Assembly (NCBI GenBank): GCA_907165135.1
Contig: OU015566.1
Span: 1,302,001 to 1,366,000 of the forward strand
Reading direction: 5' to 3'
From: Oikopleura dioica
Taxonomy: Eukaryota > Animalia > Chordata
Length of the DNA: 64,000 bases
In this document: piece after piece, positions 1-64,000 of the stretch
Position numbering within the stretch: position 1 is the first letter of the stretch
Layout of the letters: the number at the start of each line of letters is the position of its first letter
Notes under the pieces: generated by a model
What the model was told of the DNA's origin: nothing
Database searches by the model: none
What the model saw: the letters and a program-made list of their open reading frames with translations, nothing else
Program-made: the position numbers and the translations under genes

Positions 1-422
1 TGAACGCACCCTGAAAATCATGAAAATAAGGCAAAAAGAGAAAAACAGACCTTGAATTTGTAGTCTTTTGATTCTCGACCTTGGCTTGTACCGTCAATCC
101 ATCGTTGTTGAATCTCCTCTGGTGTTTTTTCTCGAGACATTTGCAGATATTTCTCAAAGTCCTTTTGGGAATTAAAATAGGCAAGGGACATTCCGTCAGA
201 ATCGCAATACTCAGCAGCGTCATTCCATTTTAAATTCTTAACATGTTTCTGATTTTCTTCCTTTTTATATTTTCAAACCTGATTCACAAAATGAAAGGTG
301 AAATTTTGCTCGATTTCTTCAATTGGTTCCGTAGATCTAAAATTTTCAAAAATTGCCCGTTTGACATTCTACCTTTTGAAACAACCCAAGCTCAGGCCAA
401 AAAATGATGTGGCAAGCTTCAT
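1..422 (-). CDS. Secreted single-domain C-type lectin, copy B (3' end runs off the window)
   Basis: ATG at 422 gives MKLATSFFGLSLGCF. Spliced exons read FTFHFVNQ and KWNDAAEYCDSDGMSLAYFNSQKDFEKYLQ, closely matching copy A at 860-1035. Confidence 0.75.
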
Positions 423-648
423 TTCTCGATTTTTTTTTGCTGGAAATGGAGCTGAAACTGTATTTGCTCGCTTCAAGTCCTGATTGTTTGCGAATTTTCG
501 TTGTTTTTTTTATAGACGTCTGATACGATACTTCTCCGGGGCAGAGCACTATCACGTACCGACCTGCAATTTTGACAACTGGACAGATATGAGTCATATC
601 ATATGACTAGTAAAAAATATGAGAGATCATTATTTTATTCGAGTTTTT

Positions 649-1505
649 TTAATCAAAATTTTGTCGGCATGCAAACGGCTGCTTTCGCTCGCAGTTCATA
701 TCATTCAGCACTTCTTTCTCCCAGCCAAAAGTCGTGTACAACGCGACACACTCTTCTTTTTCACTGCCGTAGTAGCCAGTTGGCTGGTAATCGCCCCACG
801 GAGCGGCGAATTTTCCCTTGAAAAGAGTAAAAGAGGCGGTCGATTTCGGCAAACCTGGAATTTGTAGTTTCTTGATCGTCGACCCTGGCTGGTTCCGTCG
901 ACCCATCGTTGTTGGATTTCTCCTGGAGTTACTTCTCGAGACATTTGCAGATATTTCTCGAAGTCATCTCTCGAGTCGAAATAAGCAAGAGACATTCCGA
1001 AGGATTCGCAATACTCAGCTGCATCATTCCATTTTAGGTACTAGAATCCCCGTTTTTTCAATCGGAAACTTGACGATTTCAAACCTTGTTGATAAAATGA
1101 AAAGTAAAGGAGTCCTCTTCATCTGGCATTTCTGGCCATGGTTCGGCTCCAGATCCTTCACTCGGCAACAAGCCGCCCATGAGCGTTTTGTAGGCTCCGA
1201 AATCTCCTTCTCTTGCTTCGATAAGCGCGAATACTAACGCGTCAATCGTCTCTTTTTGCTCCGCGATCTGTTCGGTCAGCGAGCTAAGTTGTTAAAAAAT
1301 GCATAAAAATGATGTTTTACTTAATAATTTCAGGATATTCATGAGGCAGCGGGCCATCAATCGAGATTTCAGGAAGCTGGAAATTGTTTTCTTCGATCAA
1401 TTCGACGTCCCTCATCATAATTTATGCGCAAAGAAAATTTTCTTACATGTTATCAGTCGGCATGCACGCCAAGCCAAAGCCAAAAAATGACAAACCAAGC
1501 TTCAT
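649..1505 (-). CDS. Secreted single-domain C-type lectin, copy A
   Basis: Signal-like MKLGLSFFGFGLACM. CTLD motifs KWNDAAEYCESFGMSLAYFDS, WGDYQP, ECVAL and LNDMNCERKQPFAC*. Short GT-AG introns. Confidence 0.85.
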
Positions 1506-1770
1506 TTTCAAGTACTTTTTCACTCAGAATGGAACTTAAACTGTATCTGCCGGCTTTTAGCGATACCCATTTGTTTATTTTCATCACATGATTTATTGAA
1601 AACTTCCAGGTTGATTTTGACCCGAGAGATGGGTCAGGCAAAAGAACTCAAAAATCGGAATGGTTCGATTACGAACGAACTGACTTTTGAGTTTCTAATC
1701 GATTTTTTGGTTTTATGGTTGGCCCTAAATCGAAAAGCAGAGATTCAAAATTTTGTATTTAGCGAGAAAA

Positions 1771-2180
1771 ATGAAAAAGAAGGTTTTTTTAAAGGAAGCT
1801 TGCAAAATATGCGGCAAACTCCTCAATGCCAACAATCTCAAGAGACACGAGATGATACATACAGGCGAAAAACCATTCAGTGTAAATTCACTTCCCCAAG
1901 CATTTTAAATATTATGATAATTTAGTGTGATCTTTGCGACTACAAAGCTAACCAAAGAGCTTCCATTGAGAAACATTTGAGACATGTTCATAAAAAGATG
2001 CCTATCGAACAGAAAACTCCGAAACTCCAAGCAAGGGAGATAATAAATCAAGTCGTGCATTATCGAATCGATGAGGAAGGCGAAGATGGAAGCTTGAAAG
2101 AAAACTGGGTGCCAATATTCGAAGTAGAAGATTACGGCGATGTCGTCGAATTTGAGAAATTCATAAGCAAAGATCGTTGA
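1771..2180 (+). CDS. Two C2H2 zinc fingers plus a C-terminal chromo-like segment
   Basis: MKKKVFLKEACKICGKLLNANNLKRHEMIHTGEKPFS, a 44-nt GT-AG intron, then CDLCDYKANQRASIEKHLRHVH. Tail VVHYRIDEEG...NWVP...DVVEFEK. Confidence 0.85.
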
Positions 2181-2359
2181 AAAACGATTATCATCAAAAA
2201 AACTCTCTCGATTTTCTTACTTCGAAATCTGCCTTTGAAAGTCCATCGATGGTGCCCTGCAGAAAAACACGACGCAATAAATAAGAAAAATATATTATAC
2301 TTTATTGTTATCAAAACTATTATAATGCCGTCATAAAAAATAATAAACTCATTTGATCA

Positions 2360-4704
2360 AAATTACCTGATTCGGATGGATCAAGAGAAGCAATTCTGAA
2401 AACGTCGTCCTGCTCATCTGGAGAATTGATCGAAACCAAATTTGCTCCTTGTCCTTCGCAAAATGATTGAGCTGCCTTCCACCCTTATTTTTTCATGAGA
2501 AAGGTCATTAAGAAAATGCTCACCCTTCTGATCAGAAGTACTCATGATGCACTTTTGCGAGCTTTCCAAAAACGTCCATCCGAAATCGCATTCTTCATGC
2601 GGCAGCGCTGTTGGCACAGTATTTGGATTTTTAGTCGTCGAAACTTGCACTGCTGGCTGCATGCAGATCGGATATCGTTTTTCAGCACAGTTGAATGCTC
2701 TCCAGAGCCCAGCCATTTCATGATTATCCAGGCCGGCAGCAAGTTCGACGCAAAACTTGTACGGATTATTTTCTGGCTCTCCATCGGCAAAGTTTTTGTA
2801 GCTCACGCTCGTTCCGGAATCCCAATCAATGGGCTGGCCGCCTGCATATGGCAATCCCAGCCCAAGCCAGCTCGATGCGAGTTGATGCTTGACGATGAAT
2901 GCATTTTCCTCGTCGTTGAAAATTTCAACGAGTCTTGATCCGAGACTTTCGCAAAACTCGGCCGCCTCGTATTTTGTCAAATAAGTCGTGTTGCCGTTGT
3001 AGTACTTTGAAAAACTGTAGCACATGCCATTTTGCTCGTTCAAAAATGTCGTCATGTGCCAATCGTCGGATTTGATACATGTCAAATTTGAAGTTGGAGC
3101 TTCCGTCGGTCGAAGTTGAGCAGGAGCATCCATGAAACAGCCAAAAGCTTCAGTAGTCGAGCAACTTTCGGCCATCCAGTTGTCCGAAGTTTTCAAGACA
3201 TCGAGATACGCGCAGGTGTGAGAGTTGACATTGCATTTTGGCTGATCATCCGCCCAGTAAGTAAAGCTCGGGTTGGAGTTGAAATCTGAATATTGCAGTC
3301 GACAGTCTCGTACTGGATCTTGCAGCGGCATTTCATCGTGAATGTTTGACAGATCCAGCCACATTCGCGTGACTCCTGCTTCCGCCCACTCATGTTGATA
3401 CTGTGCGAAGATGTCTGCTTCCGCTTGGCTTTCGATTCTGATCTGTTGAGCTCCGAAGCTCTCGCAATATTTTTTCGCTTCATACCAAGGAAGGTGATAA
3501 TTGCCATTGAGGAAGAATTTGTAGCATTTATTTCCAACATGACTGTCTCCTTTGTCCTTTATCTTCTGAAAGGTCCATCCTTCTGGGCAAGTTTGACCGA
3601 CTGGTTTTTGGCAAATGACTGATTTCGGTTCATTACACCATCGAGCAGACCAAACAGCAGAACTGGTATCCTCAGCTCCCGGCTCAAAGCTAGCACAAGT
3701 CGCGGCAGGTGTTTGATCCAACTGACTATCTGGCGCGCCGTATTCCCAGTTGAGATAACCAGAACTATACTCCCCGGAGATCCAGGAAAAACGATCGGGC
3801 TGGTTTTGTGGGGCATTCAAATTGTTCAACCCGATCCAGGCGCCTTTGTAAGTCACAGAATCGCCCCAAGAATTGATCGCTTCTTTGAGTTTCTCAGCGA
3901 TAAACTTATTTTCTTGCTCGTTTTTGATCGTGACCAAATCGCCGAAATAATTGTTCCCGAGGCCTCCTTGACAGTAGCTCTGGCCGAGTTCGAATTGTCG
4001 CTGAGTTGTTGGCTTGGGAAAGATGATACAGGATGGTTCACCGGTTCCGACGTCCATTTTGAACCAATTATCGCCACGGCAGTCGGCGACGCATTGAGTA
4101 CTTTTGGCTTTGCAGATGAAGCTGAAGAAAGGAGTTGAAAACAGCGTGGAAAGATCATTTTACCTGGCAGTCTTGGTACATTCATTTTTGACCCAAAGGC
4201 CTTCCCCATCCCAAGGCATTGGAAAATCAGGGAGGTTTTCCGTGAAAAGTGCAAAAGTACACCTCTTGGACTGGTCCGAGTTATTTTCCATTCCCGGCGC
4301 CCAGTTTTTGTAATTATACGGTTTCGTAACATCTCCGTTTTGGTTGGTGTTGACCCATTCTAGCGTGTTGAACTGTTTGAGATTATTGAGCCCAATCCAG
4401 TAGTTTCGGAATCCTCGGTCTTTCCATTTCAGCGTATCGTAAATCAGGCGCATCTCGTTTTCGCTGTGAAAATCGACAAGATCAGCGCCAAAAGTGTTAC
4501 AGTGAGATTGAGCAGCATTCCAGCTCTTTTCCGGAACTCCATCGATTCCCCCTTGAAAAAGAAATCACCAAAAATCTCCCTTGAAAAATTACCTTCAAAG
4601 GTCTTGTAAGAATTGTCACCGATGACGATCCAGTCTGACGGACAAGGCTCAGCATTTGAAGCAATAAAAAGCGTATTTATTACAATCAGTCTTGTGACTA
4701 CCAT
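2360..4704 (-). CDS. Multi-CTLD mannose-receptor-like secreted lectin (4 complete CTLDs plus a partial fifth); 3' end uncertain
   Basis: Signal MVVTRLIVINTLFIASNA. Repeated CPxxW/CY, WIGLNN, NWAPG and WxxxxC motifs in ORFs 4160-4453 and 2414-4057. Confidence 0.9.
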
Positions 4705-5136
4705 TTTGACTGATTTTTTTTCGTTGAATTGAACTTTGTGAAACGCCCAAGTGCAATAAATAAGATAGAAGGTGTGACAAGTAGCACTTTTTGTTGACTA
4801 ACTCCAGCGTGTTATGTTTCATTATTGACATGAATACTGGCTTTCATTTCTAGGGCCTCTTCTTCCTGAAAGAAAATCTTCCATCTTTTGGAAGGATTTT
4901 TCTCCTTTTCCAATCTAATTCGAGCTTAATTTCAGGCCTCTTTGAGTCAAAGTTACGGTTATTCTTCTAGAACTTTCAGATTGCCAAAAAGCCACTTCTT
5001 CTTTTCTTCGATCTCAGATAAAATGTCAATGCTCACGACACGAAAATGGCAAAGGGATTATATGTTATGGTTCTCCTCCGTAAACTTACGTCTTGCTCTC
5101 AGAGTATTTCTCCGCACATAATCAGTTGACTCTGCC

Positions 5137-6811
5137 ATGAAAAAGCTCTCGTTTTTGTTTCTTTCCGGAGTTTCATGCTGGTGGTGGGACTATGATGACG
5201 GGTACACGATCCAAGACAACGAGTATTCAGGTTTGAAAGAGATGTTCTTTTTAATAATATTTGCGCCAAAGAAAGCCCTTGCTTCGACAAATCGCACCGT
5301 TGCCATGAGGAAGAAACCTGCGTTCCCGAAGGACAACATTTGTACGAATGCTGCCCGGACGACTGGAATCGTTTGAATGTACCGTGCAGAAAACCAATCG
5401 GTAGATCTCTTCCTTGATTTCTGAAAAAAAAAAGTTCTTCTTCAGAACATCCTTGCTTTAAAAATCCTTGCAAAAATGGAGAATTCTGCTATAGGAAGAT
5501 TTCCCAAGGCGAAGAGAATCATGATTACGAGTGTATAGAGGAAGATGAGGAATGCCACGGCGTGGTTATGTGCGAGAAACCGATGTCAGGCTCTTGTTCA
5601 GGTTTTTTCATTTTTTTTCTGCTTTTCGGGCAATTTTTTTGGGTAAGCCTCATCTGCCCAGAAGCCTCATCTGCGCAGAGTCTCATTCTCCCAGAAGCCT
5701 CATTCTCCCAGGCTTGGCAGATAAGGCTCCTGGGAGAATGAGGCTCTGGGCAGATGAGGCTTACCCAATTTTTTTAGGAAATAATCGGCAAAAGCCGAAA
5801 AGAATCATCGTCAAGACCATCGATGATTGCTATAATATGTGTGCTGCTGCAGACAATGTAAGAGTTTTTTAAAAACATATGAAATGGAAAAGAATTGTCT
5901 TAACCCTAACCCTAAACCTATTCTAGTGCTCGGGATTCGATATCGATTCAAAAGGAGGTTGTTATCTCGCTAAAAAACCCTGCGATGAAAACGATCTTGA
6001 GGATTTACCTGGATTCGAAGAGCAAACAAAGGAAGTCAGCTATAGGGAATGGATTTATGATAAATATTATGGCTACTCTTTCACTACACAAAGACATCTA
6101 ACTTTCACATATTATTCAATTGACAATTGCAAGGCTCCGAGTAAGTTTTACTTGAAATCTTTCAATCAATTTTTTAAGAGAGGTCTGAAAAATGCGATGA
6201 AATCCTCAAAAAATCAGCTCAGGAACATGCTTTGGAAATAAAAGACGTATTTGATGGCAAAAATAAGAGATTCTGACTTATTATTTTAGATTTTGACGAT
6301 GATGGCTTCTCAAAATCAACAATCAAAGCTCGAAATCGAAGCTGGAATCTACGAAAACCACAAATCGTTGATGCAAAATATGCAAGATATTCATGAAAAT
6401 ACGGAACTTCTGAAAGCTTCTTTGGGACTCATGGCGGTTTTGTCCTTTGCGGTTTTCGTGATGATGTTTTTCAGGCTGAAGAGACAATGCTACGTAAGCT
6501 GAGATCAGAGCGGATTGCTTATTTAATTCTTATCTTCAGGGTGGGCCAGCTCGAAGACTTTCATCTCTCGTTTCAATTTCACCAAAGCCGCGAGCTGCTA
6601 CTGCTCTCGAGATTCCGGCTAATCCAGGTTTGTGCAGAAAAAAACAGCGGTTTTGATCGCTTTTGAAGAAAAACTCGGGGAACATCATCAAGAAGGAACT
6701 GGGTCAATTCCGACTTACTCCAATCTCCATACGACGAATGATACGGATAATGACATGGCTGGACTGACTGTAAGAGGCTTTTCGAACAAATACAAATCTT
6801 TCCATAATTGA
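5137..6811 (+). CDS. Type I membrane protein with Cys-rich/EGF-like and PAN-like modules
   Basis: Signal MKKLSFLFLSGVSC; HPCFKNPCKNGEFC; IDDCYNMCAAADN-CSGFDIDSKGGCYL; TM LGLMAVLSFAVFVMMFF; stop at 6809-6811. Confidence 0.7.
5641..5766. mobile_element. Small foldback MITE inside an intron
   Basis: Inverted arms gggtaagcctcatctgcccaga / tctgggcagatgaggcttaccc with internal agcctcat repeats. Confidence 0.8.
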
Positions 6812-7069
6812 AATAAACTTAAAAATGGGAAAAACATTGTTCGAATTGAATTTTTTTTATTTTTCAGAGAATTTCGGAGGGGAACAACTGGTGGTTGGGG
6901 TACAGCTTCATTTTTTAAAAAATATTTCTTTCAATTTTGCAGAATCTGCCCTTTCTCTTTTTTATGTCTTCATAATTTCACACTTAGGCGGTAGTCAGTT
7001 CCGTAAATAGCGTTTCGAATGGAAAATTGGGAGATCAATCAGTATTAAGAATCTTTATTTTTGAAGAAA

Positions 7070-8980
7070 TCAATAGCAAATTTCATGCAGGTACGATTGA
7101 TTCATGTACAGCTCAGGGTGGTTTAGATTACTTCGCGCTTTTACAATATTTTCAAGACTAAGCACATCTGCTTCCGAAGCACTGTTGACATAGCGCATGC
7201 ATTCTTCCGGGCTATATCCGAGTCCTGCCAAATCTTGAAAGAATAACCAATAAACCAATTTTTCCTTATCTCCTTACCCATGAAATAAATCATATAAATC
7301 TTCTTGGCAACGTCTTTCGGGACATTTCTCCAGTACCAGCTTGGATGATGCTTGGCCATTGGACTGTTTGCGTATTGTTGCCGAAGAACTGGTTTGATGT
7401 CTGCGATCTTTTCCCAAGCATAGTCATATTCTAGATCCACATCTTCAAGGTGCAGAATCAAGTCGTATTCGAAATGGCACGGGCTGCATTCCCAGTGAAC
7501 TCTAGAATTCTCCGTAGAATTAATAATGACTCAATTAAACTTACGTTCTCCAATGCCTGTTATTCACAAATTCACTTGGATTCGCCGCCCTGGAGCTCGC
7601 GAAAGCCTCGAAAGAGCACGAAAACTGCTCGGGCTTTTCATAAGGCCCTTCAAAGACCCGGATGGACGGAAGAAAATAGCCCTGTCGTCTGAAAAAATGA
7701 ATTAGGAACGATTTCCGCCGTCTGTATTTTGTTTCTAAGTTGACGCAAGTTTTTTGAAAAACGAGCCTTTTGCACAAGTGCCCCGGGTTAACTCCTAAGC
7801 CGAAGAAAAAACAGCTTGGTTTTGGATGTCTTGTGAACTAAATTTTGAACTGTGCTCTCATAAAACTATTTTCAGTTAAATTTGAAAAAAAAATGTCTTA
7901 CCGTGGATTATGTTTGACATGAAATTTGTCTCTCCATGCAGAAACCAGTCTTTGAAACGGATTTCTTGTGTTCAAAACTTTCAATTTTGAAATTTTCTTT
8001 GCGAAGCTATTGTCCGCATAATCATCCGGATGCAATCTTGGGATCTGAGCTCTTCCATGCTTTCCGGTCAAACTTGCGAGGGCATTTTGCCAATTGGTCG
8101 TTCCGCATTTTGGAGGAAGACAAATCGTCAGGTTCAAATTTGGTTCGTGGAAAATATCCGTGTGGCTTTGCCGGCGACCCTTGATGAAGCGAGCTTGGTT
8201 CTTCTTTTTTGAAAAGCTTGGGGGATTGCATTGAAGTGGCGTCTCGTCATCTTTCGGGAGAGCTGAATGTATGAAGGGATGAAAATAGGCTTGAGAAAGA
8301 ACCTTTATTGAGATCATATATCTGCTCATGTAATTTAAGCAATCCATCAAAGTCGTCTGCATCAATTAGGTTTTGAATTTTTCGGCGCATTTGACAGGTT
8401 CGACGAAGGTACTTGACGCGATTCTTCATTTTTTCGTCTAATTTTCTCCATGCTAAGAATCAAAATAGCGAATTCATAAGGAGAAAATGCCGTACCTTCA
8501 TCATGATCAATTTTTGTCCCAGTGAGCTCGATTCCCTCCATAAAATCAGTCGAATTGCCATTTTCATAATCATCTACATCATCATCGTCTTCGTAAATGT
8601 AATCGTCAATTATCTTTTGCTCAATTTGCTTTTTCTCATATTCTTTGTAATAACCAAGACTTTCCTCTGTTTTTGAAAGCTGTTCAGCGATGAACTCCAA
8701 ATCATACTCTTTTGCAACAAAAAAACCTTTATTCGGTTGATTCAAAGAATAAACTCATGCTTGTTTTCAGCAATTTCTTTCAATTTTTCGGTATTCTCCT
8801 CCAAAAATCAACCTTTTTCCTAAAAATCCAACAAGAATCAGTCCATAAATGCCCTTAACGGTGCTCAAAATCTCCATAAAACTTTCTCTATCTTCTTATT
8901 TCTTGAAATTATTAAAGCCAATCTTCAAGTCTCTACGAAATTGAGAAGGAACCGGCGATAAGGGTGTCCCATCTGGGATG
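7070..8980 (-). CDS. Carbohydrate sulfotransferase (Sulfotransfer_2, CHST8-14/HNK-1ST-like); start approximate
   Basis: 5'-PSB motif CLPPKCGTTNWQ, 3'-PB motif TRNPFQRLVSAWRDKF, and spliced C-terminal IYFM-DLAGLGY. Confidence 0.85.
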
Positions 8981-9318
8981 TCAGCTTGTCGACATTGATG
9001 TGACACGGCGGAGCGCTACATTTTTCTGCTGCGCCGGTAAACCGCCAAGGGCGAACAAAGAACTAAAACGCTAGTTTTAAGAACTTCTCAGATTTCAAAG
9101 AGCAATAAGCTAGCTTGAACATTTTTCTTTAACAACAAAAAGAAAATACCGATGTCTTTATTTTATTGAAAATAATTCTCAGCGTCATCCCTCACAATCC
9201 TTTTTATAAGGATTGTTCAGTCAGTTAAGCAGACAAAGATAAAGCGAACTGTCTTGCAGTTCAAATATGCAGTAAAGATAAGGAAAGTATAAAAATATAG
9301 AATCTTTAGTGGTCTCTT

Positions 9319-12300
9319 TTAAAGCTCGAAGACAGGCTTCTCGCAAATAAGTGATTTATCATCAATGAGTGCTTTTTCACCATCGGCACATGGATTAGGA
9401 CAAGTTTCAATGAAATCGAATGATGTTTCTGAAATTGTTACATCGTTGCAAGTTTTGTCTCCAGTATCCGAATGTTGATTTAATCGACACGTGCAGAAAT
9501 GATCAGAGCTAGAATAAAAGTTATTATGCTTTCTTAGCATTAGTCATACCCAAAGAAATCTCCAATATCGAAACAGCATTGTGGATATTCTGATTGTCCT
9601 GGCAAACATTCCGAGTGATGGACTGTGTTACATTTTGTATTTTTATCATGAGAAGAATTATCTTTGCCATGGCAAAAGCATGGATCGTCAACGTGATATA
9701 CATACTCTGAGTTACAGCAATCTTTATTGATGATTCCTCTGACAGAGTTGCACTTCGCTCTCTTCGGAACACTTGTTCTCTTCCCGGTCTGATGATAAAT
9801 ATACTGTCCAAGACTGAATTCAGATTTATCGGAATCGTGTTTTGCAGAGATCAGCTCTGAAGCAAGTTGGAAACAGTCGCTGTCGACAGATGCATGAATG
9901 GCGTCATCGGAACCGAAGTCAAATTTGAGAGCCCCGCAGCATGATGGAAAACAATCTTTTGAAATATTACATTCATTTGTCACGTCTCTGCAGGCGAGAC
10001 TGTCAGTACTGCCCTCGCATGGATCGTATCTTATCCTTGAATAAAAATTAAGATTTGATGAAAATCATTTTGAAAACTTACCATTGGTCGCATAAAGTGT
10101 CTTCCTTAAAAGTAAGGGAGAAAGTTTCTTTCGCTTTAAGACAGCATTCTCGTTTTTCATGAATACTTCCGCTATTGTAACAATGGCTATAGCCGCATGC
10201 AGAAGCATGATCGGCCTGTTCGTCCACGTCAACAGTTTTTGATTTACAATAAGAACAACCCTTATTTGTGCTCGTGTCACAGCATCCTCCGAAGAAATCG
10301 GCGTTATTGTTGCATTTTGAAAATTTTTGACAAGCAACTGGAGCAGGGGTCTGGATTCGCTTAGCGAATTCGCTCATGAGCGAAGCGAAGCGAAGCGAAG
10401 CGAATTCGCTTCGCTTCGCTTTCGCTTTTTCTAATTTCAATTCGCTTCGCTTCGCTTTCGCTTTTTACCAAAAATTTTCGCTCAAAATTCGCTCAAAAGA
10501 CTTCATTTCCTGAAATGATCAAGGAGAGATCTCCATCTGCTTTACTTCTTTCAAAGCAAAAATTACGCCGCTTACATCTACATCTCGTAGATAATTGTTA
10601 TTGATGATAATTACTTCCAGATTTTACAGCTGCAAAGTTTCATAAAAAGGCGGAATGATTTCCTTTACCATCAAACCAAAAAACAAACAACAAAAATGAC
10701 TTTTATTGTAAAATGCAAACATTGCAAATTTACTTGCAACCGAAACAGTCTTCATCGTCATCTTGTCGCTGACCACTTTATGGATAAAACAGTCAACGCT
10801 ATGAACCACGTAGAACTCGACTGGGAGGATTTCGAAATGGACATCTATTTCAAAGGTGTCCGAGAAAAAAACGGAGAGCTGCAAATTCGAACGTTCTGGG
10901 ACTGCGATAACAAAGACAAAGAAACCTTCCAGAAAACCTTCGAACCTTTCCAGAACTTCATTCTACACGAAAATATCTCCGACGCGATAGAAATTTCTAT
11001 GAAAAAATCAACTGAGAAAAAAGCTGCGATCAAGCTTTCGAATCTTCTTCAAAGCGTCAATTCAGCAAAAGCCGCCATCAAGGACGATCCTGAATGTCAA
11101 ATCTGCTGCAACGAAATCGACGAAAAAAACTTCGCTATCTTTATCACTCCAAATCTCACTGCCTGCCACACAAATATTGCTCACTTTGTCTGCAACTCTT
11201 GCCCATCAAATTTCACTTCTATCCCATCTTGTCCTTTTTGTCGAACAAATGGCAAGTTTGTAACTCTCCGAAAACCTCTCGAATAAAAGAATTATAATCT
11301 CAAAAAACTTTAATGATTTCTTCTTTTTAAAAAGGATTAATTCGATAAAATACTGGCTTCTGATTGGCTTAGGGACCAATTTTCTGGAATCGGCACTTAT
11401 TTAATTATTATTAATTACTTTTCAAGCGAAGTTTTTTTTAACTGTTTATTTTCATAAAATACTGGCTCCTGATTGGCTGGGAGTCAAATTTTCTAGAATC
11501 GGCTGAAGTTTAGTTATTATAAATAACTTTTCAAGCGAACTTTTTTTAACTGTCTATTTTCATAAAATACTGGTTCCTGATTGGCTTAGAGGCAAAATTC
11601 TAGCATTAGGTTTCAACTTGTTATTATGGATAACTTTTTGCGCAAAATTTTCCAAACTGTTTATTTTTATAAAATCCTGTCTTCTGATTGGCTGAGAGCC
11701 CAATTTTCCAGAGTCGGGTGAAAATAAGTTATTATAGATTATTTTTTGCGCAAAATTTTCGATAATGTTTATATTTATAAAATCCTGTCTTCTGATTGGC
11801 TGAGAGCCCAATTTTCCAGAGTCGGGTGAAAATAAGTTATTATAGATTATTTTTTGCGCAAAATTTTCGATAATGTTTATATTTATAAAATCCTGTCTTC
11901 TGATTGGCTGAGAGCCCAATTTTCCAGAGTCGGGTGAAAATAAGTTATTATAGATTATTTTTTGCGCAAAATTTTCGATAATGTTCATTTTTATAAAATA
12001 CTGGCTTCTGATTGGCTGAGAGCCCAATTTTCCAGAATCGGGTGAAAATAAGTTATTATAGATTATTTTTTGCGCAAAATTTTCGATAATATTTATTTTT
12101 ATAAAATACTGGCTTCTGATTGGCTGAGAGCCCAATTTTCCAGAATCGGGTGAAAATAAGTTATTATAGATAACTTTTTGCGCAAAATTTTCTATTATGT
12201 TTATTTTTATAAAATACTGGCTTCTGATTGGCTGAGAGCCCAATTTTCCAGAATCGGGTGAAAATAAGTTATAATAGATAACTTTTTGCGCAAAATTTTC

Positions 12301-15300
12301 TTTATTGTTTACTTCTATAAAATAATGGCTCCTGATTGGCTGAAAGCTCAATATTCTTCCATAGTTCTTGAATTGGATGAGAAATTTCCATTTTTTGCGC
12401 AGAGTTTGTTGCCATATTGATGCTCCCACTTATTTCGAGAATCTAAGAATTTCTTTCATGATTCATATTGCGCAACGCTGGTCCGGATTGCGCGCCGACT
12501 CATACTCGATAAGGATGAAAAGGGAAAACCACTCTTAGGCTTTGCGCAGCCTCAGATTGCCTTTTTCACTCATCTCAAAATGCTGAAAGGGGGGAAAATC
12601 AATTTTCCTCCAAGGAAAAAGCGGAGAGCTGAGCCAGAAGAGATTAGCTCCGACGAAGACAATGAGCAAAATCCGGATGAACCCGGAACTTCAGAGAAAA
12701 AAGACTCGGTAACATGGAAGAGTCTGGAAAATGAGTACGCTGTCCAAAAAGCTCGTAGAGATCTCGACAAAACGAAGTTCCATTTCGACGGGGGAATTGA
12801 AGGCAAATTCGTCAATGGCAAGTACACCGGCGATGTGCGATGCCTTGATCCACGGTGTAAAGCGAAAAAAAAGGAATTCATCTGCCAAGATACCAAATCG
12901 CGCCAACCAATTAACTTGAAGAAACATGCTAGTAAGCTAAGCTTCTATAAACACTTGCGCATTTTTATTCTAGTCACAGTTCATTGCGAAAACAACCATG
13001 TCATCCTGCAGAATCAAGCCCCAATTACAAGTTTCGCGAAACCAAGACAGGTTCAAATCAAAAAAGCGACAAGGAAAAGCTGACGGAGATGGAGGCGACC
13101 ATAATCTGCAAAGAACATCTTCCATTGACATTTTTCGCGAAGTAAGAGTTCTTTTTCTTCCTTGATTTCAAATTGCGCAATTAATAGGGAGTCCCTGAAG
13201 GCTTACAGGGCCCAACTTTTGAGTTCCGTCAATGTCGACCCGCAGTGTCTTGACCAGCTTCACTCCTCTAGCTATCACTACATCAAAGAGGACATGAAAA
13301 AGCAACAAGAGATTCTCCGAACTGTTTTGAAAAAGGAGTTGCCAACATTGCTTGAACAAGGTTTGTCGTTCACAAAATAATTTTGCGCAATCTTCTATTA
13401 GGTTTCTGCGCATTACAAGCCGACCATAAATACATCAAGTCGCGGACACATGAGGATAAGAAGAACGGTATGGCAGTTCTTGTCACCGTGAGCTGCGAAG
13501 AAATCTTCTCATCATTGATTCTGGACTTCCGCGCAACTGATTCGACATCCTATGAGTCCACAAAGAACGATTTCGAAGAAATATTAGACGTAAGTTTCTG
13601 AGCAAATTCTGCGCAAAAGTTCTAGGAAAATTTGCGCAGAATATGCTGTTCAGTCTTGCGCAAAATTAAAACAAAAATTAAGGAATATGGCTTGTTGCCA
13701 TTATGGAGATCCAAGATGGTCGCCCTCGTTGGAGACTCAAAATTCGCCAAATTCGAAGACGACTCCGACTTCATGGTGGTCTGTCTCCTACATACCATCA
13801 ATCGCATCGTCGACTCCATGGAAGAGAAGGCGTACATCTTTGGCATCTACAAGGAACGATTCAAAGCTGTTGACAACTTCATTTCTGCGATCGCCAAGTT
13901 GCGCAAGCCTCTTGAAAGTTCCTCTGAAGATTGTCCACGAACTGTGAACGCGTACCTGAAGAAACTTTCGGAGCAAGGAGTTCCCGCGATCGACAAGAAA
14001 AAGATTCTGAAAGGACGAATGCGATATCCTGAGAAGAAGCTGACAGACGCTGAAATCAAGGAAGATTCATCGGTCAAAAAATTTCCGAAGTTTAGAGTAA
14101 GGCTGCGCATTTATTTATTAAATTCTCATCATCTTCTTTTAGGACCATTACCACAGCATCCGTTTTGGCGCAAAAGCTGAGAAATTCGCAACTCTTTCGG
14201 CAAACATGCGCCAAATTGTTAGCTTGAAGCTGAATCCACCGCTTGGATATTCTCACCTTCTTCATCAAGTCTCGCTCCCAGAAATTCAATTCATCGAAGC
14301 AAATCATTTTTTGCTCAAAGAAATGATGTTTGTGCTCCGGCAAACTGAGAGGAATGATTCGAAGGTATTATTTTTGCGCAGATCTTTCAAAACTAACAAT
14401 TCAAATAGGTTGTGCAGAGTCTGGTGATATACGAAAAGCTGATTATCTTCCTTGTTGGCGCAAAAATGCTGCTCTCGATCACGGTCAAGAACGCGCAGAA
14501 ATCGTCGACAAGTTGGCAAAGACAGCGCTCCAGAAGACTCTCCGTCTCATCTTCGGGAAGTCTTATCTACCAGCCCACAAGAAAATTTCTAAAGACGGAA
14601 AGGAAACCTTCGTGGAAGCTGAAATAAAGACGCTTCATCAAGCTGAGCCTCCGCGGATTTCGAAGCCTCAGATCACGTCGCTCTTCCTCTACTGGCCAAA
14701 CCGAAGAGTTGACCTCTACCGAGCCTGTGAAGCGATTAAAACAAGAGACAACGAAGACTTTTTCTACCAAAACAAGTTGATTCTGGAGGAAGCCGTCACC
14801 GACTGGCAAATAATCGCGAGAAACGAGATCCATCAACTTGCGCAAAAATTGCAATTGGGAGAAGAGCCGGCGACGGCAAGCCAAGTGACAAGAGCGGTAG
14901 CCAATCTAGATGTCTACGATCCACGAGATGCAGTTGCGCAAACTGAACCAGCAAGGCGATCAGAGATGTCTCTTTGGGAGAAAGTTGAGAAAGAAATCAA
15001 CGAGTACTTCAACGATGGTGATCACTGGCGAGCTTGGCTGTCTGCGCAAAATGTCGACTCTCCCAATTCAGAGTCGGTGTTGTTCGAATTGTTCTGGCGG
15101 GATCAGAAGTCAAAATGGCCAATCCTCTCAGCCATTGCGCAAAAGGTAGAGAAATTGTTTTTAAATTTAACAAATAAATAAGTATGCTAACATGCCCGTT
15201 ACGAGCGCGGAAATAGAACGAAACTTCTCCACCATGAGTTACGATTTGGAGAGTGGAAGATCAAGTCAGAAGGCTCAACACACCGGAATGGTAAATCAAC

Positions 15301-17219
15301 GAGCAAACGCAGGCCCATTCGAAGAAGCAATCAAGGAAATCAAGAAGAAGCAAAACAAAAACTAGTTTGCGCATAATTATCACACTGAAAAATTGAAAGA
15401 ATAAAAGATTTACGATAAAACGGCCGTTTCTTTTTGCGCAAAAATGTCTCTGTTGTTTGTTTGTTTTAAGATCACTTATTTTTAAACGAAAATTTCAATT
15501 TTATTCACTTTAAAAATTTCTTCAGAAATTTTCGCTTTTTTTCGCTTTTTTCGAAAAATTTTCGCTTCGCTTCGCTTTCGCTCACGAAATTTTGATTCGC
15601 TTCGCTTCGCTTTCGCTTTTTTTTAAAAAAAAAAATTCGCTTTCGCTTCGCTTTCGCTTTTGATTTTTGGCCGAAATCCAGACCCCTGACTGGAGTCATA
15701 TCAAGACTTTGCTCCTCTCCCCATTTATACCATTCATGAGATTGATAAAGTCCAATACAACAATCTAATATAATCGATGAATAAATAGAAAAACATTTAT
15801 AAAGTTTTTGATATTATAAAAGAGGATATTTTAAGAATTACCAAATGTTTCATCATCATTTCCAGCATTTTTGCATGTATCCTTGTAGTCGAATTTATCA
15901 TTTGAATCCTTACTGCACCAGCCTGTGGTTTGTGCTCCGCAATAATACTCTCTTTGATCATCATTGTCAAGATTAAGAGTATTCCGTTTGTAAGAGCAAT
16001 CTTTGTCCTTGTTAAATTGGCAGCTTGCATCAGAAGGATTATTGATACAGTGGCAATCATGCCATTTGCCATCAGTATAATCAGGTGTGAACTGATTGCA
16101 ACAAAGAGGGTAAGAATCTGATTCAGCATTGCATTCAATTTCTTCTTCTTTGTGCAAGCATTGTGTCCGACCAACAATTTTTTGAGTTGCTTCTTCATAT
16201 CTTGTGAATTCTTCTTCAACATGTGAATATCGGATTTTGCAAGTCAAGAGCCCATTAATTTCAGTAAAACCTTTAGCTGTCTCGAAACATCGCGCATTTG
16301 TTTCACTGAGAGCAAGTTCTCCATCGACGAATTTAGCTGTTTTGATCTTCATATTCAGAATATCTCCCCGTGAGGTTGTTGTATTATGCACAATCGAGAC
16401 AACATAATACGATCCATCAACCAAGTCTTCATCTTTCTCTTCAAATATAACTGGTTTGCCTATTATTCTATCCTCATAACTAGCGTACAAGCTCTCAGCA
16501 GTTGGCTTTTCATCGGTTCCGAAAAGATCTTCTGCTGCATAATTCTTCTCCAATTGAAGGTATGCCATAGGTTGTTCTCTCAGCTTAAAAAACAGGTTGA
16601 CTTCGTCGAAGCATTCATTCTGGACATATTTGAGACCCATGATACCAGTAGCACCAAAGAAAGCAGCAGCGATGGAGAGAACGATAGTTCCACCGAGGAA
16701 CATTCGGAAAGTGATTGATCGACCACGTCGTCGAGTTATGATATCCAAAACGAAAGCAATAACAAGACCACAAATGAAGATCAAAGCAACAGCAAAGAGG
16801 AATGTGTTCAAATAGACACCCGCCTTGAAAACGTTGAAAGTTCGTTCATCGGGTTCGTCTTCGCAGTAAGCAGCAAGAATGAGGGCACCTTAAATTCCGT
16901 TTTAAGATGGCCTTCAAAAATTTCAAAAAGCAACTGAAGAAAAGAAATCGAACTTACCAGCAATAAGAGTCAAAACACCCATGATGGAAATTCCACCGCT
17001 AGCTCCGTCGTCTCCGACATTTTCTTCATCTTCGTCTCCGCTTCCAACTTTCGCACCTCTAGCCCATCGGTTGATGAAGAAGCTCGTTAGTTTGAGACCA
17101 GCGATCGAGACCTGGATTGCAGCAAAAATCATAAAAAGCCACAAATCATCTTGAAAATTTGGCTGCAGACAAAAAATGTAAGCGTCCTGCCACGAAGTAA
17201 CTTCGCGGACAGAACTCAT
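9319..17219 (-). CDS. Multi-pass membrane protein with a long Cys-rich C-terminal region, interrupted inside an exon by the hAT element
   Basis: N-terminal TM helices (17219-16650) followed by Cys-rich exons. Removing 10344-15688 and one TSD copy joins ...EEQSLDMTP to VACQKFSKCNNNADFFGGCC in frame. Confidence 0.8.
10696..11286 (+). CDS. Intronless C2H2-finger plus RING-finger protein carried inside the hAT element
   Basis: CKHCKFTCNRNSLHRHLVADH at the N-terminus; CQIC...CHTNIAHFVCNSC...CPFCR at the C-terminus; 196 aa; AATAAA at the stop. Confidence 0.85.
   Translation: MTFIVKCKHCKFTCNRNSLHRHLVADHFMDKTVNAMNHVELDWEDFEMDIYFKGVREKNGELQIRTFWDCDNKDKETFQKTFEPFQNFILHENISDAIEISMKKSTEKKAAIKLSNLLQSVNSAKAAIKDDPECQICCNEIDEKNFAIFITPNLTACHTNIAHFVCNSCPSNFTSIPSCPFCRTNGKFVTLRKPLE
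11345..12400. repeat. Tandem array of about 10 x 108-bp units inside the hAT element
   Basis: CTGATTGG recurs at 11360, 11469, 11577, 11684, 11792, 11900, 12008, 12116, 12224 and 12332. Most units also contain TTGCGCAAAA. Confidence 0.95.
12580..15365 (+). CDS. Intron-containing hAT transposase
   Basis: BED-like finger (VRCLDPRC...NLKKHA-VH); putative catalytic D in LQADH and LVGDS; CxxH (CLLH); C-terminal KWPILSAIAQK-YANMPVTSAEIERNFS. Two frame breaks (~13050-13080, ~14350-14465) need very short or non-canonical introns, or are homopolymer frameshifts. Confidence 0.9.
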
Positions 17220-17789
17220 CTCGATTTAGTGTCTTTCGAAAAAAAGTAATGAGCGACTTGTGCCACCGACGATCGTTTTTATGCATTTCTGTCTCTACTA
17301 GCAACGCCATAAATAACCAAGATGTTGTTGCAAGCGACTGCTGTAGCAGTCGAATATTTGTGCAAACATTCCGAGTTCTTTAGTCCCACTCGACCTTTGA
17401 CGCAAATCTTCTTTTGATACAACTGCATTTATTGCATCTTATTCTACCATCTTAGTCGGTTTTCTAAAGGATTCCAAGTCCTCAACTCGAGGTAAAATTC
17501 CTCAATGATTCTTCTTCGCGAAAAAACGCTCACTAGAAGGTTTTAGTTGAATATTTCGTCAGCCTTCATAACCAAATGTTTTCGTCTTTAATGAGGCAAG
17601 GTGGACGAATCATGCGTGAAATCGGAATATGCTCTAACTTTGTCATGGGTAATTTTATTCGTGGCTTATCATCCCCTTCCCACTCGATCAGTATAACTTC
17701 CAGGATATCAGTTTCTGTACAAAGTCAAATGAGAATATTCCCTTTTTTATTTTTTCCGATTTTTGTAAAAGACTAAGATTCGAGAATGG

Positions 17790-20501
17790 AGAGGACTATA
17801 AGAAGTTACAGCCAAATATCGTGTTTGTGCTTTTTGATGATGTTGGTTGGGCTGATTTGGGGTTTAATAATTTGAAGATAACAACGACTCCTTTTATGGA
17901 CAAAATGGCCAGACAGGGGACCAAGTTTACTCAGGTAGGTTTTCCTTTTTTGATGATGAAAAATTGGTCGATTTTAAGTCTTATTCGACCCATCGCTGCT
18001 CCCCAACCCGCGCTGCAATTTTAACTGGAAGGTATCAAAATCAAAATTGCATAATTTTATGATTCGCACCATTTGTTGATCTTTTAATTTTGTTTGTTGC
18101 TAAGATATCCCTTCCGCTTCGGACTGGGAATGGATCCAATTCCTACGGCTTCCAACTTTGGACTCGACGAACGCGAAAAGTTGCTGCCTCAATATTTGCA
18201 GGAAGTCGGCTACTCATCGCACATAGTCGGAAAATGGCATCTTGGATACTGCAGGGAAGCGTATCACCCGCTATCGCGGGGCTTCGACAGTTTCTATGGC
18301 TGCCTGAACGGACAAGTCAACTATACTGATCACTTGACAACGAAAGCTCTTGACTTTTTCGATAATCGCGAGCCGGTACTGGCGGCACAAGGACTGTTTG
18401 AAAGTAAATACGATCCTATTCATAGGATTACTGTACTCAAATTCCTGGAAATAGCCTATTTCAAATAGGGTTACTTTACTAAGTAAAGTTGAATAGTATT
18501 CAATTTTGATTATTTCAAATAATAAAGCAATTTATTCAAGAAATTTTTAAAGCATTATTTTGAAAGGAATATTAAAATTTTTCGAAAAAAATGATGCCCG
18601 AAATTCTAAATTTAGAAAAAATTGGGTTCAATATTAGATTTTGTATCAAAATTTATTATGATTTTTTAGATTTAAAACGGATTTATGTCAAAATGCCCTT
18701 ATTTTTGATTTTTTAAATATTTTAATTTAAGGGGGTAAAAACAGCTTTCTCGATTTTCGACTGTCGCTAAATCTAAGAAAATCATAGATTTATTTATGAT
18801 AGCGAAATTTCCTAAAAAATGCTCCTTGAATAGGGGTTGAACTTCATAAAAATGTAAATGGAATTTTTTAGCTATCACGTGACTCGATATATTCGAGGTT
18901 GAAAATTGGCTAAAATCGAGATGAGTCGCTTTTGAGCCAACTAACTCAAAAATCTGTTGACTAAAACAAATTTCGAGGGACATGTTCTTAGATCTAAGAT
19001 GGATCTATCGATACCTGTAGAGAAAATGTGATAATCTAAAGTTCCCTTATCTGTAACGCCAGTCAAAAACCGCCTTTTTTCAAAAAAAGCTGTTTCTACC
19101 ACCTTAAGATTTTTTGCCATTTTTGATAATTTCTAAGAAAAAAAACACATGTCAAACAGAAAAATGAGTGCATAAAATTTCGCAGAGTAGAATTCCCAGA
19201 GGATTTAGGTGACTAAAACCATTGGTTCTTGAAGTTCTACTTCGAAGTCCCAACTGTAAATATCTTCGACTGGTTAAATTCTATTTGCTGAATAAGTCCG
19301 GCTTCACAGCATTATCTTTTTCAAGATGTCGCTTCCTTAGCAACAAATCTTGCCCGTCGACGCGCAAGTGATGTTTTTATTTACGCTTCACTCCAATTTT
19401 CAAACAAGATACAGGCAAATGGACGACGGATTTGTTTGGCCAGCGTACGATAAAATTACTTGATCAGAGTGACGAAAATGCCAAATTTATTTATCTTGCC
19501 TTCAATGCTCCGCATGAACCCACCGATGCCCCGGAAACAATCAAAAGGATAATTAGACGGGCTTATCCTACAGTTCCTGAGTCTCGAGTTGAGCATCTAG
19601 CTGCAGTTCATCACATGGATATCTGGCTTTCAAGAATTTTTCATCAATCAAGAAAGCTTGAAAGGGAGACCATCTTCATCGTCCAGTCCAGGGTGCTCTT
19701 TTTCCAAATATTTTCATTCCACTGGCAGATGAACACCCTGAAAAAGTCTGATAATGGCGGAGCAGTTCGAAAATACACCTGGAAAAGTGGGACCGAAGAG
19801 CCAAGAAGCTGCAACTTTCCATTTCGTGGGTCAAAAGATACGATCTTCGAAGGTAACCAAAATCGATTTCCCCCGACCCTCATTTTTTAGGAGGAACTTT
19901 GACACCGACTTTCGTCTATTCTTCGAAAAGAAAGCTCCCGAAAAGAAGCCGAAGCCAATTCTTCCATGTTGTCGACTGGCTCCCTACAATTCTCAGTCTT
20001 TCCAACTACACTTCTCCTCTTCCGAAAAATCTAGATGGAGTTGATCAGTCAAACCTCATTCTTTCCCAAGAAAACCAGGCGAGTAAGAGGAGGAAATTCA
20101 TCTACGCCGTTTTTCACGAAAGAAACAAGGATGGAGAGTACGAAATGAAGTACACGGCCAGATTCGGGAATTTCAAATTCAGCACGATTGTCCATCGAAG
20201 TGTCGGGACTTACGAATGCTCCGGTGGATTTGAAAGCCCGTATATTGATAAGTATATCAAAAAATTTCACCCCGACCCAAGTTTTTACCAATCTCTCTTA
20301 TTAAATTCAACAGTGAGATCTGACGAGCCCTTGGGAAGAGATCTGATCAAAGCTTACTCTCTCTATGATTTAAAAACGGACCCGGGGGAGTTGATTAATT
20401 TAGCAACCCCGGATAAATTGACGAAACAAAATATCGTAATGATCAACCGAATCAACAAGTGGGCGATGGCAGAAATCCAGAAAGAAGTGCGCCGCCCATG
20501 A
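17790..20501 (+). CDS. Arylsulfatase (ARSB/I/J-like); N-terminus uncertain
   Basis: PNIVFVLFDDVGWAD; spliced formylglycine motif CSPTRAAILTGRY; GKWHLG; LAFNAPH; SDNGG; PFRGSK; LYDLKTDPGE. Confidence 0.92.
18731..19103. mobile_element. Non-autonomous TTAA-flanked element with GG termini (Kolobok-like) in a sulfatase intron
   Basis: ttaa|gggggtaaaaacagctt ... aagctgtttctaccacc|ttaa. Confidence 0.6.
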
Positions 20502-20536
20502 AGGTGTTTATAATTATAAAGCCATCTAGATTGTAA

Positions 20537-20845
20537 TTGACCAAATTGATAAACACGAGCACAGTGACATCACCCTCGAAATCGATCATTAAAAGGACGA
20601 AAAAGGCAATTTGCAAGAATCTCTACAACGGCGATGAATTTGCAATGAGATTGGCCAACGGGGACATAGAAGAGTTCCATCACAACAACACTGAATACCC
20701 CAAAATCAAGTCCATCATCGGATCAAAATTTTGCGAAGACGAAAACGACTTCAAAACCACTCTCCTGAAATTCATCAAAAACGATCCAAAAAGAGTGGAG
20801 CTGCAAAATGCCATGCTCTACCTCAACGAAGGCGTTTTTCATTGA
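20537..20845 (+). CDS. Hypothetical small protein just downstream of the sulfatase
   Basis: Open frame with protein-like composition only; no motif; start codon uncertain. Confidence 0.3.
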   Translation: MTKLINTSTVTSPSKSIIKRTKKAICKNLYNGDEFAMRLANGDIEEFHHNNTEYPKIKSIIGSKFCEDENDFKTTLLKFIKNDPKRVELQNAMLYLNEGVFH

Positions 20846-20919
20846 AAAATATCTGTAAAAAACTTTTTGATAATTTTGCATTTTTAATACATTTTTTAAA
20901 TAGAATGATGATTTAAAAT

Positions 20920-22764
20920 TTATTCTTCGGCAAGCTCAAAACTAGTAGCACGAAGTTGCATTTCAAGAAGTTCAGCTTTTGAAAATGATGGTTTACTTTT
21001 TTCTTCTATTCTTCTTTCTGGTTCTTTTTCTTTTATCCTTCGAGTTGCTAGGGGAATGTTTTGTACTTCTTCTAGCCCTAGAAAGAGACTGTAAGATGAA
21101 TTGTACAATGATGACTTCTACTAGCAATTTCTTCATCAAGGGGCTCTGATTGGTCAACCACAGGGCGCGAAATTCAAAAAGAATCGTCGCGCTCCTCGAC
21201 CAATCAAAGCCACGGGATGAAAAATTCATTATACAGAGACGCGTCAGTAGCTTACCTTCATATTCCGTCACTTTGACATCCGAAATCGCCTCGACCAAAT
21301 TCGAAACAAAATGTTTTTTCTTGTGTCTATTCAAATTCAAGTCAGCAATCTGCTCACTTCTTTTTAAATAATCTTCCAAAATATAATGCAGGATTTTCAC
21401 GCAAGTAATCGCCCCATTCTTCGCGTTTGGATCTGTGTAAACAGTTTCGAGGAGTGTGCGGGACATGGCGGCGAAATCGAGGTAGAGAGTGTGGCGAAAG
21501 TTGTTGCGCACCATTACGTGGAAATTCGTGGTGTTGTGATGAGCGAGATCTGAAAAAGAAATGATATTAGTTGAGAATCAATGTTTTCTTGGCTGATTTC
21601 AAGTAGGCTCAGAAGAGCTGTGCCCACGAACCTGTGAAGAAAACCTGAGTCAGGGTATGAAAGGCATAAATGAGTCATTTAAAATGACGAAGCCGATTCG
21701 CGGCTACGTTTTTCAAAAGCCGCTGCGCGGCTTTTCATTATAGCTCTTCAAAACCGGACACAGGTTTTCTACTCGAATTGCCGCGCAGAACCCTTACCTA
21801 TAAGATCATTATTAGCATATCTTGCCGGCGTATACTCGAGCCCACAAAACATCGACGACAGCAAATAGCCACAAATCGTCTTTTCTCCAACACTTTCAAT
21901 AAACATCTCTCTCACTTCTTCATACGGCCTCCCGTGTTCCAGCAGCGTTTCAATCGTCATTCCCGTATTTTTCACGTTCAAGTCTAAAACCGGCGAGCGA
22001 GGAAGAATGTATTCGTCCATGATGACTCTGAAGAGCCCGTCGATGACGACGACTCGGGCAATTTCTTCTTCTGACTCTTCTGTCACGATGAAATCCATGT
22101 GGACGCCGCAATATCGAGATAAAACTAGAAATCAAAATATTTTTCCACTCAAGTAAACGAATTTGACTCACTTGCCTCGACAGCCTGAGTAGAAAACCTG
22201 TGTCAGGGTCTGAAAGAGCTGAAATGAAAACCCGCGCTTTCGTTTTTAAAAAGCCGCTGCGCGGCTTTTCATTTCAGCTCTTTCAGACCCTGACTCAGGT
22301 TTTCTAAGCAGGTTGCCGAGGCCGATTGACTCACGTGGTTTATATTTTTTGGCCAGCCAATTTCTCCTCTTTTTCTCGGCGACTTCCTGGGGTCTGTGAA
22401 GATTGTGGCTTTGCAGAACAGAGTCGATATAAGCTGGATCGGACTGCAAAGAATCGAGAATGATTTCGTCCGTGATTGAAGTCGTCACTTTTTCGTTTTG
22501 AACCAGCCGTTTTGGGGTGAAGTAGCATTTTCCGTTACGATAAGGAAAACGAATCTGAAACGAATTTACTCATCAAATAACCAAAAACCATTCAAAAATT
22601 AATATTTAAAACTTACATTTGTTCTGATCGCTGATCTTGCCAAATGCTGATTTAAATGTTCTAGCTGCGAATTCTTGATTCTTCTGCAAATTCTCTTTGA
22701 CAGATCTTTTCTTGAAAGCATTTTTCTTTCTTCTCTTCTTGAAATTCTCACTGGAGTGATTCAT
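20920..22764 (-). CDS. REXO4/ISG20-like DEDDh exonuclease-fold protein with degenerate active site
   Basis: Basic N-terminus (MNHSSENFKKRRRKK). HMDFIV...IARVVVID...DEYILP...TGMT...CGYLL and HTLYLDF follow the REX4 motif order. Confidence 0.7.
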
Positions 22765-23099
22765 CGAAAGGCGCGCTCCGCCAATCAGTGCGCGTTTTTC
22801 AAAAGCTTGAGAAAAATGTGAAAATTTGAGGAAAAACGAAAAATGGAGAAAATGAGAGAATTCTATGAAGAAATAAAATGAAAACGAAGGTCTCTAGACC
22901 GGAGAATTAAGTGTCCCCTCTGTTGACTGTTAAAAATACTTAAAAACTGTTATTTTTCTTCTTATAAAATGTTATTCTGAACTATCTATGGTTAGAAGCT
23001 CCCATGTTCTAAGAACGACAAGAGTAATCCTTGATAAATTGTTAATAAAACTGTGAAATATAAATCTAAACATTTCTAAAATTTCAGAAAACCCAAAAT

Positions 23100-26000
23100 A
23101 TGGGGCGTAAAGATTATCGAAAAGCGGACACAATCGTCAAAGGCCCCGGAAAAGCCGCGAAAAGACAGCAAGATCTTGGTATCTCCAAGAAGGCGACCCC
23201 AGTTTCGTCTCGAAGACAGAAGAAGAAGCAAAAAGCTCTTTTAGGTGAGTCAAAATATTTGAAAAACGGTTTCTCCATTAGAATGAAAAAACGAACAAGA
23301 CCTAACTTTACTATTAAGCGCTGGAAGAAGAAACAAAAAATGAAGAAATCGCCCAAAAGATTGAAGAAACTCCTGAAGACGAAATCGTAGCCGACGAAAA
23401 GATGCTTTTCGACGATGATTCTGGAGATGAGGAGATGCCAGACGATTTCGGAGTTGGATCGGATGATTCCGACGAGGATCTCGATGATGATCCAAAAGAC
23501 GATGATGAAGAAGATGACGACGAGAACCTGGAGAATAATTTGGAAGAAGTCGAAAAGGTACAAAGTTAGGGTTCAGCCGTTGACTTATCCTGGCAACTTG
23601 TAGTTCGTTCTTCCGTCCGGCCAAGAAATCGAAAAAGAAAAGTCAGCTCCTCTAGACGTCGCCATCATCAAGAGCAGAATCGAAGAAAACATTGCGGCGC
23701 TCAAGAACTTCAAGGAAAAACGTGAAGATGGAAAAACGCGAGGAGAGTATTTGGAGCTTCTCAGAAGTGACATCAAGTACTACTATGGATACAACGACTA
23801 CTTGTGCGAGCGATTTACGGAGCTGATTCCGCTCGATCAGCTGGTGTCGTTCTTCGAAGCGAATGAGGTTCACAGACCTGTAACTATCAGGAAAGGGATG
23901 AAGAGAACGTTCTATGGGGTGTAGGGCTGCTGATAGGGAAACTTTGCTGTTTTTGACTAGTCTTTTAAATAGTATATACTGGACATACGCTGAACTCAGG
24001 GCTAAGTTTCGCTTGTTTTCATCCTTTGAAAGAACAAATACGCTGAAATGTCGCCGTCGAGAGTTAGCGCAGGCGCTGATCAACCGAGGCGTCAACCTTG
24101 ATCCTGTTGGAAAGTGGTCAAAAGTTGGTCTCGTCATCTACGACTCCGCCGTTCCTATCGGTGCGACGCCCGAGTACCTCGCCGGTCATTACATGTTACA
24201 GGTAAGCGCCACTTTAAGATCAGCACTTCAAGTTTATAGTCCGCATCTTCGTTTCTCCCCGTCATGGCCCTCGCCCCACAAGAAGGCGAAAAAGTACTGG
24301 ACATGTGCGCTGCGCCAGGAGGCAAAACGACTTACATTTCCCAGCTGATGAAAAATACAGGAATGGTCCTCGCCAACGACAAGAACAAACTCCGAATGAA
24401 AGCCTTGGTCGCGAATGCTCATCGTCTTGGTTGTTCGAATGTAGCCACTTGCAACTATGATGGAAGGAGTTTCCCGACGATTCAAGGCGGTTTTGATCGG
24501 GTTATTTGCGGTAAGTTGATTTAACAGGGCCGTCAACTACCGATATTTGCCTTTTAGATGCTCCTTGTGCTGGTACAGGCGTGATCGCTAAGGATCCAAG
24601 CGCGAAATTATCGAAAGAAGACAAGGATGTCCGAAGAATCGTTCATATCCAAAAAGGTACCGGCGCATTATCTCTTGTCGCTTAATATTTCGGCTCTAGA
24701 ACTCCTCCTGGCGGCGATAGATTCAGTCGATGCAAAGAGCAAGACCGGTGGGTACATCATCTACTGTACCTGCTCCCTGTTGGTCGAGGAGAACGAATGG
24801 GTGGTCGACTACGGGCTCAAGAATCGAAACGTAAAGTTGGTCGACACCGGACTCGATCTTGGCGAAGAAGGTTTCACGAAATACAGGTAAAATCGGCTTG
24901 AGGGGGTTCGAGCTTATCATTTATTTTAGACAATGGCGATTTCATCCTTCGATGAATCTGACAAAGCGTTACTATCCGCACATCAACAACATGGACGGCT
25001 TCTTCATCGCCAAGTTCAAAAAGACGTCGAATGATATTCCAGAAAAGAAGGCCAAGCCCGGCAAGAATGATACTGTTCCTGGAGATGGTAAGAAATCACT
25101 CGTATTCAACACTAAAATGAACTAGAAAACGATTACGAAACAATGTCCGACGACGGGGAAAAGACTTCCGATCGCGATTCTGGAGCCGAAGTTGATGAGG
25201 AGGAAGCTGCTCCTGCTCAATCTTCCCAGCGAAAGAAAAAAGGCCTCAAGACGAAGAAAGGGCAGCTGTTAGTCAGGTCGAGCAATAAAGCTCCCGTGAC
25301 GAAGCCAAAAGAGCAAAAGAAAAAGCCGGAGAGAGAAGAAGTCGCGAAAAAGAACGAATCGAAGCCAAAGAAGGAGAAGGAAACAGAGGTGAAGAAATCT
25401 AAACAGAAAGAAGTGGAAGCGAAGGAATTGAAGAAGGAGGAGGAAAAGGCGGCTGAAAGTATGGAAGTTGATGGAGAAAACAGTGAAAATAAGGACCGTT
25501 TGCATCTTTGAAATTTAATCAAAAACCAAGAAAAGTTGCTCTGGAATAGTTTTAACAGGTTTTTTTTAACGTTGCACCATTTTTGTGGAGCGCTTTTCAG
25601 TGGGTTAGAGTTGAGATATTTTGGTTATCTCTTTTGCAGCATGTAGGGGACGGTCTGTAGTATGTTAAATAAGCTTTTTGTGTCGGTAGCATTACTGGTG
25701 GTGGAGTAATGACGTCATTCATTGGGAATTCGCGGCAAAGCGCGAATGGTGGGAGAAAATTTGAAAAGTCCTTAAAAGCACCAGATATGTTTTTTATCAT
25801 ACAGGGATGTTTCCTACATGTATGCGAAATAATCCTGATAGTTTTTGGTGCCAGCACCAAGGTTGGTGCTAGAGTAATGACGTCATCAAGATTTTTTCCT
25901 ATGATTTTAGTGTATTTTGGATGTCGTGATTACTCCACCACCAGTGATGGTGCCGACACCAAAAGCTTATTTAACATACTACAGACCCTCCCAATTAAGG

Positions 26001-26330
26001 TCCAAAAGAGAAAATTGAAATATCTTGAATCTAACACCATCAAAAACGCTCCACCAATTATGTGCAACGTTAAAAAAAACCTGTTTTTTTCATGTGTAAC
26101 TTGAATTGCAAACCAAGAAAAGACAGAAACTCAAAAGAAAGGCCGCGGCGGAAAGCGCAACAAAAACGGCTGGCAAGACGTTTCCAACATGACAGAAGCT
26201 CAAAAGAATAAATACTTCCGTTCGAGAGCTATCCGAAAGTTCGCCAGAGTAAGACATTCAGCTTTTTCGCCCATTTTACGATTTTTTAGCTGAAAGCCGA
26301 AAAGAATAAGCAAAAGAAGAAATCCAAGTA
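23100..26330 (+). CDS. NOP2: rRNA m5C methyltransferase NOP2/NSUN1 (Lys-rich last exons at ~26110-26330 inferred)
   Basis: [75 protein letters not shown]. Confidence 0.95.
25553..26090. mobile_element. ~540-bp foldback element with long inverted arms, probably in a 3' intron of NOP2
   Basis: The arm caggttttttttaacgttgcac...ggtctgtagtatgttaaataagcttt...ctggtggtggagtaat is mirrored at ~25925-26090. Confidence 0.8.
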
Positions 26331-26533
26331 ATTGCTGCCAAAAAGCTTTGTTCACCTGCTCTGTAATTATTTGTTTCACACTGAAAGAAACCGAAAGTGA
26401 CAACGAACTAATAAATTTTCTTGAAAGAGATATGTCCGAAAATTTTCTTGCCAAATGGATATTTTCAGGTGCAACTTTTATTTCAACGAAATTATTCATT
26501 CAATTTGATTACTTGACTCTGACTCCTCTTCGA

Positions 26534-27315
26534 TTAACCTAAGAAGATCGAACTGAAAACTATAAGACATACAAAAAGATAAAACACAACGAGGAAGATT
26601 TTTAAACATTTCGGCATCGGTTCTTTCTTTTCTTCGTCGAGATAGGCATTGGGCTCGGCAGCCTGTGTAGAAAACCTTAGCCAGAATCTGAATGATCTAA
26701 TAAAAATACCCAAAGTGTCTGTAGTCACAAATCTATTGAAGGTGTTATTTGGGCGTCTTTTTTTTTTGAGGGATCTTTCAGATCATGGCTCAGGTTTTCT
26801 ACTCAGGTCGCTGAGCCCAGGATAACCAGGAATTGTATTGCTTCGACCAGTATCTTTGTAACCTAGAATGATATGTCCATCAAAGTTGTCAATTGTTATT
26901 CTTAGTTTATGATCATTTTACCTGTCTTTTTTTCTCTGGAGTCTGTATTTTGAGGAAACTTACCAGGGATTTCTTTTGATTCAGGAGCAAAGGATTTTGA
27001 CGCTTTTTCTTCGGCCCCAGAAAAGGTTGATTTACTGATAGTTAGAAATCGCTTTTTCTTGAGAATTGGTTCTGGAGAAACTCTATTTTCAATCGGGACA
27101 TGAATGGGTCCAGAATCAGGGAAACTTGTATTCGAAGCTTTCTCAGACTGATGTGGAGCTGGAACATCAGCTGAAAAATTGTTTGTTGGGGAGTGTAATG
27201 AAGACATAGGATTTGAAGCAGCTTGGTCGCTGAAGTAATATCCTGTCATGCTTGGTTGAGAAGAGTATGCGCTCCAGGGGTCGTCTTTTGGCTTTTCCTC
27301 CTGAGAGTTTGACAT
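26534..27315 (-). CDS. Ser/Pro-rich protein with a C-terminal TM anchor, carrying a MITE at a coding position
   Basis: MSNSQEEKPKDDPW...; terminal IFLVVFYLFVCLIVFSSIFLG*. Confidence 0.55.
26651..26818. mobile_element. Palindromic MITE family A (TIR GGGCTCGGCAACCTG-AGTAGAAAACCTGAG)
   Basis: gggctcggcagcctgtgtagaaaacct ... caggttttctactcaggtcgctgagccc. Related copies at ~21630-21775, 22180-22322, 32080-32170, 34505-34746, 57865-58070 and 59685-59718. Confidence 0.8.
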
Positions 27316-27671
27316 CGTATAAACTAATATTCTCGACCATGAGTAAATAGAGACTGAATGAGGCTCTAGAAATCCCAAAAGAAATGCCCAACGATGCACT
27401 TTTTATCAACAGACAATCATAATTATTACAAGTCCACTAACGAGTTCGCTTATTGGCCGCGGACTAAACACTGACCTTTCGAGTTGTGTAATCCGCATGT
27501 CCCGTGAATTTGTTTACTTGGTATACAGAATCTTCTACCTTTGGGCCGTCCAAATAACGCGCCATAATATTTTCAAAATTCCAGTCACACAAAGCGGTTT
27601 TTTGACAAATCAACTTTCGAACAAAAGATTTGCTTCAATTCAAATTGAAAAGAAAGAGAGAAATTAAGAAG

Positions 27672-28872
27672 ATGGAAGGAAAGTGCCGAGACGCGCAGAA
27701 CAACGACTGGAAACCAGTTGGTAAAAATCAGCAAAATTGAAATTTTGGTCCACAAATTTTTTTAAGTCAAATATGAAAATGTTGGCCCAGCGGAGTTTTT
27801 TGACCCGAAAGACTTTTGCAAGGGCGAATACAAACGAGTGACAAAAGAAGAAGCCCTCGCCGGCGCCCCTTGCCGAGTCTATGCCGATGGCGTTTACGAC
27901 GTCTTCCATGCTGGTCACGCCAGGCAATTGATGCAAGCGAAAAATTACTTTCCGAATGTGACGCTGATCGTTGGAGTTTCAAACGATGGGCTTGTTCACA
28001 AATTCAAAGGCAATCGAGTTCAAAATCGTCAATTTTTTCGAACTCAAAGTTGAACTCAGCATTTGAACTCGTCAAAAAGGCCAGACTGTTTGTACAGACG
28101 AGGAAAGATACGAAGCAATTAGACATTGTAAATATGTTGATATTGTCCTGCCCGACGCTCCGTGGACTTATTCAAAAGGTAGTTTTTCAACTTTTTCGCT
28201 CCATAAAATTTCGTCTCTAGAATTCTTCGACAAGCACAAAATCGACTTTATCGCCCATGATGAAGCTCCTTACACTCTTGGTGGCCAAGACGGTAATCTT
28301 TTTCTTCGCTTTTTCTGTCCTCTTCTACGTTCTCTTTAGATTCGTATGCATTGCCAAAGAGTCTCAACATGTTCTGCCCAACTGAACGAACCGAAGGAAT
28401 CAGTACGAGCGATATGATCACCAGAGTCGTGAAAAACTACGATGGATACATCAGAAGAAATCTTTCCAGAGGATACAATAGGAGGGAACTCAATGTTGGC
28501 CCTGTCCATTCTGGTAGAAAATTTAACTCTTTTCGACTAAAATGGTCTTTTTCTAGCGAGGCTGAAGACAGAAAATGTCATCAAAGAAGCAATCGAGCAA
28601 ACTAAAGAGGTCGGGAAAATTATCATCATCGTCGATTTTCTAATGATTCTAGATTTACACGAATTTTAAAGAAGCTCAAGTGAACAGAATCAGAAGTTTC
28701 CTCGAAATCTACGTTCCGCATGTGCCAGATTTTGTTACAAAAGGACTTGACGCCATCAGCCCTCAAGGTTCACCCCCAGGTTCACCGAGAAGGTAAAATT
28801 TCCCCTGTTTGTTTTTTAACAATTTCGTCTAGAATGTCAGTCTCAGAAGATGCCTCGAACGAAGAGGAATAA
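27672..28872 (+). CDS. PCYT1: Choline-phosphate cytidylyltransferase (CCT/PCYT1)
   Basis: [55 protein letters not shown]. One GC-AG intron at 28010-28079. Confidence 0.95.
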
Positions 28873-28899
28873 TCATTATTATTTAAGCAAAAGAAATAA

Positions 28900-30340
28900 A
28901 ATCCTCAATTTCGAATGATTTTCTTTTATTCGGGTTTTGCTGATTTTTTCTCTTTATCTCTTCTCGATTTCTCCGCCTTGGCTCTTTCAAGCTCCTTTTC
29001 TTTCTGTTTGATTCTTTCCGACCGATTTCGCAAAAACCAGCAAATAATCACGATCGCTCCAAAGATAAAGAGACCCGTCAAAGTTCCATAACCGATATTT
29101 CTAAGGAAAAATAATGCTTCAAGCTGTTAAAAAAGATATTTACCTAAGGGTGTCTTTTGAAAAAGCTGCTTTTCGCTTTGGCAAATTTTCAGCAGTTTCA
29201 TTTTTAACTGGAACGTAGTAAAGAAAATAATCGCCGCCGCAGCATTCGAAAAAGCCGATATTGCCGACTTCTGGAAGAGTTTCTTCGGAATTTTCGTTGA
29301 AACACTTGAAGTGAACCGGATAATCTATCAAGATATCAATCAAAAATTAGAAGAGTCTCAGATCTACCTTGAGAAAATGTCCATCTTTCCGAATCGAGGT
29401 CGAGGGAGAAGCAATTTTCACATCTATTGACCTCTTGGCAGCCGGCTACTGTGCACTTTTTCCAACGAATTTGACCCTTTTGAGTTCTATCGCAAGTTGC
29501 AAGCGTATCATTCATATTTCTAATAACGGTGTCAATGTGATACGAACATATATTATATTATATTATATTATATTATATTAACATGTTTAAATCACCTATT
29601 TTCCATTCGGTCTTCGCCATAAGTGTTAATTTTATGAATCGTTTTCTCGATCATCTCATATTTTGGAAAAATCATCAGTTCTGACATTTTCTCTTGAAAT
29701 CAAGGAAGAGAAAGATCTTGATCAAATTTGCGAAAACCTATTTCTCTCGTTTGGAAAATGACTTTGCTCGATCGTAAACATTCTCAGACCTCACCAGGCG
29801 CGACTATAAAGAGGCCCCCTCTGTCTCATCGGCTCCAATTACTCTTTGAAAAATTTAATGAGCCAGGACCAGGCGATTTTCGGAAATTATTCAAAACCTC
29901 CGGCTAGAAGGAATTTCAGGATCTTGTTTTGAAAATTGCTTCTGTCAGCGCTTTTTTGAAGAATGATCATGACAGATGGGCGACGGATGAAAATTGAGTT
30001 AGTGAGGGATCAACGATTCTATTCAAAATCAATAGCAGTATATCTTAGAATAAGGAAAAATGAGACTTACAAAGCAAAGCCTTTATTTCTAATAATAAGA
30101 TTAATATACTTGTCGCAAGTTTTTTCAAGATTGAGAAATGAATTCGACTCCGGATTTGCCATCAACTTTGCATATTGCTCGTTGTTTGAGAGAAGTCCTT
30201 AACATAAGGAACAGGGACACAGCAGAAAAGACATAATTACCTTTCATGCAATTTGTGTAGATGATATTCAAATCGTAAATCGTTATTGGCTTCCCAAAAG
30301 CAGAAAATACAAAGTTTAAAATCAGCAATGTGATCTTCAT
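28900..30340 (-). CDS. Hypothetical secreted or type I membrane protein(s); exon linkage uncertain
   Basis: Signal MKITLLILNFVFSAFG at 30340; Cys-containing exons; TM GTLTGLFIFGAIVIICWFL followed by a basic tail near 29050. Confidence 0.4.
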
Positions 30341-31230
30341 TCTAGATTGCTCTATTTTATTAGCCCTATTTATACTCAGACGGCTTCATGAAATAATTAT
30401 TCGATAATATTTTGAGTAAAGGCCTTGCTTAGATTTGTGGAATTATTTTTATTCGCGAGAAAAACAAGGATATTGACAACCCCGCATTTCTTTTGAAGAA
30501 CGATTTTCGACCAAGAAAAATCAATATTTTTGCAAAAATTAGGGCAAATGCGATTTTGGGGGTGAAGGAGTCGCAATAAACCCCCGAAAAATGCAGCCTC
30601 AAATTCATTTTTTGACCCGCATAATCCATTTCCGGGGTCAAAATTTTAAAATTCCGAAATTTGATTTTAAGAAAAAAGCTGACGGGGGTCCTTAATAAGT
30701 AATTTCAAATTAATTTTTTCAAACTAATTTGTCTAGGTAATATCATATCCTATCACAAGGAGAAAATTCATCCTCGTATTTTCGCAAAAGAAAATTGTCC
30801 CCTAGCTCGTAAATTCTTGAGCTTAGAGCAAATTCTCCTAGTGACCGCGCACAACCGTCTAGAAGCAATGCTACTAAGTCAAATAAGGCCCCTGAGAACG
30901 GACAGCTACTCCTACTACCATCACTTTTGGTCATTTATGTTTTTCAAAGAGACACAATTTAAATTTCAGCTTTTATGGAAGTCGAAAATCAGCTAAAAAT
31001 TGACGATTTTTTACTTGTACGATTTCCCATTTTTCCCGTTTTAATTTTTTTCTAGAGCGTTTTTGAAGAAGAACCCACTGCGAAAAACCCGTATATTCTC
31101 GCTTCGAAAAGCAAAAAACTATTCATTAATCGCCATAGATGCCGAAAAACAGAGAAAACAGTCGAAAATGCGAAAGAAAGCGTTTTAGTTTGGAAAGAAT
31201 TCATGGCGGAAGCAGATCAGATTTGCCACA

Positions 31231-32914
31231 ATGAAGCGTATGATTTTGTTTTTGGGCATCTTTTTGGGGACGAGTTTTATTCGGATGGAATGGTGGGCGA
31301 TTTTCTGTTCGAATTTGAAGAAACAAGGTAAAAAATAAGTCGAAATCGGGGTTAAACCTATTTTTGGAAGTGATTTTATGGATCAAGATTCTGATTGGCC
31401 AGTAGACAAAATACAGCAATCTTATTGGTTATCCAAAAATACATTTCCATAAATTGGTTAAGTCCGGAACTTGAGCTCTTTTCCAGCTAAGCTTGTCAAA
31501 AAACGCTTTTTAGCGAAGAAAAACTTGAAATTTCAACGCGAAAATCTTCGCCGCCGAAAATTTTGGTCAAAGACTTTTGGGAAGAGACGTTTGTTCTTCA
31601 TGCTTCCTTGGTCCAATTCGACCCTTCTCTTGTCCAATTCTCTCTTTGCTTCCATTCACTTATCAACAACGAAGAAAAACGATACTCTGGCGGCGAAAAC
31701 CGACACTTTCAAGTCTCCGCTCTTTTCCTTGATTCTAGCGGTGAAATTCTTTCCCTAAAATGGAAAACCATCAAACCAAAAGAAAAACTGATTTCCTTCC
31801 CGATCGAAAATCTGGACTCAGTCCATTCAATTGAGCTCAGACAAGGTCAGAATTTGCATTGAAAGAAGGTGAAATTTTATTTTCTAGCTTCCGTAAAATT
31901 GAATGGACCGGAAATAAGTTATGGACGATCAAACAAGATCTTTATTGATGGGCATTCAGAATTGCAAATAGCTGGAATAAAGATCGAAAAAGCAGACGAA
32001 GTTGTTAATGCTCATAAAAAGATTCAACTAAGGTCGGATTTTATTATTTTTTTTAGAATAATCTTGCCTCAAAAACCTGTTCAGATATCCTGACTCAGGG
32101 TTTTCGCGACGCGGCTTTTTTTAAAGCGTCGGGAAAGCCCTGACTCAGGTTTTTAACGCAGGTTTCCGACTCCCTGATCTTATAAAATCCATCAAAAGTT
32201 TCAGCAATTCAGCAAGGATACCCTTATTACCCAACCAATCCGACTCATTCACAGTCTTTGGAAGTTACAGTCAGCCAAATACAACATGTTCTCACTGTAG
32301 ATGTTCCTTGGCGAAGTCACATGACTTCATTTTCCAGTCAAATTCGAGCGAAAAATTTGTCGATTGGAAAATTGACGAAAAGAAGGAGCCAAAAGAGGTG
32401 TTTATTTGGTCATCAACCGGTCAAAATGGAAATGAAACGATTTGTGGACCGGTTCATAAGATGAAAATTGACTCAATCGCGCTGGAAATTACCATGGCTG
32501 GAATTTTCTTCTCAATTTTCATTCTTTCTGTCGCCATTTTCGCCTGGTAAGCGACGAAAAATTGGAAATTTCTTTTTCAAAGGAGGTTTTTTTCAGTCTG
32601 TTTCGCTACGTCAAAAAGGTCAAAAGAAAAACGAAGTGTCAAAAGCCGAAAATCATAATTTACGAAGACGATTGTCGAAAAATTCAAAAAGTACCATTCA
32701 TATCATTTTTTGAACTCCTTTTCTCATTTTTTTTCAGGATGAGAAAGAGTCAGAACTTCTGGATATTCTGCCGGAATCGTCGAATTTCATCCCGGTTAAT
32801 CTTCAGAAGCTGATTTGGGGAATGTCCTCCTCAGAATCTTCGCTGGAAGAAATCAGCTCACTTTCATCTCATTCTGCAAACAACGATTATGTTGATTTCA
32901 ATTTCGCCATGTGA
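31231..32914 (+). CDS. Type I membrane protein with beta-rich ectodomain and a cytoplasmic Tyr motif
   Basis: Signal-like MKRMILFLGIFLGTS; TM ITMAGIFFSIFILSVAIFAW; tail ends NNDYVDFNFAM*. Confidence 0.5.
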
Positions 32915-33232
32915 ATAAAATCAAAAACAAAAAACTTTTTTCTTCTTTGCTGACTTTTTTCCTTGAAATTTTGCGCGAAATTCCTCGTAAAGCGCTCCAC
33001 GATCGGGATAACCTCTGACCCCCCTTTTTGTTGCCCTGAGTTTGTTTTTGGGGACTTAGGGCCTTTCTGTTTGAAAAAGGTTGCATCAGTGATATTTGTC
33101 GCCACCGAGTGTTCATGCGTTGTCGAGTTCAATAAATACAGGGGAAAAATCAACAAAAATCAAGAAATTTTCCGATTTCAAAAGCTTTTTAGATAATAAA
33201 AAGCAAGAAAAAACTCCTTTCTTTCCATCAAC

Positions 33233-33749
33233 ATGAAACTTTTCGTCGCGATTATTGCTGCTTCTTATGTGAGTTTTACAAAAAAACACGGTCTCATTTT
33301 TATTTCAGGCTCAAGAAGGATCTGGCTCACCACTCGTGCCTTTTCCGATCCCGGTCGGTTCTTGCTTCACTTGCAACTCGATGACGTTGGATGAGTGCAA
33401 CCGAAACGGTCGCGTCGAACGGTGCATGGACAACGAGCAAGTCTGCGAAGTCGAGGTCCGCTCCCGCAACGGCAGCGTTCGAGAAATCATCATGGGCTGC
33501 AAGTGGGCCAACGCCTGCCAAGACAACAAGGTTCAAAACTTCGCGGGGCCAGATGGCGACCGGGAATTTGCCGAGTACCAATGCAAACCGTGGTCTTTGA
33601 ACAAACCGTCCGTCTGCCGACAATGCTGTAATGGAGACAAATACTGCGGGCTCAAAGTTCTCAGAGAAGGAAGAAACGGATACGGGCCAAGAACAATCCG
33701 CGGCTGGCAGGAAAATTTGGCCGAGTCTGAATATTTGGTCGAAGTTTAA
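33233..33749 (+). CDS. Small secreted Cys-rich protein (Ly6/three-finger-like spacing)
   Basis: MKLFVAIIAASY, an intron, then CFTC...C...C...CEVEVRSRNG...GCK...C...NFAG...C...CRQCC. Confidence 0.8.
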
Positions 33750-33852
33750 AACTTTTCTGTAATTTATAAAATCTGCTTTCAAATTGAATAAAATCCCGAA
33801 AAAAATCATTTCCCAAAAAAAATCCCGAAGAAAATCACGAAAAAATCGGGAT

Positions 33853-34000
33853 AGTGTCTGGAACCGACAAAAAAATTTCGACAAATTTTGCGTGGGCGGC
33901 TACTCGGCTGCTGATTGGTCGGTTTGCCGAATCCAGGTTTCGTATTCGTTGAAAATTTCCACGCAAATTTTGTCGAAATTTTTTTTCGGTTCCAGACACC
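33853..34000. mobile_element. Palindromic MITE family B (TIR GGTGTCTGGAACCGA); copies also at 35137-35284 and 42028-42174
   Basis: Three ~147-bp copies with gtgtctggaaccgacaaaaa ... cggttccagacacc and internal CCAATCAG-type motifs. Confidence 0.85.
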
Positions 34001-34180
34001 TCCCTAAAAAATCCCCGAAAAAAAATTCCGAAAAAAATCCCGAAAAAATATCATGTCCATTTTTAATTGAGAATCTTGTCGATCCCTTCCTTATTTGCGC
34101 AGTCTGACCTTCTGTAAATAAACAAGATTCAGTACTGCTCCAGAGTCTGGAGATGGCTCAAAAGAGAGAAAAACTAGAAA

Positions 34181-37100
34181 ATGAAGCTTTTAAAAATGTT
34201 CTTGTTCCTGGGTGCATCCCAGGGGCAAGATACAGCCTGCCCAGCCGGCTGGACGCCCGGAAAAGATAAATGCTTCAAAGTCATTCCAGGACGAGGCGTG
34301 AAACTGAGAGACGCTGGTATTGCTTGCAAAGGACTTGGCGGCGATTCTCGCCTGTTTACGCCATCTAGCCCGAAAGAAATTCAAGAAGTAAAGACTCTCG
34401 CGCAGAAGCAAAGCTTTGGTCTCAACTGGGCGCAGATGTACGTCTGGGTCGCCTACAAATTGGAAAATTCTAGCGCTCGGAAATTTCCTCCACAGCTTCA
34501 GTTTGGGCTCGGCAACCTGAATAGAAAACCTGAGTCAGGGTCTGAAAGAGCAAAAATGAAAAGCCGCGTAGCGGCTTTTTTTAGAAACGAAGCCGCAAAG
34601 CGGCTTCGCCAGAATTTAAATATAAGATTGAAAAATAATCTTGCGAAGCCGCCTTGCGGCTTCGTTTCTAAAAATGCCGCTACGCGGCTTTTCATTTTTG
34701 CTCTTTCAGACCCTGACTCAGGTTTTCCATTCAGGTTGCCGAGCCCAGGATTCAGTATTTTACCGGCTCGGATGCCCCCGAAGCTATGACTGATCCGGGC
34801 ATGGCCCGAGTCTGGATCCGAAAAACGAAGTCGCTGTTGAACGCTGGTCTTGTCGCGAAAAATGATATGAAGTTCATCCGAATGAACAAGGGGCAATTTC
34901 AGCTGACGAGTCCTTCGTTGAAGTCGTTTTTCGGAAAATCTCTTTGTGAAATTCCGAAACAAAAGATCGTCTGTGGCGATTCTAGATATTGCTATCAGCG
35001 GGAAAGTTTGCTCTGCGACGAGATTAAGTACGATGGAGAAATGGACACGACGGAGATGGGGTACAAATGCGCAGCGTGGAATGATGAAAGTGTTTGGCCA
35101 CATGCCTACAAGGAAAATGTGAGGGAAAAAGGGGAAGGTGTCTGGAACCGACAAAAAATTTCGACAAATTTTGGGTGGAAATTTTCAACCAATCAGAAGC
35201 TTGGACTTGGCAAACCGGCCAATCAGCAGCCGAGTAGCCGCCCACGCAAAATTTGTCGAAATCTTTTTGTCGGTTCCAGACACCATCCCGTAAAAAGGAT
35301 GAAGGAGATTGTTATCACTGATTTCAGGGGGCAACGCATAATTTCTGTCGAAATCCTACGAATGATGAAGATGGTCCTTGGTGCTACACTGATAGTCCTG
35401 ATGAGAAGGAACAGTTTTATTTGCTAGTAACTCTAACCCAAACCCTAACCCTAACCCTCCAACCAAGGCCTTAAGGGTGTCAACATCGATTTTCGCATTT
35501 TTAAGAGATACCCTTACTCAATCGATGTTGACACCCTTAACCATTGTTTCTACCTATCCCGAATTCCCCAGTCCCAAGCCCCCTTTTTGTTCCGAAATTA
35601 ACACTAAGAGAACTGTTAAAAGTGGGATAGATGCCCAGTTCCACAATGCAAAGAGCCCGAAAATGAGTTTCTCCGCGATCAAGCTGCTTGCGGAAAACGA
35701 CCATTGAAGCAAGACGCGGAAAGAATCATTGGAGGCCGAGATGCCAAATTGGGAGAAATCCCATACCAAGCTCGCTTGAGATACAAGCAGCAGCTCAACT
35801 TTGGAGGACAAAGGACAGATCATCAATGCGGTGCGACGATTATCTCGAGTTGTTGGGTTTTGACCGCGGCGCATTGCATTCCGACAGAGGATTGGTTCAC
35901 TGGAGGCAAAAATGTTGGTCAAGGTGGACAAGATTGGTTCAGAGTCGATGTTGGTTCGAGATTCTTCTACTCAGAGTAAGACAAACAATCGAAAGATAAC
36001 CCGCTGATTAGATATTTTAGCGCTAATCTGGATGTCATCACAGAGCACCCCGAAAAATTCGAAGATGCCAAGACCTTCCAAAGCTTCCGTGTCAAAGATG
36101 TCATCATGCATCAGGTCTTTATCCCCGTTTATTGTGGCAAATACTGACAAATCACAATTCTAGCGATACAAGCATCCAAACAACGATTTAACACTCATCC
36201 AACTTTTCCCGAGCAAAGAAGACGGTACTTGTATTGTCTTCGACGATCACACTCAGCCTGCCTGTATCAATACTGACAAGTATGAATCAATAACCTAGAG
36301 CAGAGTCACCTCACCCAAGATTCATCAATTTTCACCCCACCTCACCTCACCTAAAAATCGGCTTTCACCCAATTTCACCTTGGTTCACCTATCATTCACC
36401 AAAAATTTTTCACCTCACCTCAACTGAAATTTTCAAAAATTAGATTTCACCCAAAGTCACCTTTAGGGGAAATATGGTGAAAAGTTTTCACCTCACCTCA
36501 CCTCACCTAAAATTTTCGAAAATCGGCTCTCACCCAATTTCACCTTTGTTCACCTACCAATGTATTCACCTTAAATTTTTCATATCACCTTACCTCACCT
36601 GAAATTTTCAAAAATCGTTTTTGACCCAAATTCACCTTTAAGTGAAATTAGGTGAAAATTTTCACCTCACCTCACCTAATTTTTTTGAAAATCTGCTTTC
36701 ACCTTAGTTCACCCAAAGGTGAAGTTTGGGTGAATCTATTTTACCTCACCCTTAGGTGAAGCTGAAAGGGTGAATTTGGAACTCTGACCTAGAGTCATCC
36801 TTGTTTTCATCTTTTTTTTAAGCTTCCGATTCGGAGAAGGCGACAAATGCTCAATCTCTGGCTGGGGCGATACAAGCGTCGAAACAGAAGGAATTCAACT
36901 GGCCCACACGCTGCAGACAGCGAATGTCGACATAAAAGACTTCAAAAACTGCGCAAAATCGTACCGTGATGTGAAGCGATATCTCAAGCCAAAAATGCAC
37001 ATGTGCGCTAGCGCTCCTGGAGTCGACACTTGCCAGGTAAAATTGAAAAATGGACTTCTCTTGCAGAGAAAAAAGGATTTAAACAAACTTCAGTCCGACT

Positions 37101-37371
37101 CTGGAGGACCACTTGTTTGCTACAAAAACGCCCAGGAATGCGAAGGAAACTGCGAATTCGTTGGCGACCGAGGATATTTGACCGGTGTCGTCAGCTTTGG
37201 AAATGGCTGTGCAAGGGTAAAATCTTCATAAAAAAAATCTTCTAGGAATTTTTTCAGGAAGACTTCCCTGGAGTCTATGTTCCTGTCTCGCAATACTACA
37301 ACTGGATCAAGAAGGAGGTCGAAAGGGCAGGACCAAATCCTTACGAGAGAAGGAAAAGTTTCAAAAATTAA
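34181..37371 (+). CDS. Mosaic serine protease: CTLD-like domain, kringle and trypsin domain
   Basis: Signal peptide; CPAGW...KCF; kringle [17 protein letters not shown] / [18 protein letters not shown]; R-IIGG; TAAHC; NNDLTL; DTCQ-SDSGGP; PGVY. Confidence 0.92.
34505..34746. mobile_element. MITE family A copy filling almost the whole of a protease intron
   Basis: Near-perfect palindrome gggctcggcaacctg...caggttgccgagccc. The coding frame is continuous across its removal. Confidence 0.9.
35475..35536. mobile_element. 62-bp TTAA-flanked mini element
   Basis: ttaa|gggtgtcaacatcgat ... atcgatgttgacaccc|ttaa. Confidence 0.8.
36301..36786. mobile_element. Non-autonomous hAT-type element with (CTCAC)n repeats
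   Basis: CAGAGT...ACTCTG termini; 8-bp TSD ACCTAGAG on both sides. Confidence 0.9.
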
Positions 37372-37658
37372 TTTATCAAAATTTTTTTTTGGCGAAAAAT
37401 TTTCTATTTTTTTGAAAATTTTTTTTTCGAAAAATTTTCTATTTTTTTCGAAAAATTTTTTTTTTCGAAAAATTTTCAGAAACTTGAGAAAAGAATGGTC
37501 TGTACGGATCCAAAATGCGTCTAAAACTGCACCTTTTTACACAAATAAAAAAATCGAAACCGAAGTTAATTTTTTGAAATCAAGGAAGAGAACATATATT
37601 TACAAATTCCAACAAATTGGCGACAAGAATAATTTATACACAGAAACAATCGAAATTT

Positions 37659-37901
37659 TCATCCCGAAACTTCATGCTCCTTGTTCTTCTTCTTATTACT
37701 CACAATTTTGATCAGCAATGCGAGAGGGATGAGAACGCCGACGATTCCAAGCCCAAGGAGGATCATCGATCGGTATTCTGCGAATTTACTTTCTTCTTCG
37801 GTAAGGACTTTCATTTGACGATGCTCGGTGTCTTCGATTTCTTGAGTGATTGAGTACATCATTTGATCGTTTTGATTGTTTTGGAGGTTTTGTTGGCGCA
37901 T
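37659..37901 (-). CDS. Small single-TM protein (may have upstream exons)
   Basis: MILLGLGIVGVLIPLALLIKIV followed by SNKKKNK. Confidence 0.5.
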   Translation of the reverse strand: MRQQNLQNNQNDQMMYSITQEIEDTEHRQMKVLTEEESKFAEYRSMILLGLGIVGVLIPLALLIKIVSNKKKNKEHEVSG

Positions 37902-38399
37902 TGGTCGTCTGAAGTTTTAAGTAATTAAAAATTTCGGACTAAACCAATCTTTTGAAGTGAATTTTCGGATTACCAATAAGATTGCTGTATTTGACCTACC
38001 GGCCAATCAAAACCCTTTCTTTAAAAATCTGTTCTAAAAATTGGTTCTACCCTTAAATTTCAACCTTTTTTGACCAAAATTAATATTTTTGAGGAAAAAA
38101 TTTTGATTTTTAGTAAAAAAAACGTCAAAAAGAGTGAAATAAAACTTTTTTTAGAGTTGTTTTAACCCTCGAATAAAAAATCTTTCTAAAGACGGGGAGA
38201 TAAAAATTGTGCTTTTACGTACACTCGAAATGGTCAGTTTCAAGAGTCGATCCAGATCAGAAAGAGTGGGTCTCTTGACTGTTCAAAGTCGCGAAAAGTG
38301 CGCGCAAAGGGCATCACAGACAGTCTGGAACAACAGCATTCATCTTTCAAAATTCACCGCAAAAATTTTCACCCCAACTCGTTACCTGATCATTTTTTC

Positions 38400-41300
38400 G
38401 CCAAAAACTCCAACTGGGCTTCTCAAATTGTGTTTTTGTTGAAAATTTTGCTGCCCTTGTTGTTGCTGTTGATTTTGATTATTCTGCTGGGAGTTTTGTT
38501 GTTGTGAGTGCTGCGGTTTTTGTTGAGAAATCTGCGGCTGTTGGGCTTGAATTGCTTTCACAGGTCTGCCCATTTGGCCTTGCACTTCTGTTCCTTCTGT
38601 GCTGAAATCGTATTTGGAGCTAAGTTGCTTACCTTGCAAGTGCATCGGCACGCCTCTTCTCAGCGAGCCTTCGACGCCGAATTTGTAAATTATTCCGCGG
38701 TCGTTTCGCATCATGTCTACCACGGAAAAAGCGATTTCGACCTGAAAACTCTCGATTAAAAATCTTTGTCTCATTATTTATAAAATGTATGCGAAAGCGC
38801 AACCTAATAAAGAAACCCCAGCTCTCAGGCTGCAAATTGCAGTCTCGCAATGCGAAAAATTGCTAGTGAGCCTAAGAGATTATGGTTTTCTAAGTGCGCT
38901 CACGATTTTTCAAGCATGCTCTTATTTCGTGAAATACAAGCTCCGTGTCAGCTCATTCCGCTTTTTTCTTTCAAAATCGTATTTGTCTTTATCAATCCTC
39001 GAAGTTCGAATCCGCCTGTCAGTGGTTCATCGAGCTCGGAGAAAAAAAAAAAGATTTGTGACTTCAAGTTTTGACAGGGGCTATTCTAACTGTCAAATAG
39101 AGGCCCTAAAGTTTAGATAAAAAAGAACGCTTCTGGATCCTTAATTTTCCCGAAAATTATACCAATATATTTGATTATATTCAGAGTCGTAAACTTTGCT
39201 TTATTTCTACTGAGCTGAGCTGAGCTGAGTGAATATTTCTCTGACCTAAGCTGAGCGGGCTTTTTTGAGAAATCATTGAGCTGAGCTGAGCTGAGCTGGT
39301 CTTTTACAGAAGTCATTGAGCTGAGCAGACCGACTTTAGAGCTTAGCTGGTTGAGCTGAGCTGTTTTTTTACTGTATTTTTACTACTAGAATAATGTTAT
39401 GATGCTCATCTGAGCTGAGTGACAATTGTGCGAGCTGAGCTGAGCTGAGCTGATCAGAACAGAGTCATGTCCAAAATCATTGAGCTGAGGTGAGCTGAAA
39501 TGAGTGGTAATTGTCTGAGCTGAGCTGAGCTGAGTAGACGAGATCATTTATGAAAATCACTCGTCGCTCAGCTCACTCAGCCAGCTCAGCTCACTCAGCT
39601 TACCAAAACCCCAACTCTGATTATATAATATTATATAATATAATTTATTTTATTCAGAAAATCTTGAAAAAGAGCTAGAAAAACTCGGAAAATTGTCTTC
39701 AAAATTCTCTCCTGGGAAAACGTGAAAGAAGCTTACCTCGTTCGTTGAAGAGACGTAATTTGGAGGGCGTTTGTCGCCACAGTGAAATTGCTTTGAATAG
39801 GTTCTCGCCGCACGCTCGACAGGTGAAGAAGCCATTTCGAATAATTCTTCAATCAACTGCCTCTTTACCGACAATTTATTACGTGCAGGCAATTAGTGAC
39901 GGGCCCAAGAAAAAGGAAGGACACGTTAAGTTCATTAATCGCTACCGATTTGGTCCCGTCAACCCCTATTGGGCCAGAAAATGGGCTGAGTTCTAGCTCC
40001 CGCGAAAAATTGTTTATGAATTTATAATTTGCAGACTTTGGCTCACAGACAGGGTTTTGGTTATTACAGTTGCACAATAGCAAAACTTACAATATCCAAA
40101 TTGTTTGGTAAAGTATTACAGTATTTTCTTCCTGTAACTCGCCAAAAAAAATTTCTTATCAAAAGATAAAAATGCTGTAAACAGGAGCACCTTATGCTCT
40201 TTCCACGTGATCAATTTTTTTTATCAGTGCTTTTTTTACAGAATGTATCGTCTAATGAACCTTATCAGCGATATACATAATTTATCACGTGTTTTACAAA
40301 ATATATCTCGGCGAAAATTTCAAAATACGCGGAGATTAGTGGAAAAACACGAAATGACTCGTACGTGGCTGCGAGGCTCAGCTCCGGAGGAATTTGAAAA
40401 TAACAACTTGTTGTTCAAAGGTGCTCTGAACAACGCAACTGTGAAATAAAACAAAAAAGGGGAAAATAGTATCTTATTAAGGGCGTCAACATCGATTCGA
40501 TCCAAGTTTTGAGGATCATTTAGGTGCCTTTCTTAAGGGTACTACCTTCGATTTCCAAAATGATGAAGTTGCGGAAATCAAAGGTAGTACTCTTAAGGGT
40601 GTCCCCAACGATTTTTTTAAAACAGGCTATACTTTGAGCTATTTTTTATAGAACTTTCTGAAGGCTTTTCGGCTAAAAGAAATATACTCACTATTATTTA
40701 GACCCTTTTCTATGCCATAAATTTGGCAGAATTTTGAAATTGTAATCTTTTAATCCCCTACCGCTTCTTCAAAGAGTTCTGATTTTTCTATTCTGACCAA
40801 TCTTTGAGATCGTTTTTCTCGAGTTCTACAAATTCAATTTTTAAATTTCGAACAGATCCTGATTCCTTGAACGCTCCTCTATGCCATAAATTTGACGGAT
40901 TTTTAAAATTTATCTGTATGCATCTGATACGATGCATTCTTTGAAGTAACGATTATGCTGAAGTTTGAGCTCGATTCTAGCGCTGTTCCTGAAATTCAAT
41001 TTTTCTCATTTTTACAGGAATAATAGTTTGATCTATTTTCAGTCTCCCGGTTCGCTCATATTTTGCGTTGATAAGACCCTTAATCCCTTTTTCCGGCGCC
41101 AAAGTGCAGGTGTTTGCGACTTTTGGCGCACTGTTTGAAAGTGAAAAATTTGTGCTATCGTATTGATATAGGTATCATTGAATAGAGAATTTTTCAAGCT
41201 CTCAGAAAATATACAGGTCGATATATAAAATCGAAAGTTTGAAAATGACACTTTTTACAGTGCATTTCTATCGAGCCGTAATGCATTAGCGCTGTCATAG

Positions 41301-44300
41301 AAACAGCAATATCTCGAGAATCAGATGAGATATTTCAGATCTGAAAAAAGTTCTAGAATCAGCTTCCTTTAATTAACTGAAAAAAATTTGGTCATCAGAC
41401 TAAGATTAGTCGAATCCGATCGTTGGGGACACCCTTAATGAAATAGTTTTTCATAAAAAAATTAACCTCTTGACACCCTTATTTATTCTGCTGATTTTCA
41501 GGCATATTTGATGAAAGCCTACTGATTTTCCAAAAAAAGGTCAGAATTAATGTTTCTCAAGAGTCGATTTTAATTCAGCTAGTTTGCTTAAAATTCAAGC
41601 ACCTGTCAGCTAAAAGTCCCTCTTTTTACATCATTTTATAATTTTAAACCGCCCTAAACATCCCTATCGTGAAAAATTTAGGGGTAACAGCAGAATGTTT
41701 ATGATTTGATGTGAGATTAGCGAGCGGCGAAACCATGTTCCTGTTGATCGCCATCAACTATTCGCACTTTGTTGCCTTCGTGACATCCATCTACCACGAA
41801 GCCGTACCACTTCAGAATGATTTTGTGTCCAGGCAACGTTTGCAAGCTAAAAACAGATATTCAAATGAATATTAAAAAAAGCGTTTTTAAAAAAAGAGCG
41901 TCGAGCAACCAAAATTCAGTTACAAATATCAGTTATTAGCTATTTTGTTTAAATTTATTATTTTATATATTTTGACTGAGTTTTTCTTAAAACTTTTATT
42001 TTTTTTAAACAGACTTCTTACTGGGGAGGTGTCTGGAACCGACAAAAAATTTCGACAAATTTTGCGTGGAAATTTTCAACCAATCAGAAGCCTGTATCCG
42101 GCAAACCGGCCTATCAGCAGCCGAGTAGCCGCCCACGCAAAATTTGTCGAATTTTTTTGTCGGTTCCAGACACCATTCCTTCTTGCTACCCCTATTTTAA
42201 TGTGAAAAAGTACAGTGGATTGATAAAGAATGCAAATCTCGTCAGAACAACTCATTCTTCAATAACTGCTGAGCTTGTGAAAAAAGAAAGACCGTTCAGT
42301 TACTTTTGGAATGCAGCGTGCGGTCAGCCAGTCTAAACACTTCTGAACCCACAGCTGAAGCTATAACCTCCGCAAACCAGACTGTCCCTCTTTCAATTTC
42401 TGCGAAATCTTTCTTTAGAAAAAGAACTGCAGCAATTGAAGTGAACGGCCTCTAGAAAAAGCGAAAAGAAGGGGGTCCAATTTGACGACATTTTCGACAA
42501 TTAGGCGTCTTTCGAAAGTTGAATGCCGTAGATTTCGGAGGTTGACGTGTGGTAGCGGGTTTTTGGATGTTTCTTGCATCAGAAATTTTGATCAAAAATG
42601 GGGGTGGGGGGAGGCTTATGCAACCATATTAATGGTAGACTCCATTTTTATCCTGTAGTGTTTTTACTGAAAATAAGCTCTTGTTCACACTCACCCTATT
42701 TTCGAACGAAGGGTACTTGAATCAAAGGTTCTTTTAATTATTAACGAAACGTCATTTTTCTAGTGCTATGACGTCACCTATATCATGTGACTTTTATTCT
42801 AGGCGTCGAAGTCTAAATTGAATAAAAACTTAGTTTTATTATGGTAAATATGGCCTGTCAAAAAGGGTTTTTAAAGAAAATGGACGAAAATGAATATTTT
42901 AAGAAATAATAAAGATTTCAACACGTGACTGATTCTTTAAGAAAACAACGCTAGAACGCGCTGACGTAAGCGTAACATGCTCAGCCCCCGCATAAGCTCA
43001 TTTAGTCTCATCGTTCTTTAACAGGTTAACATTGCCGTCCGTTCGGTTAGCGCTTCTTGAAGAGAAGAAAAAAATTCTTGAGAATTCTAACAGAAAAAAA
43101 AATCTCGAATCTCGAGTGTCCGAAGAATTTGTCTGTCAGACGCAAATAGACGTTACATTAATCTACCTCAAATTCCAGAAGATAAAAGAACCCCGAGAAC
43201 AGGGTAACACGAGAACCAGTTCTACTCGAAGCGCATGCTGTTATCAGTTCCTTATCATAAGCGCTTACGAAAACGAACGAGAAGCACCTAAATATCGAGG
43301 TGCTTAATTTTTGATAGACCGTTTTTTCGGAACCTCCGAGAAGTACTGTAAATATTTACTGCTTTTAGACCTCGCTTTTCGAAATTTTATTTCAAGATAA
43401 TTTTAGGGTCACATTTCTTTTTTGTCGCTCAGACAAAATTAAAAAAAAATCAGACGTTTTGTCTGTCAGACAAAATTGCATTCCAATCCACGATTTTTTT
43501 GGCAAAAAAAAATTTTTCTTAGAAATTGTCTGGGATTTTTTTTTTAATTTCGAATTTTTCTTAGTTTCGTTTTGAGTCTTTTTTATTTCAAGCTTTTCTT
43601 CGCAAATCTGCAGAAGGTAAGCGAATCGGATCCGATCAGAAAACAAAATATCCAGATCGAGCATCTGAAATAACTCTGGATTTCCACGTGGATAGGTCTA
43701 TTTTAGAACCGATCTTATTTTAGATAGAAAAGGGTTTGCGGGATCAGGGGATTGCTCAATTAGTAGATTACGAAGCGGGGTTAAGCCGCCAGATCATCTT
43801 TTCGTCGCCTTGATTATTGAATGAAAAAAACGATGACCAATAAGCTGAAAATTACCGTAAAACGCAATTCATGCCGGTGTTGATTTTCTTCGGGAAATTA
43901 GGTGTCTGGAGGATCTCTTCTCGGCCAGGCTGTACTTTGATGATCTTGTCGAGGATTACATTTTTAAAAAATCTCAAGCACCAATGCTTGATTGAAAACA
44001 CACATTTATACATTCATCTAGTAATTAAATCTTTAGTATTTTGGCTCAAAAAGCTCACTGTAAAATCCTAAAAGGTTATAACTTATAAGGAAATAAAACA
44101 AGGTCGAAATTGAACATTTGAGAGGCTTTGAGCTTTTGTTATTCCTTTGCTGAAAGCTGTACTTTATCGTTTAAAGTTTAAATTTTAAACATTAACCTAA
44201 ATAAAATTATTTCGCTGACAACTTTTCTCGGAGCAATAATACCCTTTTTGAAAAGGAATTATTTTAATAACATCATTTATAAAAGGTCATTAACCTCAAT

Positions 44301-44832
44301 AAAGTATGATTACCTTATTTCGGGGATAAACTGACCTAATTTAACAATTGATTTAAATAAATTATTTAAAATAATTGTGAATAATTCAGAATAACGGGTT
44401 AGAAAATCATTGAAAAAGTGAAAAGGTCGACTAAGAACTTGAACACAAAAGCAGTAGGGTTGACTTTTCTTTGCAAATCTTTATTTTGTCAATGCAAGTC
44501 AAACACAAAAATATTCTTTTTGCCCTTTTTTGGGCAATTGAAAACCCTTTTTTAAAAGCGATTTTCTGATAATGGACGATAATCAAGAATTTGAGGATAA
44601 TTCGGGGCTGAAGAAATTCCGTAAAACAAGTCAGACGAAGGATTCAAAAATGTGTAATCCATTCCTGCGGGCCGCAATTGAAAGGTTTTCTAGCGCCCTT
44701 CAAATTCACCATCGGCGTTCCGGCTTCATACTGACTGTAATCGCCAGTACTAGCAACCGGTGAATTCGCCGGTGGAATTTGAAAACCCGAGCCCGTTTGA
44801 CCAAGAACCATCATCATTTTGTAAATCTTCAT
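38400..44832 (-). CDS. Secreted CUB-domain protein split by long introns; 3' end uncertain
   Basis: Exons 44832-44665 (..FNCGPQ), 43944-43856 (IIKVQPGREEILQTPNFPKKINTGMNCVL-R), 41846-~41745 (LQTLPGHKIILKWYGFVVDGC..VRIVDG), ~39790-39740 (FHCGDKRPPNYVSSTNE) and ~39060-39000 (DEPLTGGFEL). Splice phases agree for the first three exons. Confidence 0.65.
39182..39619. mobile_element. Non-autonomous hAT-type element with (GCTGA)n repeats
   Basis: CAGAGTC...AACTCTG termini; flanks ATTATATT / ATTATATA (7 of 8 match); same family as 47844-48297. Confidence 0.85.
40481..41478. mobile_element. Nest of three TTAA-flanked GG-terminus (Kolobok-like) non-autonomous elements
   Basis: Outer gggcgtcaa...ttgacaccc; inner 40537-40592 (gggtactacc...ggtagtactc) and 40597-41434 (gggtgtccccaacgat...atcgttggggacaccc), the inner two sharing a TTAA. 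Confidence 0.75.
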
Positions 44833-45557
44833 TTTTCTTCCTTTCTTTCTCTTTTTTTGTGATTATAGTTGAGACAAATGAAATACGAGTGTAGATTTTT
44901 ATTCTTATTATTTTTTCTCGAATCTGCTGAATTGAAGTTATATTAGAGCAGCGCAGAGCGCGAAATTCTAGAATCGCGCATTCTCAGAGGGCGCGCGCGA
45001 GCCCCGCAGCGGTAGTACTTTTGCGAAAGACGCGACGCTTCCTGGAAGAACCATTCAATTTGATACAATTGAAGAAGTTTTGAAAATTTCGAGTCGAAAA
45101 TTTTAGTCGAAATTTTCGATTATTTTAAATAATAATTAGATTTTAAAACAATAATTAAAATAATTAACTATTTAATTATGCAAAAAAATTGTTAAAAAAA
45201 TCATTTATACTGGGGATACCCTTAATAAACGAAACCCAAAAATAATCAGAAATTATGATAATAACTCCTACTTCGTAAAGCTTTCCTCAAAAACTGTAGT
45301 TCATCTCAAACAAGATTCCCGAATGACGTCATTTCTAGGAGCACTTGATTTATACAAGAGTTTTTGAATTTCTAAATCATTCTTTTTTGCACCCAAAATC
45401 CCGTGATTCGTTTTCTTTCACTGTATACTATTGGCGCCGAATCCCAGATTCTCAATTGATCCTTTGTTTGACTCATTCATCCCTATGGGAAGCGCGCGTC
45501 ACTTCCGTGCGCCGATTAAATGCGTCATAAAAGCCTTATCAGTTCCGCGCACCGCTT

Positions 45558-45997
45558 TGATGTTGCACTGATATTCTCATATATGATGGATCATGATGAT
45601 TCCCAAGGATGACTCATTTCAATCTTTGATAAATCAAGATCAGTCAAAGCATGACTCATCGCGCTCTTACCGCCAACACACCAACAAGATTCTCCAACCA
45701 GATTCTCAACGATGGCGATAACGAGTCACTCAACAACGCCACCTTACTCTGTACCCCCACCATTCACTGACTATATAAAGCCTGTACTTCACTGTCGACA
45801 TATGAGCTTATCAAAGACCTTCAACATCGGTCTAATAAAGCGCTATATAAACAACAATCTCTTTTTATCCTGCAGAAGCCAGCATTATTAGAAAAAGACA
45901 GGGAGTACACAATTATCCACGAGGACTCAGCAGAGTCCAAGTGGACTCAAGCCCTAAGGAGGCTTTATTTCCTTATTATATACCGTCTTCAATACCA
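45558..45997 (+). mobile_element. Possible solo LTR
   Basis: TG...CA ends with an imperfect 10-bp inverted repeat, TATATAAA at ~45772 and AATAAA at ~45834. No TSD found. Confidence 0.3.
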
Positions 45998-46072
45998 AAT
46001 TTGGAAAATTGATGAGAGAGAAAAGAAGGAATTGGAATTCGTGACTTTGAATAATTGACAGAGTCTCTAAGT

Positions 46073-47195
46073 GGTGGTATGCGGTCATGTGGGTATTATA
46101 CCCGCGTTCACTGTTCCCCCCGAACGTGGGTATTTATACCCACGTTCACTCTTTCTTCCGAACATGGGTATTCGATACCCACGTTCACACTTACTGGCGA
46201 ACGTGGGTATTTTCCAGGCGTTTTGAGAACAGTTCTGTTCTAGAGCCTCATCTGTTTCGATGAAGGCGGGAAACACACCGATTACCGGACGTACAAAAAG
46301 GTTCATTTTACAGCTCTAACTTGAAAAATTTTGGAGAATCCTTCAAGACCGACTTGAGAACCAGCTTCGGCCGCTGACCGGGCTGTCCTGCACTCTTAAC
46401 GCTGGACTTGTCTTTTTGAGGTTAAAAGTTAGATGAATTTAAAAAACTTTTTGCAGGCAAATTTCTGACCTGGCCAGATTTTGTACCCTTATGAAAGCCC
46501 GCAAAATTTTGAGTCGATTCGACCAAACCGTTTTTGAAATTTTCTAGAGAATGACGTCACAAATGACGTCAGAAGGTCCCAAATACGCAAAACTTTGAGT
46601 CTTATTTTAATTGCCTTCCCGATAGAATTAAGGAGTTTTCTACAGCTCAGATGAAAGCTTATTAAAAATTGAACTAAGGTTCTTGAGGGTTTAAAAAAAA
46701 TTTTGAAAAACTGGGCTCTAGAATTTCGCGAAAAAAAATTTTCAACCAAATAAAAAAATCTTGAAAACCTTAGTTCAGTTTTTCACAAGGATCAATTTGA
46801 GCTGTAAAACACCGAAAAATTCCTTCAAAAAAGCCTCTAAAAACTGACTCAAAGTTTGGCCGAAATCGCCATTTTTGCCAACTTCATACGTCATTTATGA
46901 CGTCATCGTCTGACGGTTTAGGCCCAAATCTAGTCCAGTCAACTCGAAATTTTACGGGCTTTCTGCTAGCTATGAAAATAGGCAAAGTCAGAATTTTGCC
47001 TGCAAAAAGTTTTTTAAATTCATCTTATGTTTCTAGAGCAAGTTATTTTATATACCACCGTTCAAACAAAATTTCATTTATTGAACGTGGGTATTTATAC
47101 CCGCATTCGGACATTTGAGCGAACGTGGGTATTAATACCCTCGTTCGAGAAATCACTGAACGCTGGTATAAATACCCTCATGACCGCTTACAACC
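46073..47195. mobile_element. 1.1-kb non-autonomous TIR element with GG termini and 8-bp TSD (Merlin-like)
   Basis: TSD CTCTAAGT at 46065-46072 and 47196-47203; TIR ggtggtatgcggtcatg / catgaccgcttacaacc; subterminal gaacgtgggtat...atacccacgttc palindromes. Confidence 0.85.
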
Positions 47196-47569
47196 CTCTA
47201 AGTAGCTTCTTGGACGATAAAGAATTCTAGCGGTGGAAAAAAACGTGATTGAAACTGTGAGAAAAATATCGCTGGAATTTCGGCTCGTAATATTACTTTC
47301 TAGCTCGATTTCGTAACAGTTCAATTTTCAGGCTTTTTTATTAAAATTTTTCATTTTCATAGTTTGCTGATTGTTCAATTTTCACTCAAAAATGAGTGTG
47401 AAAATCTGGCCCAATAGAACGCAGGTTTTAGCGATTCGGATTAGTCCTTCAAAACACAAAACATAACCAAATTCGCTAATTTTTAAGCTTCCGTTTCTAA
47501 AATAGAAAAGAGCATTGACCGAGAATCGTTTATTTTCAACAAAGATGAGAAGTGAGAAATAGTCAGTTT

Positions 47570-50500
47570 TTAATGGTCATCTTTGGTTATTGCGCAACAA
47601 GCAAGACGAGCGCCAGCTGCACCTGTTGAAGCTTTTTGGGTTTAGCAAAGATATATATTCAGAATTTTCAAAATTCAAAGAAAAGAAAAGTTTTTGATTG
47701 ATTTTTCGAACCCTGGCCTGGATCGCGGTCGGGATTTCCATCATCAGGCGCGGCATGGAGGACGATGCCCCGGTCGCCGATGAAAACTGGACTTTCTTCG
47801 TCTAGAGAAAGTATCTTTTTGATGATTTTTTTGCCATATAATACAGAGTTGCAAATTTTGATTAATTTTTCTGAGCTGAGCTGGCCTATTTTGGAGGTCA
47901 TTGAGCTGAGCTGAGCTAAGCTGGTCTTTTTCAGAGGTCATTGAGCGGAGCTGAGCTGAACAGACCATTTTTAGGAGAGTTGAGCTGAGCGGACCATAAT
48001 TAGAGCTGAGCTGATTGAGCTGAGCTGAGCTGTTTTTTTACTATTTTTTGGGAGTAAACTTGTATTAAAATCATTGAGCTGAGCTGAGCTGAGCTAAGCG
48101 ATAATTGTCTGAGCTGAGCTGAGCAGAATAGATCATGTTCAAAAAAAATTGAGCTGAGCTGAGCTGAGTGAAAGCTGTCTGAGCTGAGCTGAGCAGATCA
48201 GATCATTTTCCAAAATTACTGAGCTGAGCTGAGCTAAGCCACTGTTCAACTCACTCAGCCAGCTCAGCTCACTCAGCTCAGCGAATTTGCAACTCTGATA
48301 TAATATAATATAATTTTTGTTCAACCAAGAACAAGATGGTCATTTCTAGGGCTATTTCTAGAGCACGAATCTAAAAATAATGTCTGCACGGCTTGAACCA
48401 TTTCCTGATCAAAAATATCAATCGTCGCTGCGCCAGCATCAACCAAAATGTTTCCAAGGTCTCCAGCATGTCTAAAAATAAACTGATCCGGATTTTTTCC
48501 GACTACAAATAATGTACCGATCTGGGAGCGCGGCTATTGGAGGCCCATGAATTTGATCGGGATTGGAAGCAAAGTGGCCACCCGTAGCGGCGCATTTGTC
48601 AGATGGATCGCTAGACGAATGGACGTGGAAACCGTGGTCTCCGTCGACAAAAGCAGGGTCAGAGGAGAAAATCGTTCCGTTGATATGAACTCCTCGGAGA
48701 CCATCAATCATGGTTTCTTGCAAATGAATCGTTCCGTTTACTTGAACTTGGCCAGGAACAAAATCGCAGCGGTATCTTGACAAAGCTGGAAAAGCTCCGT
48801 CATCTATAATTTTAGTGAGGCACGTGGCTTTGAAGAAATAAAACAAGGTCAATTTGAAAATTTGTTTTGAGACAGAAATCCTCGACAGAATTTGTGTTTA
48901 TTCTGGCAAGGCTAAAAAACGAAGAATTAATGATCTTGTCATGCAAAAAATGACGTTCCCTGACAACTGTCAATCAAGGACTTCTTGTAGTGGTTTTCCT
49001 ACTGTTTTCGCTTCGAAATATGGGATTCTAGCGCGCGTGGTCGACGTAATTATGCTCAGTGAGCCGTGACGCGCCCAACGCCAAGGCTTTCACTCCATCA
49101 TACCTTGACAGCTCGCCCCTCTCTATTCCAGCGTTGGCGATATGGCCAACGCCGAGTTCATACGACCAAGTCTAAGTCCGTGCCACCGATGGGTGGTGTC
49201 CTACACTATAAAAACGACTGAACCTCTATAATTTTATCATTCTTTTCCCTGACTTCACAGGTATAACATAAAATATAATATATATATTTTACTATTTTCT
49301 GCTCACACCTATCAGGGTTAATAAACATATTCGAGATTGATTCCCGTGTTCCAATTACTTTCAGTATAAAACCACCATATATTTTGGTGACTGAATTAAT
49401 CGGTACGCCCAACAAGAGAGATATAAAAAAGATACAAGAGATAAAACATCCGTAAATTTATCAATGACGATCCGTGAATACATACTTATTTATCATTTTT
49501 TATTCGATAAAACGGGCATTGTTTTGAATCCTTAGGCAATTTTACCCGATTTTCTCGATTAGTATGATAATAAGTTTTACTTCCGGAATAAAGTTGATAT
49601 TTTTTTAATTCGAAAAACGGAATCTCATTGCTCTCAAATCCGAAAATCGAAAAAAAATCACCTCAACCGGAAATCAAACTGATGATCAAATCCCTGAAAA
49701 CGACAACTTAAAATCAATGTGTTCTTCATGATAATTACCAATCAAATGATCGCTTATCTCAGAAGAAATCATCAAGGTCGTCATGTTCCAAATCCTGAAA
49801 GAAGAAATTCAAAGTTCCTTGATTTTAATTATCATTCCGGGAAGACTTTAGATTTGAATTCACATAGAAACTCATTCCAAAGAGGTGCCGAAATTCGTGT
49901 ACGGTTCTGCTATGCAAATGAACCTCGGCCCATGGAACTGGTCAAACGGGAAATAATATTGCTCAATCTTCGAAATATTTCTCAGCGTGCTACAGAATGA
50001 TCTATTCTCATTAACAGAATATAATAGGCGCTAATGATCAATCAAGAGTTTAAAGCTCAAAACATTCACAGCTCTGCTCGAAGCTCGAAAAATCGTCTTT
50101 ATTGCATCTAATGATATAAAAAGAAGATATCAAAAATTATGAGACGAAGAATTAACCAAGAAATGATGAAGAAAAATGACGGACATTTCATCACAAGCGC
50201 AATACAAATTTGGTTTAAAACAATCTTGCTTAATGGACTCCGATATGCTGCTCATCAATTTTGGTTGCAGTAGAACAAGCATCCGCTCAGATGTTCCCGC
50301 TCTTCTACTTGCACCTCTTATCAAGAACCGTCAAATGTGCCACAAAAGTGTGCAAATTTCGACTCACTCATTGAGGCCACACTTCAATCTTCATCACCAA
50401 AGTAAAGCTGAACCTGCTCGTCGTTCAGAACCTCACATGTCCAATAATGTTAACGATCCCTGCTCATCAGATGTAATCAGAACGGAAAAATTGAGACTCT

Positions 50501-53500
50501 GGTAGAAATTATTATCTTACGTATTAACGGAAAGATGATCTATGCTCCAAAAAATGCCTTTCCAAATCTAAGATCTTTAGCTCTTTAAATAGGCAAATTA
50601 ATAAGAGTTGATTTATAAGTGGATCAGAAAGAAGGCTATCTCAGCTCTAAGAAGCTCTTAGATAGAAACTGGACATACAAATTATGGCTACTGCTCGCAA
50701 TGCCTGTCTACTCACGAGAAGTTTTTAACTCAAATATCACAAGCTATCTTTTCTCGTGATCAACTTGTTCTCCAATAATTGCACGTTGACGATTGAAAAC
50801 GATACTTGCACATTGCTCACGCTAGAAATCATTAGCCAGTGCAACTGCTCAGAAGGTTTTTCGTCAATCATGGAAAGAGTCAGAACGATCACCTGCTCGT
50901 GTGATATACGCGTCTGATTACACCGCTCAAAGAACTTCGTCGCTCGCTCATAAGGACAGAATATTCGCTCAATTACCCTTAGAAAATGTCTTCATATATC
51001 AAGTCGATTATGCACAAACTGATTGCAATTAAATATCCATTCACGAAGAAAAATATCGGCGTCATATCAGTCTGATTCGACCGCTCAAACGAAAGACTGC
51101 CTTAAGAACAGAATTTATCAAGGAAGATGACGTGGCCGAATCACAAGGGAAAGTCCTAAAAGACGAAGTTAAGAACAAGTCTAAAGTTAACTCTCATAAA
51201 GATCAACCGCTCCTTGTTGATAGAGATGAGATCATTCCTGCTCAGAAGAATGAAAAGTCAAAAATTAGCTCTCATAAAGATCAACTGCTCCTTGTTGATA
51301 GAGATGAGATCATTCCTGCTCAGAAGAATGAAAAGTCAAAAATTAGCTCTCATAAAGATCAACCGCTCCTTTTTGATAGAGATGAGATCATTCCTGCTCA
51401 GAAGAAAAGAAATTCAAAAATTAGCTCTCATAAAGATCAATCGCTCCTTGTTGATAGAGATAAGATCATTCCTGCTCAGAAGAATGAAAAGATGTTAACG
51501 AGTCATAAAGATCATAAAGAGCCAAGTGATAGAGATGACTCAGCTCACGACAACAATTGGAAAGATCGTCTCCGCTCATGACGATAGTGTTGTCCTGTGA
51601 TAAGCTGCTCGACTAATCCTTATAATGGTCTAGAAGTTTCGCTCATAACTCGACCTGTTCACAGATAGCTGCTCGACTATCTCGCTCTCAAATCGTCACA
51701 TTTTCACGACGTGGTGGTGCTCAGATATGCGTTCCCATTATCTAGCCACCGTTCACTCATATTTGGATTGCTCGCTCACTCTGTAGTCTAAAGACCTGCT
51801 CTCACGACATGCATGTCAAAGGTTTAATTGGTTCCTCACAACTTCGGCGGTTCAATGCACAACTGGAAATTGGCTCACTAGAATATTAACTCCCCCGATC
51901 AAGCTCAAATGGGAATCCAGCTTACTGGTAATGCTCAACCAGACCGTTATTACGAAGTTTACATGCAGGCCTCTGTGGATTTTTGTTCTCATGACCCAGC
52001 TAATGTACTTATTAATTGGCCACACGATAAGTACCTCTTTTCTGAACTTTGGTCCAGCCTTCTGCAGATGTTTGGCAATGGGTGCAGTTGCCAAAATCAC
52101 ACACAGAAAGTCCATTTATGAATAATTAGGCATCTAACTCACAGGTTCCGCTCAAAGCTTTGCTCAATAGCTTTACATATTCTTAAGAATAGGGTTATTA
52201 CTCTTTATCAATTCTAATTCACGCCCTTCTCGTAGGCCATATAAATCCCTATTACAATACTTTCACGAAGTTAACCTTGCTCAAGTAACCTATCGTTCTG
52301 TTCGCAGCAATTTTGCTCTATTGCTCTACTATTTTAATCACATGCCTAAAAGTTTATTGGAAGCAATATCGCTCACTTGCTTCAAAGTTTATCACAAGAG
52401 AGTATTTGTTATTCATATTTGCTTAAATATTCTAATCACAAGCAAATTATTCACAATCTCACAGCTCTGTTCACAGCTTTATATCACTCATAATGTAACA
52501 CTCTCTTCTTGTTGGAACTCGCTCTTAGTTCTATATATAGTCTGTTAAGTTCTACTAGATTACTGGTCCGATAACAGGTACAAATTAACGATCACCTGCT
52601 CGTGATGATCAAATGCTCAATAATTGGCGCTCATTAACGATCTCCTGCTCGTGAAGATCATCCGCTCAAAAATAAAAAGGGGAAAGAAGTAAACAGAAAA
52701 ATACCCATCACAATAGGCCCGATTCACGACTTTGACTACTTATCACTGGTCACAAATGTTCACAAGAAAAGACATCGGAATGACCTCACAACGTCCGGAA
52801 GAAACACTCGATGGCGCATTCTAGCCTTAAAAAAAATGGTTCTGAACGGAGTACTGGTTGGTCCAATACTCATTTTTAAAAGAGAAAAAAATCGAAAATG
52901 ACCTCTCTTCAAAATGATTTCTTCGTGCTCAACGACGCTCCTCCAAAGCGGCTCATTCAACGCTTTATCATTCCTGCTCTCTTTGATGTCACCATTCCAA
53001 TCCACTTCTTACCGAACTCAATTTCAAAAGAAAACTTGCAATCGCTGCTCGACTTTTTGCAAGAATTGAAAAACGAAGCTAAGTCCCTTAAAGATCACTT
53101 TCACTTTGATATCAACCACCTCCAGGAATTGCTTTTTGAAAATCATGACAGTTTGCTCAACTGGATAAGTGAGACAGCAATTCTCTATCAGCTTTTGGTC
53201 GATAAAAACACTCGCATCGAATTGATGAGACAATTTCAAACAATCTATGAAAAACGATATTACACCTCAAGGATCGCTTTCAAATTTCTAGAAGCCGATT
53301 CAAAATCGTTTTCCGACCAGCTCGAATACGCGAGAACTCACATCAAAATTTTCACAAATGATCTTGCTCACAAATACTCGACTTACCGAATCAATCATGC
53401 AGAAACTTCACATTCGGAATCTCTTCAAGTCGTAAACTCCATCCAGCACGACTCTCTACCAGAAAATGTTTTCGACTTCATCGAAAATCACTAAATTTCT

Positions 53501-54688
53501 ACGCTCAACGGACGCTTCGCTTCAAAAATAAAAAGGGGAAAATATGTAGTGGTTTTCCTACTGTTTTCGCTTCGAAATATGGGATTCTAGCGCGCGTGGT
53601 CGACGTAATTATGCTCAGTGAGCCGTGACGCGCCCAACGCCAAGGCTTTCACTCCATCATACCTTGACAGCTCGCCCCTCTCTATTCCAGCGTTGGCGAT
53701 ATGGCCAACGCCGAGTTCATACGACCAAGTCTAAGTCCGTGCCACCGATGGGTGGTGTCCTACACTATAAAAACGACTGAACCTCTATAATTTTATCATT
53801 CTTTTCCCTGACTTCACAGGTATAACATAAAATATAATATATATATTTTACTATTTTCTGCTCACACCTATCAGGGTTAATAAACATATTCGAGATTGAT
53901 TCCCGTGTTCCAATTACTTTCAGTATAAAACCACCATATTCTGTCCTTGTTGAGAGCTTAGTAATTTTAGTAAGAAACTTACTTGGTAGGCAAAGATTTC
54001 GATATGAATCTGGATCTTCAAAAACGCCAGTGCTAGGATCAAAACCAATCAATTTTCCTAACTACATGAATTGACCAACCTCGGATCGCACGATGCTGCC
54101 TGTTTATGGCGTTTTCCATCAGAGCATTTTACGTCGTAAACTATTGACTGATCAACCACCTTTTTCGTTTTCAGAAAACCGCCAGGGATCTATTATTTTG
54201 ACGCTTGTACAATGTAAATGATTGAAATCCAGATTTTACCATTTTGCTTTCAGATTTTCTATCGCATTTGTTTTCAACGCAAAATGGTGTTTTGTCCTCC
54301 TCGTCACGTGGTGGTGAAATTTCGTATCTAAGAAATTTTTCCTCTTCAATCTTCTGTTTTAACCGTTCTTACTTGTTGATCTTGACCTCTCCATTTTTCT
54401 TGCACTTGGCCGTCGCGAAGTATTTGTTGAAAAGCTTTACTCTGCCTTCGCCACAAAGAAATTTGCACCGAATTTTCTTTCCTTTCTGCTTGCAAATCCA
54501 GCCATCTCCACTCTCCGTCGATCCGAATTCGTCAAAATATGAGTCCAACGAACACTTTGGCTTTTGACCCTCAATACCTTCAATCAATTTATTAATTCTA
54601 GAGCTGATAATTTATTATTATAATACGAAGTATATTTTTCGGCATATTTTCTACCCAAAATAATTGGTAAAAAACTCGAGATTTTCAT
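47570..54688 (-). CDS. Secreted Cys-rich-module plus Cu/Zn superoxide dismutase protein, interrupted by the LTR element
   Basis: Signal MKISSFLPIILG at 54688 and Cys-rich exons. SOD motifs HGFHVH, GGHF, IHG, HAGDLGN, VLHA and ARLACC. Joining the two halves is inferred from splice phases. Confidence 0.75.
47844..48297. mobile_element. Non-autonomous hAT-type element with (GCTGA)n repeats, in a SOD intron
   Basis: CAGAGTTG...CAACTCTG termini; perfect 8-bp TSD ATATAATA. Confidence 0.92.
51190..51530 (+). repeat. About 4.5 x 78-bp tandem repeat (26-aa units of ORF 51132-51581) inside the LTR element
   Basis: CTCATAAAGATCAA recurs at 51193, 51271, 51349 and 51427, with a degenerate copy at ~51502. 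Confidence 0.9.
52898..53494 (+). CDS. Intact 198-aa orphan ORF at the 3' end of the LTR element
   Basis: The longest ORF in an otherwise stop-ridden interior; helical, amphipathic composition; lies between two PPT-like tracts. Confidence 0.6.
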   Translation: MTSLQNDFFVLNDAPPKRLIQRFIIPALFDVTIPIHFLPNSISKENLQSLLDFLQELKNEAKSLKDHFHFDINHLQELLFENHDSLLNWISETAILYQLLVDKNTRIELMRQFQTIYEKRYYTSRIAFKFLEADSKSFSDQLEYARTHIKIFTNDLAHKYSTYRINHAETSHSESLQVVNSIQHDSLPENVFDFIENH

Positions 54689-55175
54689 GATTTCGTATCT
54701 CTTGTGACTTGAAATGAACCCCAAACGACCTCTTTCTCGGCAGTTTACGATCATCAGCGGTCATTGTTTAGCTTAAAAGCTTTGTCATAAAAATCATCAT
54801 AATGAAATTTTATTGGGTTAACCAATGTTTATGATGTGGCTCTTCTGCAGACTCAAGTATGGTTGAAATCATGGGAGATTTTGGCGAGAATTTTTATATA
54901 ACTTTTGTTTCAATTTTTGTTCTTTGCAAACTTTTCCGCGAAAGTGCCTTGTCAGTCAAATGCGGGCCGCGATCGGAAACATTAGAAACGCAAGTGGCAT
55001 TCATCTTTGTTGTTGTTTCATAATCAATCTGACCAAAAGTGCTTAGTGATGGGAACCTCGCTAGAAAATCGGCGGTTTCGTGACCTTTTCCGTTTTTCTA
55101 TTTAACCCTCTTTTGCATCAGAAAAGACATCTCACTCAGAGACTCTCGAGGAAAAATAACTACTCCTACAAAAAG

Positions 55176-56530
55176 ATGAAATTGTCAAATACTCTTTTTG
55201 CAGTCGCTCTTGCACAGTATGATTACGACGGATTTGACTATTTAGCGACTTCAACCGGAGATGTTCAAACAACTCCAATTTCAATCGACCCTAATGTAAG
55301 TTTTTTTCTGATATTTTTCTGATATTAAAGAGACGAGTTAGCTAGAATCGATTTTATCGCCGGAAATTGCCAAGAAAACTTGAAAATAGCGCTCAAATCG
55401 CTGATTTACGGCTTCTTTTTAGTCATTGAGCGCGCTCAATTTCGACCTGAGTGAAGACCTAGGCCCCGAATCATCCGAAATCCTCTCCGTTCTCGCATCC
55501 ATCTCCGGAAACGACGCTCCTCAAGGTCCGAGAGGAGGATCACTCGGTCGATCCCAAGGATTTGATCCTCGGCGAGTTCCACCAGGGTTCAACATTTATG
55601 ACTACGTCGTCAATGGACAGCTTGATGTCCAGGCATTTCGAGCTGGTCTTTTGGCGGCGATTCAAGCTCAGAGAGAAGCAGAATTGGCTGAAGAAACAAC
55701 CACTACTGGCACCACAACTACCACTTCAACAACAACTACAACAACAACATCGACAACATCGACAACGACGACGACAACTACTCGAAGCACTACAACTCCT
55801 CCTCCATCGCTTTCCTTCGAAGATCTCCTCAGCCAAGTCGATCTTTCCAACAGCCAAGCCGGCAGTCTACCAGACGCCTTCAATTTCGAGGACGACGCAG
55901 CTGCAGAAAAAGCCTTCGGAAATCGACCAAATATTCTCCCTGAAGCGGCTGAGAAAAACTTCGTCGTTCAAATTCCTCAAACTTACTGCCCAAAATGCGA
56001 TGGCGTCGACTACGCGTCTTGCAGCGCTAGTACTTACGAAGCTTGCAATAATGCTCAGAGGTTCGATAATATAATCAATCTTCGTATTATGAAAATTCTA
56101 GCGCTTGTTTGGTCCAATATCGATATGTAAACGGCGCTCCACTCTACTGGTCCGGCTGCAAGTCTGAACAACCCTGCATTACTCAACAAGACGAAAACTT
56201 CCTCGGCGGCGCTAAAATTCGTAAGCTCTCTTTATCCCATTCTCTTCATAATTTTTTTGAAAGATGACAAATGCAAATCCAATCGATTTCCCTCTCGCTG
56301 GCTGAACGGAGCAGAATGTGCTTTTTGCCTACCAGCTGGTGATCCACTCAGCAACGACTATTTCCAAAGCGGCGGAAATGTTTATAAAACAGCAGTTATC
56401 AGGCTAGGGTTTTACTTTCCTCAGTACAATCCGTCGTTATACAAATTGAAAACCATAAATAAGCGCCGTCCTTTCTGATCCTGAACAATATTTGGACCCC
56501 GCTGCAGGAAGCTATCTCTTCAATCTCTAA
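55176..56530 (+). CDS. Secreted protein with a Thr-rich mucin linker and the same Cys domain as 33233-33749
   Basis: MKLSNTLFAVALAQ; TTTT tract; YCPKC...C...C...SACLVQYRYVNG...GCK...C...NFLGG...C...CAFC. Confidence 0.8.
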
Positions 56531-56775
56531 TGAAAATCCACTGCGAAAGAAACAGCGTAAGATTCTCGGAATCACTTACAATTTTACTGTAACAAAGAAC
56601 TTTTTAATAAAAATACAGCGAGGCAAAAAAAATCTGTCTCATTTCCGTCTGCGATAAATTAACTATACAATGCGGAGAGCGCGCAAATAGTGATAAGCCA
56701 CTTGAAAAAAACTTTTGTCACTTTTTGAGAAAGGTCACGATCAGTTTCTAGCGCTCAAGAATTCAAGAGAAAAAA

Positions 56776-57437
56776 ATGGGGGATCATATCGTTTTCCAGG
56801 ACAAATCTAAGTAAGAACGACAACAGGGCATTCTGAGAAGGTTAAACCCAGCTAACACTAATTCTAGAGAAGCTCGACCAACCCTAGATGCTCTCTTTAA
56901 CGACTCGAAGCTCGACGAAATGGCGCAGCTGATCATGCTCCAGCAGCAAAATCCACCAGAAGCTCAAGAAACTCGCGTCGGATTTTTCTACGAAGACACT
57001 TTTGAAGGGTTCGAATTCATCTTTCTCTTTTTCAAGTGACATTTTTTGCTTAGACCAAAGCCGAATTACATCAAACTGGAGCTGAAATTCAACGACGATC
57101 GAACTGAGTTTACTGGCAGCGGGTTTCATTTTGCGAACAACCAAGCTTTTGAAGTCGTAGAAGGAGCAGTTAATAAAAAGACAAAGTATTGGAAATTCAT
57201 TTGCGCGTATGAAAGTGGAAGAAAAAAGGCCACAGGAAGAAAAGAACTTGTTCAGGTAGAGATCAGAATCGACTTCAAATCACCTTTTGGTATGTTTAGT
57301 TCTGGGGCTGGTCGCATGGAAGAGTCTGGTGCGGCGGATACCACGAGCAGGGCCATGAATATCAAGATAAGAAGCTGCAGGCTTACGCGGAACAAGCTTT
57401 TATTTTCCCTGAACATGAATCTTTCGAATTTCATTGA
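56776..57437 (+). CDS. Hypothetical protein (about 4 exons)
   Basis: Consistent short introns; exons EARPTLDALFND..., PKPNYIKLELKF...ELVQ, FWGWSHGRVW...FEFH*; no family recognised. Confidence 0.5.
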
Positions 57438-57656
57438 ATAAAGTCAAAACCAAAAGAAAGAAAATCTTTATTTTTTTTAGTTCTAGAAAAGAAAATGTCG
57501 ATTCCACGGTTAGCAGTTATTTTTTACTTTTTAAATTGTTGTTTGTGCGTATTGTTTTGAACAGTTGAGGAAGCTTGAAGATGCAGAATTGAGAGAGAAA
57601 GAGTTCAGGAATAATTTATAAACAAGCCTAATAATAATCATTATCTTTCAAAATAA

Positions 57657-59970
57657 CTAAGTCCAGCCCGAAACGAGTCTGTTTTGCCGTTCCACCATGA
57701 ATCTTGAAAGCTCATTTCCCTGCATTGTCGATAATCTGCAGTAAGTGTCGTTTTCTTTTGCTTTTTGTAGCTTTGGGAGCGAGATCCAGTCTCCGGCCCA
57801 GTTCCTTGTTTTTAAGTTCTTTCAATTGTTCAATAAAATTTCAAATCTGAGCTGGACGAACAGTGCAGAAAACCTGAGTCAAATTTTGAAAAAGCTTAGA
57901 TGAAAAACCGCAGAGCGGCTTTTTTAAAAACGAAGCCGCGAATATATTTCTATTTCAAAATTTGATATAGGAGCTTTGCGGCTTCGTTAAAAAAAAGCCG
58001 CTACGCGGCTTTTCATTCAAGATCTGTGAGAACCTGACTCAGGTCTTTTACACAGGTTGCCTAGTCCAGTTTACAATTCTTTAATTTATAAGCTCGCAAT
58101 TTTTGCAAAATTGAAAAGCGCTTTCCTGAAGGGTCGGAAGCCATCTTGGCAGGCATCTGCAAGCTGCTCAGATTGATACTTTATCACATCAGCTCGACGT
58201 TGCACGATGTCTAGCCCTATCTCGTCTATTCTCGCCCAGAAGGTTCTGTTGAAATGCTCGTACAGCATAAAATCGGGATAGTTGATCACGCGCACCAATT
58301 CCTCGTGATACTCCTTCGCCTCTTGGCTGTGTTTTCTTCCGCTATTCATCGGCAAGTAGGCGAGCTCGGACGGCGGCCAGTTGAGCTCAAATGACAGAAG
58401 AGCCAGACCAAGATCGAAATATTCCATGATCAGGATTAGGTCAAAATGCCCGTGGATTTTCTCTTTACGAGGATCTTTTTCTTCTCTTCCTTGATTTCAA
58501 TTCGGAAAAGATCCCCCTTCCTATGTAAGCTTTGACAACGTCTCTATCCAAGTTCATCGTCGCCACTTCTGGTCCAAAGAAGCTCCACAGCTGAGGCCTC
58601 AGAAAGTGCCTTTTCCACATGGAAGGGTCCTGCAAGAGCATGGATTTTTTGTAGAAATCAACTGGGTCTGATAAAAGCTCGTAAAGAAAAGAAATGCGTT
58701 CTTTTTTTTTATTCTCCTTTTTGAAAAGCGAAGCGAAGATAGTACGAACTTGCTTTCATAGCGGATGAGTTATTTTAGAGTCTAAAATTTATACAGTCTC
58801 AGGAGGTTTAAAGAAAAGATAGAGAAGGCAATCTTTTTCGATTAAGGACACCCCTCTCCTCCCCCAGGAAAAAGCTGACGAGAGGGGGTCGTTAAAATGA
58901 GGTTTGACACAGGTTGTCATGTCCACATAAGTAAATTAGTACTATTGTTAGTAAAGAATTTCTCCGCTTTCCTTATCCCCCATGTTTGGTTTGAAGTAGT
59001 ACTTCCACGTGCTGGTCATGTGAGTGGAAGGGTGTCTCAAAATCGAGATCTTCTTTGCCGTTGGAAGATACTCGTCCGCGAATGTGAAATTGTACGTCAT
59101 ATGATTAGCGACGAAATCATATTGTTTTGACTTCTTCTGCCAGCCAATAATTCCAAGTCCGTCAGGATTCAATGGCTCAGCTAAATCCGCCTCCCCGCGA
59201 GGAAACAAATGCGCTAAAGATGCAATCAGCCCATGCCGAATCAAGTCGTATATCAATTCTCGTCTCTTTAAATTCAAGCACTTACATCCTTTATTTTGAC
59301 TTGTCAAAAGCATCGACTTATTGTGAGTGTAGCAGTAGCGGGAGAATATTGTTGCGAGCGTCGAACTGCCAGTTTTGTATGTTTTCAGGAAAAATACACT
59401 GTCGGCTTTTTCGGTGGTCAACTTCTTTAAGGGGGTAGAACTAGATTTTTCGAAAGTGAGTTATTTTCTGGGGCCACTTTAAATATTATTTACTTAAAAT
59501 AAAACCTGTTTTTACTTATGATAACGAAATTTCCTCAAAGATGTTGCTAGAAAAAGAGTTGAAATGTCTTAAAATGAAATTGGACATTCTTGGCTTATCA
59601 CGTGTCTCGAGATATTCGAGGTCTAAAATTGGGGGTCTGGCAATTTGGGTAGAAAGTTAGGATTTGAAATAAAATATTTGATCCTGACTCAGGTTTTCTA
59701 CACAGGTTGTCGAGCCTTCAATAAAGGATGTTTTTGTACTGGGGGTAATTATTGAATTAATTATAAAGTTCACTAAAACCACTTTCCTGGTTGGCTCGAC
59801 GAACTTTTTTGCGGCAATCTTTTCGAAGGAGCCTTTGCACGAGGAAATTCGTCGGTGATCCATTGAAAGTCGAGCGACAGCACTTCGTATTCTCTTATGT
59901 ACAACAAGAGCGATAAAAAGATGCAACAGGCCCAGGGAAGATATTTGTGGAAAAACTCCCACCTCCCCAT
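57657..59970 (-). CDS. Galactose-3-O-sulfotransferase family protein (GAL3ST-like)
   Basis: Type II anchor MGRWEFFHKYLPWACCIFLSLLLYI; FLKTYKTGSST; ANHMTY; SILRHP; EYFDLGL; NYPDFMLYEHFNRTFW. Confidence 0.9.
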
Positions 59971-60236
59971 CACTGAAATTTGACGATCTTTCAATTGCAT
60001 TTTAAATTTAATTTCTAGTTGCAATTTTCTACCGCAACTATTGCCCGAGGCAATATCGCTGTACGTTTTGTTTGGGACCAAAATAGCAGCCAAAATCAGT
60101 ATTGTTCCTTGAATAGGAATAAAGATCGAATAACTTTAAAGAAAACAAATTACATATTATAGAATATTAAAGAATAATTGAAGTGGGAATGCTCCGAAGC
60201 CGATTCGCGGCTAAATTAAAAAAAAAGCCGTTCGAT

Positions 60237-61220
60237 TTATTCATCTTTGTTCAGTGATTTCTTTGAGAAAGGGCAGCTTTTCAGGAAAGGGATGAAAGAT
60301 GGAGTCCTTTTCATGTATTCTTCGTAAGTTGGTCCGATTTCAGAGACCAAATCCGGCTCTTCCAAAAATTTGATCGCGAACTGAAACTCGACTGAAAATC
60401 ATTCATAAAAAAATTTTCAAACCAAAATGTAAGAAGCAATAAAAGCAGCGATGAAGACCCTTCCAGCGGTAAATTCAACGATCGAAAAGAGCATCATGAA
60501 GAAACCAGTCATAATCGGGTGCCGAACGAGTCGATAATGCAAAATCGTCACAAATCCATCAGGCACAAATTTGAGGAGATTCCCCATTCCAAGTCCTTGT
60601 CGGAGGCCGAAAAGCTCGAAATGGTCGATCGCAAATGTAGAACTGACAAGCCATAAAACGCCAATTACGTATCCTCCGATCATGAAATTTTTCAGCATTT
60701 CTGGAGGCTCGAAAAGAACAACAGGCATTGATTGCCAATTTTTCAGAGCCTGGTGGAGAAAGAAACCGGATTGGAAGCAGTAGATCGGTCTTTCAAGCTC
60801 CTAAAAGGGATAATGATCAAGAAATATGGTCAAAAATCGCACCTTGGGCAAGTTCAGAATCTGCTTGAAACCTGGTCTGGCAAAAAGAGAGTGGAAAAAC
60901 GCCCATAAGCCGAAGAAAAGAGCGTTGTTCATCATTTTGTCGCCTGTTTGACCAAAATTTGTTGATTCGTCATCTTAATTTTTTTTTCGAAGTTATGGCC
61001 TAACTTATCGATTAGAGGTAGTTACCGATTGAATAAGGGAAGATTACAGAAAGAGCCGGAGAGAATTTTTGAGCATTGATGAGGAAAAACGTGAAGGCAA
61101 ATATTGACCACAGGCCGTAAATATATCCAGCCAAAGCGACTTAAATTTTTATCAGTTGAGTTAAACATTTGAAGGGAAAAGCAGTTATTTATTACCTGGA
61201 ATACTGATTAGTCGAATCAT
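60237..61220 (-). CDS. MddA/nurim-family membrane methyltransferase (methanethiol S-methyltransferase-like)
   Basis: Spliced product contains YSID, FHSLFARPGFK, LERPIY, STFAIDHFELFGLRQ, YRLVRHPIMTGF and YIL-AIKFLEEPDLVSEIGPTYEEYMKRTPSFIP. Confidence 0.85.
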
Positions 61221-61704
61221 TCAATCAGTCTTCTGTAATTTTATTTTAGTCAGTTGTCACTTCTCTTGCCTGTGTAAATAATGGTGACTGAATAAGCACA
61301 AAGGTCGAGGGGAGTGTCAGGCTCTAGAAATACCTTAAGGGGTGGTGGTCAAAAATGAGACTTTTTTTGACAAAATTAGTGGGCGACATGGTCTGAAAAA
61401 AAATTTCCACGGAAAATTGTCGAAATTTATCGTCAAAGTGGAGCTGAAATCGCGTTTTTCGAAAATTTTGAGAATTTTTTTCGATTTTTGCTCCTTTTTG
61501 GCCAATTTTCGGGGCTTTCCTCCAATTTTCATTCATCTTTGTACGGATACACAATCACAATAACCAATTATTCCGACGTATCACTTTAATTCTTCCTCTT
61601 TACGAAGAACTCGCTCAAAATAATGCGCAAATAGTCAATCATGTGAATCGATCCATAGAATGAAAGTGCCTAAAAAGTGCTTCAAATGAAAATTGTGATC
61701 AGAA

Positions 61705-63850
61705 ATGATCTGGTTGATATTTCTTCTTTTCAGAGAATTTTCACTCGCTGGTCAAAATGGAGTCGATCCTGCTGCAGGCTTCAGATTTAAAAAGTTAAAC
61801 GACACGGTTCTCAAATGTCCAAAAGAAGCGACAAATGTGGAACCGTTTTTGTACGAAGGATACGACTACGCTTTCGTTGAAGGAGTCGATATCGCGCCAT
61901 ACAACATTCCAACATTTGATCGGCAGTGGAGAAAAGGACTTACTTGCTATTATGCGTCGAGCTTTCTGACAACTAATCAGTGAGTTTTTTGCATAAATAA
62001 ATTATATAAATAAATTCTTAAGACATCACAAAGCAGTTTGCGAAGAAGAAAAAAGCTTGGAAATAATCAATTATCGAGATCTCGATACAGACAGGGCTCA
62101 AATCAATTAGTAAAAGCCTGAGTCAGGTTTTGAACACAGGTTTTAACACAGGTTTCAACACAGGTTTTGAACACAGGTTTTGAACACAGGTTGTCAACAC
62201 AGGTTTTCAACACAGGTTTTAAAACAGGTTTTCAAAACAAGTTTAAACACAGGTTTTCGACACAGGTTTCAACAAAAGTTTTCAAAACAGGTTTCAATAC
62301 AGTTTTCAACACAGGTTTTGAACACAGGTTTTCAGCTAAGGTTTCAACACAGGTTTCAACACAGGTATCAACACAGGATTTCAACACAGTTCTATGAAAC
62401 AACTTCGTTTGCGATCGTTTTTTGAGCCCTTTTAGCCGGAGCTGTTCTTTGGCAAGTTCGAAATTCGATGGATTTAGCCGCCGACGACAGCAATATTTTT
62501 TTGGTACATGAATAAAAACAATCAGTTGCGGTACGCAGAAAATGGGGAGCGAGAAAAGGTCCCGAATTTTCTAACAAAAGCGATTTCGATCTGCAAATTG
62601 AACATGGCGAAACCGTTTTGGACGGAATGGCATTGGAGTAATGATGAACGGGGTATCTGCCCACCATGTGCGGAAAAACCTTATGACGGTGCAGGAATGG
62701 TTTTCGGCGAAATAAGAAAGAATTCAAGAAGAAAAATCGAAAACCTCATTTTCAGGAAATAGAAAAAACATGCTTTATAGATACAAAGTACGGACCTGTT
62801 CTCAACCAGGCGCTTGTATAGGCCTTGGTGAGAAAAAACACGAGTGCAATTATATTCCTATGTGCCGTAAGTAATTATAAACAATATTATTACTAATTTC
62901 TTGCCTTATTTTCAGCTCAACATAAGCCCTGGGAAGAATGGACTCAATGCAGTCCAAGCAAATTCGAAATTTCACAAAACGCCACTGCTCCTGCTACTTG
63001 GACGAGAACGAGAGTCAGACCGTGCAAAAAATGTAAGTTATTTTTTTTGAGAGAATTTTCCATGCTCAAATTGAACCATAGATTGCGACAATGGAAGACG
63101 ACAATTTGGAAAACTCCCAATTTACGAATTTGAACATCCAAATATCACGAAATTGACAGATATTGAAAACTGCACCGCAGGTTTGAAAAAAACTTTGACA
63201 AAAATATGGAGCAAAATTATGAAAAAAAAACAGGTTTTTCGGTCAAACAGACTGCAAGTTCAAACGAACATCGTGTTTTTTTATTGAAATGAGTAAGTAA
63301 CACGACAGATTAGCGTTACTGAATTATAAATTTGTTGCGAACTATCCGCTTAATATAATATGAATCTTCGAATGAAGTTCCATTCCCTCTCGATTGGAAA
63401 AAAGGCCGATGAAAAGAGCTTACACTCTGAATATCGAGGACAAGTTCACCGTAAGTTTATCGTTTTTTTTTAATTTTTTTTTAAATTTTTCTAGTACAAT
63501 GAAGAGCTAGAATTGGAGCGACTTTTCAATCAATACGAAGATTTTGGGAAACAAGAGATTCCGAGAATTGAATTGAGGGGAGAAAAAGAACACGATGCAA
63601 AAAGTGAAAATGGATTAAAACTGCTTATTATTTATAATCATTTGGGCAAGTTCCATCCATTCAAGAGCGGATATTTACTTAGTTGTCGGACTCGTTTTTG
63701 TGCTAATATTATTGCTTTTCATCATGATGATCTTGACGAATGCAGTAGTGGAATTGTTAGTTTTTCATCAAAAATACTGCATTATTCAACATATTCAGCT
63801 ACAAAGGACTTCAATCGACCAAAAACAAGGAGGAAAACCAGCGACTTTTA
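61705..63850 (+). CDS. Secreted protein with thrombospondin type-1-like repeats; exon chain and 3' end uncertain
   Basis: Signal MIWLIFLLFREFSLAG; FWTEWHW...CPPC...RTCSQPGACIG; WEEWTQCS...WTRTRVRPC. Confidence 0.6.
62115..62395. repeat. Minisatellite of ~12-13-bp AACACAGGTTTT(G) units in an intron
   Basis: About 20 degenerate copies. It begins right after a family-A-like cctgagtcaggtttt motif. Confidence 0.9.
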
Positions 63851-64000
63851 AAATCACCAACTATCTCTCTTCGAGAAATGTAAATAAAGACTTATATGAT
63901 GAATTAAAATTTATTGAGCAAAAAAAAAAAAAATTCAAATAATTTCCAAAAACACTTATTCAGAAAAAATGCATGCAAAGCTCTTTTGTGTGAGGGGTCA

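Follow-up and report, generated by a model that had tools for sequence, protein, structure and literature searches.

The window analyzed here is a 64-kb stretch of chr1 of Oikopleura dioica (OKI2018_I69). Its minus strand carries g265, a larvacean-specific, Cys-rich membrane-protein gene of 742 codons, and a 5,345-bp element at 10344-15688 interrupts one of its coding exons. Upstream of the insertion, the large exon of the gene (15842-16888, minus) is 100% identical to the public model P0001, and a wild-plankton RNA contig, X6, covers its part 15842-16050. The 77-nt intron that follows (15765-15841, GT..AG on minus) is documented in RNA by the joint 15764->15842 of the same contig. The split exon has a 5' part at 15696-15764, which reads DCCIGLYQSHEWYKWGEEQSLDMTP with the adjacent TSD copy, and a 3' part at 10082-10336 (VACQKFSKCNN...CDQ), which X6 matches over 10081-10336 and which is absent from the public annotation. 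After a 46-nt intron (10036-10081, GTAAGT..CAAG), seen in RNA because the loose end of X6 at 10081 goes on with exon sequence starting at 10035, the remaining exons on the same strand (10035-9550 and 9508-9319, with a predicted intron at 9549-9509) lead to the end of the protein, ...LICEKPVFEL*. The minus-strand flanks of the insertion read ...SLDMTP|VACQKF..., with the insertion point after codon 432 of 742. Deleting the element and one TSD copy restores the 742-codon frame with one stop, and P0002 aligns with the product over all its 615 aa. The site is uninterrupted in all seven homologues (7/7), which conserve the spacing DMxP-x-x-C. The gene also has paralogues, e.g., g253.

The public model of g265 stops inside the element, ending ...DMTPVRV. 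It picks the donor GGG|GTCTGG in the terminal inverted repeat (TIR), and not the 15690/10351 pair discussed below, and finishes with a terminal 5-nt CDS piece (TG TGA, 15380-15384, minus) placed after an element-internal acceptor, TTTTTCAG, whose AG ends at 15385. This AUGUSTUS annotation was guided by RNA-seq of the same culture (PMC8008620). We flag this as a mistake in the public OKI2018_I69 record: the g265 model is cut short, and the 310 codons at the 3' end of the gene have no gene model.

The boundaries of the element are sharp. Its TIR, CAGGGGTCTGGATT, has two exact matches in the window, at 10344-10357 (+) and 15675-15688 (-), while two matches arose in 0 of 100 shuffles. The two TIRs are complementary at 14/14 positions (a perfect 14 bp) and open with YARNG, as for the hAT superfamily. 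They are bordered by a 7-bp direct repeat, ACTGGAG (TSD), at 10337-10343 and 15689-15695. The usual length of hAT TSDs is 8 bp. The repeat seen here is thus 1 bp short of it, and an 8-bp TSD would require the loss of 1 nt at one junction. The join of the empty-site contig contains exactly 7 ambiguous letters, matching the 7-bp TSD, and these letters of the left copy can be assigned to either of its sides. Two X1 DNA contigs whose flanks are different adjoin 10344, and this boundary is therefore that of a mobile unit. Altogether, the X1 DNA contigs cover both insertion junctions, further copies flanked by other sequence, and one derivative with an internal deletion, which joins 10488 to 15546. 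Hence, the earlier note was right to describe an exon of a Cys-rich gene split at ...DMTP|VACQKF by a 5.3-kb hAT-like element, as the TIRs, the TSD, and the restored 742-codon frame all attest.

Repeat searches and X1 DNA word depth revealed short GCGAA/TTCGC repeats next to the left TIR (10358-10482), and the sequence, repeat searches, and X1 contigs revealed TTCGC repeats next to the right one (15520-15674). The presence of subterminal repeats near both ends, together with deletion derivatives, is what is expected of a hAT element. By analogy with Ac, the left repeats are probably transposase-binding sites. The X1 word depth over 10358-10482 is ~80 times that of the flanks, and so these repeats must be common to many other elements. 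The repeat search also found a 108-bp tandem array at 11345-12356, with 9.4 copies and a TTGCGCAA palindrome in each unit. The TIR search identified no second copy of the element within the 64-kb window. A palindromic MITE at ~34.5 kb, with internal CAGGGTCTG, was discarded as a copy because its inverted repeat runs ~31 nt further out, and it is a different element. We also set aside 28 matches to the TIR in metagenome contigs as chance matches: all are single, none is paired or has subterminal repeats, and most lie in high-GC bacterial sequence.

The coding content supports the classification of the element as a transposase-encoding, hAT-like DNA transposon that is apparently autonomous. On the plus strand, it has an intronless 196-aa ORF (10696-11286), which the public record calls a gene (196 residues) and which has a weak RING-like Cys/His motif (Pfam zf-RING_5, E=0.022, below the cut-off). 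It is followed by the transposase gene (12580-15365, +), which has short GT-AG introns and an annotated product of 801 aa; a GT-AG path of 801 codons does exist. The C terminus of the transposase, ...WPILSAIAQK/YANMPVTSAEIERNFS, resembles a hAT dimerisation motif, with an intron inside it. A Pfam search with the separate ORF pieces gave no match at first, and later a sub-threshold match of the last exon to PF05699 (hAT dimerisation; positions 44-73, E=0.018, 15.3 bits vs a cut-off of 21.4). The precomputed PF05699 match of the public 801-aa product is graded "weak," the relatives P0006 and P0011 match the same family with E=0.005 and 0.0015, and the Atlas clusters nearest to the transposase are all hAT. 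Whole-library HMMER with a 284-aa exon of the transposase retrieved only 13 relatives, fragmentary and unnamed, and sequence searches of the PDB yielded either no match or spurious polyubiquitin rows in which no stretch passed. For the 284-aa piece, the AlphaFold2 model (pLDDT 67) had no Foldseek match in the PDB; against the AFDB clusters, the top match and 8 of 30 matches were proteins with hAT C-terminal domains, all weak (E>=0.05, TM<0.3).

How do transcripts behave at this site? The only one found across it is X6, a contig from a wild-plankton metatranscriptome that matches over 541 nt (256+76+209) with 0 mismatches. It joins 10336 to 15689, i.e., the exact empty site and not 15691/10350, skipping 5,352 nt, and both neighbouring g265 introns are spliced in it. 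As it combines spliced host introns with the empty site, X6 represents a mature mRNA of the empty allele. We considered whether the contig could instead reflect scarless removal of the element as a non-canonical intron. On the host strand, the join can be read in eight registers (CT..TG, TC..GC, CC..CT, CA..TC, AG..CC, GT..CA, TC..AG, and CA..GT), and none of the eight has GT, GC, GA, or GG..AG ends. Hence, the contig derives from an allele without the element, and the insertion is a young polymorphism. The empty-site allele that the earlier note proposed to look for is therefore present in wild plankton. The flanks of the filled and empty alleles are identical even though heterozygosity in this population is ~3.6% (PMC8008620), which also points to a young insertion.

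The remaining data bear on the site to various degrees. The junctions 15691|10350 and 15684|10337 were not seen in the sequencing runs examined, where the sole spanning transcript is that of the empty allele. The raw RNA runs X14 and X15, which carry the same species label, have zero depth on the g265 exons and on the element interior, and only partial matches, on the GCGAA repeats; they are hence uninformative on splicing. More than 15 RNA runs carrying the species label contained no g265 sequence words. A search of metagenome contigs for the site with a gap of 0-12 nt, wide enough for the empty, +6, and +12 forms, had 0 matches, and the 3' half of the split exon, used as a protein query, returned no candidates for filled or empty alleles. 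In X1 DNA, no empty-site contig was seen, and the depth of exact-match contigs from the element interior (64-102) is about the same as that of the flanks (87-120). Such depths would fit a viable adult male that is homozygous for the insertion. That state would call for either dispensability of g265, given its paralogues, or rescue by splicing.

Two pairs of splice sites at the ends of the element could in principle provide such a rescue. In the right TSD copy, which reads CTCCAGT on the host (minus) strand, the last GT gives the donor CCA|GTCAGG (first intron base 15690), with CAGG supplied by the right TIR. The left TIR holds the acceptor AATCCAG|ACC on the same strand (last intron base 10351). 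This first pair would delimit a 5,340-nt intron and yield M-T-P-T-P-A-P-V-A-C, with 12 additional nucleotides, in frame and stop-free; the donor, the acceptor, and the product are as the earlier note had described them. The second pair takes the TIR donor GGG|GTCTGG (15684|15683) and the TSD acceptor CTCCAG|TTG (10338|10337), for a 5,346-nt candidate intron and the product M-T-P-V-R-V-A-C, which adds 6 nt, also in frame and stop-free. Their splice sites were graded qualitatively, since the ab initio intron set of the window is too contaminated with false introns for a weight matrix. The first donor is weak: its +3 base is C, and the exon bases next to it deviate from the consensus. Its acceptor lacks a pyrimidine tract, has a branch-like CTAAG ~10 nt upstream, and is followed 12 nt downstream by another AG, which lies in a C-rich context. 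In the second pair, the donor GTCTGG is weak and the acceptor is preceded by a C-rich tract, CCCCTGCTCCAG. Between the two ends, nine AATAAA (the first of them at 15505) lie on the host strand of the element, along with a good acceptor at 15385.

Are these pairs more than chance? We placed the element in silico at each of 1,955 positions of the g265 CDS and looked for GT..AG pairs with both sites no more than 12 nt from the respective end. Of the simulated positions, 30.5% had one or more pairs that were in frame and stop-free, and 9.4% had two or more; the real site has two. With ~30% of CDS positions giving an in-frame pair, the real one is not beyond chance. Thus, the GT..AG pair announced in the earlier note exists and is in frame, at a frequency that chance would also give. 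Every copy of the element, in either orientation, has CCAG|ACCCCTG at the 3' end and GGG|GTCTGG at the 5' end, but this combination on its own would leave +19 nt and shift the frame. Each of the two in-frame pairs requires a GT or an AG from the g265 target site itself.

We propose that the element is a very recent, still polymorphic insertion and that g265 is most likely broken in the reference haplotype. An apparently autonomous hAT-superfamily transposon, with the RING-like ORF and the 108-bp array aboard, would have inserted by cut-and-paste after codon 432. The uninterrupted allele is the ancestral one; it still circulates in the sea and is the allele whose expression is seen. In carriers, a transcript started at the host promoter would enter the element and then either terminate inside it or be spliced wrongly, and the product would be a protein without its C-terminal 42%. 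The data show the insertion with its ends, the polymorphism and its ancestral state, and the truncation of the public model, and we infer that carriers do not remove the element efficiently in frame. Two observations count against a broken allele: the two in-frame GT..AG pairs at the ends of the element and the possible homozygosity of X1.

One alternative is that carriers remove the element as a GT-AG intron through the first pair, making a functional protein with an added TPAP, so that an autonomous hAT would act as an introner. Both sites exist and their product is in frame and stop-free; X1 is possibly homozygous for the insertion; intron-generating autonomous TIR elements have been reported (PMC12130899); and there are documented precedents for both the mechanism, in which the TSD provides one splice site of an introner and the element end the other (Huff 2016, cited in PMC13326754; PMC11282704), and the splicing of maize Ds1 from exons (cited in PMC3260210). 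But we consider this very unlikely. The junction is in no read or contig, such a pair is expected often by chance, and the contexts of donor and acceptor are poor, with a second AG 12 nt downstream. The intron would span 5.3 kb of host strand on which nine AATAAA and also a strong acceptor lie, and the RNA-guided model of the annotators did not use the pair. Furthermore, the four added residues would fall within a conserved Cys-spacing segment, leaving six residues between DMxP and the next Cys, vs exactly two in 7/7 homologues. The earlier suggestion that the element may persist as an intron is thus unsupported rather than refuted: the sole spanning transcript is that of the empty site, and the 15691/10350 junction was not seen in the data reached. 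What stands of it is a hAT-like element with a transposase in a coding exon, and not its being kept as an intron.

Rescue could also be partial, through the second pair or a mix of the second pair, the first pair, and aberrant isoforms, resulting in a leaky allele. This product adds only two residues, in frame and stop-free, with the same donor as the public AUGUSTUS model and an acceptor after the C-rich tract, and there is a classical precedent in the leaky, alternatively spliced Ds alleles (Wessler 1991, cited in PMC3260210). Still, it seems quite unlikely, since no read or contig has the junction, the metagenome search for gaps of 0-12 nt was empty, and X6 has the empty form only. The donor is weak and has a far closer good acceptor, at 15385, that leads straight to a stop. 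As for an assembly artefact, with the element misplaced in the g265 exon and carried there by no animal, the assembly does come from one highly heterozygous individual (PMC8008620), and the element, whose ends are very repetitive, is present in other copies. Yet a perfect 7-bp TSD flanks perfect TIRs exactly where the empty allele is continuous, and X1 short-read contigs cross both junctions (10080-10372; 15672-16050 plus 81 letters), even if X1 is possibly the same animal or culture. An artefact is therefore extremely unlikely. Finally, we regard as unlikely the broader claim that carriers splice a full-length transposase-encoding hAT in frame (+12 or +6 nt), keeping g265 functional, within a genome-wide wave of splicing-tolerated exonic hAT insertions in Okinawan O. 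dioica.

A broken allele makes the g265 insertion an ordinary, though clean, gene-breaking young transposon polymorphism. It is nevertheless a convenient test case, with filled and empty alleles that coexist with identical flanks, an apparently autonomous element, and two defined in-frame junctions. If carriers were to splice it, this would be an autonomous DNA transposon caught becoming a spliceosomal intron, i.e., an intron birth in a chordate. Alternatively, such insertions may be no more than recessive lesions that the very heterozygous O. dioica population carries.

The closest known system is maize Ac/Ds. The two elements are of the same size class (5.3 kb and 801 aa here vs 4.6 kb and 807 aa for Ac), and both have short TIRs opening with CAGGG (C/TAGGGATGAAA in Ac) and, in the outer ~150-200 bp at either end, clusters of short subterminal repeats. 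Derivatives with internal deletions occur for both, and both transposases have a hAT dimerisation motif at the C terminus (a weak match in the g265 element). They differ in the TSD (7 vs 8 bp), in the extra RING-like ORF and 108-bp array of the g265 element, and in its transposase, which is sub-threshold to Pfam piece by piece. Exonic Ds1 insertions can be spliced with element-borne sites (Dennis 1988, Wessler 1991, cited in PMC3260210). Introners of Micromonas and Aureococcus are transposons that create introns upon insertion (Huff 2016, cited in PMC13326754; surveys PMC9860276, PMC12130899). As in those, a DNA transposon with TIRs and TSD lies in a coding exon of a transcribed gene (X6 for g265), its potential splice sites are part TSD and part element end, and relatives are intronless at the position, the 7 homologues being continuous. 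In contrast, introners are defined by splicing and by many intron-forming copies, and most are short and non-autonomous (PMC12130899), whereas the g265 element is 5.3 kb and coding and its pair depends on a GT present by chance in this target site. Closer in phylogeny, Fritillaria borealis has thousands of fixed, spliced MITE-derived introns, mostly non-GT-AG, and a modified spliceosome (Henriet et al. 2019, summarised in PMC11282704 and PMC13326754). It belongs to the same animal class, has a compact genome, and is a case where transposon insertions are the proposed source of new introns; the g265 element differs from these in being one unfixed O. dioica insertion.

The gene g265, on the minus strand of Oikopleura dioica OKI2018_I69 chromosome 1 (OU015566.1, about 1.31-1.33 Mb), is split within an exon by a very young transposon insertion. 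The 5,345-bp element (10344-15688) carries at its ends a perfect 14-bp terminal inverted repeat (TIR), CAGGGGTCTGGATT, whose only two matches in the 64 kb are these ends (none of 100 shuffles gave two). A direct repeat, ACTGGAG, lies on either side (10337-10343 and 15689-15695), and over 541 nt the flanking sequence is identical to that of an empty allele still in circulation. The minus-strand flanks encode ...GEEQSLDMTP | VACQKFSKCNN..., and the host frame without the element and one copy of the repeat has 742 codons and a single stop, at its end. This frame is 48% identical to a 615-aa marine metatranscriptome protein (P0002) across the full length of the latter, and seven of seven homologues, including the same-chromosome paralogue g253, are uninterrupted at the site and keep the spacing D-M-x-P-x-x-C. 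The insertion is polymorphic and the uninterrupted state is ancestral. The family (P0002, P0019-P0024, and g253) comprises fast-evolving Cys-rich membrane proteins of 600-800 aa, with N-terminal hydrophobic segments and a long Cys-rich part, in which a Pfam search found no domain. No members turned up outside Oikopleura and marine metatranscriptome contigs (larvacean-like sequences), and chromosome 1 has at least two paralogues.

The empty allele is expressed. A wild marine-plankton metatranscriptome (X6) contains 70% of the sampled g265 words. When sequencing runs were compared with positions 10080-16050, one X6 contig (1,477 nt) covered 10081-10336, 15689-15764, and 15842-16050 with no mismatches and no gaps. 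Both neighboring host introns, one of 77 nt (15765-15841) and, via a loose end, one of 46 nt (10036-10081), are spliced in this contig, which therefore represents mature mRNA. At the insertion site it joins 10336 to 15689 with 7 ambiguous letters and skips 5,352 nt, i.e., the element plus one copy of the repeat, which is the exact empty site. Could this be a scarless splice product? None of the eight registers of the join on the host strand (CT..TG, TC..GC, CC..CT, CA..TC, AG..CC, GT..CA, TC..AG, and CA..GT) is GT-AG or G[ACG]-AG; hence, the contig comes from an allele that never held the element. Excision of hAT elements usually leaves footprints, and the footprint-free site argues likewise for a never-inserted allele. 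Two raw oligo-dT RNA-seq runs labeled O. dioica (X14 and X15, 1.5-1.8 Gb sampled from each) gave zero coverage of both the host exons and the interior of the element. Their matches near the site are partial and confined to GCGAA repeats, so that neither run probes splicing. In these animals, the element copy at g265 and the host gene are silent or absent.

The earlier note had proposed that the element is spliced out as a GT-AG intron. Its coordinates are correct: the donor CCA|GTCAGG places the first intron base at 15690 and the acceptor AATCCAG|ACC the last at 10351, giving a 5,340-nt intron, a gain of 12 nt, and the product M-T-P-T-P-A-P-V-A-C. A transcript with this junction would skip 5,340 nt; the spanning X6 contig, from an empty allele, skips 5,352 nt. 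There is also a second in-frame pair without stops, made of the TIR-internal donor GGG|GTCTGG (15684|15683) and an acceptor borne by the duplication, CTCCAG|TTG (10338|10337), which would add 6 nt (M-T-P-V-R-V-A-C). How often do such pairs occur by chance? We placed the element and a 7-bp duplication in silico at each of the 1,955 positions that the reconstructed coding sequence offers, scoring in-frame, stop-free GT..AG pairs at most 12 nt from both ends. At least one pair was offered by 30.5% of the positions, so the proposed pair is not beyond chance. At least two pairs were present at 9.4%, and a pair with a GTR donor, which is absent at the actual insertion site, at 6.3%. The pair present in every copy of the element (GT and AG both from the TIR) adds 19 nt and shifts the frame. 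The host strand of the element further contains nine AATAAA motifs, the first at 15505, and a good acceptor, TTTTTCAG, whose AG ends at 15385, about 300 nt past the donor.

The large exon at 15842-16888 (minus strand) is 100% identical to Oidioi.mRNA.OKI2018_I69.chr1.g265.t1, whose model continues through the duplication into the TIR, splices from the GGG|GTCTGG donor to the internal acceptor at 15385, and reaches a stop at 15380, finishing with a 5-nt exon inside the element. The corresponding protein (P0001) has 435 aa and ends in ...DMTPVRV. The annotation continues with the transposase, a RING-like open reading frame, and a sulfotransferase gene (7070-8877), and the 310 terminal codons of g265 (10336-9319, minus strand) have no public gene model. 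The truncation of g265 in the OKI2018_I69 record is an annotation error due to the insertion.

What is the fate of the filled allele? The insertion lies after codon 432 of g265 and read-through would end 61 codons further on; we consider it likely that the allele is truncated or hypomorphic and has not gained an intron. The main argument for rescue comes from a set of DNA contigs (X1) that span both junctions (10080-10372, and 15672-16050 plus 81 more letters). Among them, interior contigs that match exactly are about as deep as the flanks, and an empty-site join was not seen; therefore the adult male may have been homozygous, although his viability is equally explicable by paralogues. The assembly derives from one male with a heterozygosity of about 3.6% (PMC8008620), and X1 may be this animal or its culture, in which case its support for the junctions is not independent. 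The annotation was made with AUGUSTUS, guided by intron hints from RNA-seq of the same laboratory culture (PMC8008620), and frequent junction reads across the element would probably have entered the public g265 model. This argument is weak because g265 expression may be low; g265 words are absent from every RNA run labeled as this species (more than 15). Partial rescue, through the pair adding 6 nt or a mixture of forms, seems to us improbable, and removal of the element at the exact junction adding 12 nt more improbable still.

The element itself is complex. Short-repeat arrays of GCGAA/TTCGC adjoin both ends on the inside. An intronless 196-aa open reading frame (10696-11286, plus strand), recorded publicly as a gene, has a C-terminal Cys/His pattern and a weak RING-like motif, for which all matches are subthreshold (Pfam zf-RING_5, E=0.022); it may be a captured or an accessory transposon gene. 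Between it and the intron-containing transposase gene (12580-15365, plus strand; 801-aa product in the public annotation) lies a 108-bp tandem array (11345-12356; 9.4 copies, 88% matches), which forms a spurious 289-aa repeat frame on the minus strand. The window contains 17 copies of the palindrome TTGCGCAA, against about 2 expected and a maximum of 6 in 100 shuffles, and 16 of these copies are within the element (11638-15441): 7 in units of the 108-bp array and 9 across the transposase gene, its introns, and the 3' end. The palindrome may be bound by the transposase or by a host factor.

We class the element as hAT-like with reservation, because its duplication measures 7 bp and not the 8 bp that define hAT elements, and the lines of evidence, each one weak, converge. 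Its TIR opens with CAGGG, as does that of Ac (C/TAGGGATGAAA; PMC3260210). The transposase C terminus, ...WPILSAIAQK / YANMPVTSAEIERNFS, is split by a 37-nt intron, and the last exon alone matches positions 44-73 of Pfam Dimer_Tnp_hAT (E=0.018). Two relatives from a whole-library HMMER search (P0006 and P0011) match the same domain (E=0.005 and 0.0015), and the public 801-aa product has a weak precomputed PF05699 match. The closest ESM-Atlas clusters are all hAT, and a mid-confidence AlphaFold model searched against AFDB gave hAT C-terminal-domain proteins as the top match and as 8 of 30, with E>=0.05 and TM<0.3. PDB searches with the transposase returned nothing informative.

Other copies exist. 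Some X1 contigs reach 10344 from different flanks, a second and diverged copy of the interior is present among them, and in a deletion derivative 10488 is fused to 15546 through 39 filler letters, leaving a relative of about 300 bp, MITE-like and made up of ends only. Word depth in the subterminal regions is about 10-80 times that of the flanks, and therefore the subterminal repeats are common to many elements. Reads of X14 and X15 (2026) match partially at 10379-10420 and 15524-15576 and then continue into other sequence, so those animals transcribe related repeat-bearing elements from some site. Within a gene, a palindromic element (34506-34746) contains CAGGGTCTG...CAGACCCTG, TIR-like in appearance; we rejected it as a relative because its inverted repeat extends about 31 nt beyond on both sides (GGGCTCGGCAACCTGAAT...).

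Splicing of exonic hAT elements is classical, as for the Ds1 insertions of Adh1 and waxy (Dennis 1988; Wessler 1991; both as cited in PMC3260210), and introners that use the target-site duplication for one splice site are established (Huff 2016, as cited in PMC13326754; reviewed in PMC11282704 and PMC9860276). A 2025 survey found that both autonomous and nonautonomous TIR elements generate introns, the great majority being nonautonomous (PMC12130899). Hence, the proposed intron, if true, would be of an already documented sort. The present analysis contributes an mRNA transcribed from the empty allele, an estimate of how often such splice pairs arise by chance, a second pair that competes with the first, and the finding that the public g265 model is truncated.

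Follow-up and report, generated by a model that had tools for sequence, protein, structure and literature searches.

A TGCGCA palindrome saturates the transposase units of two unrelated transposon families in Oikopleura dioica

The transposase genes of two unrelated families of DNA transposons in Oikopleura dioica carry the hexamer TGCGCA at ∼20–30 times the frequency expected by chance. In hAT-1, the element analysed here, the motif does not extend over the entire element: its sites all lie in the transposase transcription unit and in the 108-bp array that precedes it. The motif is strand-symmetric and conserved, and it is shared between the two families. We tentatively favour the explanation that the array consists of binding sites for a dimeric, probably host-encoded, DNA-binding protein that acts on the transposase unit; the binding, the identity of the protein and the effect of its binding are what we infer from the pattern described below.

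Structure of hAT-1

At positions 10344–15688 (+ strand), the window (the whole 64-kb stretch of DNA analysed) contains an element with the short TIRs and 8-bp target-site duplication of hAT transposons: perfect 14-bp TIRs (CAGGGGTCTGGATT) lie at 10344–10357 and 15675–15688, and the flanking direct repeat ACTGGAG (10337–10343 and 15689–15695) is clear over 7 bp, its 8th base being ambiguous. This element, hAT-1, is single-copy in the genome at the DNA level. It also has the short subterminal repeats of hAT elements at both ends, TTCGC/GCGAA arrays to which no strand was assigned. The left array (10358–10520), the expected transposase-binding zone, forms inverted pairs with the right end; there are 18 TTCGC/GCGAA in 10344–10520 (102 per kb vs 2.4 per kb internally). 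The right array (15500–15674) belongs to an end (15500–15688) with 14 copies (74 per kb). Neither array contains TGCGCA, and the same is true of the passenger gene (10696–11286, + strand), an intronless ORF of 196 aa that encodes a C2H2 + RING protein with weak RING matches.

The passenger gene is followed by a 108-bp tandem array (11345–12356, + strand, 9.4 units), each unit of which has paired CCAAT boxes (CTGATTGGCT...CCCAAT), and by the intron-bearing hAT transposase gene (12580–15365, + strand), which has paralogs at 31–37% identity. Its approximate exons 1–4 are at 12580–12931, 12974–13142, 13188–13363 and 13403–13589, and exons 5–8 at 13683–14096, 14143–14364, 14410–15155 and 15191–15365, all on the + strand. 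The reading frame seems to shift twice at A-runs (∼13059–13062 and ∼14459–14465), which could reflect real breaks or homopolymer errors of the Nanopore-based assembly; with these two apparent frame breaks hAT-1 may be inactive. Protein searches were run exon by exon, and the last exon alone matched PF05699 with E = 0.019 and 15.2 bits (cut-off, 21.4 bits). The last intron splits this domain; on inspection by eye, the C-terminal hAT dimerisation motif (...FWRDQKSKWPILSAIAQK / PVTSAEIERNFS...) can be recognised on either side of it. Zero RNA-seq reads mapped to 11300–15415 in three oligo-dT runs and one single-cell run of unspecified strain and tissue, a result that is uninformative; reads fell on the terminal TTCGC repeats alone, which are also present elsewhere in the genome.

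TGCGCA in the transposase unit

An exact search found 34 TGCGCA in the 64-kb window, compared with 12.3 ± 3.2 in shuffled sequences, and 26 of the 34 lie in a single saturated domain (11639–15440; no strand assigned). These 26 sites comprise seven in the 108-bp array, three between the array and the ATG (12396, 12469 and 12543), eight in introns, six in exons (13407, 13900, 14839, 14935, 15043 and 15136) and two after the stop codon (15368 and 15435). The preliminary description had put the motif in most of the 108-bp units; it is present, as TTTTTGCGCAAAATTTTC, in units 3–9 and is absent at that place from units 1–2, which have AAGCGAA there. Site 12396 is an eighth copy just beyond the annotated end of the array.

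In the non-repeated DNA (12390–15450), there are 19 TGCGCA against 0.97 ± 0.96 (maximum, 5) in 1000 dinucleotide-preserving shuffles, and the exons alone carry 6 against 0.83 ± 0.86 (maximum, 5) in 5000 synonymous-codon permutations of the exon pieces. The two most enriched hexamers in the region are TGCGCA and GCGCAA. The estimate of at least ∼25 sites in 3.8 kb where fewer than one was expected is thus borne out, the enrichment surviving both the shuffled and the codon-preserving nulls, and the site positions listed at that time were all correct to within one base (13633, 13657 and 15043 for 13632, 13658 and 15042).

No TGCGCA was found in 10344–11638 (the left end and the passenger gene) or in 15441–15688, so that the earlier picture of a motif spread over the whole element does not hold. 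The sites are not subterminal, and an end-binding motif of the hAT transposase was rejected on these grounds, the TIRs of the second family being free of the motif as well. A further suggestion, that TGCGCA is read by the BED finger of the transposase, is unlikely, as both ends carry TTCGC/GCGAA arrays instead. Within the domain, the sites show no helical or nucleosomal phasing (Rayleigh p 0.2–0.9 for periods of 10–11 bp), and the gaps between them are near-exponential (CV 0.86).

The introns of hAT-1 hold 8 TGCGCA in ∼345 nt and the exons 6 in 2424 nt, a ∼9-fold difference in density, and six of the seven introns have at least one site, in agreement with the initial remark that nearly every transposase intron carries the motif. 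About half of the introns of the related element hAT-2 carry it too. Such a distribution, together with the match between the saturated domain and the extent of the transcription unit, would suit a function at the RNA level, in which UGCGCA with its U/A flanks in the transposase pre-mRNA binds a splicing or export regulator or copies of the motif pair with each other. Several sites have the sequence TTTTGCGCAG and either coincide with 3′ splice sites or resemble them, and one intron of the second family ends in ...TTTTGCGCAG. Intron 4 (13590–13682, + strand) contains three copies (13610, 13633 and 13657), and two adjacent ones pair into a hairpin of −29.9 kcal/mol (z = −4.8). Tissue-restricted splicing is known for the P element, and this is the pattern that an RNA-level regulator would resemble. 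However, hairpins were rejected as a general role because intron 4 is the only one that folds: the six other introns fold no better than shuffles (z > 0) and those with a single copy are unstructured (z from +0.3 to +1.1). In addition, the sites are at no fixed distance from splice sites, the flanks of the motif mirror each other and show no bias towards either strand of the gene, the seven sites in the upstream array are probably untranscribed, and the density in introns is equally explained by the absence of coding constraint. We consider an RNA-level function rather improbable. The array sites, located 200–950 bp upstream of the ATG and beside the paired CCAAT boxes, fit a promoter function at the DNA level.

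Shape and genomic distribution of the motif

The consensus is a strand-symmetric palindrome of ∼16 bp, aaTTT-TGCGCA-AAAtt, with the half-site GCAAAAT. The position weight matrix derived from 103 sites is mirror-symmetric irrespective of gene orientation, as expected for the double-stranded DNA site of a dimer. Of the 103 sites, 70 have T at −1 and 61 have A at +1. The full TTGCGCAA is present in ∼45% of sites and occurs nine times in hAT-1, where 0.06 occurrences are expected. This 8-mer, at the centre of the consensus, is known as the canonical C/EBP site (PMC9630826), a palindrome in which the half-sites TTGC and GCAA abut; positions ±2 favour T/A, unlike the R/Y of optimal C/EBP sites. The genome has ∼29 bZIP_2 matches, the best of them at C4:10683154–10683309.

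Two known motifs were considered and rejected. An E2F site (TTTSGCGC) would need C or G immediately before GCGC, but of 153 GCGCAA only 18 are preceded by C or G and 131 by T, and there are only two TTGGCGCAAAA variants in hAT-1. The male-specific core promoter element of O. dioica, TCTAGA at 40–50 nt upstream of the TSS (PMC6389100), is a different hexamer that occurs in the element only at 11492 and 14905; the paper that describes it makes no mention of GCGC motifs.

The density of TGCGCA is 0.17 per kb in the genomic background and 5.6 per kb in the islands. There are 274 occurrences of TTTGCGCAAA in 64.3 Mb (130 for the control) and four of the perfect 14-mer. When the 64-Mb genome was searched with four triple-site patterns, just five islands were returned, namely hAT-1, hAT-2 and three copies of the second family, here called F2; a sixth, weaker island is hAT-4, the third hAT with a passenger gene. 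A motif of general genomic use was rejected, the clusters at C5:7833812, C4:9368193 and C1:480754 being small and not islands.

Palindromes are suited to the maintenance of a symmetric mark and TGCGCA contains a symmetric CpG, so that the sites might be targets of a sequence-specific DNA modification, or of some other system that labels mobile elements. To our knowledge, O. dioica lacks Dnmt1 and Dnmt3. The genome yielded one match to C5-methyltransferases (PF00145), which is Dnmt2-like, and no methyltransferase is encoded by the hAT-1 or F2 families. The observed/expected ratio of CpG is ∼1.1, indicating no methylation-driven decay. Moreover, the motif avoids part of the element and is common to unrelated families rather than family-specific, all of which makes an epigenetic self-mark improbable.

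Conservation in F2 and hAT relatives

F2 is a family of long-TIR transposons with three saturated copies in the genome, at C3:184099–187467 (26 TGCGCA), C5:15752740–15756089 (18) and C2:9106822–9110523 (20). It has no tblastn similarity to the hAT, its TIRs lack TGCGCA and its sites are internal only. As regards its naming, there was no Pfam match; the only leads were a language-model one to DUF7869 and one environmental homolog. The C3 and C5 copies are 74.8% identical (∼65% in the motif flanks), and their TGCGCA sites are conserved in 15 of 18 and 15 of 25 cases, compared with 22% for all hexamers (P = 5e-8 and 4e-5). An environmental relative of F2, at 50% amino-acid identity, is saturated too: there are 6 sites within 1165 bp. 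That the motif is under selection, as had been proposed, is supported by the dinucleotide and codon nulls, by its recurrence in diverged relatives and by its conservation in F2 far above background, and the comparison of copies argues for purifying selection on the F2 sites.

These data bear on the possibility that the motif has no function and results from repeat expansion, biased mutation, gene conversion or chance amino-acid usage. It is true that 7 of the 26 sites in hAT-1 are copies in one tandem array and that some sites of the C2 copy of F2 fall in a short, tandemly repeated acidic peptide (...DEDAQNFAQREPEDE...). However, the unique DNA of hAT-1 carries its own excess, the codon-preserving null fails to produce the number of sites in the exons, the F2 sites are conserved at 60–83%, and an excess has arisen again, independently, in two families and is seen in an environmental relative as well. 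An origin of this kind is very hard to credit.

Among the hAT elements, hAT-2 (C5:3441600–3444917; 37% amino-acid identity to hAT-1) has 20 TGCGCA vs 1.0 expected, and two coding sites are common to hAT-1 and hAT-2 at homologous Ala-Gln positions. hAT-4 is less saturated, with 8 sites in 1.9 kb. hAT-3 has neither TGCGCA saturation nor a C2H2-RING gene; its two ends carry AGTCGA arrays that are inverted relative to each other. Of the environmental hAT relatives, three are unsaturated (0–2 sites in 1.5–3 kb), one of them being closer to hAT-1 than hAT-2 is, whereas the fourth, which is the sister of hAT-2, contains 3 sites within 1 kb.

The candidate reader

The motif tracks the C2H2-RING gene among the hAT elements, which hints at an element-encoded reader. 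hAT-1, hAT-2 and hAT-4 have both the gene and the motif whereas hAT-3 has neither, and the passenger paralogs of hAT-2 (41% identity) and hAT-4 (27%) have kept open frames, which suggests that the gene is a functional part of the lineage and not a chance passenger. The F2 proteins, for their part, begin with two Cx2C...Hx4C fingers. The C2H2-RING protein in hAT elements and these N-terminal C2HC fingers in F2 might then bind the sites and thereby either control the transposase gene in an autoregulatory loop or label the element, although we regard this as unlikely. It is similarly doubtful that the C2H2-RING protein dimerises through its RING, each finger reading a 3-bp half (TGC or GCA). The passenger gene is itself motif-free, and F2 contains the motif but no homolog of the C2H2-RING protein (E = 6), so that two unrelated proteins would have had to converge on one 16-bp palindrome. 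The earlier proposal of the passenger zinc finger as the reader is thus consistent with the three enriched carriers and the one non-carrier among the hATs but not with F2.

Because two non-homologous families in one genome carry the same motif, a shared host factor appears the most likely reader, and it is the reading we favour. In this model, a homodimeric sequence-specific protein would bind the ∼16-bp palindrome as double-stranded DNA, its predicted target being AATTTTGCGCAAAATT. Each element has accumulated 18–26 sites across its transposase transcription unit. They nearly fill the non-coding DNA (∼1 site per 45–60 bp in the introns, the leader, the trailer and the promoter-like 108-bp array upstream), and coding sequence accommodates them through codons that the protein tolerates, T-GCG-CAA (Ala-Gln) being an example. 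Once bound, the factor would coat or strongly activate the transposase unit, and the array could serve as a portable enhancer or an anti-silencing or insulating array, so that the transposase would be expressed wherever the element had inserted. For an enhancer, a transcription factor array that runs through exons and nearly every intron yet avoids the passenger gene is unusual.

Implications

As a rule, a transposon has a promoter and end-binding sites. Our literature search found no paper connecting Oikopleura with TGCGCA or with palindrome-rich transposons, and we found no description of an arrangement in which one palindrome saturates transposase units. The genome of O. dioica is among the most compact in animals. 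A selected motif that fills a transposase gene, down to almost all of its introns and to synonymous exon positions, and that is shared by unrelated families and rare in the host genome points to a factor linking the host with its few surviving DNA transposons; identification of the reader would make it possible to study directly by experiment how Oikopleura licenses or restrains the expression of transposases and might also supply a compact, portable regulatory array. More speculatively, and with little confidence, we suggest that O. dioica has a hitherto undescribed recognition layer of palindromic ‘address’ words on mobile elements, TGCGCA being the word for these two families, with dedicated dimeric readers. 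If so, the expression, silencing or sparing of a transposase or retroelement gene would depend on these readers, an arrangement that would amount to a sequence-coded self/non-self system for transposons.

Comparison with known systems

Short subterminal repeats bound by transposase are known from hAT elements such as maize Ac, where they include AAACGG hexamers, and lie in inverted orientation within a few hundred bp of both ends. The TGCGCA sites resemble them in being many copies of a short CG-containing, presumably protein-bound motif inside a hAT element, but they are absent from the ends, lie in the gene body and its introns and occur also in a non-hAT family; the arrays that do correspond to subterminal repeats consist of TTCGC in hAT-1 and AGTCGA in hAT-3.

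The gypsy retrotransposon of Drosophila carries 12 non-palindromic Su(Hw) sites in a compact stretch of ∼350 bp in its 5′ region, and these sites of a host DNA-binding protein shape chromatin and expression around the element. Both cases involve a homotypic cluster of sites on a mobile element, with a single host protein in gypsy and a putative one here; in contrast to gypsy, the 18–26 sites described here are palindromic and are spread over 3.3–3.8 kb through the exons, introns and flanks of a DNA-transposon transposase gene.

With the C/EBP site, the motif shares an identical central 8-mer and symmetric, abutting half-sites of the kind bound by a bZIP homodimer. It differs in having the full 8-mer in less than half of its sites and outer flanks of TTT/AAA followed by aa/tt, not R/Y, and a C/EBP-type protein is a candidate reader only.

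Arrays bound by virus-encoded dimers include the family of repeats in oriP of EBV (EBNA1) and the palindromes of baculovirus hr regions (IE1), which are tandem non-coding blocks that serve as enhancer or maintenance elements. The parallel with the O. dioica elements lies in many copies of one palindrome on a selfish element, bound, as predicted here, by a dimer. Unlike the sites of the viral arrays, the TGCGCA sites are scattered along a coding gene, and their reader is more likely to be a host protein common to both families.

TGCGCA sites in the hAT-1 transposon

The hAT-type DNA transposon hAT-1 (positions 10344-15688) has perfect 14-bp inverted ends (CAGGGGTCTGGATT) and a flanking ACTGGAG duplication, and a DNA-level search found it to be single-copy in the genome. 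Dense subterminal TTCGC/GCGAA repeats occupy the ~180 bp just inside each end. The leftmost gene is an intronless C2H2-RING gene (10696-11286; the passenger gene), followed by a 108-bp tandem array of 9.4 units (11345-12356) and a transposase gene with eight exons (12580-15365), the last intron of which interrupts an apparent C-terminal hAT dimerisation motif. Array units contain two opposed CCAAT boxes each (CTGATTGGCT…CCCAAT); unit 2 reads TCTAGA at 11492, where the other units have TCCAGA, and units 1-2 carry AAGCGAA at the place of TGCGCAA in units 3-9. The transposase frame has two apparent +/-1 shifts (~13059-13062 and ~14459-14465), both at A-runs, which may truly inactivate the gene or reflect homopolymer errors, the latter being possible because the Oikopleura dioica OKI2018_I69 assembly is Nanopore-based (PMC8008620). 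No read from three bulk RNA-seq runs or from a single-cell run fell on the hAT-1 gene; strain, tissue or silence may be the cause.

An exact search of the 64 kb found 34 TGCGCA, against 12.3 +/- 3.2 in shuffles, with 26 of the 34 located within 11639-15440. Seven of these 26 are copies in the 108-bp array and the remaining 19 lie in unique DNA. A dinucleotide-preserving null for 12390-15450 gave 0.97 +/- 0.96 sites (maximum 5 in 1000) against the 19 observed, and synonymous-codon permutation within the exon pieces gave 0.83 +/- 0.86 (maximum 5 in 5000) against 6. The excess reported in the preliminary description, whose listed positions were all correct to within one base when site contexts were checked, was thus not lost under either a codon- or a dinucleotide-preserving null. 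An unbiased comparison of k-mers ranked GCGCAA/TTGCGC (30 vs ~1) and TGCGCA (19 vs ~0.5) as the top hexamers by a wide margin. Composition is not the cause, because CpG observed/expected is ~1.1 in the TGCGCA region and in the window alike. Chance and neutral expansion can be considered excluded for practical purposes.

The motif had been described as saturating the whole element, which holds for the transposase transcription unit and the upstream array but not for the ends, the subterminal arrays or the passenger gene: TGCGCA is absent from the leftmost 1295 bp, which comprise the end, its subterminal repeats and the passenger gene, and from the final 248 bp. Its presence in nearly every transposase intron was borne out (6 of 7 introns, with 8 sites in ~345 nt). 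Three sites fall in the 190 nt upstream of the transposase ATG and two in the 85 nt downstream of the stop, so that the non-coding DNA of the saturated domain is almost filled with TGCGCA. The 2424 nt of exons contain six sites, four of which read T-GCG-CAA (Ala-Gln).

Related hAT elements and the passenger gene

Protein searches were carried out exon by exon, and these single-exon searches of the genome recovered paralogs of hAT-1. One of them, hAT-2 (C5:3441600-3444917; 35-37% identical), has 20 TGCGCA in 3.4 kb against 1.0 expected, distributed like those of hAT-1 over introns, exons and trailer, with two coding sites at positions homologous to hAT-1. A third element, hAT-3 (C5:9176015-9179661; 31% identical), is not enriched in TGCGCA and has its own over-represented word, AGTCGA/TCGACT, whose 53 copies are concentrated in the two subterminal regions and inverted relative to each other there. 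By its layout, this array shows the textbook hAT end-binding arrangement with a word other than the TTCGC of hAT-1, and the TTCGC arrays are its counterpart. The case against the transposase BED finger, proposed earlier as a possible reader of TGCGCA and now disfavoured, rests mainly on the classical end repeats being TTCGC and AGTCGA.

The C2H2-RING gene has two paralogs in the genome. One lies inside hAT-2, 3.4 kb upstream of the transposase, in a stretch devoid of TGCGCA; the other (C5:8457378, within C5:8457226-8461200; 27% identity) is followed by hAT-4, a very diverged hAT-like gene with 8 TGCGCA in 1.9 kb. With both gene and motif in hAT-2 and hAT-4 as well, TGCGCA tracks the C2H2-RING gene across the hAT copies of the genome. 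In hAT-2, the DNA separating the transposase from the C2H2-RING gene also holds a ~3 kb coding-like stretch on the same strand (C5:3445600-3448100), with an SMC-type signature (…LSGGERS… / …DKFDVYMD…), long coiled-coil stretches and only one TGCGCA; it may represent a fragment captured from a host gene, or a composite element.

In a large profile search, hAT relatives on environmental contigs varied: three had 0-2 TGCGCA in 1.5-3 kb and the sister of hAT-2 had 3 in 1 kb. The closest environmental relatives of hAT-1, in ENA ERZ23491308 (47% identity) and ERZ23491143 (39%), show the TTCGC/GCTTCG enrichment seen at the hAT-1 ends, without TGCGCA saturation.

A second transposon family with TGCGCA islands

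The motif is rare in the rest of the genome: across 64.3 Mb, the 10-mer TTTGCGCAAA is present at only 274 places. Four triple-site pattern searches brought up hAT-1, hAT-2 and three further islands, and otherwise only CGCACGCG repeats, which are unrelated. The further islands are C3:184099-187467 (26 sites in 3.4 kb; element C3:183108-187914), C5:15752740-15756089 (18 sites in 3.35 kb; element C5:15752155-15756649) and C2:9106822-9110523 (20 sites in 3.7 kb; element C2:~9106382-9110851). They are diverged copies (75% identical or less) of one uncharacterised DNA transposon family, here called F2, with inverted terminal repeats that measure ~420 bp on C3 and C5, whereas only an ~85-bp terminal match was found in C2. 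The sites occupy the interior, and the terminal repeats are free of TGCGCA. The multi-exon F2 protein, with motifs including HGKSTIDAVGGRAK and CPPCYNLRN, showed no similarity to the hAT by tblastn and matched nothing in Pfam; the sole lead is that a language model finds it similar to DUF7869 proteins. Several sites of the C2 copy fall where a short acidic peptide is repeated (…DEDAQNFAQREPEDE…), and there its protein seems to tolerate motif-encoding insertions.

F2 also bears on whether the reader, the putative protein bound to AATTTTGCGCAAAATT, is encoded by the elements themselves. The association with the C2H2-RING gene among the hATs would favour such a reader, but F2 is saturated and no C2H2-RING homolog was found in it, which leaves this alternative unlikely. 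A motif common to two non-homologous families points instead to a putative shared host reader.

Smaller TGCGCA clusters were also seen. A multi-copy 67-bp segment with three sites (TGCGCACGGAGTTCATAGTAACTCCTGCGCAAACAAAC…CTGCGCA) occurs at C1:976695-976761, C1:979217, C3:247243, C3:254328, C3:598590, C3:1684399, C3:1710071, C5:9717429 and C5:9719963; its copies are often paired 2.5-7 kb apart, which fits terminal repeats of another element family. The region C1:480754-481393 has 4 TGCGCA in 640 bp, accompanied by numerous GCGCAA/CCGCAA-like words and a single perfect ATTTTGCGCAAAAT; it may derive from a saturated element, as a remnant or in miniature form. Another palindrome, GCTNAGC, forms two similar blocks in the window, at 39214-39584 (~17 sites) and 47875-48276 (~24 sites), probably tandem repeats of another element.

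Conservation and symmetry of the motif

Identity between the F2 copies on C3 and C5 is 74.8%, and fifteen TGCGCA stand in identical columns of their alignment (15/18 and 15/25 kept, compared with 22% of hexamers overall; P = 5e-8 and 4e-5), while the flanks beside the sites are only ~65% identical. An environmental contig encoding a relative of F2, at 50% amino-acid identity, carries 6 TGCGCA in 1165 bp. Judging from the C3-C5 alignment, the palindrome is under purifying selection.

When 103 sites from five islands were aligned in the orientation of the gene, the flank consensus was mirror-symmetric (aaTTT-TGCGCA-AAAtt), with GCAAAAT the most frequent half-site; the base preceding GCGCAA is T in 131 of 153 cases. 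Since this symmetry is independent of the direction of transcription, it argues for a putative double-stranded DNA site read by a symmetric dimer, and a signal acting in the pre-mRNA, to which the many intronic sites might otherwise be assigned, appears distinctly improbable. That TGCGCA is a modification or self-marking site seems more improbable still.

The central 8-mer of the consensus, TTGCGCAA, is the same as the canonical C/EBP site (PMC9630826). Candidate readers would include the bZIP proteins of O. dioica, first among them the one encoded at C4:10683154, as well as the C2H2-RING protein and the N-terminal finger regions of the hAT and F2 proteins. Two other site types were rejected: E2F requires C or G where the motif has T, and the O. 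dioica male-specific core promoter element (PMC6389100) is a different word, TCTAGA.

A putative host binding-site array

The simplest account of the palindrome is an array of putative sites for one dimeric host DNA-binding protein, which both families would exploit, or through which both would be targeted, in the control of the transposase gene. It is suggested by a symmetric, selectively maintained palindrome that nearly saturates the unconstrained positions of the transposase unit, is absent from the ends and the passenger gene and is scarce in the rest of the genome. We favour it tentatively, giving it a little less than an even chance of being correct. Binding might result in activation, protection from silencing or, alternatively, repression.

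We found no paper tying Oikopleura transposons to TGCGCA or to any palindrome. The known analogues, namely the Su(Hw) cluster of gypsy, the subterminal repeats of hAT elements and viral palindrome arrays, each differ from the TGCGCA islands in placement or in reader.

Follow-up and report, generated by a model that had tools for sequence, protein, structure and literature searches.

The window analysed here, a stretch of 64,000 nucleotides of the Oikopleura dioica contig OU015566.1, contains at positions 10344-15688 a hAT element of 5,345 bp (W), which carries a short open reading frame and, downstream of it on the same strand, a multi-exon transposase gene. The element is bounded by the 14-bp motif CAGGGGTCTGGATT, of which the window holds exactly two inverted copies (two matches were obtained in 0 of 100 shuffles): the left terminal inverted repeat (TIR) at 10344-10357 on the forward strand, and its exact inverted copy, the right TIR, at 15675-15688 on the reverse strand. 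W is flanked by the duplication ACTGGAG (left 10337-10343, right 15689-15695), in which seven bases are identical and the eighth is mismatched. Next to the left TIR lie GCGAA/GCGAAA repeats (10358-10490), candidate transposase-binding sites, which recur near the right end of W (15500-15670), in a sister element (A, see below) and at the start of a marine metagenome contig (L035). The first 170 bp of the left end are found again in dozens of non-autonomous copies genome-wide.

The accessory gene is an ORF of 196 amino acids on the forward strand (10696-11286, ATG to TAA, in the list of open frames), and starts 352 bp inside the left TIR, as the latter begins at 10344. As the earlier note had claimed, it encodes an N-terminal finger and a C-terminal RING and lies between the TIRs, upstream of and co-oriented with the transposase; its coordinates, the TIR pair and the conserved ligands all bear this out. 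The C2H2-like finger spans residues 7-27 (nt 10714-10776; ligands C7, C10, H22 and H27), and the RING, recognised from its zinc ligands, by profile and in the predicted structure, spans residues 134-183 (nt 11095-11244). The protein model (pLDDT 87.7) adds two parts between them, a chromodomain-like fold at residues 46-106 (nt 10831-11013) and a long helix at residues 108-130, so that the domain reading in the earlier note was right for the two zinc-binding ends and overlooked the middle. No family member that covers the finger ligands lacks them, and the same holds for the RING ligands C134, C137, C157, H163, C166, C169, C179 and C182, with position 166 being either C or H. The ORF was also described as intronless, and it is indeed uninterrupted; for a coding sequence of 590 bp, this says little. 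An AATAAA, a candidate poly(A) signal, overlaps the stop codon (11282-11287, forward strand), and the same GAATAAA arrangement is present in element A, while in another sister element, B, an AATAAA lies about 55 nt 3' of the stop.

The transposase gene occupies about 12580-15368 on the forward strand, and its structure of about nine exons was derived by hand from the sequence and the open frames. The approximate exons are 12580-12931, 12974/12980-12999, 13032-13141, 13188-13360, 13402-13589, 13626 (or 13680)-14096, 14143-14364, 14420-15145 and 15183-15368. The introns are canonical (GT-AG) and 32-55 nt long, except for one with an ambiguous acceptor that measures 36 or 90 nt, and the frame stays open throughout. 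The gene starts at an ATG of its own and includes a BED-like finger exon. Searches of single exons with Pfam returned nearly nothing, and a profile of exon 7 gave a chance match only against PDB sequences; the last exon alone scores with Dimer_Tnp_hAT (PF05699) at E 0.017 (15.3 bits, cut-off 21.4), the domain being split by an intron. Of 48,161 chains, the one that best matches a model of the exon at 14420-15145 (pLDDT 66) is the Hermes transposase (8edg_A, Z 8.0, rmsd 4.0 A over 105 aligned residues), and the next match is at Z 5.5. Atlas features place the transposase in the hAT-like_RNase-H cluster (0.91) and the Dimer_Tnp_hAT cluster (0.90). The element belongs to the hAT superfamily. Target-site duplications of 8 bp, as are typical of hAT elements, are perfect in its sister elements A, B and C (see below). 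Its TIR fits the 5'-YARNG start of hAT elements (CAGGG), as do those of elements B (CAGTG) and C (CAGGG), while that of A (CAGGC) is off at the fifth base; the TIRs of all four are 13-14 bp long.

For the RING, single-sequence searches and family or structural comparisons gave answers of different strength. None of the Pfam RING models matches the W protein at the curated cut-off (best zf-RING_5, E 0.022), and the best Pfam RING score of any single sequence within the family (E 1.1e-4) is likewise below the cut-offs. A profile of the whole accessory family, searched against the PDB, finds RNF4 (E 1.9e-6), HRD1 (E 2.4e-4) and EL5 (E 3.3e-4). Foldseek of the model against the PDB returned weak RING matches only (E at least 0.05), and an exhaustive structural aligner told more: the part from residue 125 to 194 fits the RING of MDM2 with a Z of 5.5 and an rmsd of 2.4 A across 58 residues, and also matches MEX-3C (Z 4.8) and BIRC7 (Z 4.6). 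Structural Z-scores of 4-5.5 are middling, as these are small domains of about 55 residues. The residues usually needed for E2 engagement are present, namely Ile136, which follows the first Cys pair, Pro180, and Arg183, which follows the last Cys; of these, Pro180 and Arg183 are conserved across the family alignment. The protein is thus likely a RING E3 ubiquitin ligase, as predicted from its sequence and model. It shares with solved RING E3s (RNF4, HRD1, MDM2, RING1B) the cross-brace C3HC4 ligands, a hydrophobic E2-contact residue and the Arg after the last Cys; unlike them, it has a different N-terminal architecture, no orthology to any named E3, and a longer loop between C3 and H4 (5 residues, canonically 1-3).

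The middle of the protein, residues 46-106, is predicted to form a three-stranded sheet packed by a C-terminal helix, and matches Chd1 chromodomain 2 as well as the chromodomains of CBX4, Rhino, HP1, Polycomb and CBX7, with Z-scores of 4.2-4.9 and an rmsd of 2.2-3.4 A over 50-59 residues. Among the top 50 structural matches of the model, almost all are either RING/U-box or chromodomain/chromoshadow folds. The Pfam Chromo profile (PF00385), however, has no match in the W, A and B proteins at E <= 1, and in a six-frame scan of the genome its 47 host matches include none at the accessory loci. The distant family member P0016 reaches E 3.8e-4 (20.8 bits, cut-off 25.1), and hhalign against host chromodomains gives an in-register alignment (P 0.004, probability 8.6%). 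As the fold matches but the Pfam profile does not, I call the domain chromodomain-like and do not assign it to the family. Of the aromatic cage, Trp68 hardly varies; near position 46, most members have an aromatic residue when inspected by eye, in a column that is variable as aligned, and the third position (Trp68 + 3) is taken by Asp, Leu or Asn. Two aromatic residues suffice for binding in some chromodomains.

In the genome, the accessory family is found at only three loci at E <= 1e-8, besides one noise match at E 6. All three are inside hAT elements with different TIRs, and in each the gene lies upstream of the transposase in the same orientation. Besides W, these are element A (C5:3440952-3449432, TIR CAGGCATATAAATT, perfect 8-bp target-site duplication GGTATAGA) and element B (C5:8456576-8461828, TIR CAGTGTTGGAAAA, perfect 8-bp duplication ATCCACGG). 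The related element C (C5:9176002-9179695), with perfect TIRs and an equally perfect 8-bp duplication (CCCGCAAG), has a transposase and no accessory gene, so that the latter is not indispensable in cis. W, A and B are each single-copy in this genome, which cautions against taking the autonomous copies as mobile at present; many non-autonomous derivatives are present per family, with ends 80-99% identical. Copies of the accessory gene outside elements, such as a normal host gene, did not turn up in the genome search. The gene family HMM does not detect a spliced zinc-finger/Cys-rich gene that lies beside another hAT (C4:~381,400-382,100), and I claim no homology with it.

Two marine metagenome contigs extend the association beyond this genome. 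L035 has, after its W-type GCGAA repeats, an 81%-identical ORF that is cut at codon 144, and beyond the cut shows partial likeness to the last intron of the transposase and the start of the exon (a match of 15 bp and a comparison by eye). In L044, the N-terminal part of the ORF runs into sequence of exon 7 of the transposase (41% identity, E 7e-16), as a fusion. Read from their sequences, both are deletion derivatives that link the ORF to the same transposase. A word-based protein search returned only the accessory protein itself and one 148-aa metagenome fragment. A metagenome scan with a four-member alignment found nothing, and one with B-like members only three short contigs that were already known. 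TIRs and target-site duplications were searched for, and not found, in contigs L043-L050. For the distant members P0007, P0012, P0016 and P0022, this gave no element context, apart from a 126-bp tandem array that lies 3' of the gene of P0022 (L045).

The accessory ORF does not evolve neutrally. Over 144 codons, W and L035 differ with dN 0.105 and dS 0.90 (dN/dS 0.12), and the differences fall 18, 11 and 48 times on the first, second and third codon position; by this substitution pattern, the ORF is under purifying selection. The accessory proteins of W and A are 40% identical and those of W and B 24%, while in exon 7 of the transposase W and A share 36% identity, and the transposase of B is detectable with exon HMMs only. 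That the two genes have diverged to a similar degree between W and A points to a long co-inheritance, as far as the protein alignments tell. The proposal of a two-gene hAT made in the earlier note is in line with these results, as the ORF is not confined to W but is present in three diverged families and two metagenome derivatives, always linked to a transposase.

I consider it likely that a larvacean hAT lineage has this ORF as a resident accessory gene, inherited with the transposase, and that the ORF probably encodes a chromatin-directed E3 ligase that serves the transposon. Alternatively, it could be a captured host gene or retrocopy, transduplicated and of no service to the element, and capture as such does occur in this lineage: element A also holds 2.9 kb of a host SMC6-like gene (C2), introns included, at 95% nucleotide identity. 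Judging by its intact introns and high identity, this piece is a true recent passenger, and it exemplifies a genuine capture in these elements. The accessory gene looks different: three hAT families, each with TIRs of its own, keep it intact at the same place, its divergence is on a par with that of the transposase, and its dN/dS is the low value given above. Neither in the genome nor among 1.84 billion representative proteins was a host parent or a named viral relative found, short marine-metagenome relatives aside. The lack of introns would fit a retrocopy, but I discarded it as a sign of one, as an ORF of this length is uninformative. Of the origins that the earlier note had entertained, a passenger or retrocopy is thus very unlikely, and a viral gene is not supported. 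The SMC6 fragment also gave rise to the idea that the accessory protein could be Nse1 or Nse2 of the SMC5/6 complex; this was dropped for want of any support and because the fragment was copied recently at the DNA level, introns included.

The constant strand and order of the two genes in W, A and B could also mean that the ORF belongs to the transposase, as an alternative upstream exon or an N-terminal module that splicing or read-through transcription attaches to it. RAG1 indeed has a RING and zinc-finger module and a transposase-derived core in one chain, and Atlas features list RAG1 N-terminal fragments for the accessory protein at 0.85, a score that I take as a lead and not as sequence homology. 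However, the AATAAA over the stop codon in W and A, the transposase's own start with a finger exon, and the distance to its ATG (in W, 1.3 kb filled with tandem repeats; in A, about 3.5 kb, part of which is the foreign SMC6-like fragment) make a joint product improbable. I give similarly little credence to a domestication, in which the elements would be fossils that no longer move and the RING protein, alone or together with the transposase, would serve the host, with selection acting at the host level. It would agree with the single copy of each RING-bearing element, but the intact TIRs and target-site duplications, the many non-autonomous derivatives with their well-preserved ends, and the deletion derivatives in independent metagenome samples speak against it, and it requires three separate domestications of the same pair.

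From the position, conservation, purifying selection, RING identity and predicted folds of the resident accessory gene, I infer a ligase activity, chromatin binding, a substrate and a benefit to the element, which could be connected as follows. The protein would be made from its own transcription unit and would dock, by its chromodomain-like domain and finger, on chromatin or on the DNA of the element. There it could recruit a ubiquitin-charged E2, such that a nearby protein is modified. The element could benefit if transposition is thereby licensed at, or directed to, particular chromatin, or if a host silencing factor is removed. The roles in anti-silencing or transposase turnover that were suggested in the earlier note are guesses.

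To my knowledge, hAT elements have been described as single-gene elements with a transposase only, and literature searches found no published description of a two-gene hAT. Two-component DNA transposons are known in PIF/Harbinger (Myb-like ORF1), MuDR (mudrB) and En/Spm-CACTA (TnpA), in which a second element-encoded protein is likewise conserved beside the transposase within the TIRs, here in three families; those elements belong to other superfamilies, and the protein here is RING/chromodomain-like and not a Myb/SANT DNA binder. The N-terminus of RAG1 is a RING E3 and zinc-finger module, the PHD of RAG2 reads a histone mark, and ProtoRAG is a two-gene transposon. As in these Transib-derived systems, a RING and a reader-like fold accompany a DDE transposon here, but the superfamily is unrelated, and both domains are combined in one small separate protein. 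Chromodomain-type folds in transposable elements are known from chromoviral integrases, where the chromodomain tethers integration to marked chromatin, and from hAT-Chromo fusions reported in the sponge Ephydatia muelleri (bioRxiv 10.1101/2021.11.30.470311). In contrast to the present protein, the domains of those elements are fused to the integrase or transposase, with no RING reported; the domain described here is recognisable by predicted structure only and has an incomplete aromatic cage.

The hAT superfamily ranks among the largest of DNA transposons, and widely used gene-transfer tools derive from it. A conserved and selected accessory gene would alter the one-protein view of hAT elements, and would be a further example of a mobile element with a ubiquitin ligase of its own, one that has a chromatin-reader-like domain. 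It bears on how transposons choose their targets or escape silencing in the compact Oikopleura genome. It is possible, though I hold this as a tentative and somewhat doubtful proposal, that larvacean hATs are a true two-component system in which a chromatin-reading RING ligase licenses or directs transposition or disarms host silencing. If so, this would be a functional parallel to the partnership of the RAG2 reader and the RAG1 RING, as well as to the E3 ligases with which viruses destroy restriction factors. The SMC6 complex restricts extrachromosomal DNA in mammals, and it may be no accident that one such element picked up a piece of SMC6.

Between the two genes of W lies a tandem array of 9.4 copies of a 108-bp unit (11345-12356). 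Each unit contains one ATTGG (CCAAT) box and one TGCGCA palindrome, and the array may act as a promoter or enhancer array for the transposase.

The RING gene of element W, an open reading frame (ORF) of 196 amino acids at 10696-11286 on the + strand, belongs to a hAT lineage as a conserved accessory gene and is not a passenger. The earlier note's description of an intact ORF inside the terminal inverted repeats (TIRs) of a hAT element, upstream of the transposase and on the same strand, is borne out by the ORF listing and a TIR search. The motif CAGGGGTCTGGATT forms the TIRs as an inverted pair, one copy at 10344 and the other at 15688 (two matches arose in 0 of 100 shuffles), and W therefore measures 5,345 bp. 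GCGAA-type subterminal repeats are present at its left and right ends, and the 7-bp sequence ACTGGAG is common to both flanks. The multi-exon transposase follows 3' of the accessory ORF (12580-15368, +). About nine exons, worked out by hand, share one open frame across canonical GT-AG introns, so the transposase may be intact; the inferred introns of 32-55 nt, one of which has an ambiguous acceptor and is 36 or 90 nt long, fit a compact genome. Long minus-strand ORFs flank the element (9540-10440 and 15831-16811) and resemble pieces of one host gene, so W may have inserted within a coding exon or next to one.

Transposase searches were run exon by exon, on single exons, and W very probably belongs to the hAT superfamily. 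The last transposase exon gives a half-domain match to Dimer_Tnp_hAT (E 0.017), the domain being split by an intron, and the Atlas features of exon 7 (14420-15145) lead to hAT clusters (0.91 and 0.90). The model of this exon (pLDDT 66) has the Hermes transposase as its best match among 48,161 chains, with Z 8.0 and a runner-up at 5.5, and the target site duplications (TSDs) of the sister elements are perfect and 8 bp long.

Full-length W occurs once in the genome; apart from ~170 bp at its left end and ~180 bp at its right end, found in dozens of non-autonomous derivatives of 80-97% identity, no part of it recurs. By a count by eye from the match list, around 40% of the terminal matches of these copies lie on contig C3, which has 2.9 Mb, or ~4.5% of the genome, and which may correspond to the Y-specific, repeat-rich region reported in O. 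dioica. Elsewhere in the genome the accessory protein is encoded at two loci, each within another hAT family. Element A (C5:3440952-3449432, 8,481 bp, TIR CAGGCATATAAATT, 8-bp TSD GGTATAGA) has an accessory ORF of 202 aa, 569 bp from its left end, with a homologous transposase downstream on the same strand. Element B (C5:8456576-8461828, 5,253 bp, TIR CAGTGTTGGAAAA, 8-bp TSD ATCCACGG) has one of 247 aa, 749 bp from its left end; the 3' half of its transposase matches the exon HMMs of W, A and element C in colinear order, down to E 2e-7 in a small local database, and includes the SCEAEREF-type hATC motif. Non-autonomous derivatives of B are many. Element B interrupts a copy of a separate ~600-bp palindromic MITE family (L037:4319-4576 and 9830-10182, a local extract; G000:C5:8456318-8462181), of which many copies with 80-99% identity are present genome-wide.

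Element C (C5:9176002-9179695, 3,694 bp; extracts L038/L039), with perfect TIRs (CAGGGTTCTAAATC), an 8-bp TSD (CCCGCAAG) and GTCGAG subterminal repeats, falls in the same clade and carries a related transposase without an accessory ORF. Exon 7 identity is 36% between W and A, 30% between W and C and 22% between A and C, with B far more distant. As the outlier B still has the accessory gene, its loss in C would be the simplest reading, though a weak one with four taxa and no root; either that, or C would depend on accessory protein provided in trans by other elements.

At E <= 0.001 an exhaustive profile search returned 25 proteins. Some 20 look like members of the accessory family, the last few probably being RING proteins unrelated to it. 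None of the members looked up has a name, and every one whose source was traced stems from a marine metagenome or run assembly. The metagenome contig L035 starts with W-type GCGAA repeats and has an ORF 81% identical to that of W; past codon 144 it partially resembles the last transposase intron and the start of the exon (a 15-bp match and comparison by eye), and if that resemblance holds, it would be a classic internal-deletion derivative. On contig L044, protein P0009 fuses a B-like accessory N-terminal part to transposase exon-7 sequence. The co-occurrence of ORF and hAT transposase that the earlier note proposed to look for is thus found in W, A and B and in the L035 and L044 derivatives, and the association appears to hold in at least five independent elements. 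The ORF is also under purifying selection: between W and L035, over 144 codons, dN is 0.105 and dS 0.90 (dN/dS 0.12), and first codon positions differ 18 times, second positions 11 times and third positions 48 times. Identity is 76.5% with 7 gaps in the upstream non-coding DNA and 82% in the coding part.

What a recent passenger looks like can be seen in element A itself. Between its two genes lies a 2.9 kb copy of a host gene from contig C2, introns included, with 95% nucleotide identity (L036:6283-9189, equal to G000:C5:~3445282-3448188; parent C2:~8,183,600-8,186,900). The last exons of the parent match SMC6 (E 2e-11) and Pfam SMC_N (1.8e-7), and the fragment is a gene-piece capture of the Pack type. 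In mammals the SMC5/6 complex acts as a restriction factor for extrachromosomal DNA, a parallel that may be coincidental. Whereas this passenger has a 95% host parent, the RING gene has none of the kind, which speaks against reading it as a passenger.

The sequence of both genes favours two transcription units. AATAAA overlaps the accessory stop codon in W and in A, and the SMC6-like fragment separates the two genes in A. From accessory ORF to transposase ATG, W has 1.3 kb containing a tandem array (11345-12356; 108-bp unit, 9.4 copies, 88% match). Each unit holds an ATTGG (CCAAT) box and the palindrome TGCGCA, which is found 26 times in the 5.3 kb of W against ~1.3 expected with equal base use. 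A 126-bp array lies 3' of the gene of a distant family member (metagenome contig L045:5476-5732).

The RING assignment was supported by both profile and fold. Every zinc ligand is conserved across the family, and among RING ligases of solved structure the family profile hits RNF4 first (E 1.9e-6), followed by HRD1, EL5, Arkadia and RING1B. AlphaFold, run on an alignment of 13 sequences, gave a confident model (pLDDT 87.7, pTM 0.73), whose matches in an exhaustive structural search fall cleanly into two groups, RING/U-box and chromodomain. Residues 125-194 resemble RING or U-box domains (MDM2 best, Z 5.5), and residues 46-106 the chromodomains of Chd1, CBX4, Oxpecker, Rhino, HP1, Polycomb, CBX7 and Chp1 (Z 4.2-4.9). 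Pfam Chromo gave no match to the W, A or B accessory proteins; the distant member P0016 alone scores, below the cut-off. Alignment of the family with host chromodomains in hhalign has the correct register (P 0.004), and one position of the aromatic cage is non-aromatic. With a fold match but thin sequence support, the modelled middle domain is therefore termed chromodomain-like. At the N-terminus, the C-x2-C-x11-H-x4-H motif takes the form of a beta-beta-alpha finger in the model. Ile136, Pro180 and Arg183 are present in the W protein and largely conserved in the family; the equivalent residues contact E2 and ubiquitin in known RINGs.

Beyond its documented position, conservation, selection and predicted folds, I infer that the accessory protein may be an active E3 that binds chromatin and is helpful to the element. 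It would act as a chromatin- or element-directed ubiquitin ligase working in trans for the transposon, either licensing or directing targets or counteracting silencing, two possibilities that seem about equally likely; a role in transposase turnover is less likely. Literature searches returned no description of a two-gene hAT; hAT-Chromo fusions have been reported in a sponge (bioRxiv 10.1101/2021.11.30.470311). The W-type hAT is a new instance of an already known kind, DNA transposons with an accessory protein.

Another hAT transposase lies at C4:~382,800-385,200 (-). In the extract L065 (G000:C4:381410-385163) this transposase (6768-9164, -) has next to it a spliced gene (5411-6108, +) whose product combines a C-x2-C...H-x4-H finger at the N-terminus with a C-terminal part rich in Cys; the RING-family HMM gives no match to this gene at E <= 1.

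Follow-up and report, generated by a model that had tools for sequence, protein, structure and literature searches.

Nurim is a protein of the animal inner nuclear membrane whose function in vertebrates has, to our knowledge, remained unknown since its discovery, and as far as we know the human protein is without an EE...Y..Y tail. The substrate of ICMT is the carboxylate of prenylated proteins, and its C-terminal region binds the SAM cofactor; we know of no solved structure for the MddA/nurim-type family. Nurim has been placed beside ICMT and PEMT among membrane-bound methyltransferase-like proteins, without demonstrated methyltransferase activity (PMC13137591). Bacteria, archaea and some algae are the organisms so far credited with forming dimethyl sulfide (DMS) by S-methylation of methanethiol or H2S (PMC13310141, PMC12904073), and MddA is known from bacteria, cyanobacteria and some marine algae (PMC12904073, PMC13310141). 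In animals, SAM-dependent methylation of H2S and thiols, the chemistry proposed below, is known for TMT1A/TMT1B (METTL7A/B; PMC12904073), but their fold, which is that of MddH, is unrelated (PMC12904073, PMC11445057), which makes them analogues, not relatives, of the protein described here. In the literature searched, we found no report of MddA in animals and no paper joining MddA with nurim, or Oikopleura with nurim.

Here we describe a gene from a 64,000-nucleotide stretch of DNA (the window) of the appendicularian tunicate Oikopleura dioica. Our overall reading, to which we give a probability of about 0.6, is that this is a genuine, expressed nuclear gene of O. dioica whose product belongs to the MddA/nurim branch within the ICMT-like, SAM-dependent integral-membrane methyltransferases, likely active and with small thiols as substrates. 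The predicted product crosses the membrane several times, through some five or six transmembrane helices, and the gene span coincides exactly with its coding sequence (Table 1). The N-terminus of the model can be aligned from residue 1 with P0298, the orthologue from a sister lineage of O. dioica. For exon 3, a start at 60943 (giving a 253-amino-acid product) was ruled out, as the spliced sister-lineage mRNA of P0298 has ten more residues between exons 2 and 3; a start at the upstream AG, at 60973, adds ten residues and restores the P-Y-x-I-D motif of the family. A sequence-only reading of this DNA had quoted four motifs and about four introns from a marine zooplankton animal, and each of these points was borne out: the motifs lie on the minus strand (HSLFARPGFK at residues 74–83, STFAIDHFELFGLRQ at 144–158, YRLVRHPIMTGF at 179–190 and EEPDL...YEEYMKRTPSFIP at 223–247), the model has four introns, all of them GT..AG, and the product is identical to a deposited O. 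dioica protein (CAG5102393.1). The AATAAA at the stop codon is a putative poly(A) signal, since it is the canonical eukaryotic one.

Table 1 Features of the gene and its surroundings, in window coordinates
Feature	Position	Strand	Details
Gene	60237..61220	-	coding sequence, ATG to stop; 5 exons, 4 introns; 263-aa product
Exon 1	61196..61220	-	ATG at 61220; residues 1–8 and first base of codon 9
Intron 1	61140..61195	-	56 nt, GT..AG; break also in sister-lineage genomic contigs L001–L003
Exon 2	61026..61139	-	first transmembrane helix, as far as P-Y-S-I
Intron 2	60974..61025	-	52 nt, GT..AG; acceptor set by P0298 mRNA and deposited protein
Exon 3	60843..60973	-	carries HSLFARPGFK (60864–60893)
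Intron 3	60801..60842	-	42 nt, GT..AG; in frame, stop codon at its end
Exon 4	60423..60800	-	126 codons; core with STFAIDHFELFGLRQ (60597–60641) and cofactor motif YRLVRHPIMTGF (60501–60536)
Intron 4	60381..60422	-	42 nt, GT..AG; in-frame stops inside; break at same place in L001–L003
Exon 5	60237..60380	-	EEPDL...G..Y..Y...P tail (60288–60362); TAA stop 60237–60239
AATAAA, putative poly(A) signal	60236..60241	-	overlaps stop codon; read from sequence
Stretch with acceptor-like site	61221..61240	-	A-T-T-A-C-A-G, 12 nt upstream of ATG
Galactose-3-O-sulfotransferase gene	58089..59421	-	multi-exon; PF06990, two ORF pieces
C-type lectin ORF	2414..4057	-	uninterrupted, 547 aa; three domains (PF00059, E 1.3e-29)
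Tandem array	62124..62389		13-nt unit (25-nt double unit), about 21 copies, 82% match

Spliced-leader trans-splicing is known in Oikopleura, and the acceptor-like site upstream of the ATG, together with the T-T-T-T-C-A-G that directly precedes the ATG of the Atlantic orthologue, may be a trans-splice acceptor; the contigs showed no leader sequence. The sulfotransferase gene is the immediate downstream neighbour, on the same strand and about 800 nt from the stop codon, and farther off in the window are a sulfatase fragment and others, besides the lectin ORF. The tandem array makes long spurious ORFs on both strands, and an Rfam search over the window found nothing. When positions 55000–63000 were compared with the Atlantic-lineage contig L001, the methyltransferase gene alone was shared and the flanks were unmatched, in agreement with the genome scrambling that has reportedly been published for O. 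dioica cryptic species.

The 263-residue model is identical, residue for residue, to P0390, which is NCBI CAG5102393.1 from the Okinawa assembly of O. dioica (Oidioi.mRNA.OKI2018_I69.chr1.g279.t1.cds; UniRef100_A0ABN7SL24), named "Nurim" in UniProt, and the locus lies on chromosome 1 of the Okinawa lineage. The gene is already deposited and automatically named; what is new is its reading, as a chordate member of the family that keeps every catalytic hallmark. UniProt gives the name "Nurim" to both O. dioica orthologues (CAG5102393.1 and CBY07019.1/E4WTR8) by an automatic, rule-based procedure, and a EukProt member of the same eukaryote-type clade (described below) is tagged KEGG K21310 mddA. 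One clade is "Nurim" for UniProt and "mddA" for KEGG-based pipelines, which is a lesson for annotation. A cluster look-up placed P0390 in the same 90% cluster as P0001, a 103-amino-acid ORF fragment that serves as representative and conceals the annotated protein, and statements drawn from representatives that a sequence has "no annotated relative" need a corresponding caveat.

Evidence for expression comes from the Atlantic lineage. The orthologue P0298 is a 263-amino-acid ORF on intron-free contigs of about 1 kb from six independent datasets, its 90% cluster includes the Atlantic O. dioica reference protein (CBY07019.1/E4WTR8_OIKDI), and in Atlantic genomic contigs from three datasets (L001–L003) the gene has breaks matching all four intron sites of the window gene. 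In this lineage the gene is both transcribed and spliced. The window protein and P0298 are 73% identical (191/261), with dN of 0.16 and dS of 1.54 (near saturation), and the resulting dN/dS of about 0.10 indicates strong purifying selection. A word search with exon 4, whose visible range was limited to proteins of 69–220 amino acids, found ORF fragments of more lineages in metagenomes, at 75–98% identity.

Among NCBIfam families, MddA (NF045656) was the sole strong match to the Oikopleura protein (E 1.4e-38, 132.6 bits; residues 12–247 against positions 5–238 of the 238-position profile), a likeness well beyond what chance would give, with exon 4 alone reaching E 5.6e-21; the runners-up were ICMT (26.2 bits, below the isoprenylcysteine methyltransferase cutoff of 160 bits) and LmtA (24 bits). 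The MddA score is nonetheless below the equivalog cutoff of 270 bits. On the same model, proteins named as bacterial MddA score 309–346 bits and eukaryote-type relatives 129–205 bits, the Oikopleura lineage being the lowest of the eukaryote-type clade (129–133 bits, versus 132–205 for its other members). Identity to bacterial MddA was 31–36.5% in alignments of about 180 residues or more with 28 proteins, a set made up of proteins named or matched as MddA; one local match reached 42%, over 111 residues only. Environmental MddA surveys use an identity limit of 40% (PMC6524544). The protein is thus MddA-like in architecture yet below the usual MddA limit in score (132.6 versus 270 bits) and, against the proteins compared, apparently also in identity (31–36% versus 40%). 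Pfam gave no match on four exon translations or on the orthologue P0298, and for relatives gave only sub-threshold matches to PEMT, NnrU and ICMT.

At the level of residues, the likeness to bacterial MddA runs from end to end. The proteins are of similar length and multi-pass membrane build and have in common H-S-x-x-A-R-P-x-x-K, S-T-F-x-x-(D/N)-H-F-x-L-F-G-L-x-Q, V-R-H-P-I-M and EE.DL...G..Y..Y...P, and the MddA motifs given in the sequence-only reading agree with aligned real bacterial MddA sequences (Formosa, Catelliglobosispora). In A4, an alignment of 50 eukaryote-type and bacterial MddA proteins, the Oikopleura protein keeps all 20 invariant columns (H74, K83, R94, W112, F146, H150, L153, G155, R183, H184, P185, M187, G189, I215, E223, E224, Y235, Y238, P243 and P247) and 37 of the 43 columns with at least 90% conservation; the other six carry the substitutions L to F, P to S, P to V, M to F, F to I and V to I. 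Retention of the C-terminal EE..L...G..Y..Y tail, to which that reading had pointed, was confirmed along with every invariant MddA residue. The differences are that the Oikopleura tail has EE-P, where bacterial sequences typically have EE-R or EE-K, and that the Oikopleura gene has four introns and belongs to a separate, eukaryote-type clade.

A profile of close relatives matched the Methanosarcina ICMT structure 4A2N (E 5.7e-5) in the C-terminal region, with R-H-P and EE..L...G..Y..Y aligned, and this cofactor-binding region of ICMT/Ste14 (4A2N, 5V7P) can be aligned with the Oikopleura protein, whose N-terminal two thirds cannot. An AlphaFold2 model of the 73%-identical orthologue (with A4 as input) shows with high confidence (pLDDT 92.5, pTM 0.88) a membrane protein built as a helical bundle, with long helices at 2–29, 56–78, 90–110, 124–147 and 202–231, which accords with the 4–6 helices reported for MddA (PMC11445057). 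Foldseek searches of this model against PDB and BFVD returned nothing with E below 0.09; near the top, at non-significant E between 0.1 and 1.4, were ICMT, steroid 5-alpha-reductase and sterol reductase. A single-sequence search of the PDB gave a chance match only.

To place the protein among its relatives, we combined profile searches with maximum-likelihood trees. An exhaustive HMMER search found 658 library relatives at E of 0.001 or less, and two profile word searches listed 120 matches each with source names. The nearest kin are eukaryote-type proteins (45–73% identity); the nearest full-length relatives (45–57%) come from Logan, JGI, ENA, Tara/MERC and EukProt, several of them on contigs with poly(A) tails, and below about 250 bits in the profile searches bacterial proteins named methanethiol S-methyltransferase fill the lists. 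Trees were built in a quick and a careful version, with 13 labelled bacterial loci added from genome contigs, and were treated as unrooted because the provisional outgroup was weak. The window protein and P0298 pair with 100/100 support on a long branch (0.65), inside a 7-member subclade (99/97) that is itself part of a 38-member clade (100/97; stem length 0.45) without any sequence of known bacterial origin. This larger clade includes poly(A) transcripts, EukProt and Tara/MERC entries, low-density eukaryote-like contigs and a giant-virus-like contig. The claim that the protein resembles bacterial MddA stands in part: MddA is by far the best family match (132.6 bits versus 26 for ICMT), but the nearest kin are eukaryote-type and not bacterial. 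A grouping with bacterial MddA in a phylogeny did not hold, as the window protein lies outside the bacterial radiation in the separate eukaryote-type clade, with rooting uncertain. The eukaryote-type MddA-like proteins (of marine protists, 'algal MddA' and giant viruses) are alike in clade membership, 38–48% identity, the EE-P-D-L tail and a P-Y-N-I-D N-terminal motif in common with Oikopleura; they differ in that the two O. dioica proteins are the only members known to be of animal origin.

Several members of this clade sit in informative surroundings. P0299 (L019:9001-9819; ENA ERZ24794639 NODE_18938) lies amid genes for TFIIS, RNase III, DSPc and a Mimivirus-type poly(A) polymerase, a gene set of giant-virus character. 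P0430, which belongs to the P0185 cluster and is closely related to P0299, is on a dense ORFan contig (L033:6950-7738); judging from these contigs, a gene for an MddA-like enzyme seems to be present in giant viruses that live on marine eukaryotes. P0048 and P0197 (L005:6001-6783 and L030:8001-8798; ENA ERZ25333236) form a distinct subclade found on gene-sparse contigs of 0.2–2.7 Mb with ankyrin, ion-channel and UbiA genes, and group with the EukProt transcript P0083 (prefix Rhum_; tagged K21310 mddA); these sequences may be from a diplonemid or another euglenozoan. Another clade member adjoins WD40 and zinc-finger genes. The P0296 gene (L031:442-1388; L032), whose product shares about 63% identity with the window protein in the exon 4 region, has introns after the first helix and after M-T-Q-G and none at the sites of window introns 2 and 3, so that intron positions have turned over within the subclade; a linker-histone H1-like ORF lies about 250 nt downstream of it.

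A rival account is that the protein is simply a tunicate nurim, with a structural role at the nuclear envelope or some other lipid or protein substrate and with MddA-like motifs that are ancestral and have no link to thiols. The UniProt name of both O. dioica orthologues fits this account, Oikopleura is a chordate, for which vertical descent of a nurim-family gene would be the simplest history, the protein misses the MddA score limit (132.6 versus 270 bits) and appears to fall short of the identity limit (31–36% versus 40%), and the families that it matches weakly after MddA (LmtA, ICMT and PEMT) methylate lipids or prenylcysteine. The name, however, is automatic, and the K21310 mddA tag stands on one EukProt protein of this clade. 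Moreover, no protein named nurim was among the 240 matches listed with source names in the two profile word searches, while many were named methanethiol S-methyltransferase; among the first 294 relatives, all tail-bearing sequences have EE[PRK].L and none looks nurim-like (107, mostly fragments, are without the tail motif). The strong purifying selection and the intact cofactor motif also appear to argue for catalysis. On balance, we regard a purely structural or thiol-unrelated nurim as rather unlikely. Part of that account is shared with our reading of an active methyltransferase, in that the Oikopleura protein and vertebrate nurim may be orthologues, the tunicate one having retained the ancestral catalytic motifs, as the UniProt name of both orthologues would suggest.

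The origin of the gene is a separate matter, in which the bacterial and eukaryotic alternatives fare very differently. In favour of a bacterial source, whether by a recent direct transfer or through contamination of the assembly, it can be said that the best named matches are bacterial MddA, but the gene has four spliceosomal introns and AATAAA at the stop, its neighbours are intron-bearing animal genes, its exon layout is repeated in three independent sister-lineage datasets with spliced mRNAs in existence, a 100/97 branch separates it from all bacterial sequences in the tree, and matches to bacterial promoters and terminators are not in excess. We rejected contamination and recent bacterial transfer on the introns, the neighbours and the tree, leaving them a negligible probability; recent bacterium-to-animal transfer is excluded because the Oikopleura protein falls in a eukaryote-type clade apart from bacteria. 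Old horizontal transfer to appendicularians from a marine protist, alga or giant virus, as opposed to inheritance from an animal ancestor, deserves more weight, although we still consider it rather unlikely. Apart from the two O. dioica proteins, clade members with a visible source or cluster are from environmental, Logan, EukProt and Tara collections, and none is from NCBI or UniRef; the diplonemid-like members and the two virus-like contigs (one with Mimivirus-type poly(A) polymerase, TFIIS and RNase III, the other a dense ORFan contig) point in the same direction. Against this, the other six members of the subclade, whose sources include Tara runs ERR1711990 and ERR1712130 and Logan SRR28369012 and SRR10393524, may be animals, cluster representatives can hide annotated members (as they did for CAG5102393.1), and scans of IMG/VR for viral copies found none. 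On the same side are the introns, the host-like composition (GC3 of 0.47) and the deep divergence between O. dioica lineages, which show long residence. The gene may have been inherited anciently within eukaryotes and lost elsewhere, or it may have been acquired long ago, the donor being another eukaryote or a giant virus.

Returning to the reading of the protein as an active methyltransferase, the intact RHP(I/M).G ... EE..L...G..Y..Y cofactor motif makes a working SAM-dependent enzyme the most likely prediction. The Oikopleura protein would probably bind SAM and methylate a small substrate at a membrane, with the endomembrane system (ER or nuclear envelope) as its predicted location. By homology with MddA, the substrate may be methanethiol and/or H2S and the product DMS (PMC5607357, PMC12904073), an assignment that we put forward tentatively and with clearly less confidence than the methyltransferase activity itself. 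Such methylation would detoxify thiols arising from ingested DMSP and methionine and would suit a filter feeder that eats algae rich in both. The most far-reaching version, in which O. dioica has a working methanethiol/H2S S-methyltransferase and makes DMS of animal origin, and in which vertebrate nurim is the catalytically degenerate descendant of this enzyme, we consider unlikely as a whole.

If thiol methylation by this protein is true, DMS would have a further source, an animal one, at the very place where DMSP-rich algae are eaten, and O. dioica is among the main grazers of the ocean. For the family, the lead concerns nurim: one label is shared by an Oikopleura protein with every catalytic hallmark and a vertebrate protein without known activity, and this combination suggests an ancestral enzymatic role.
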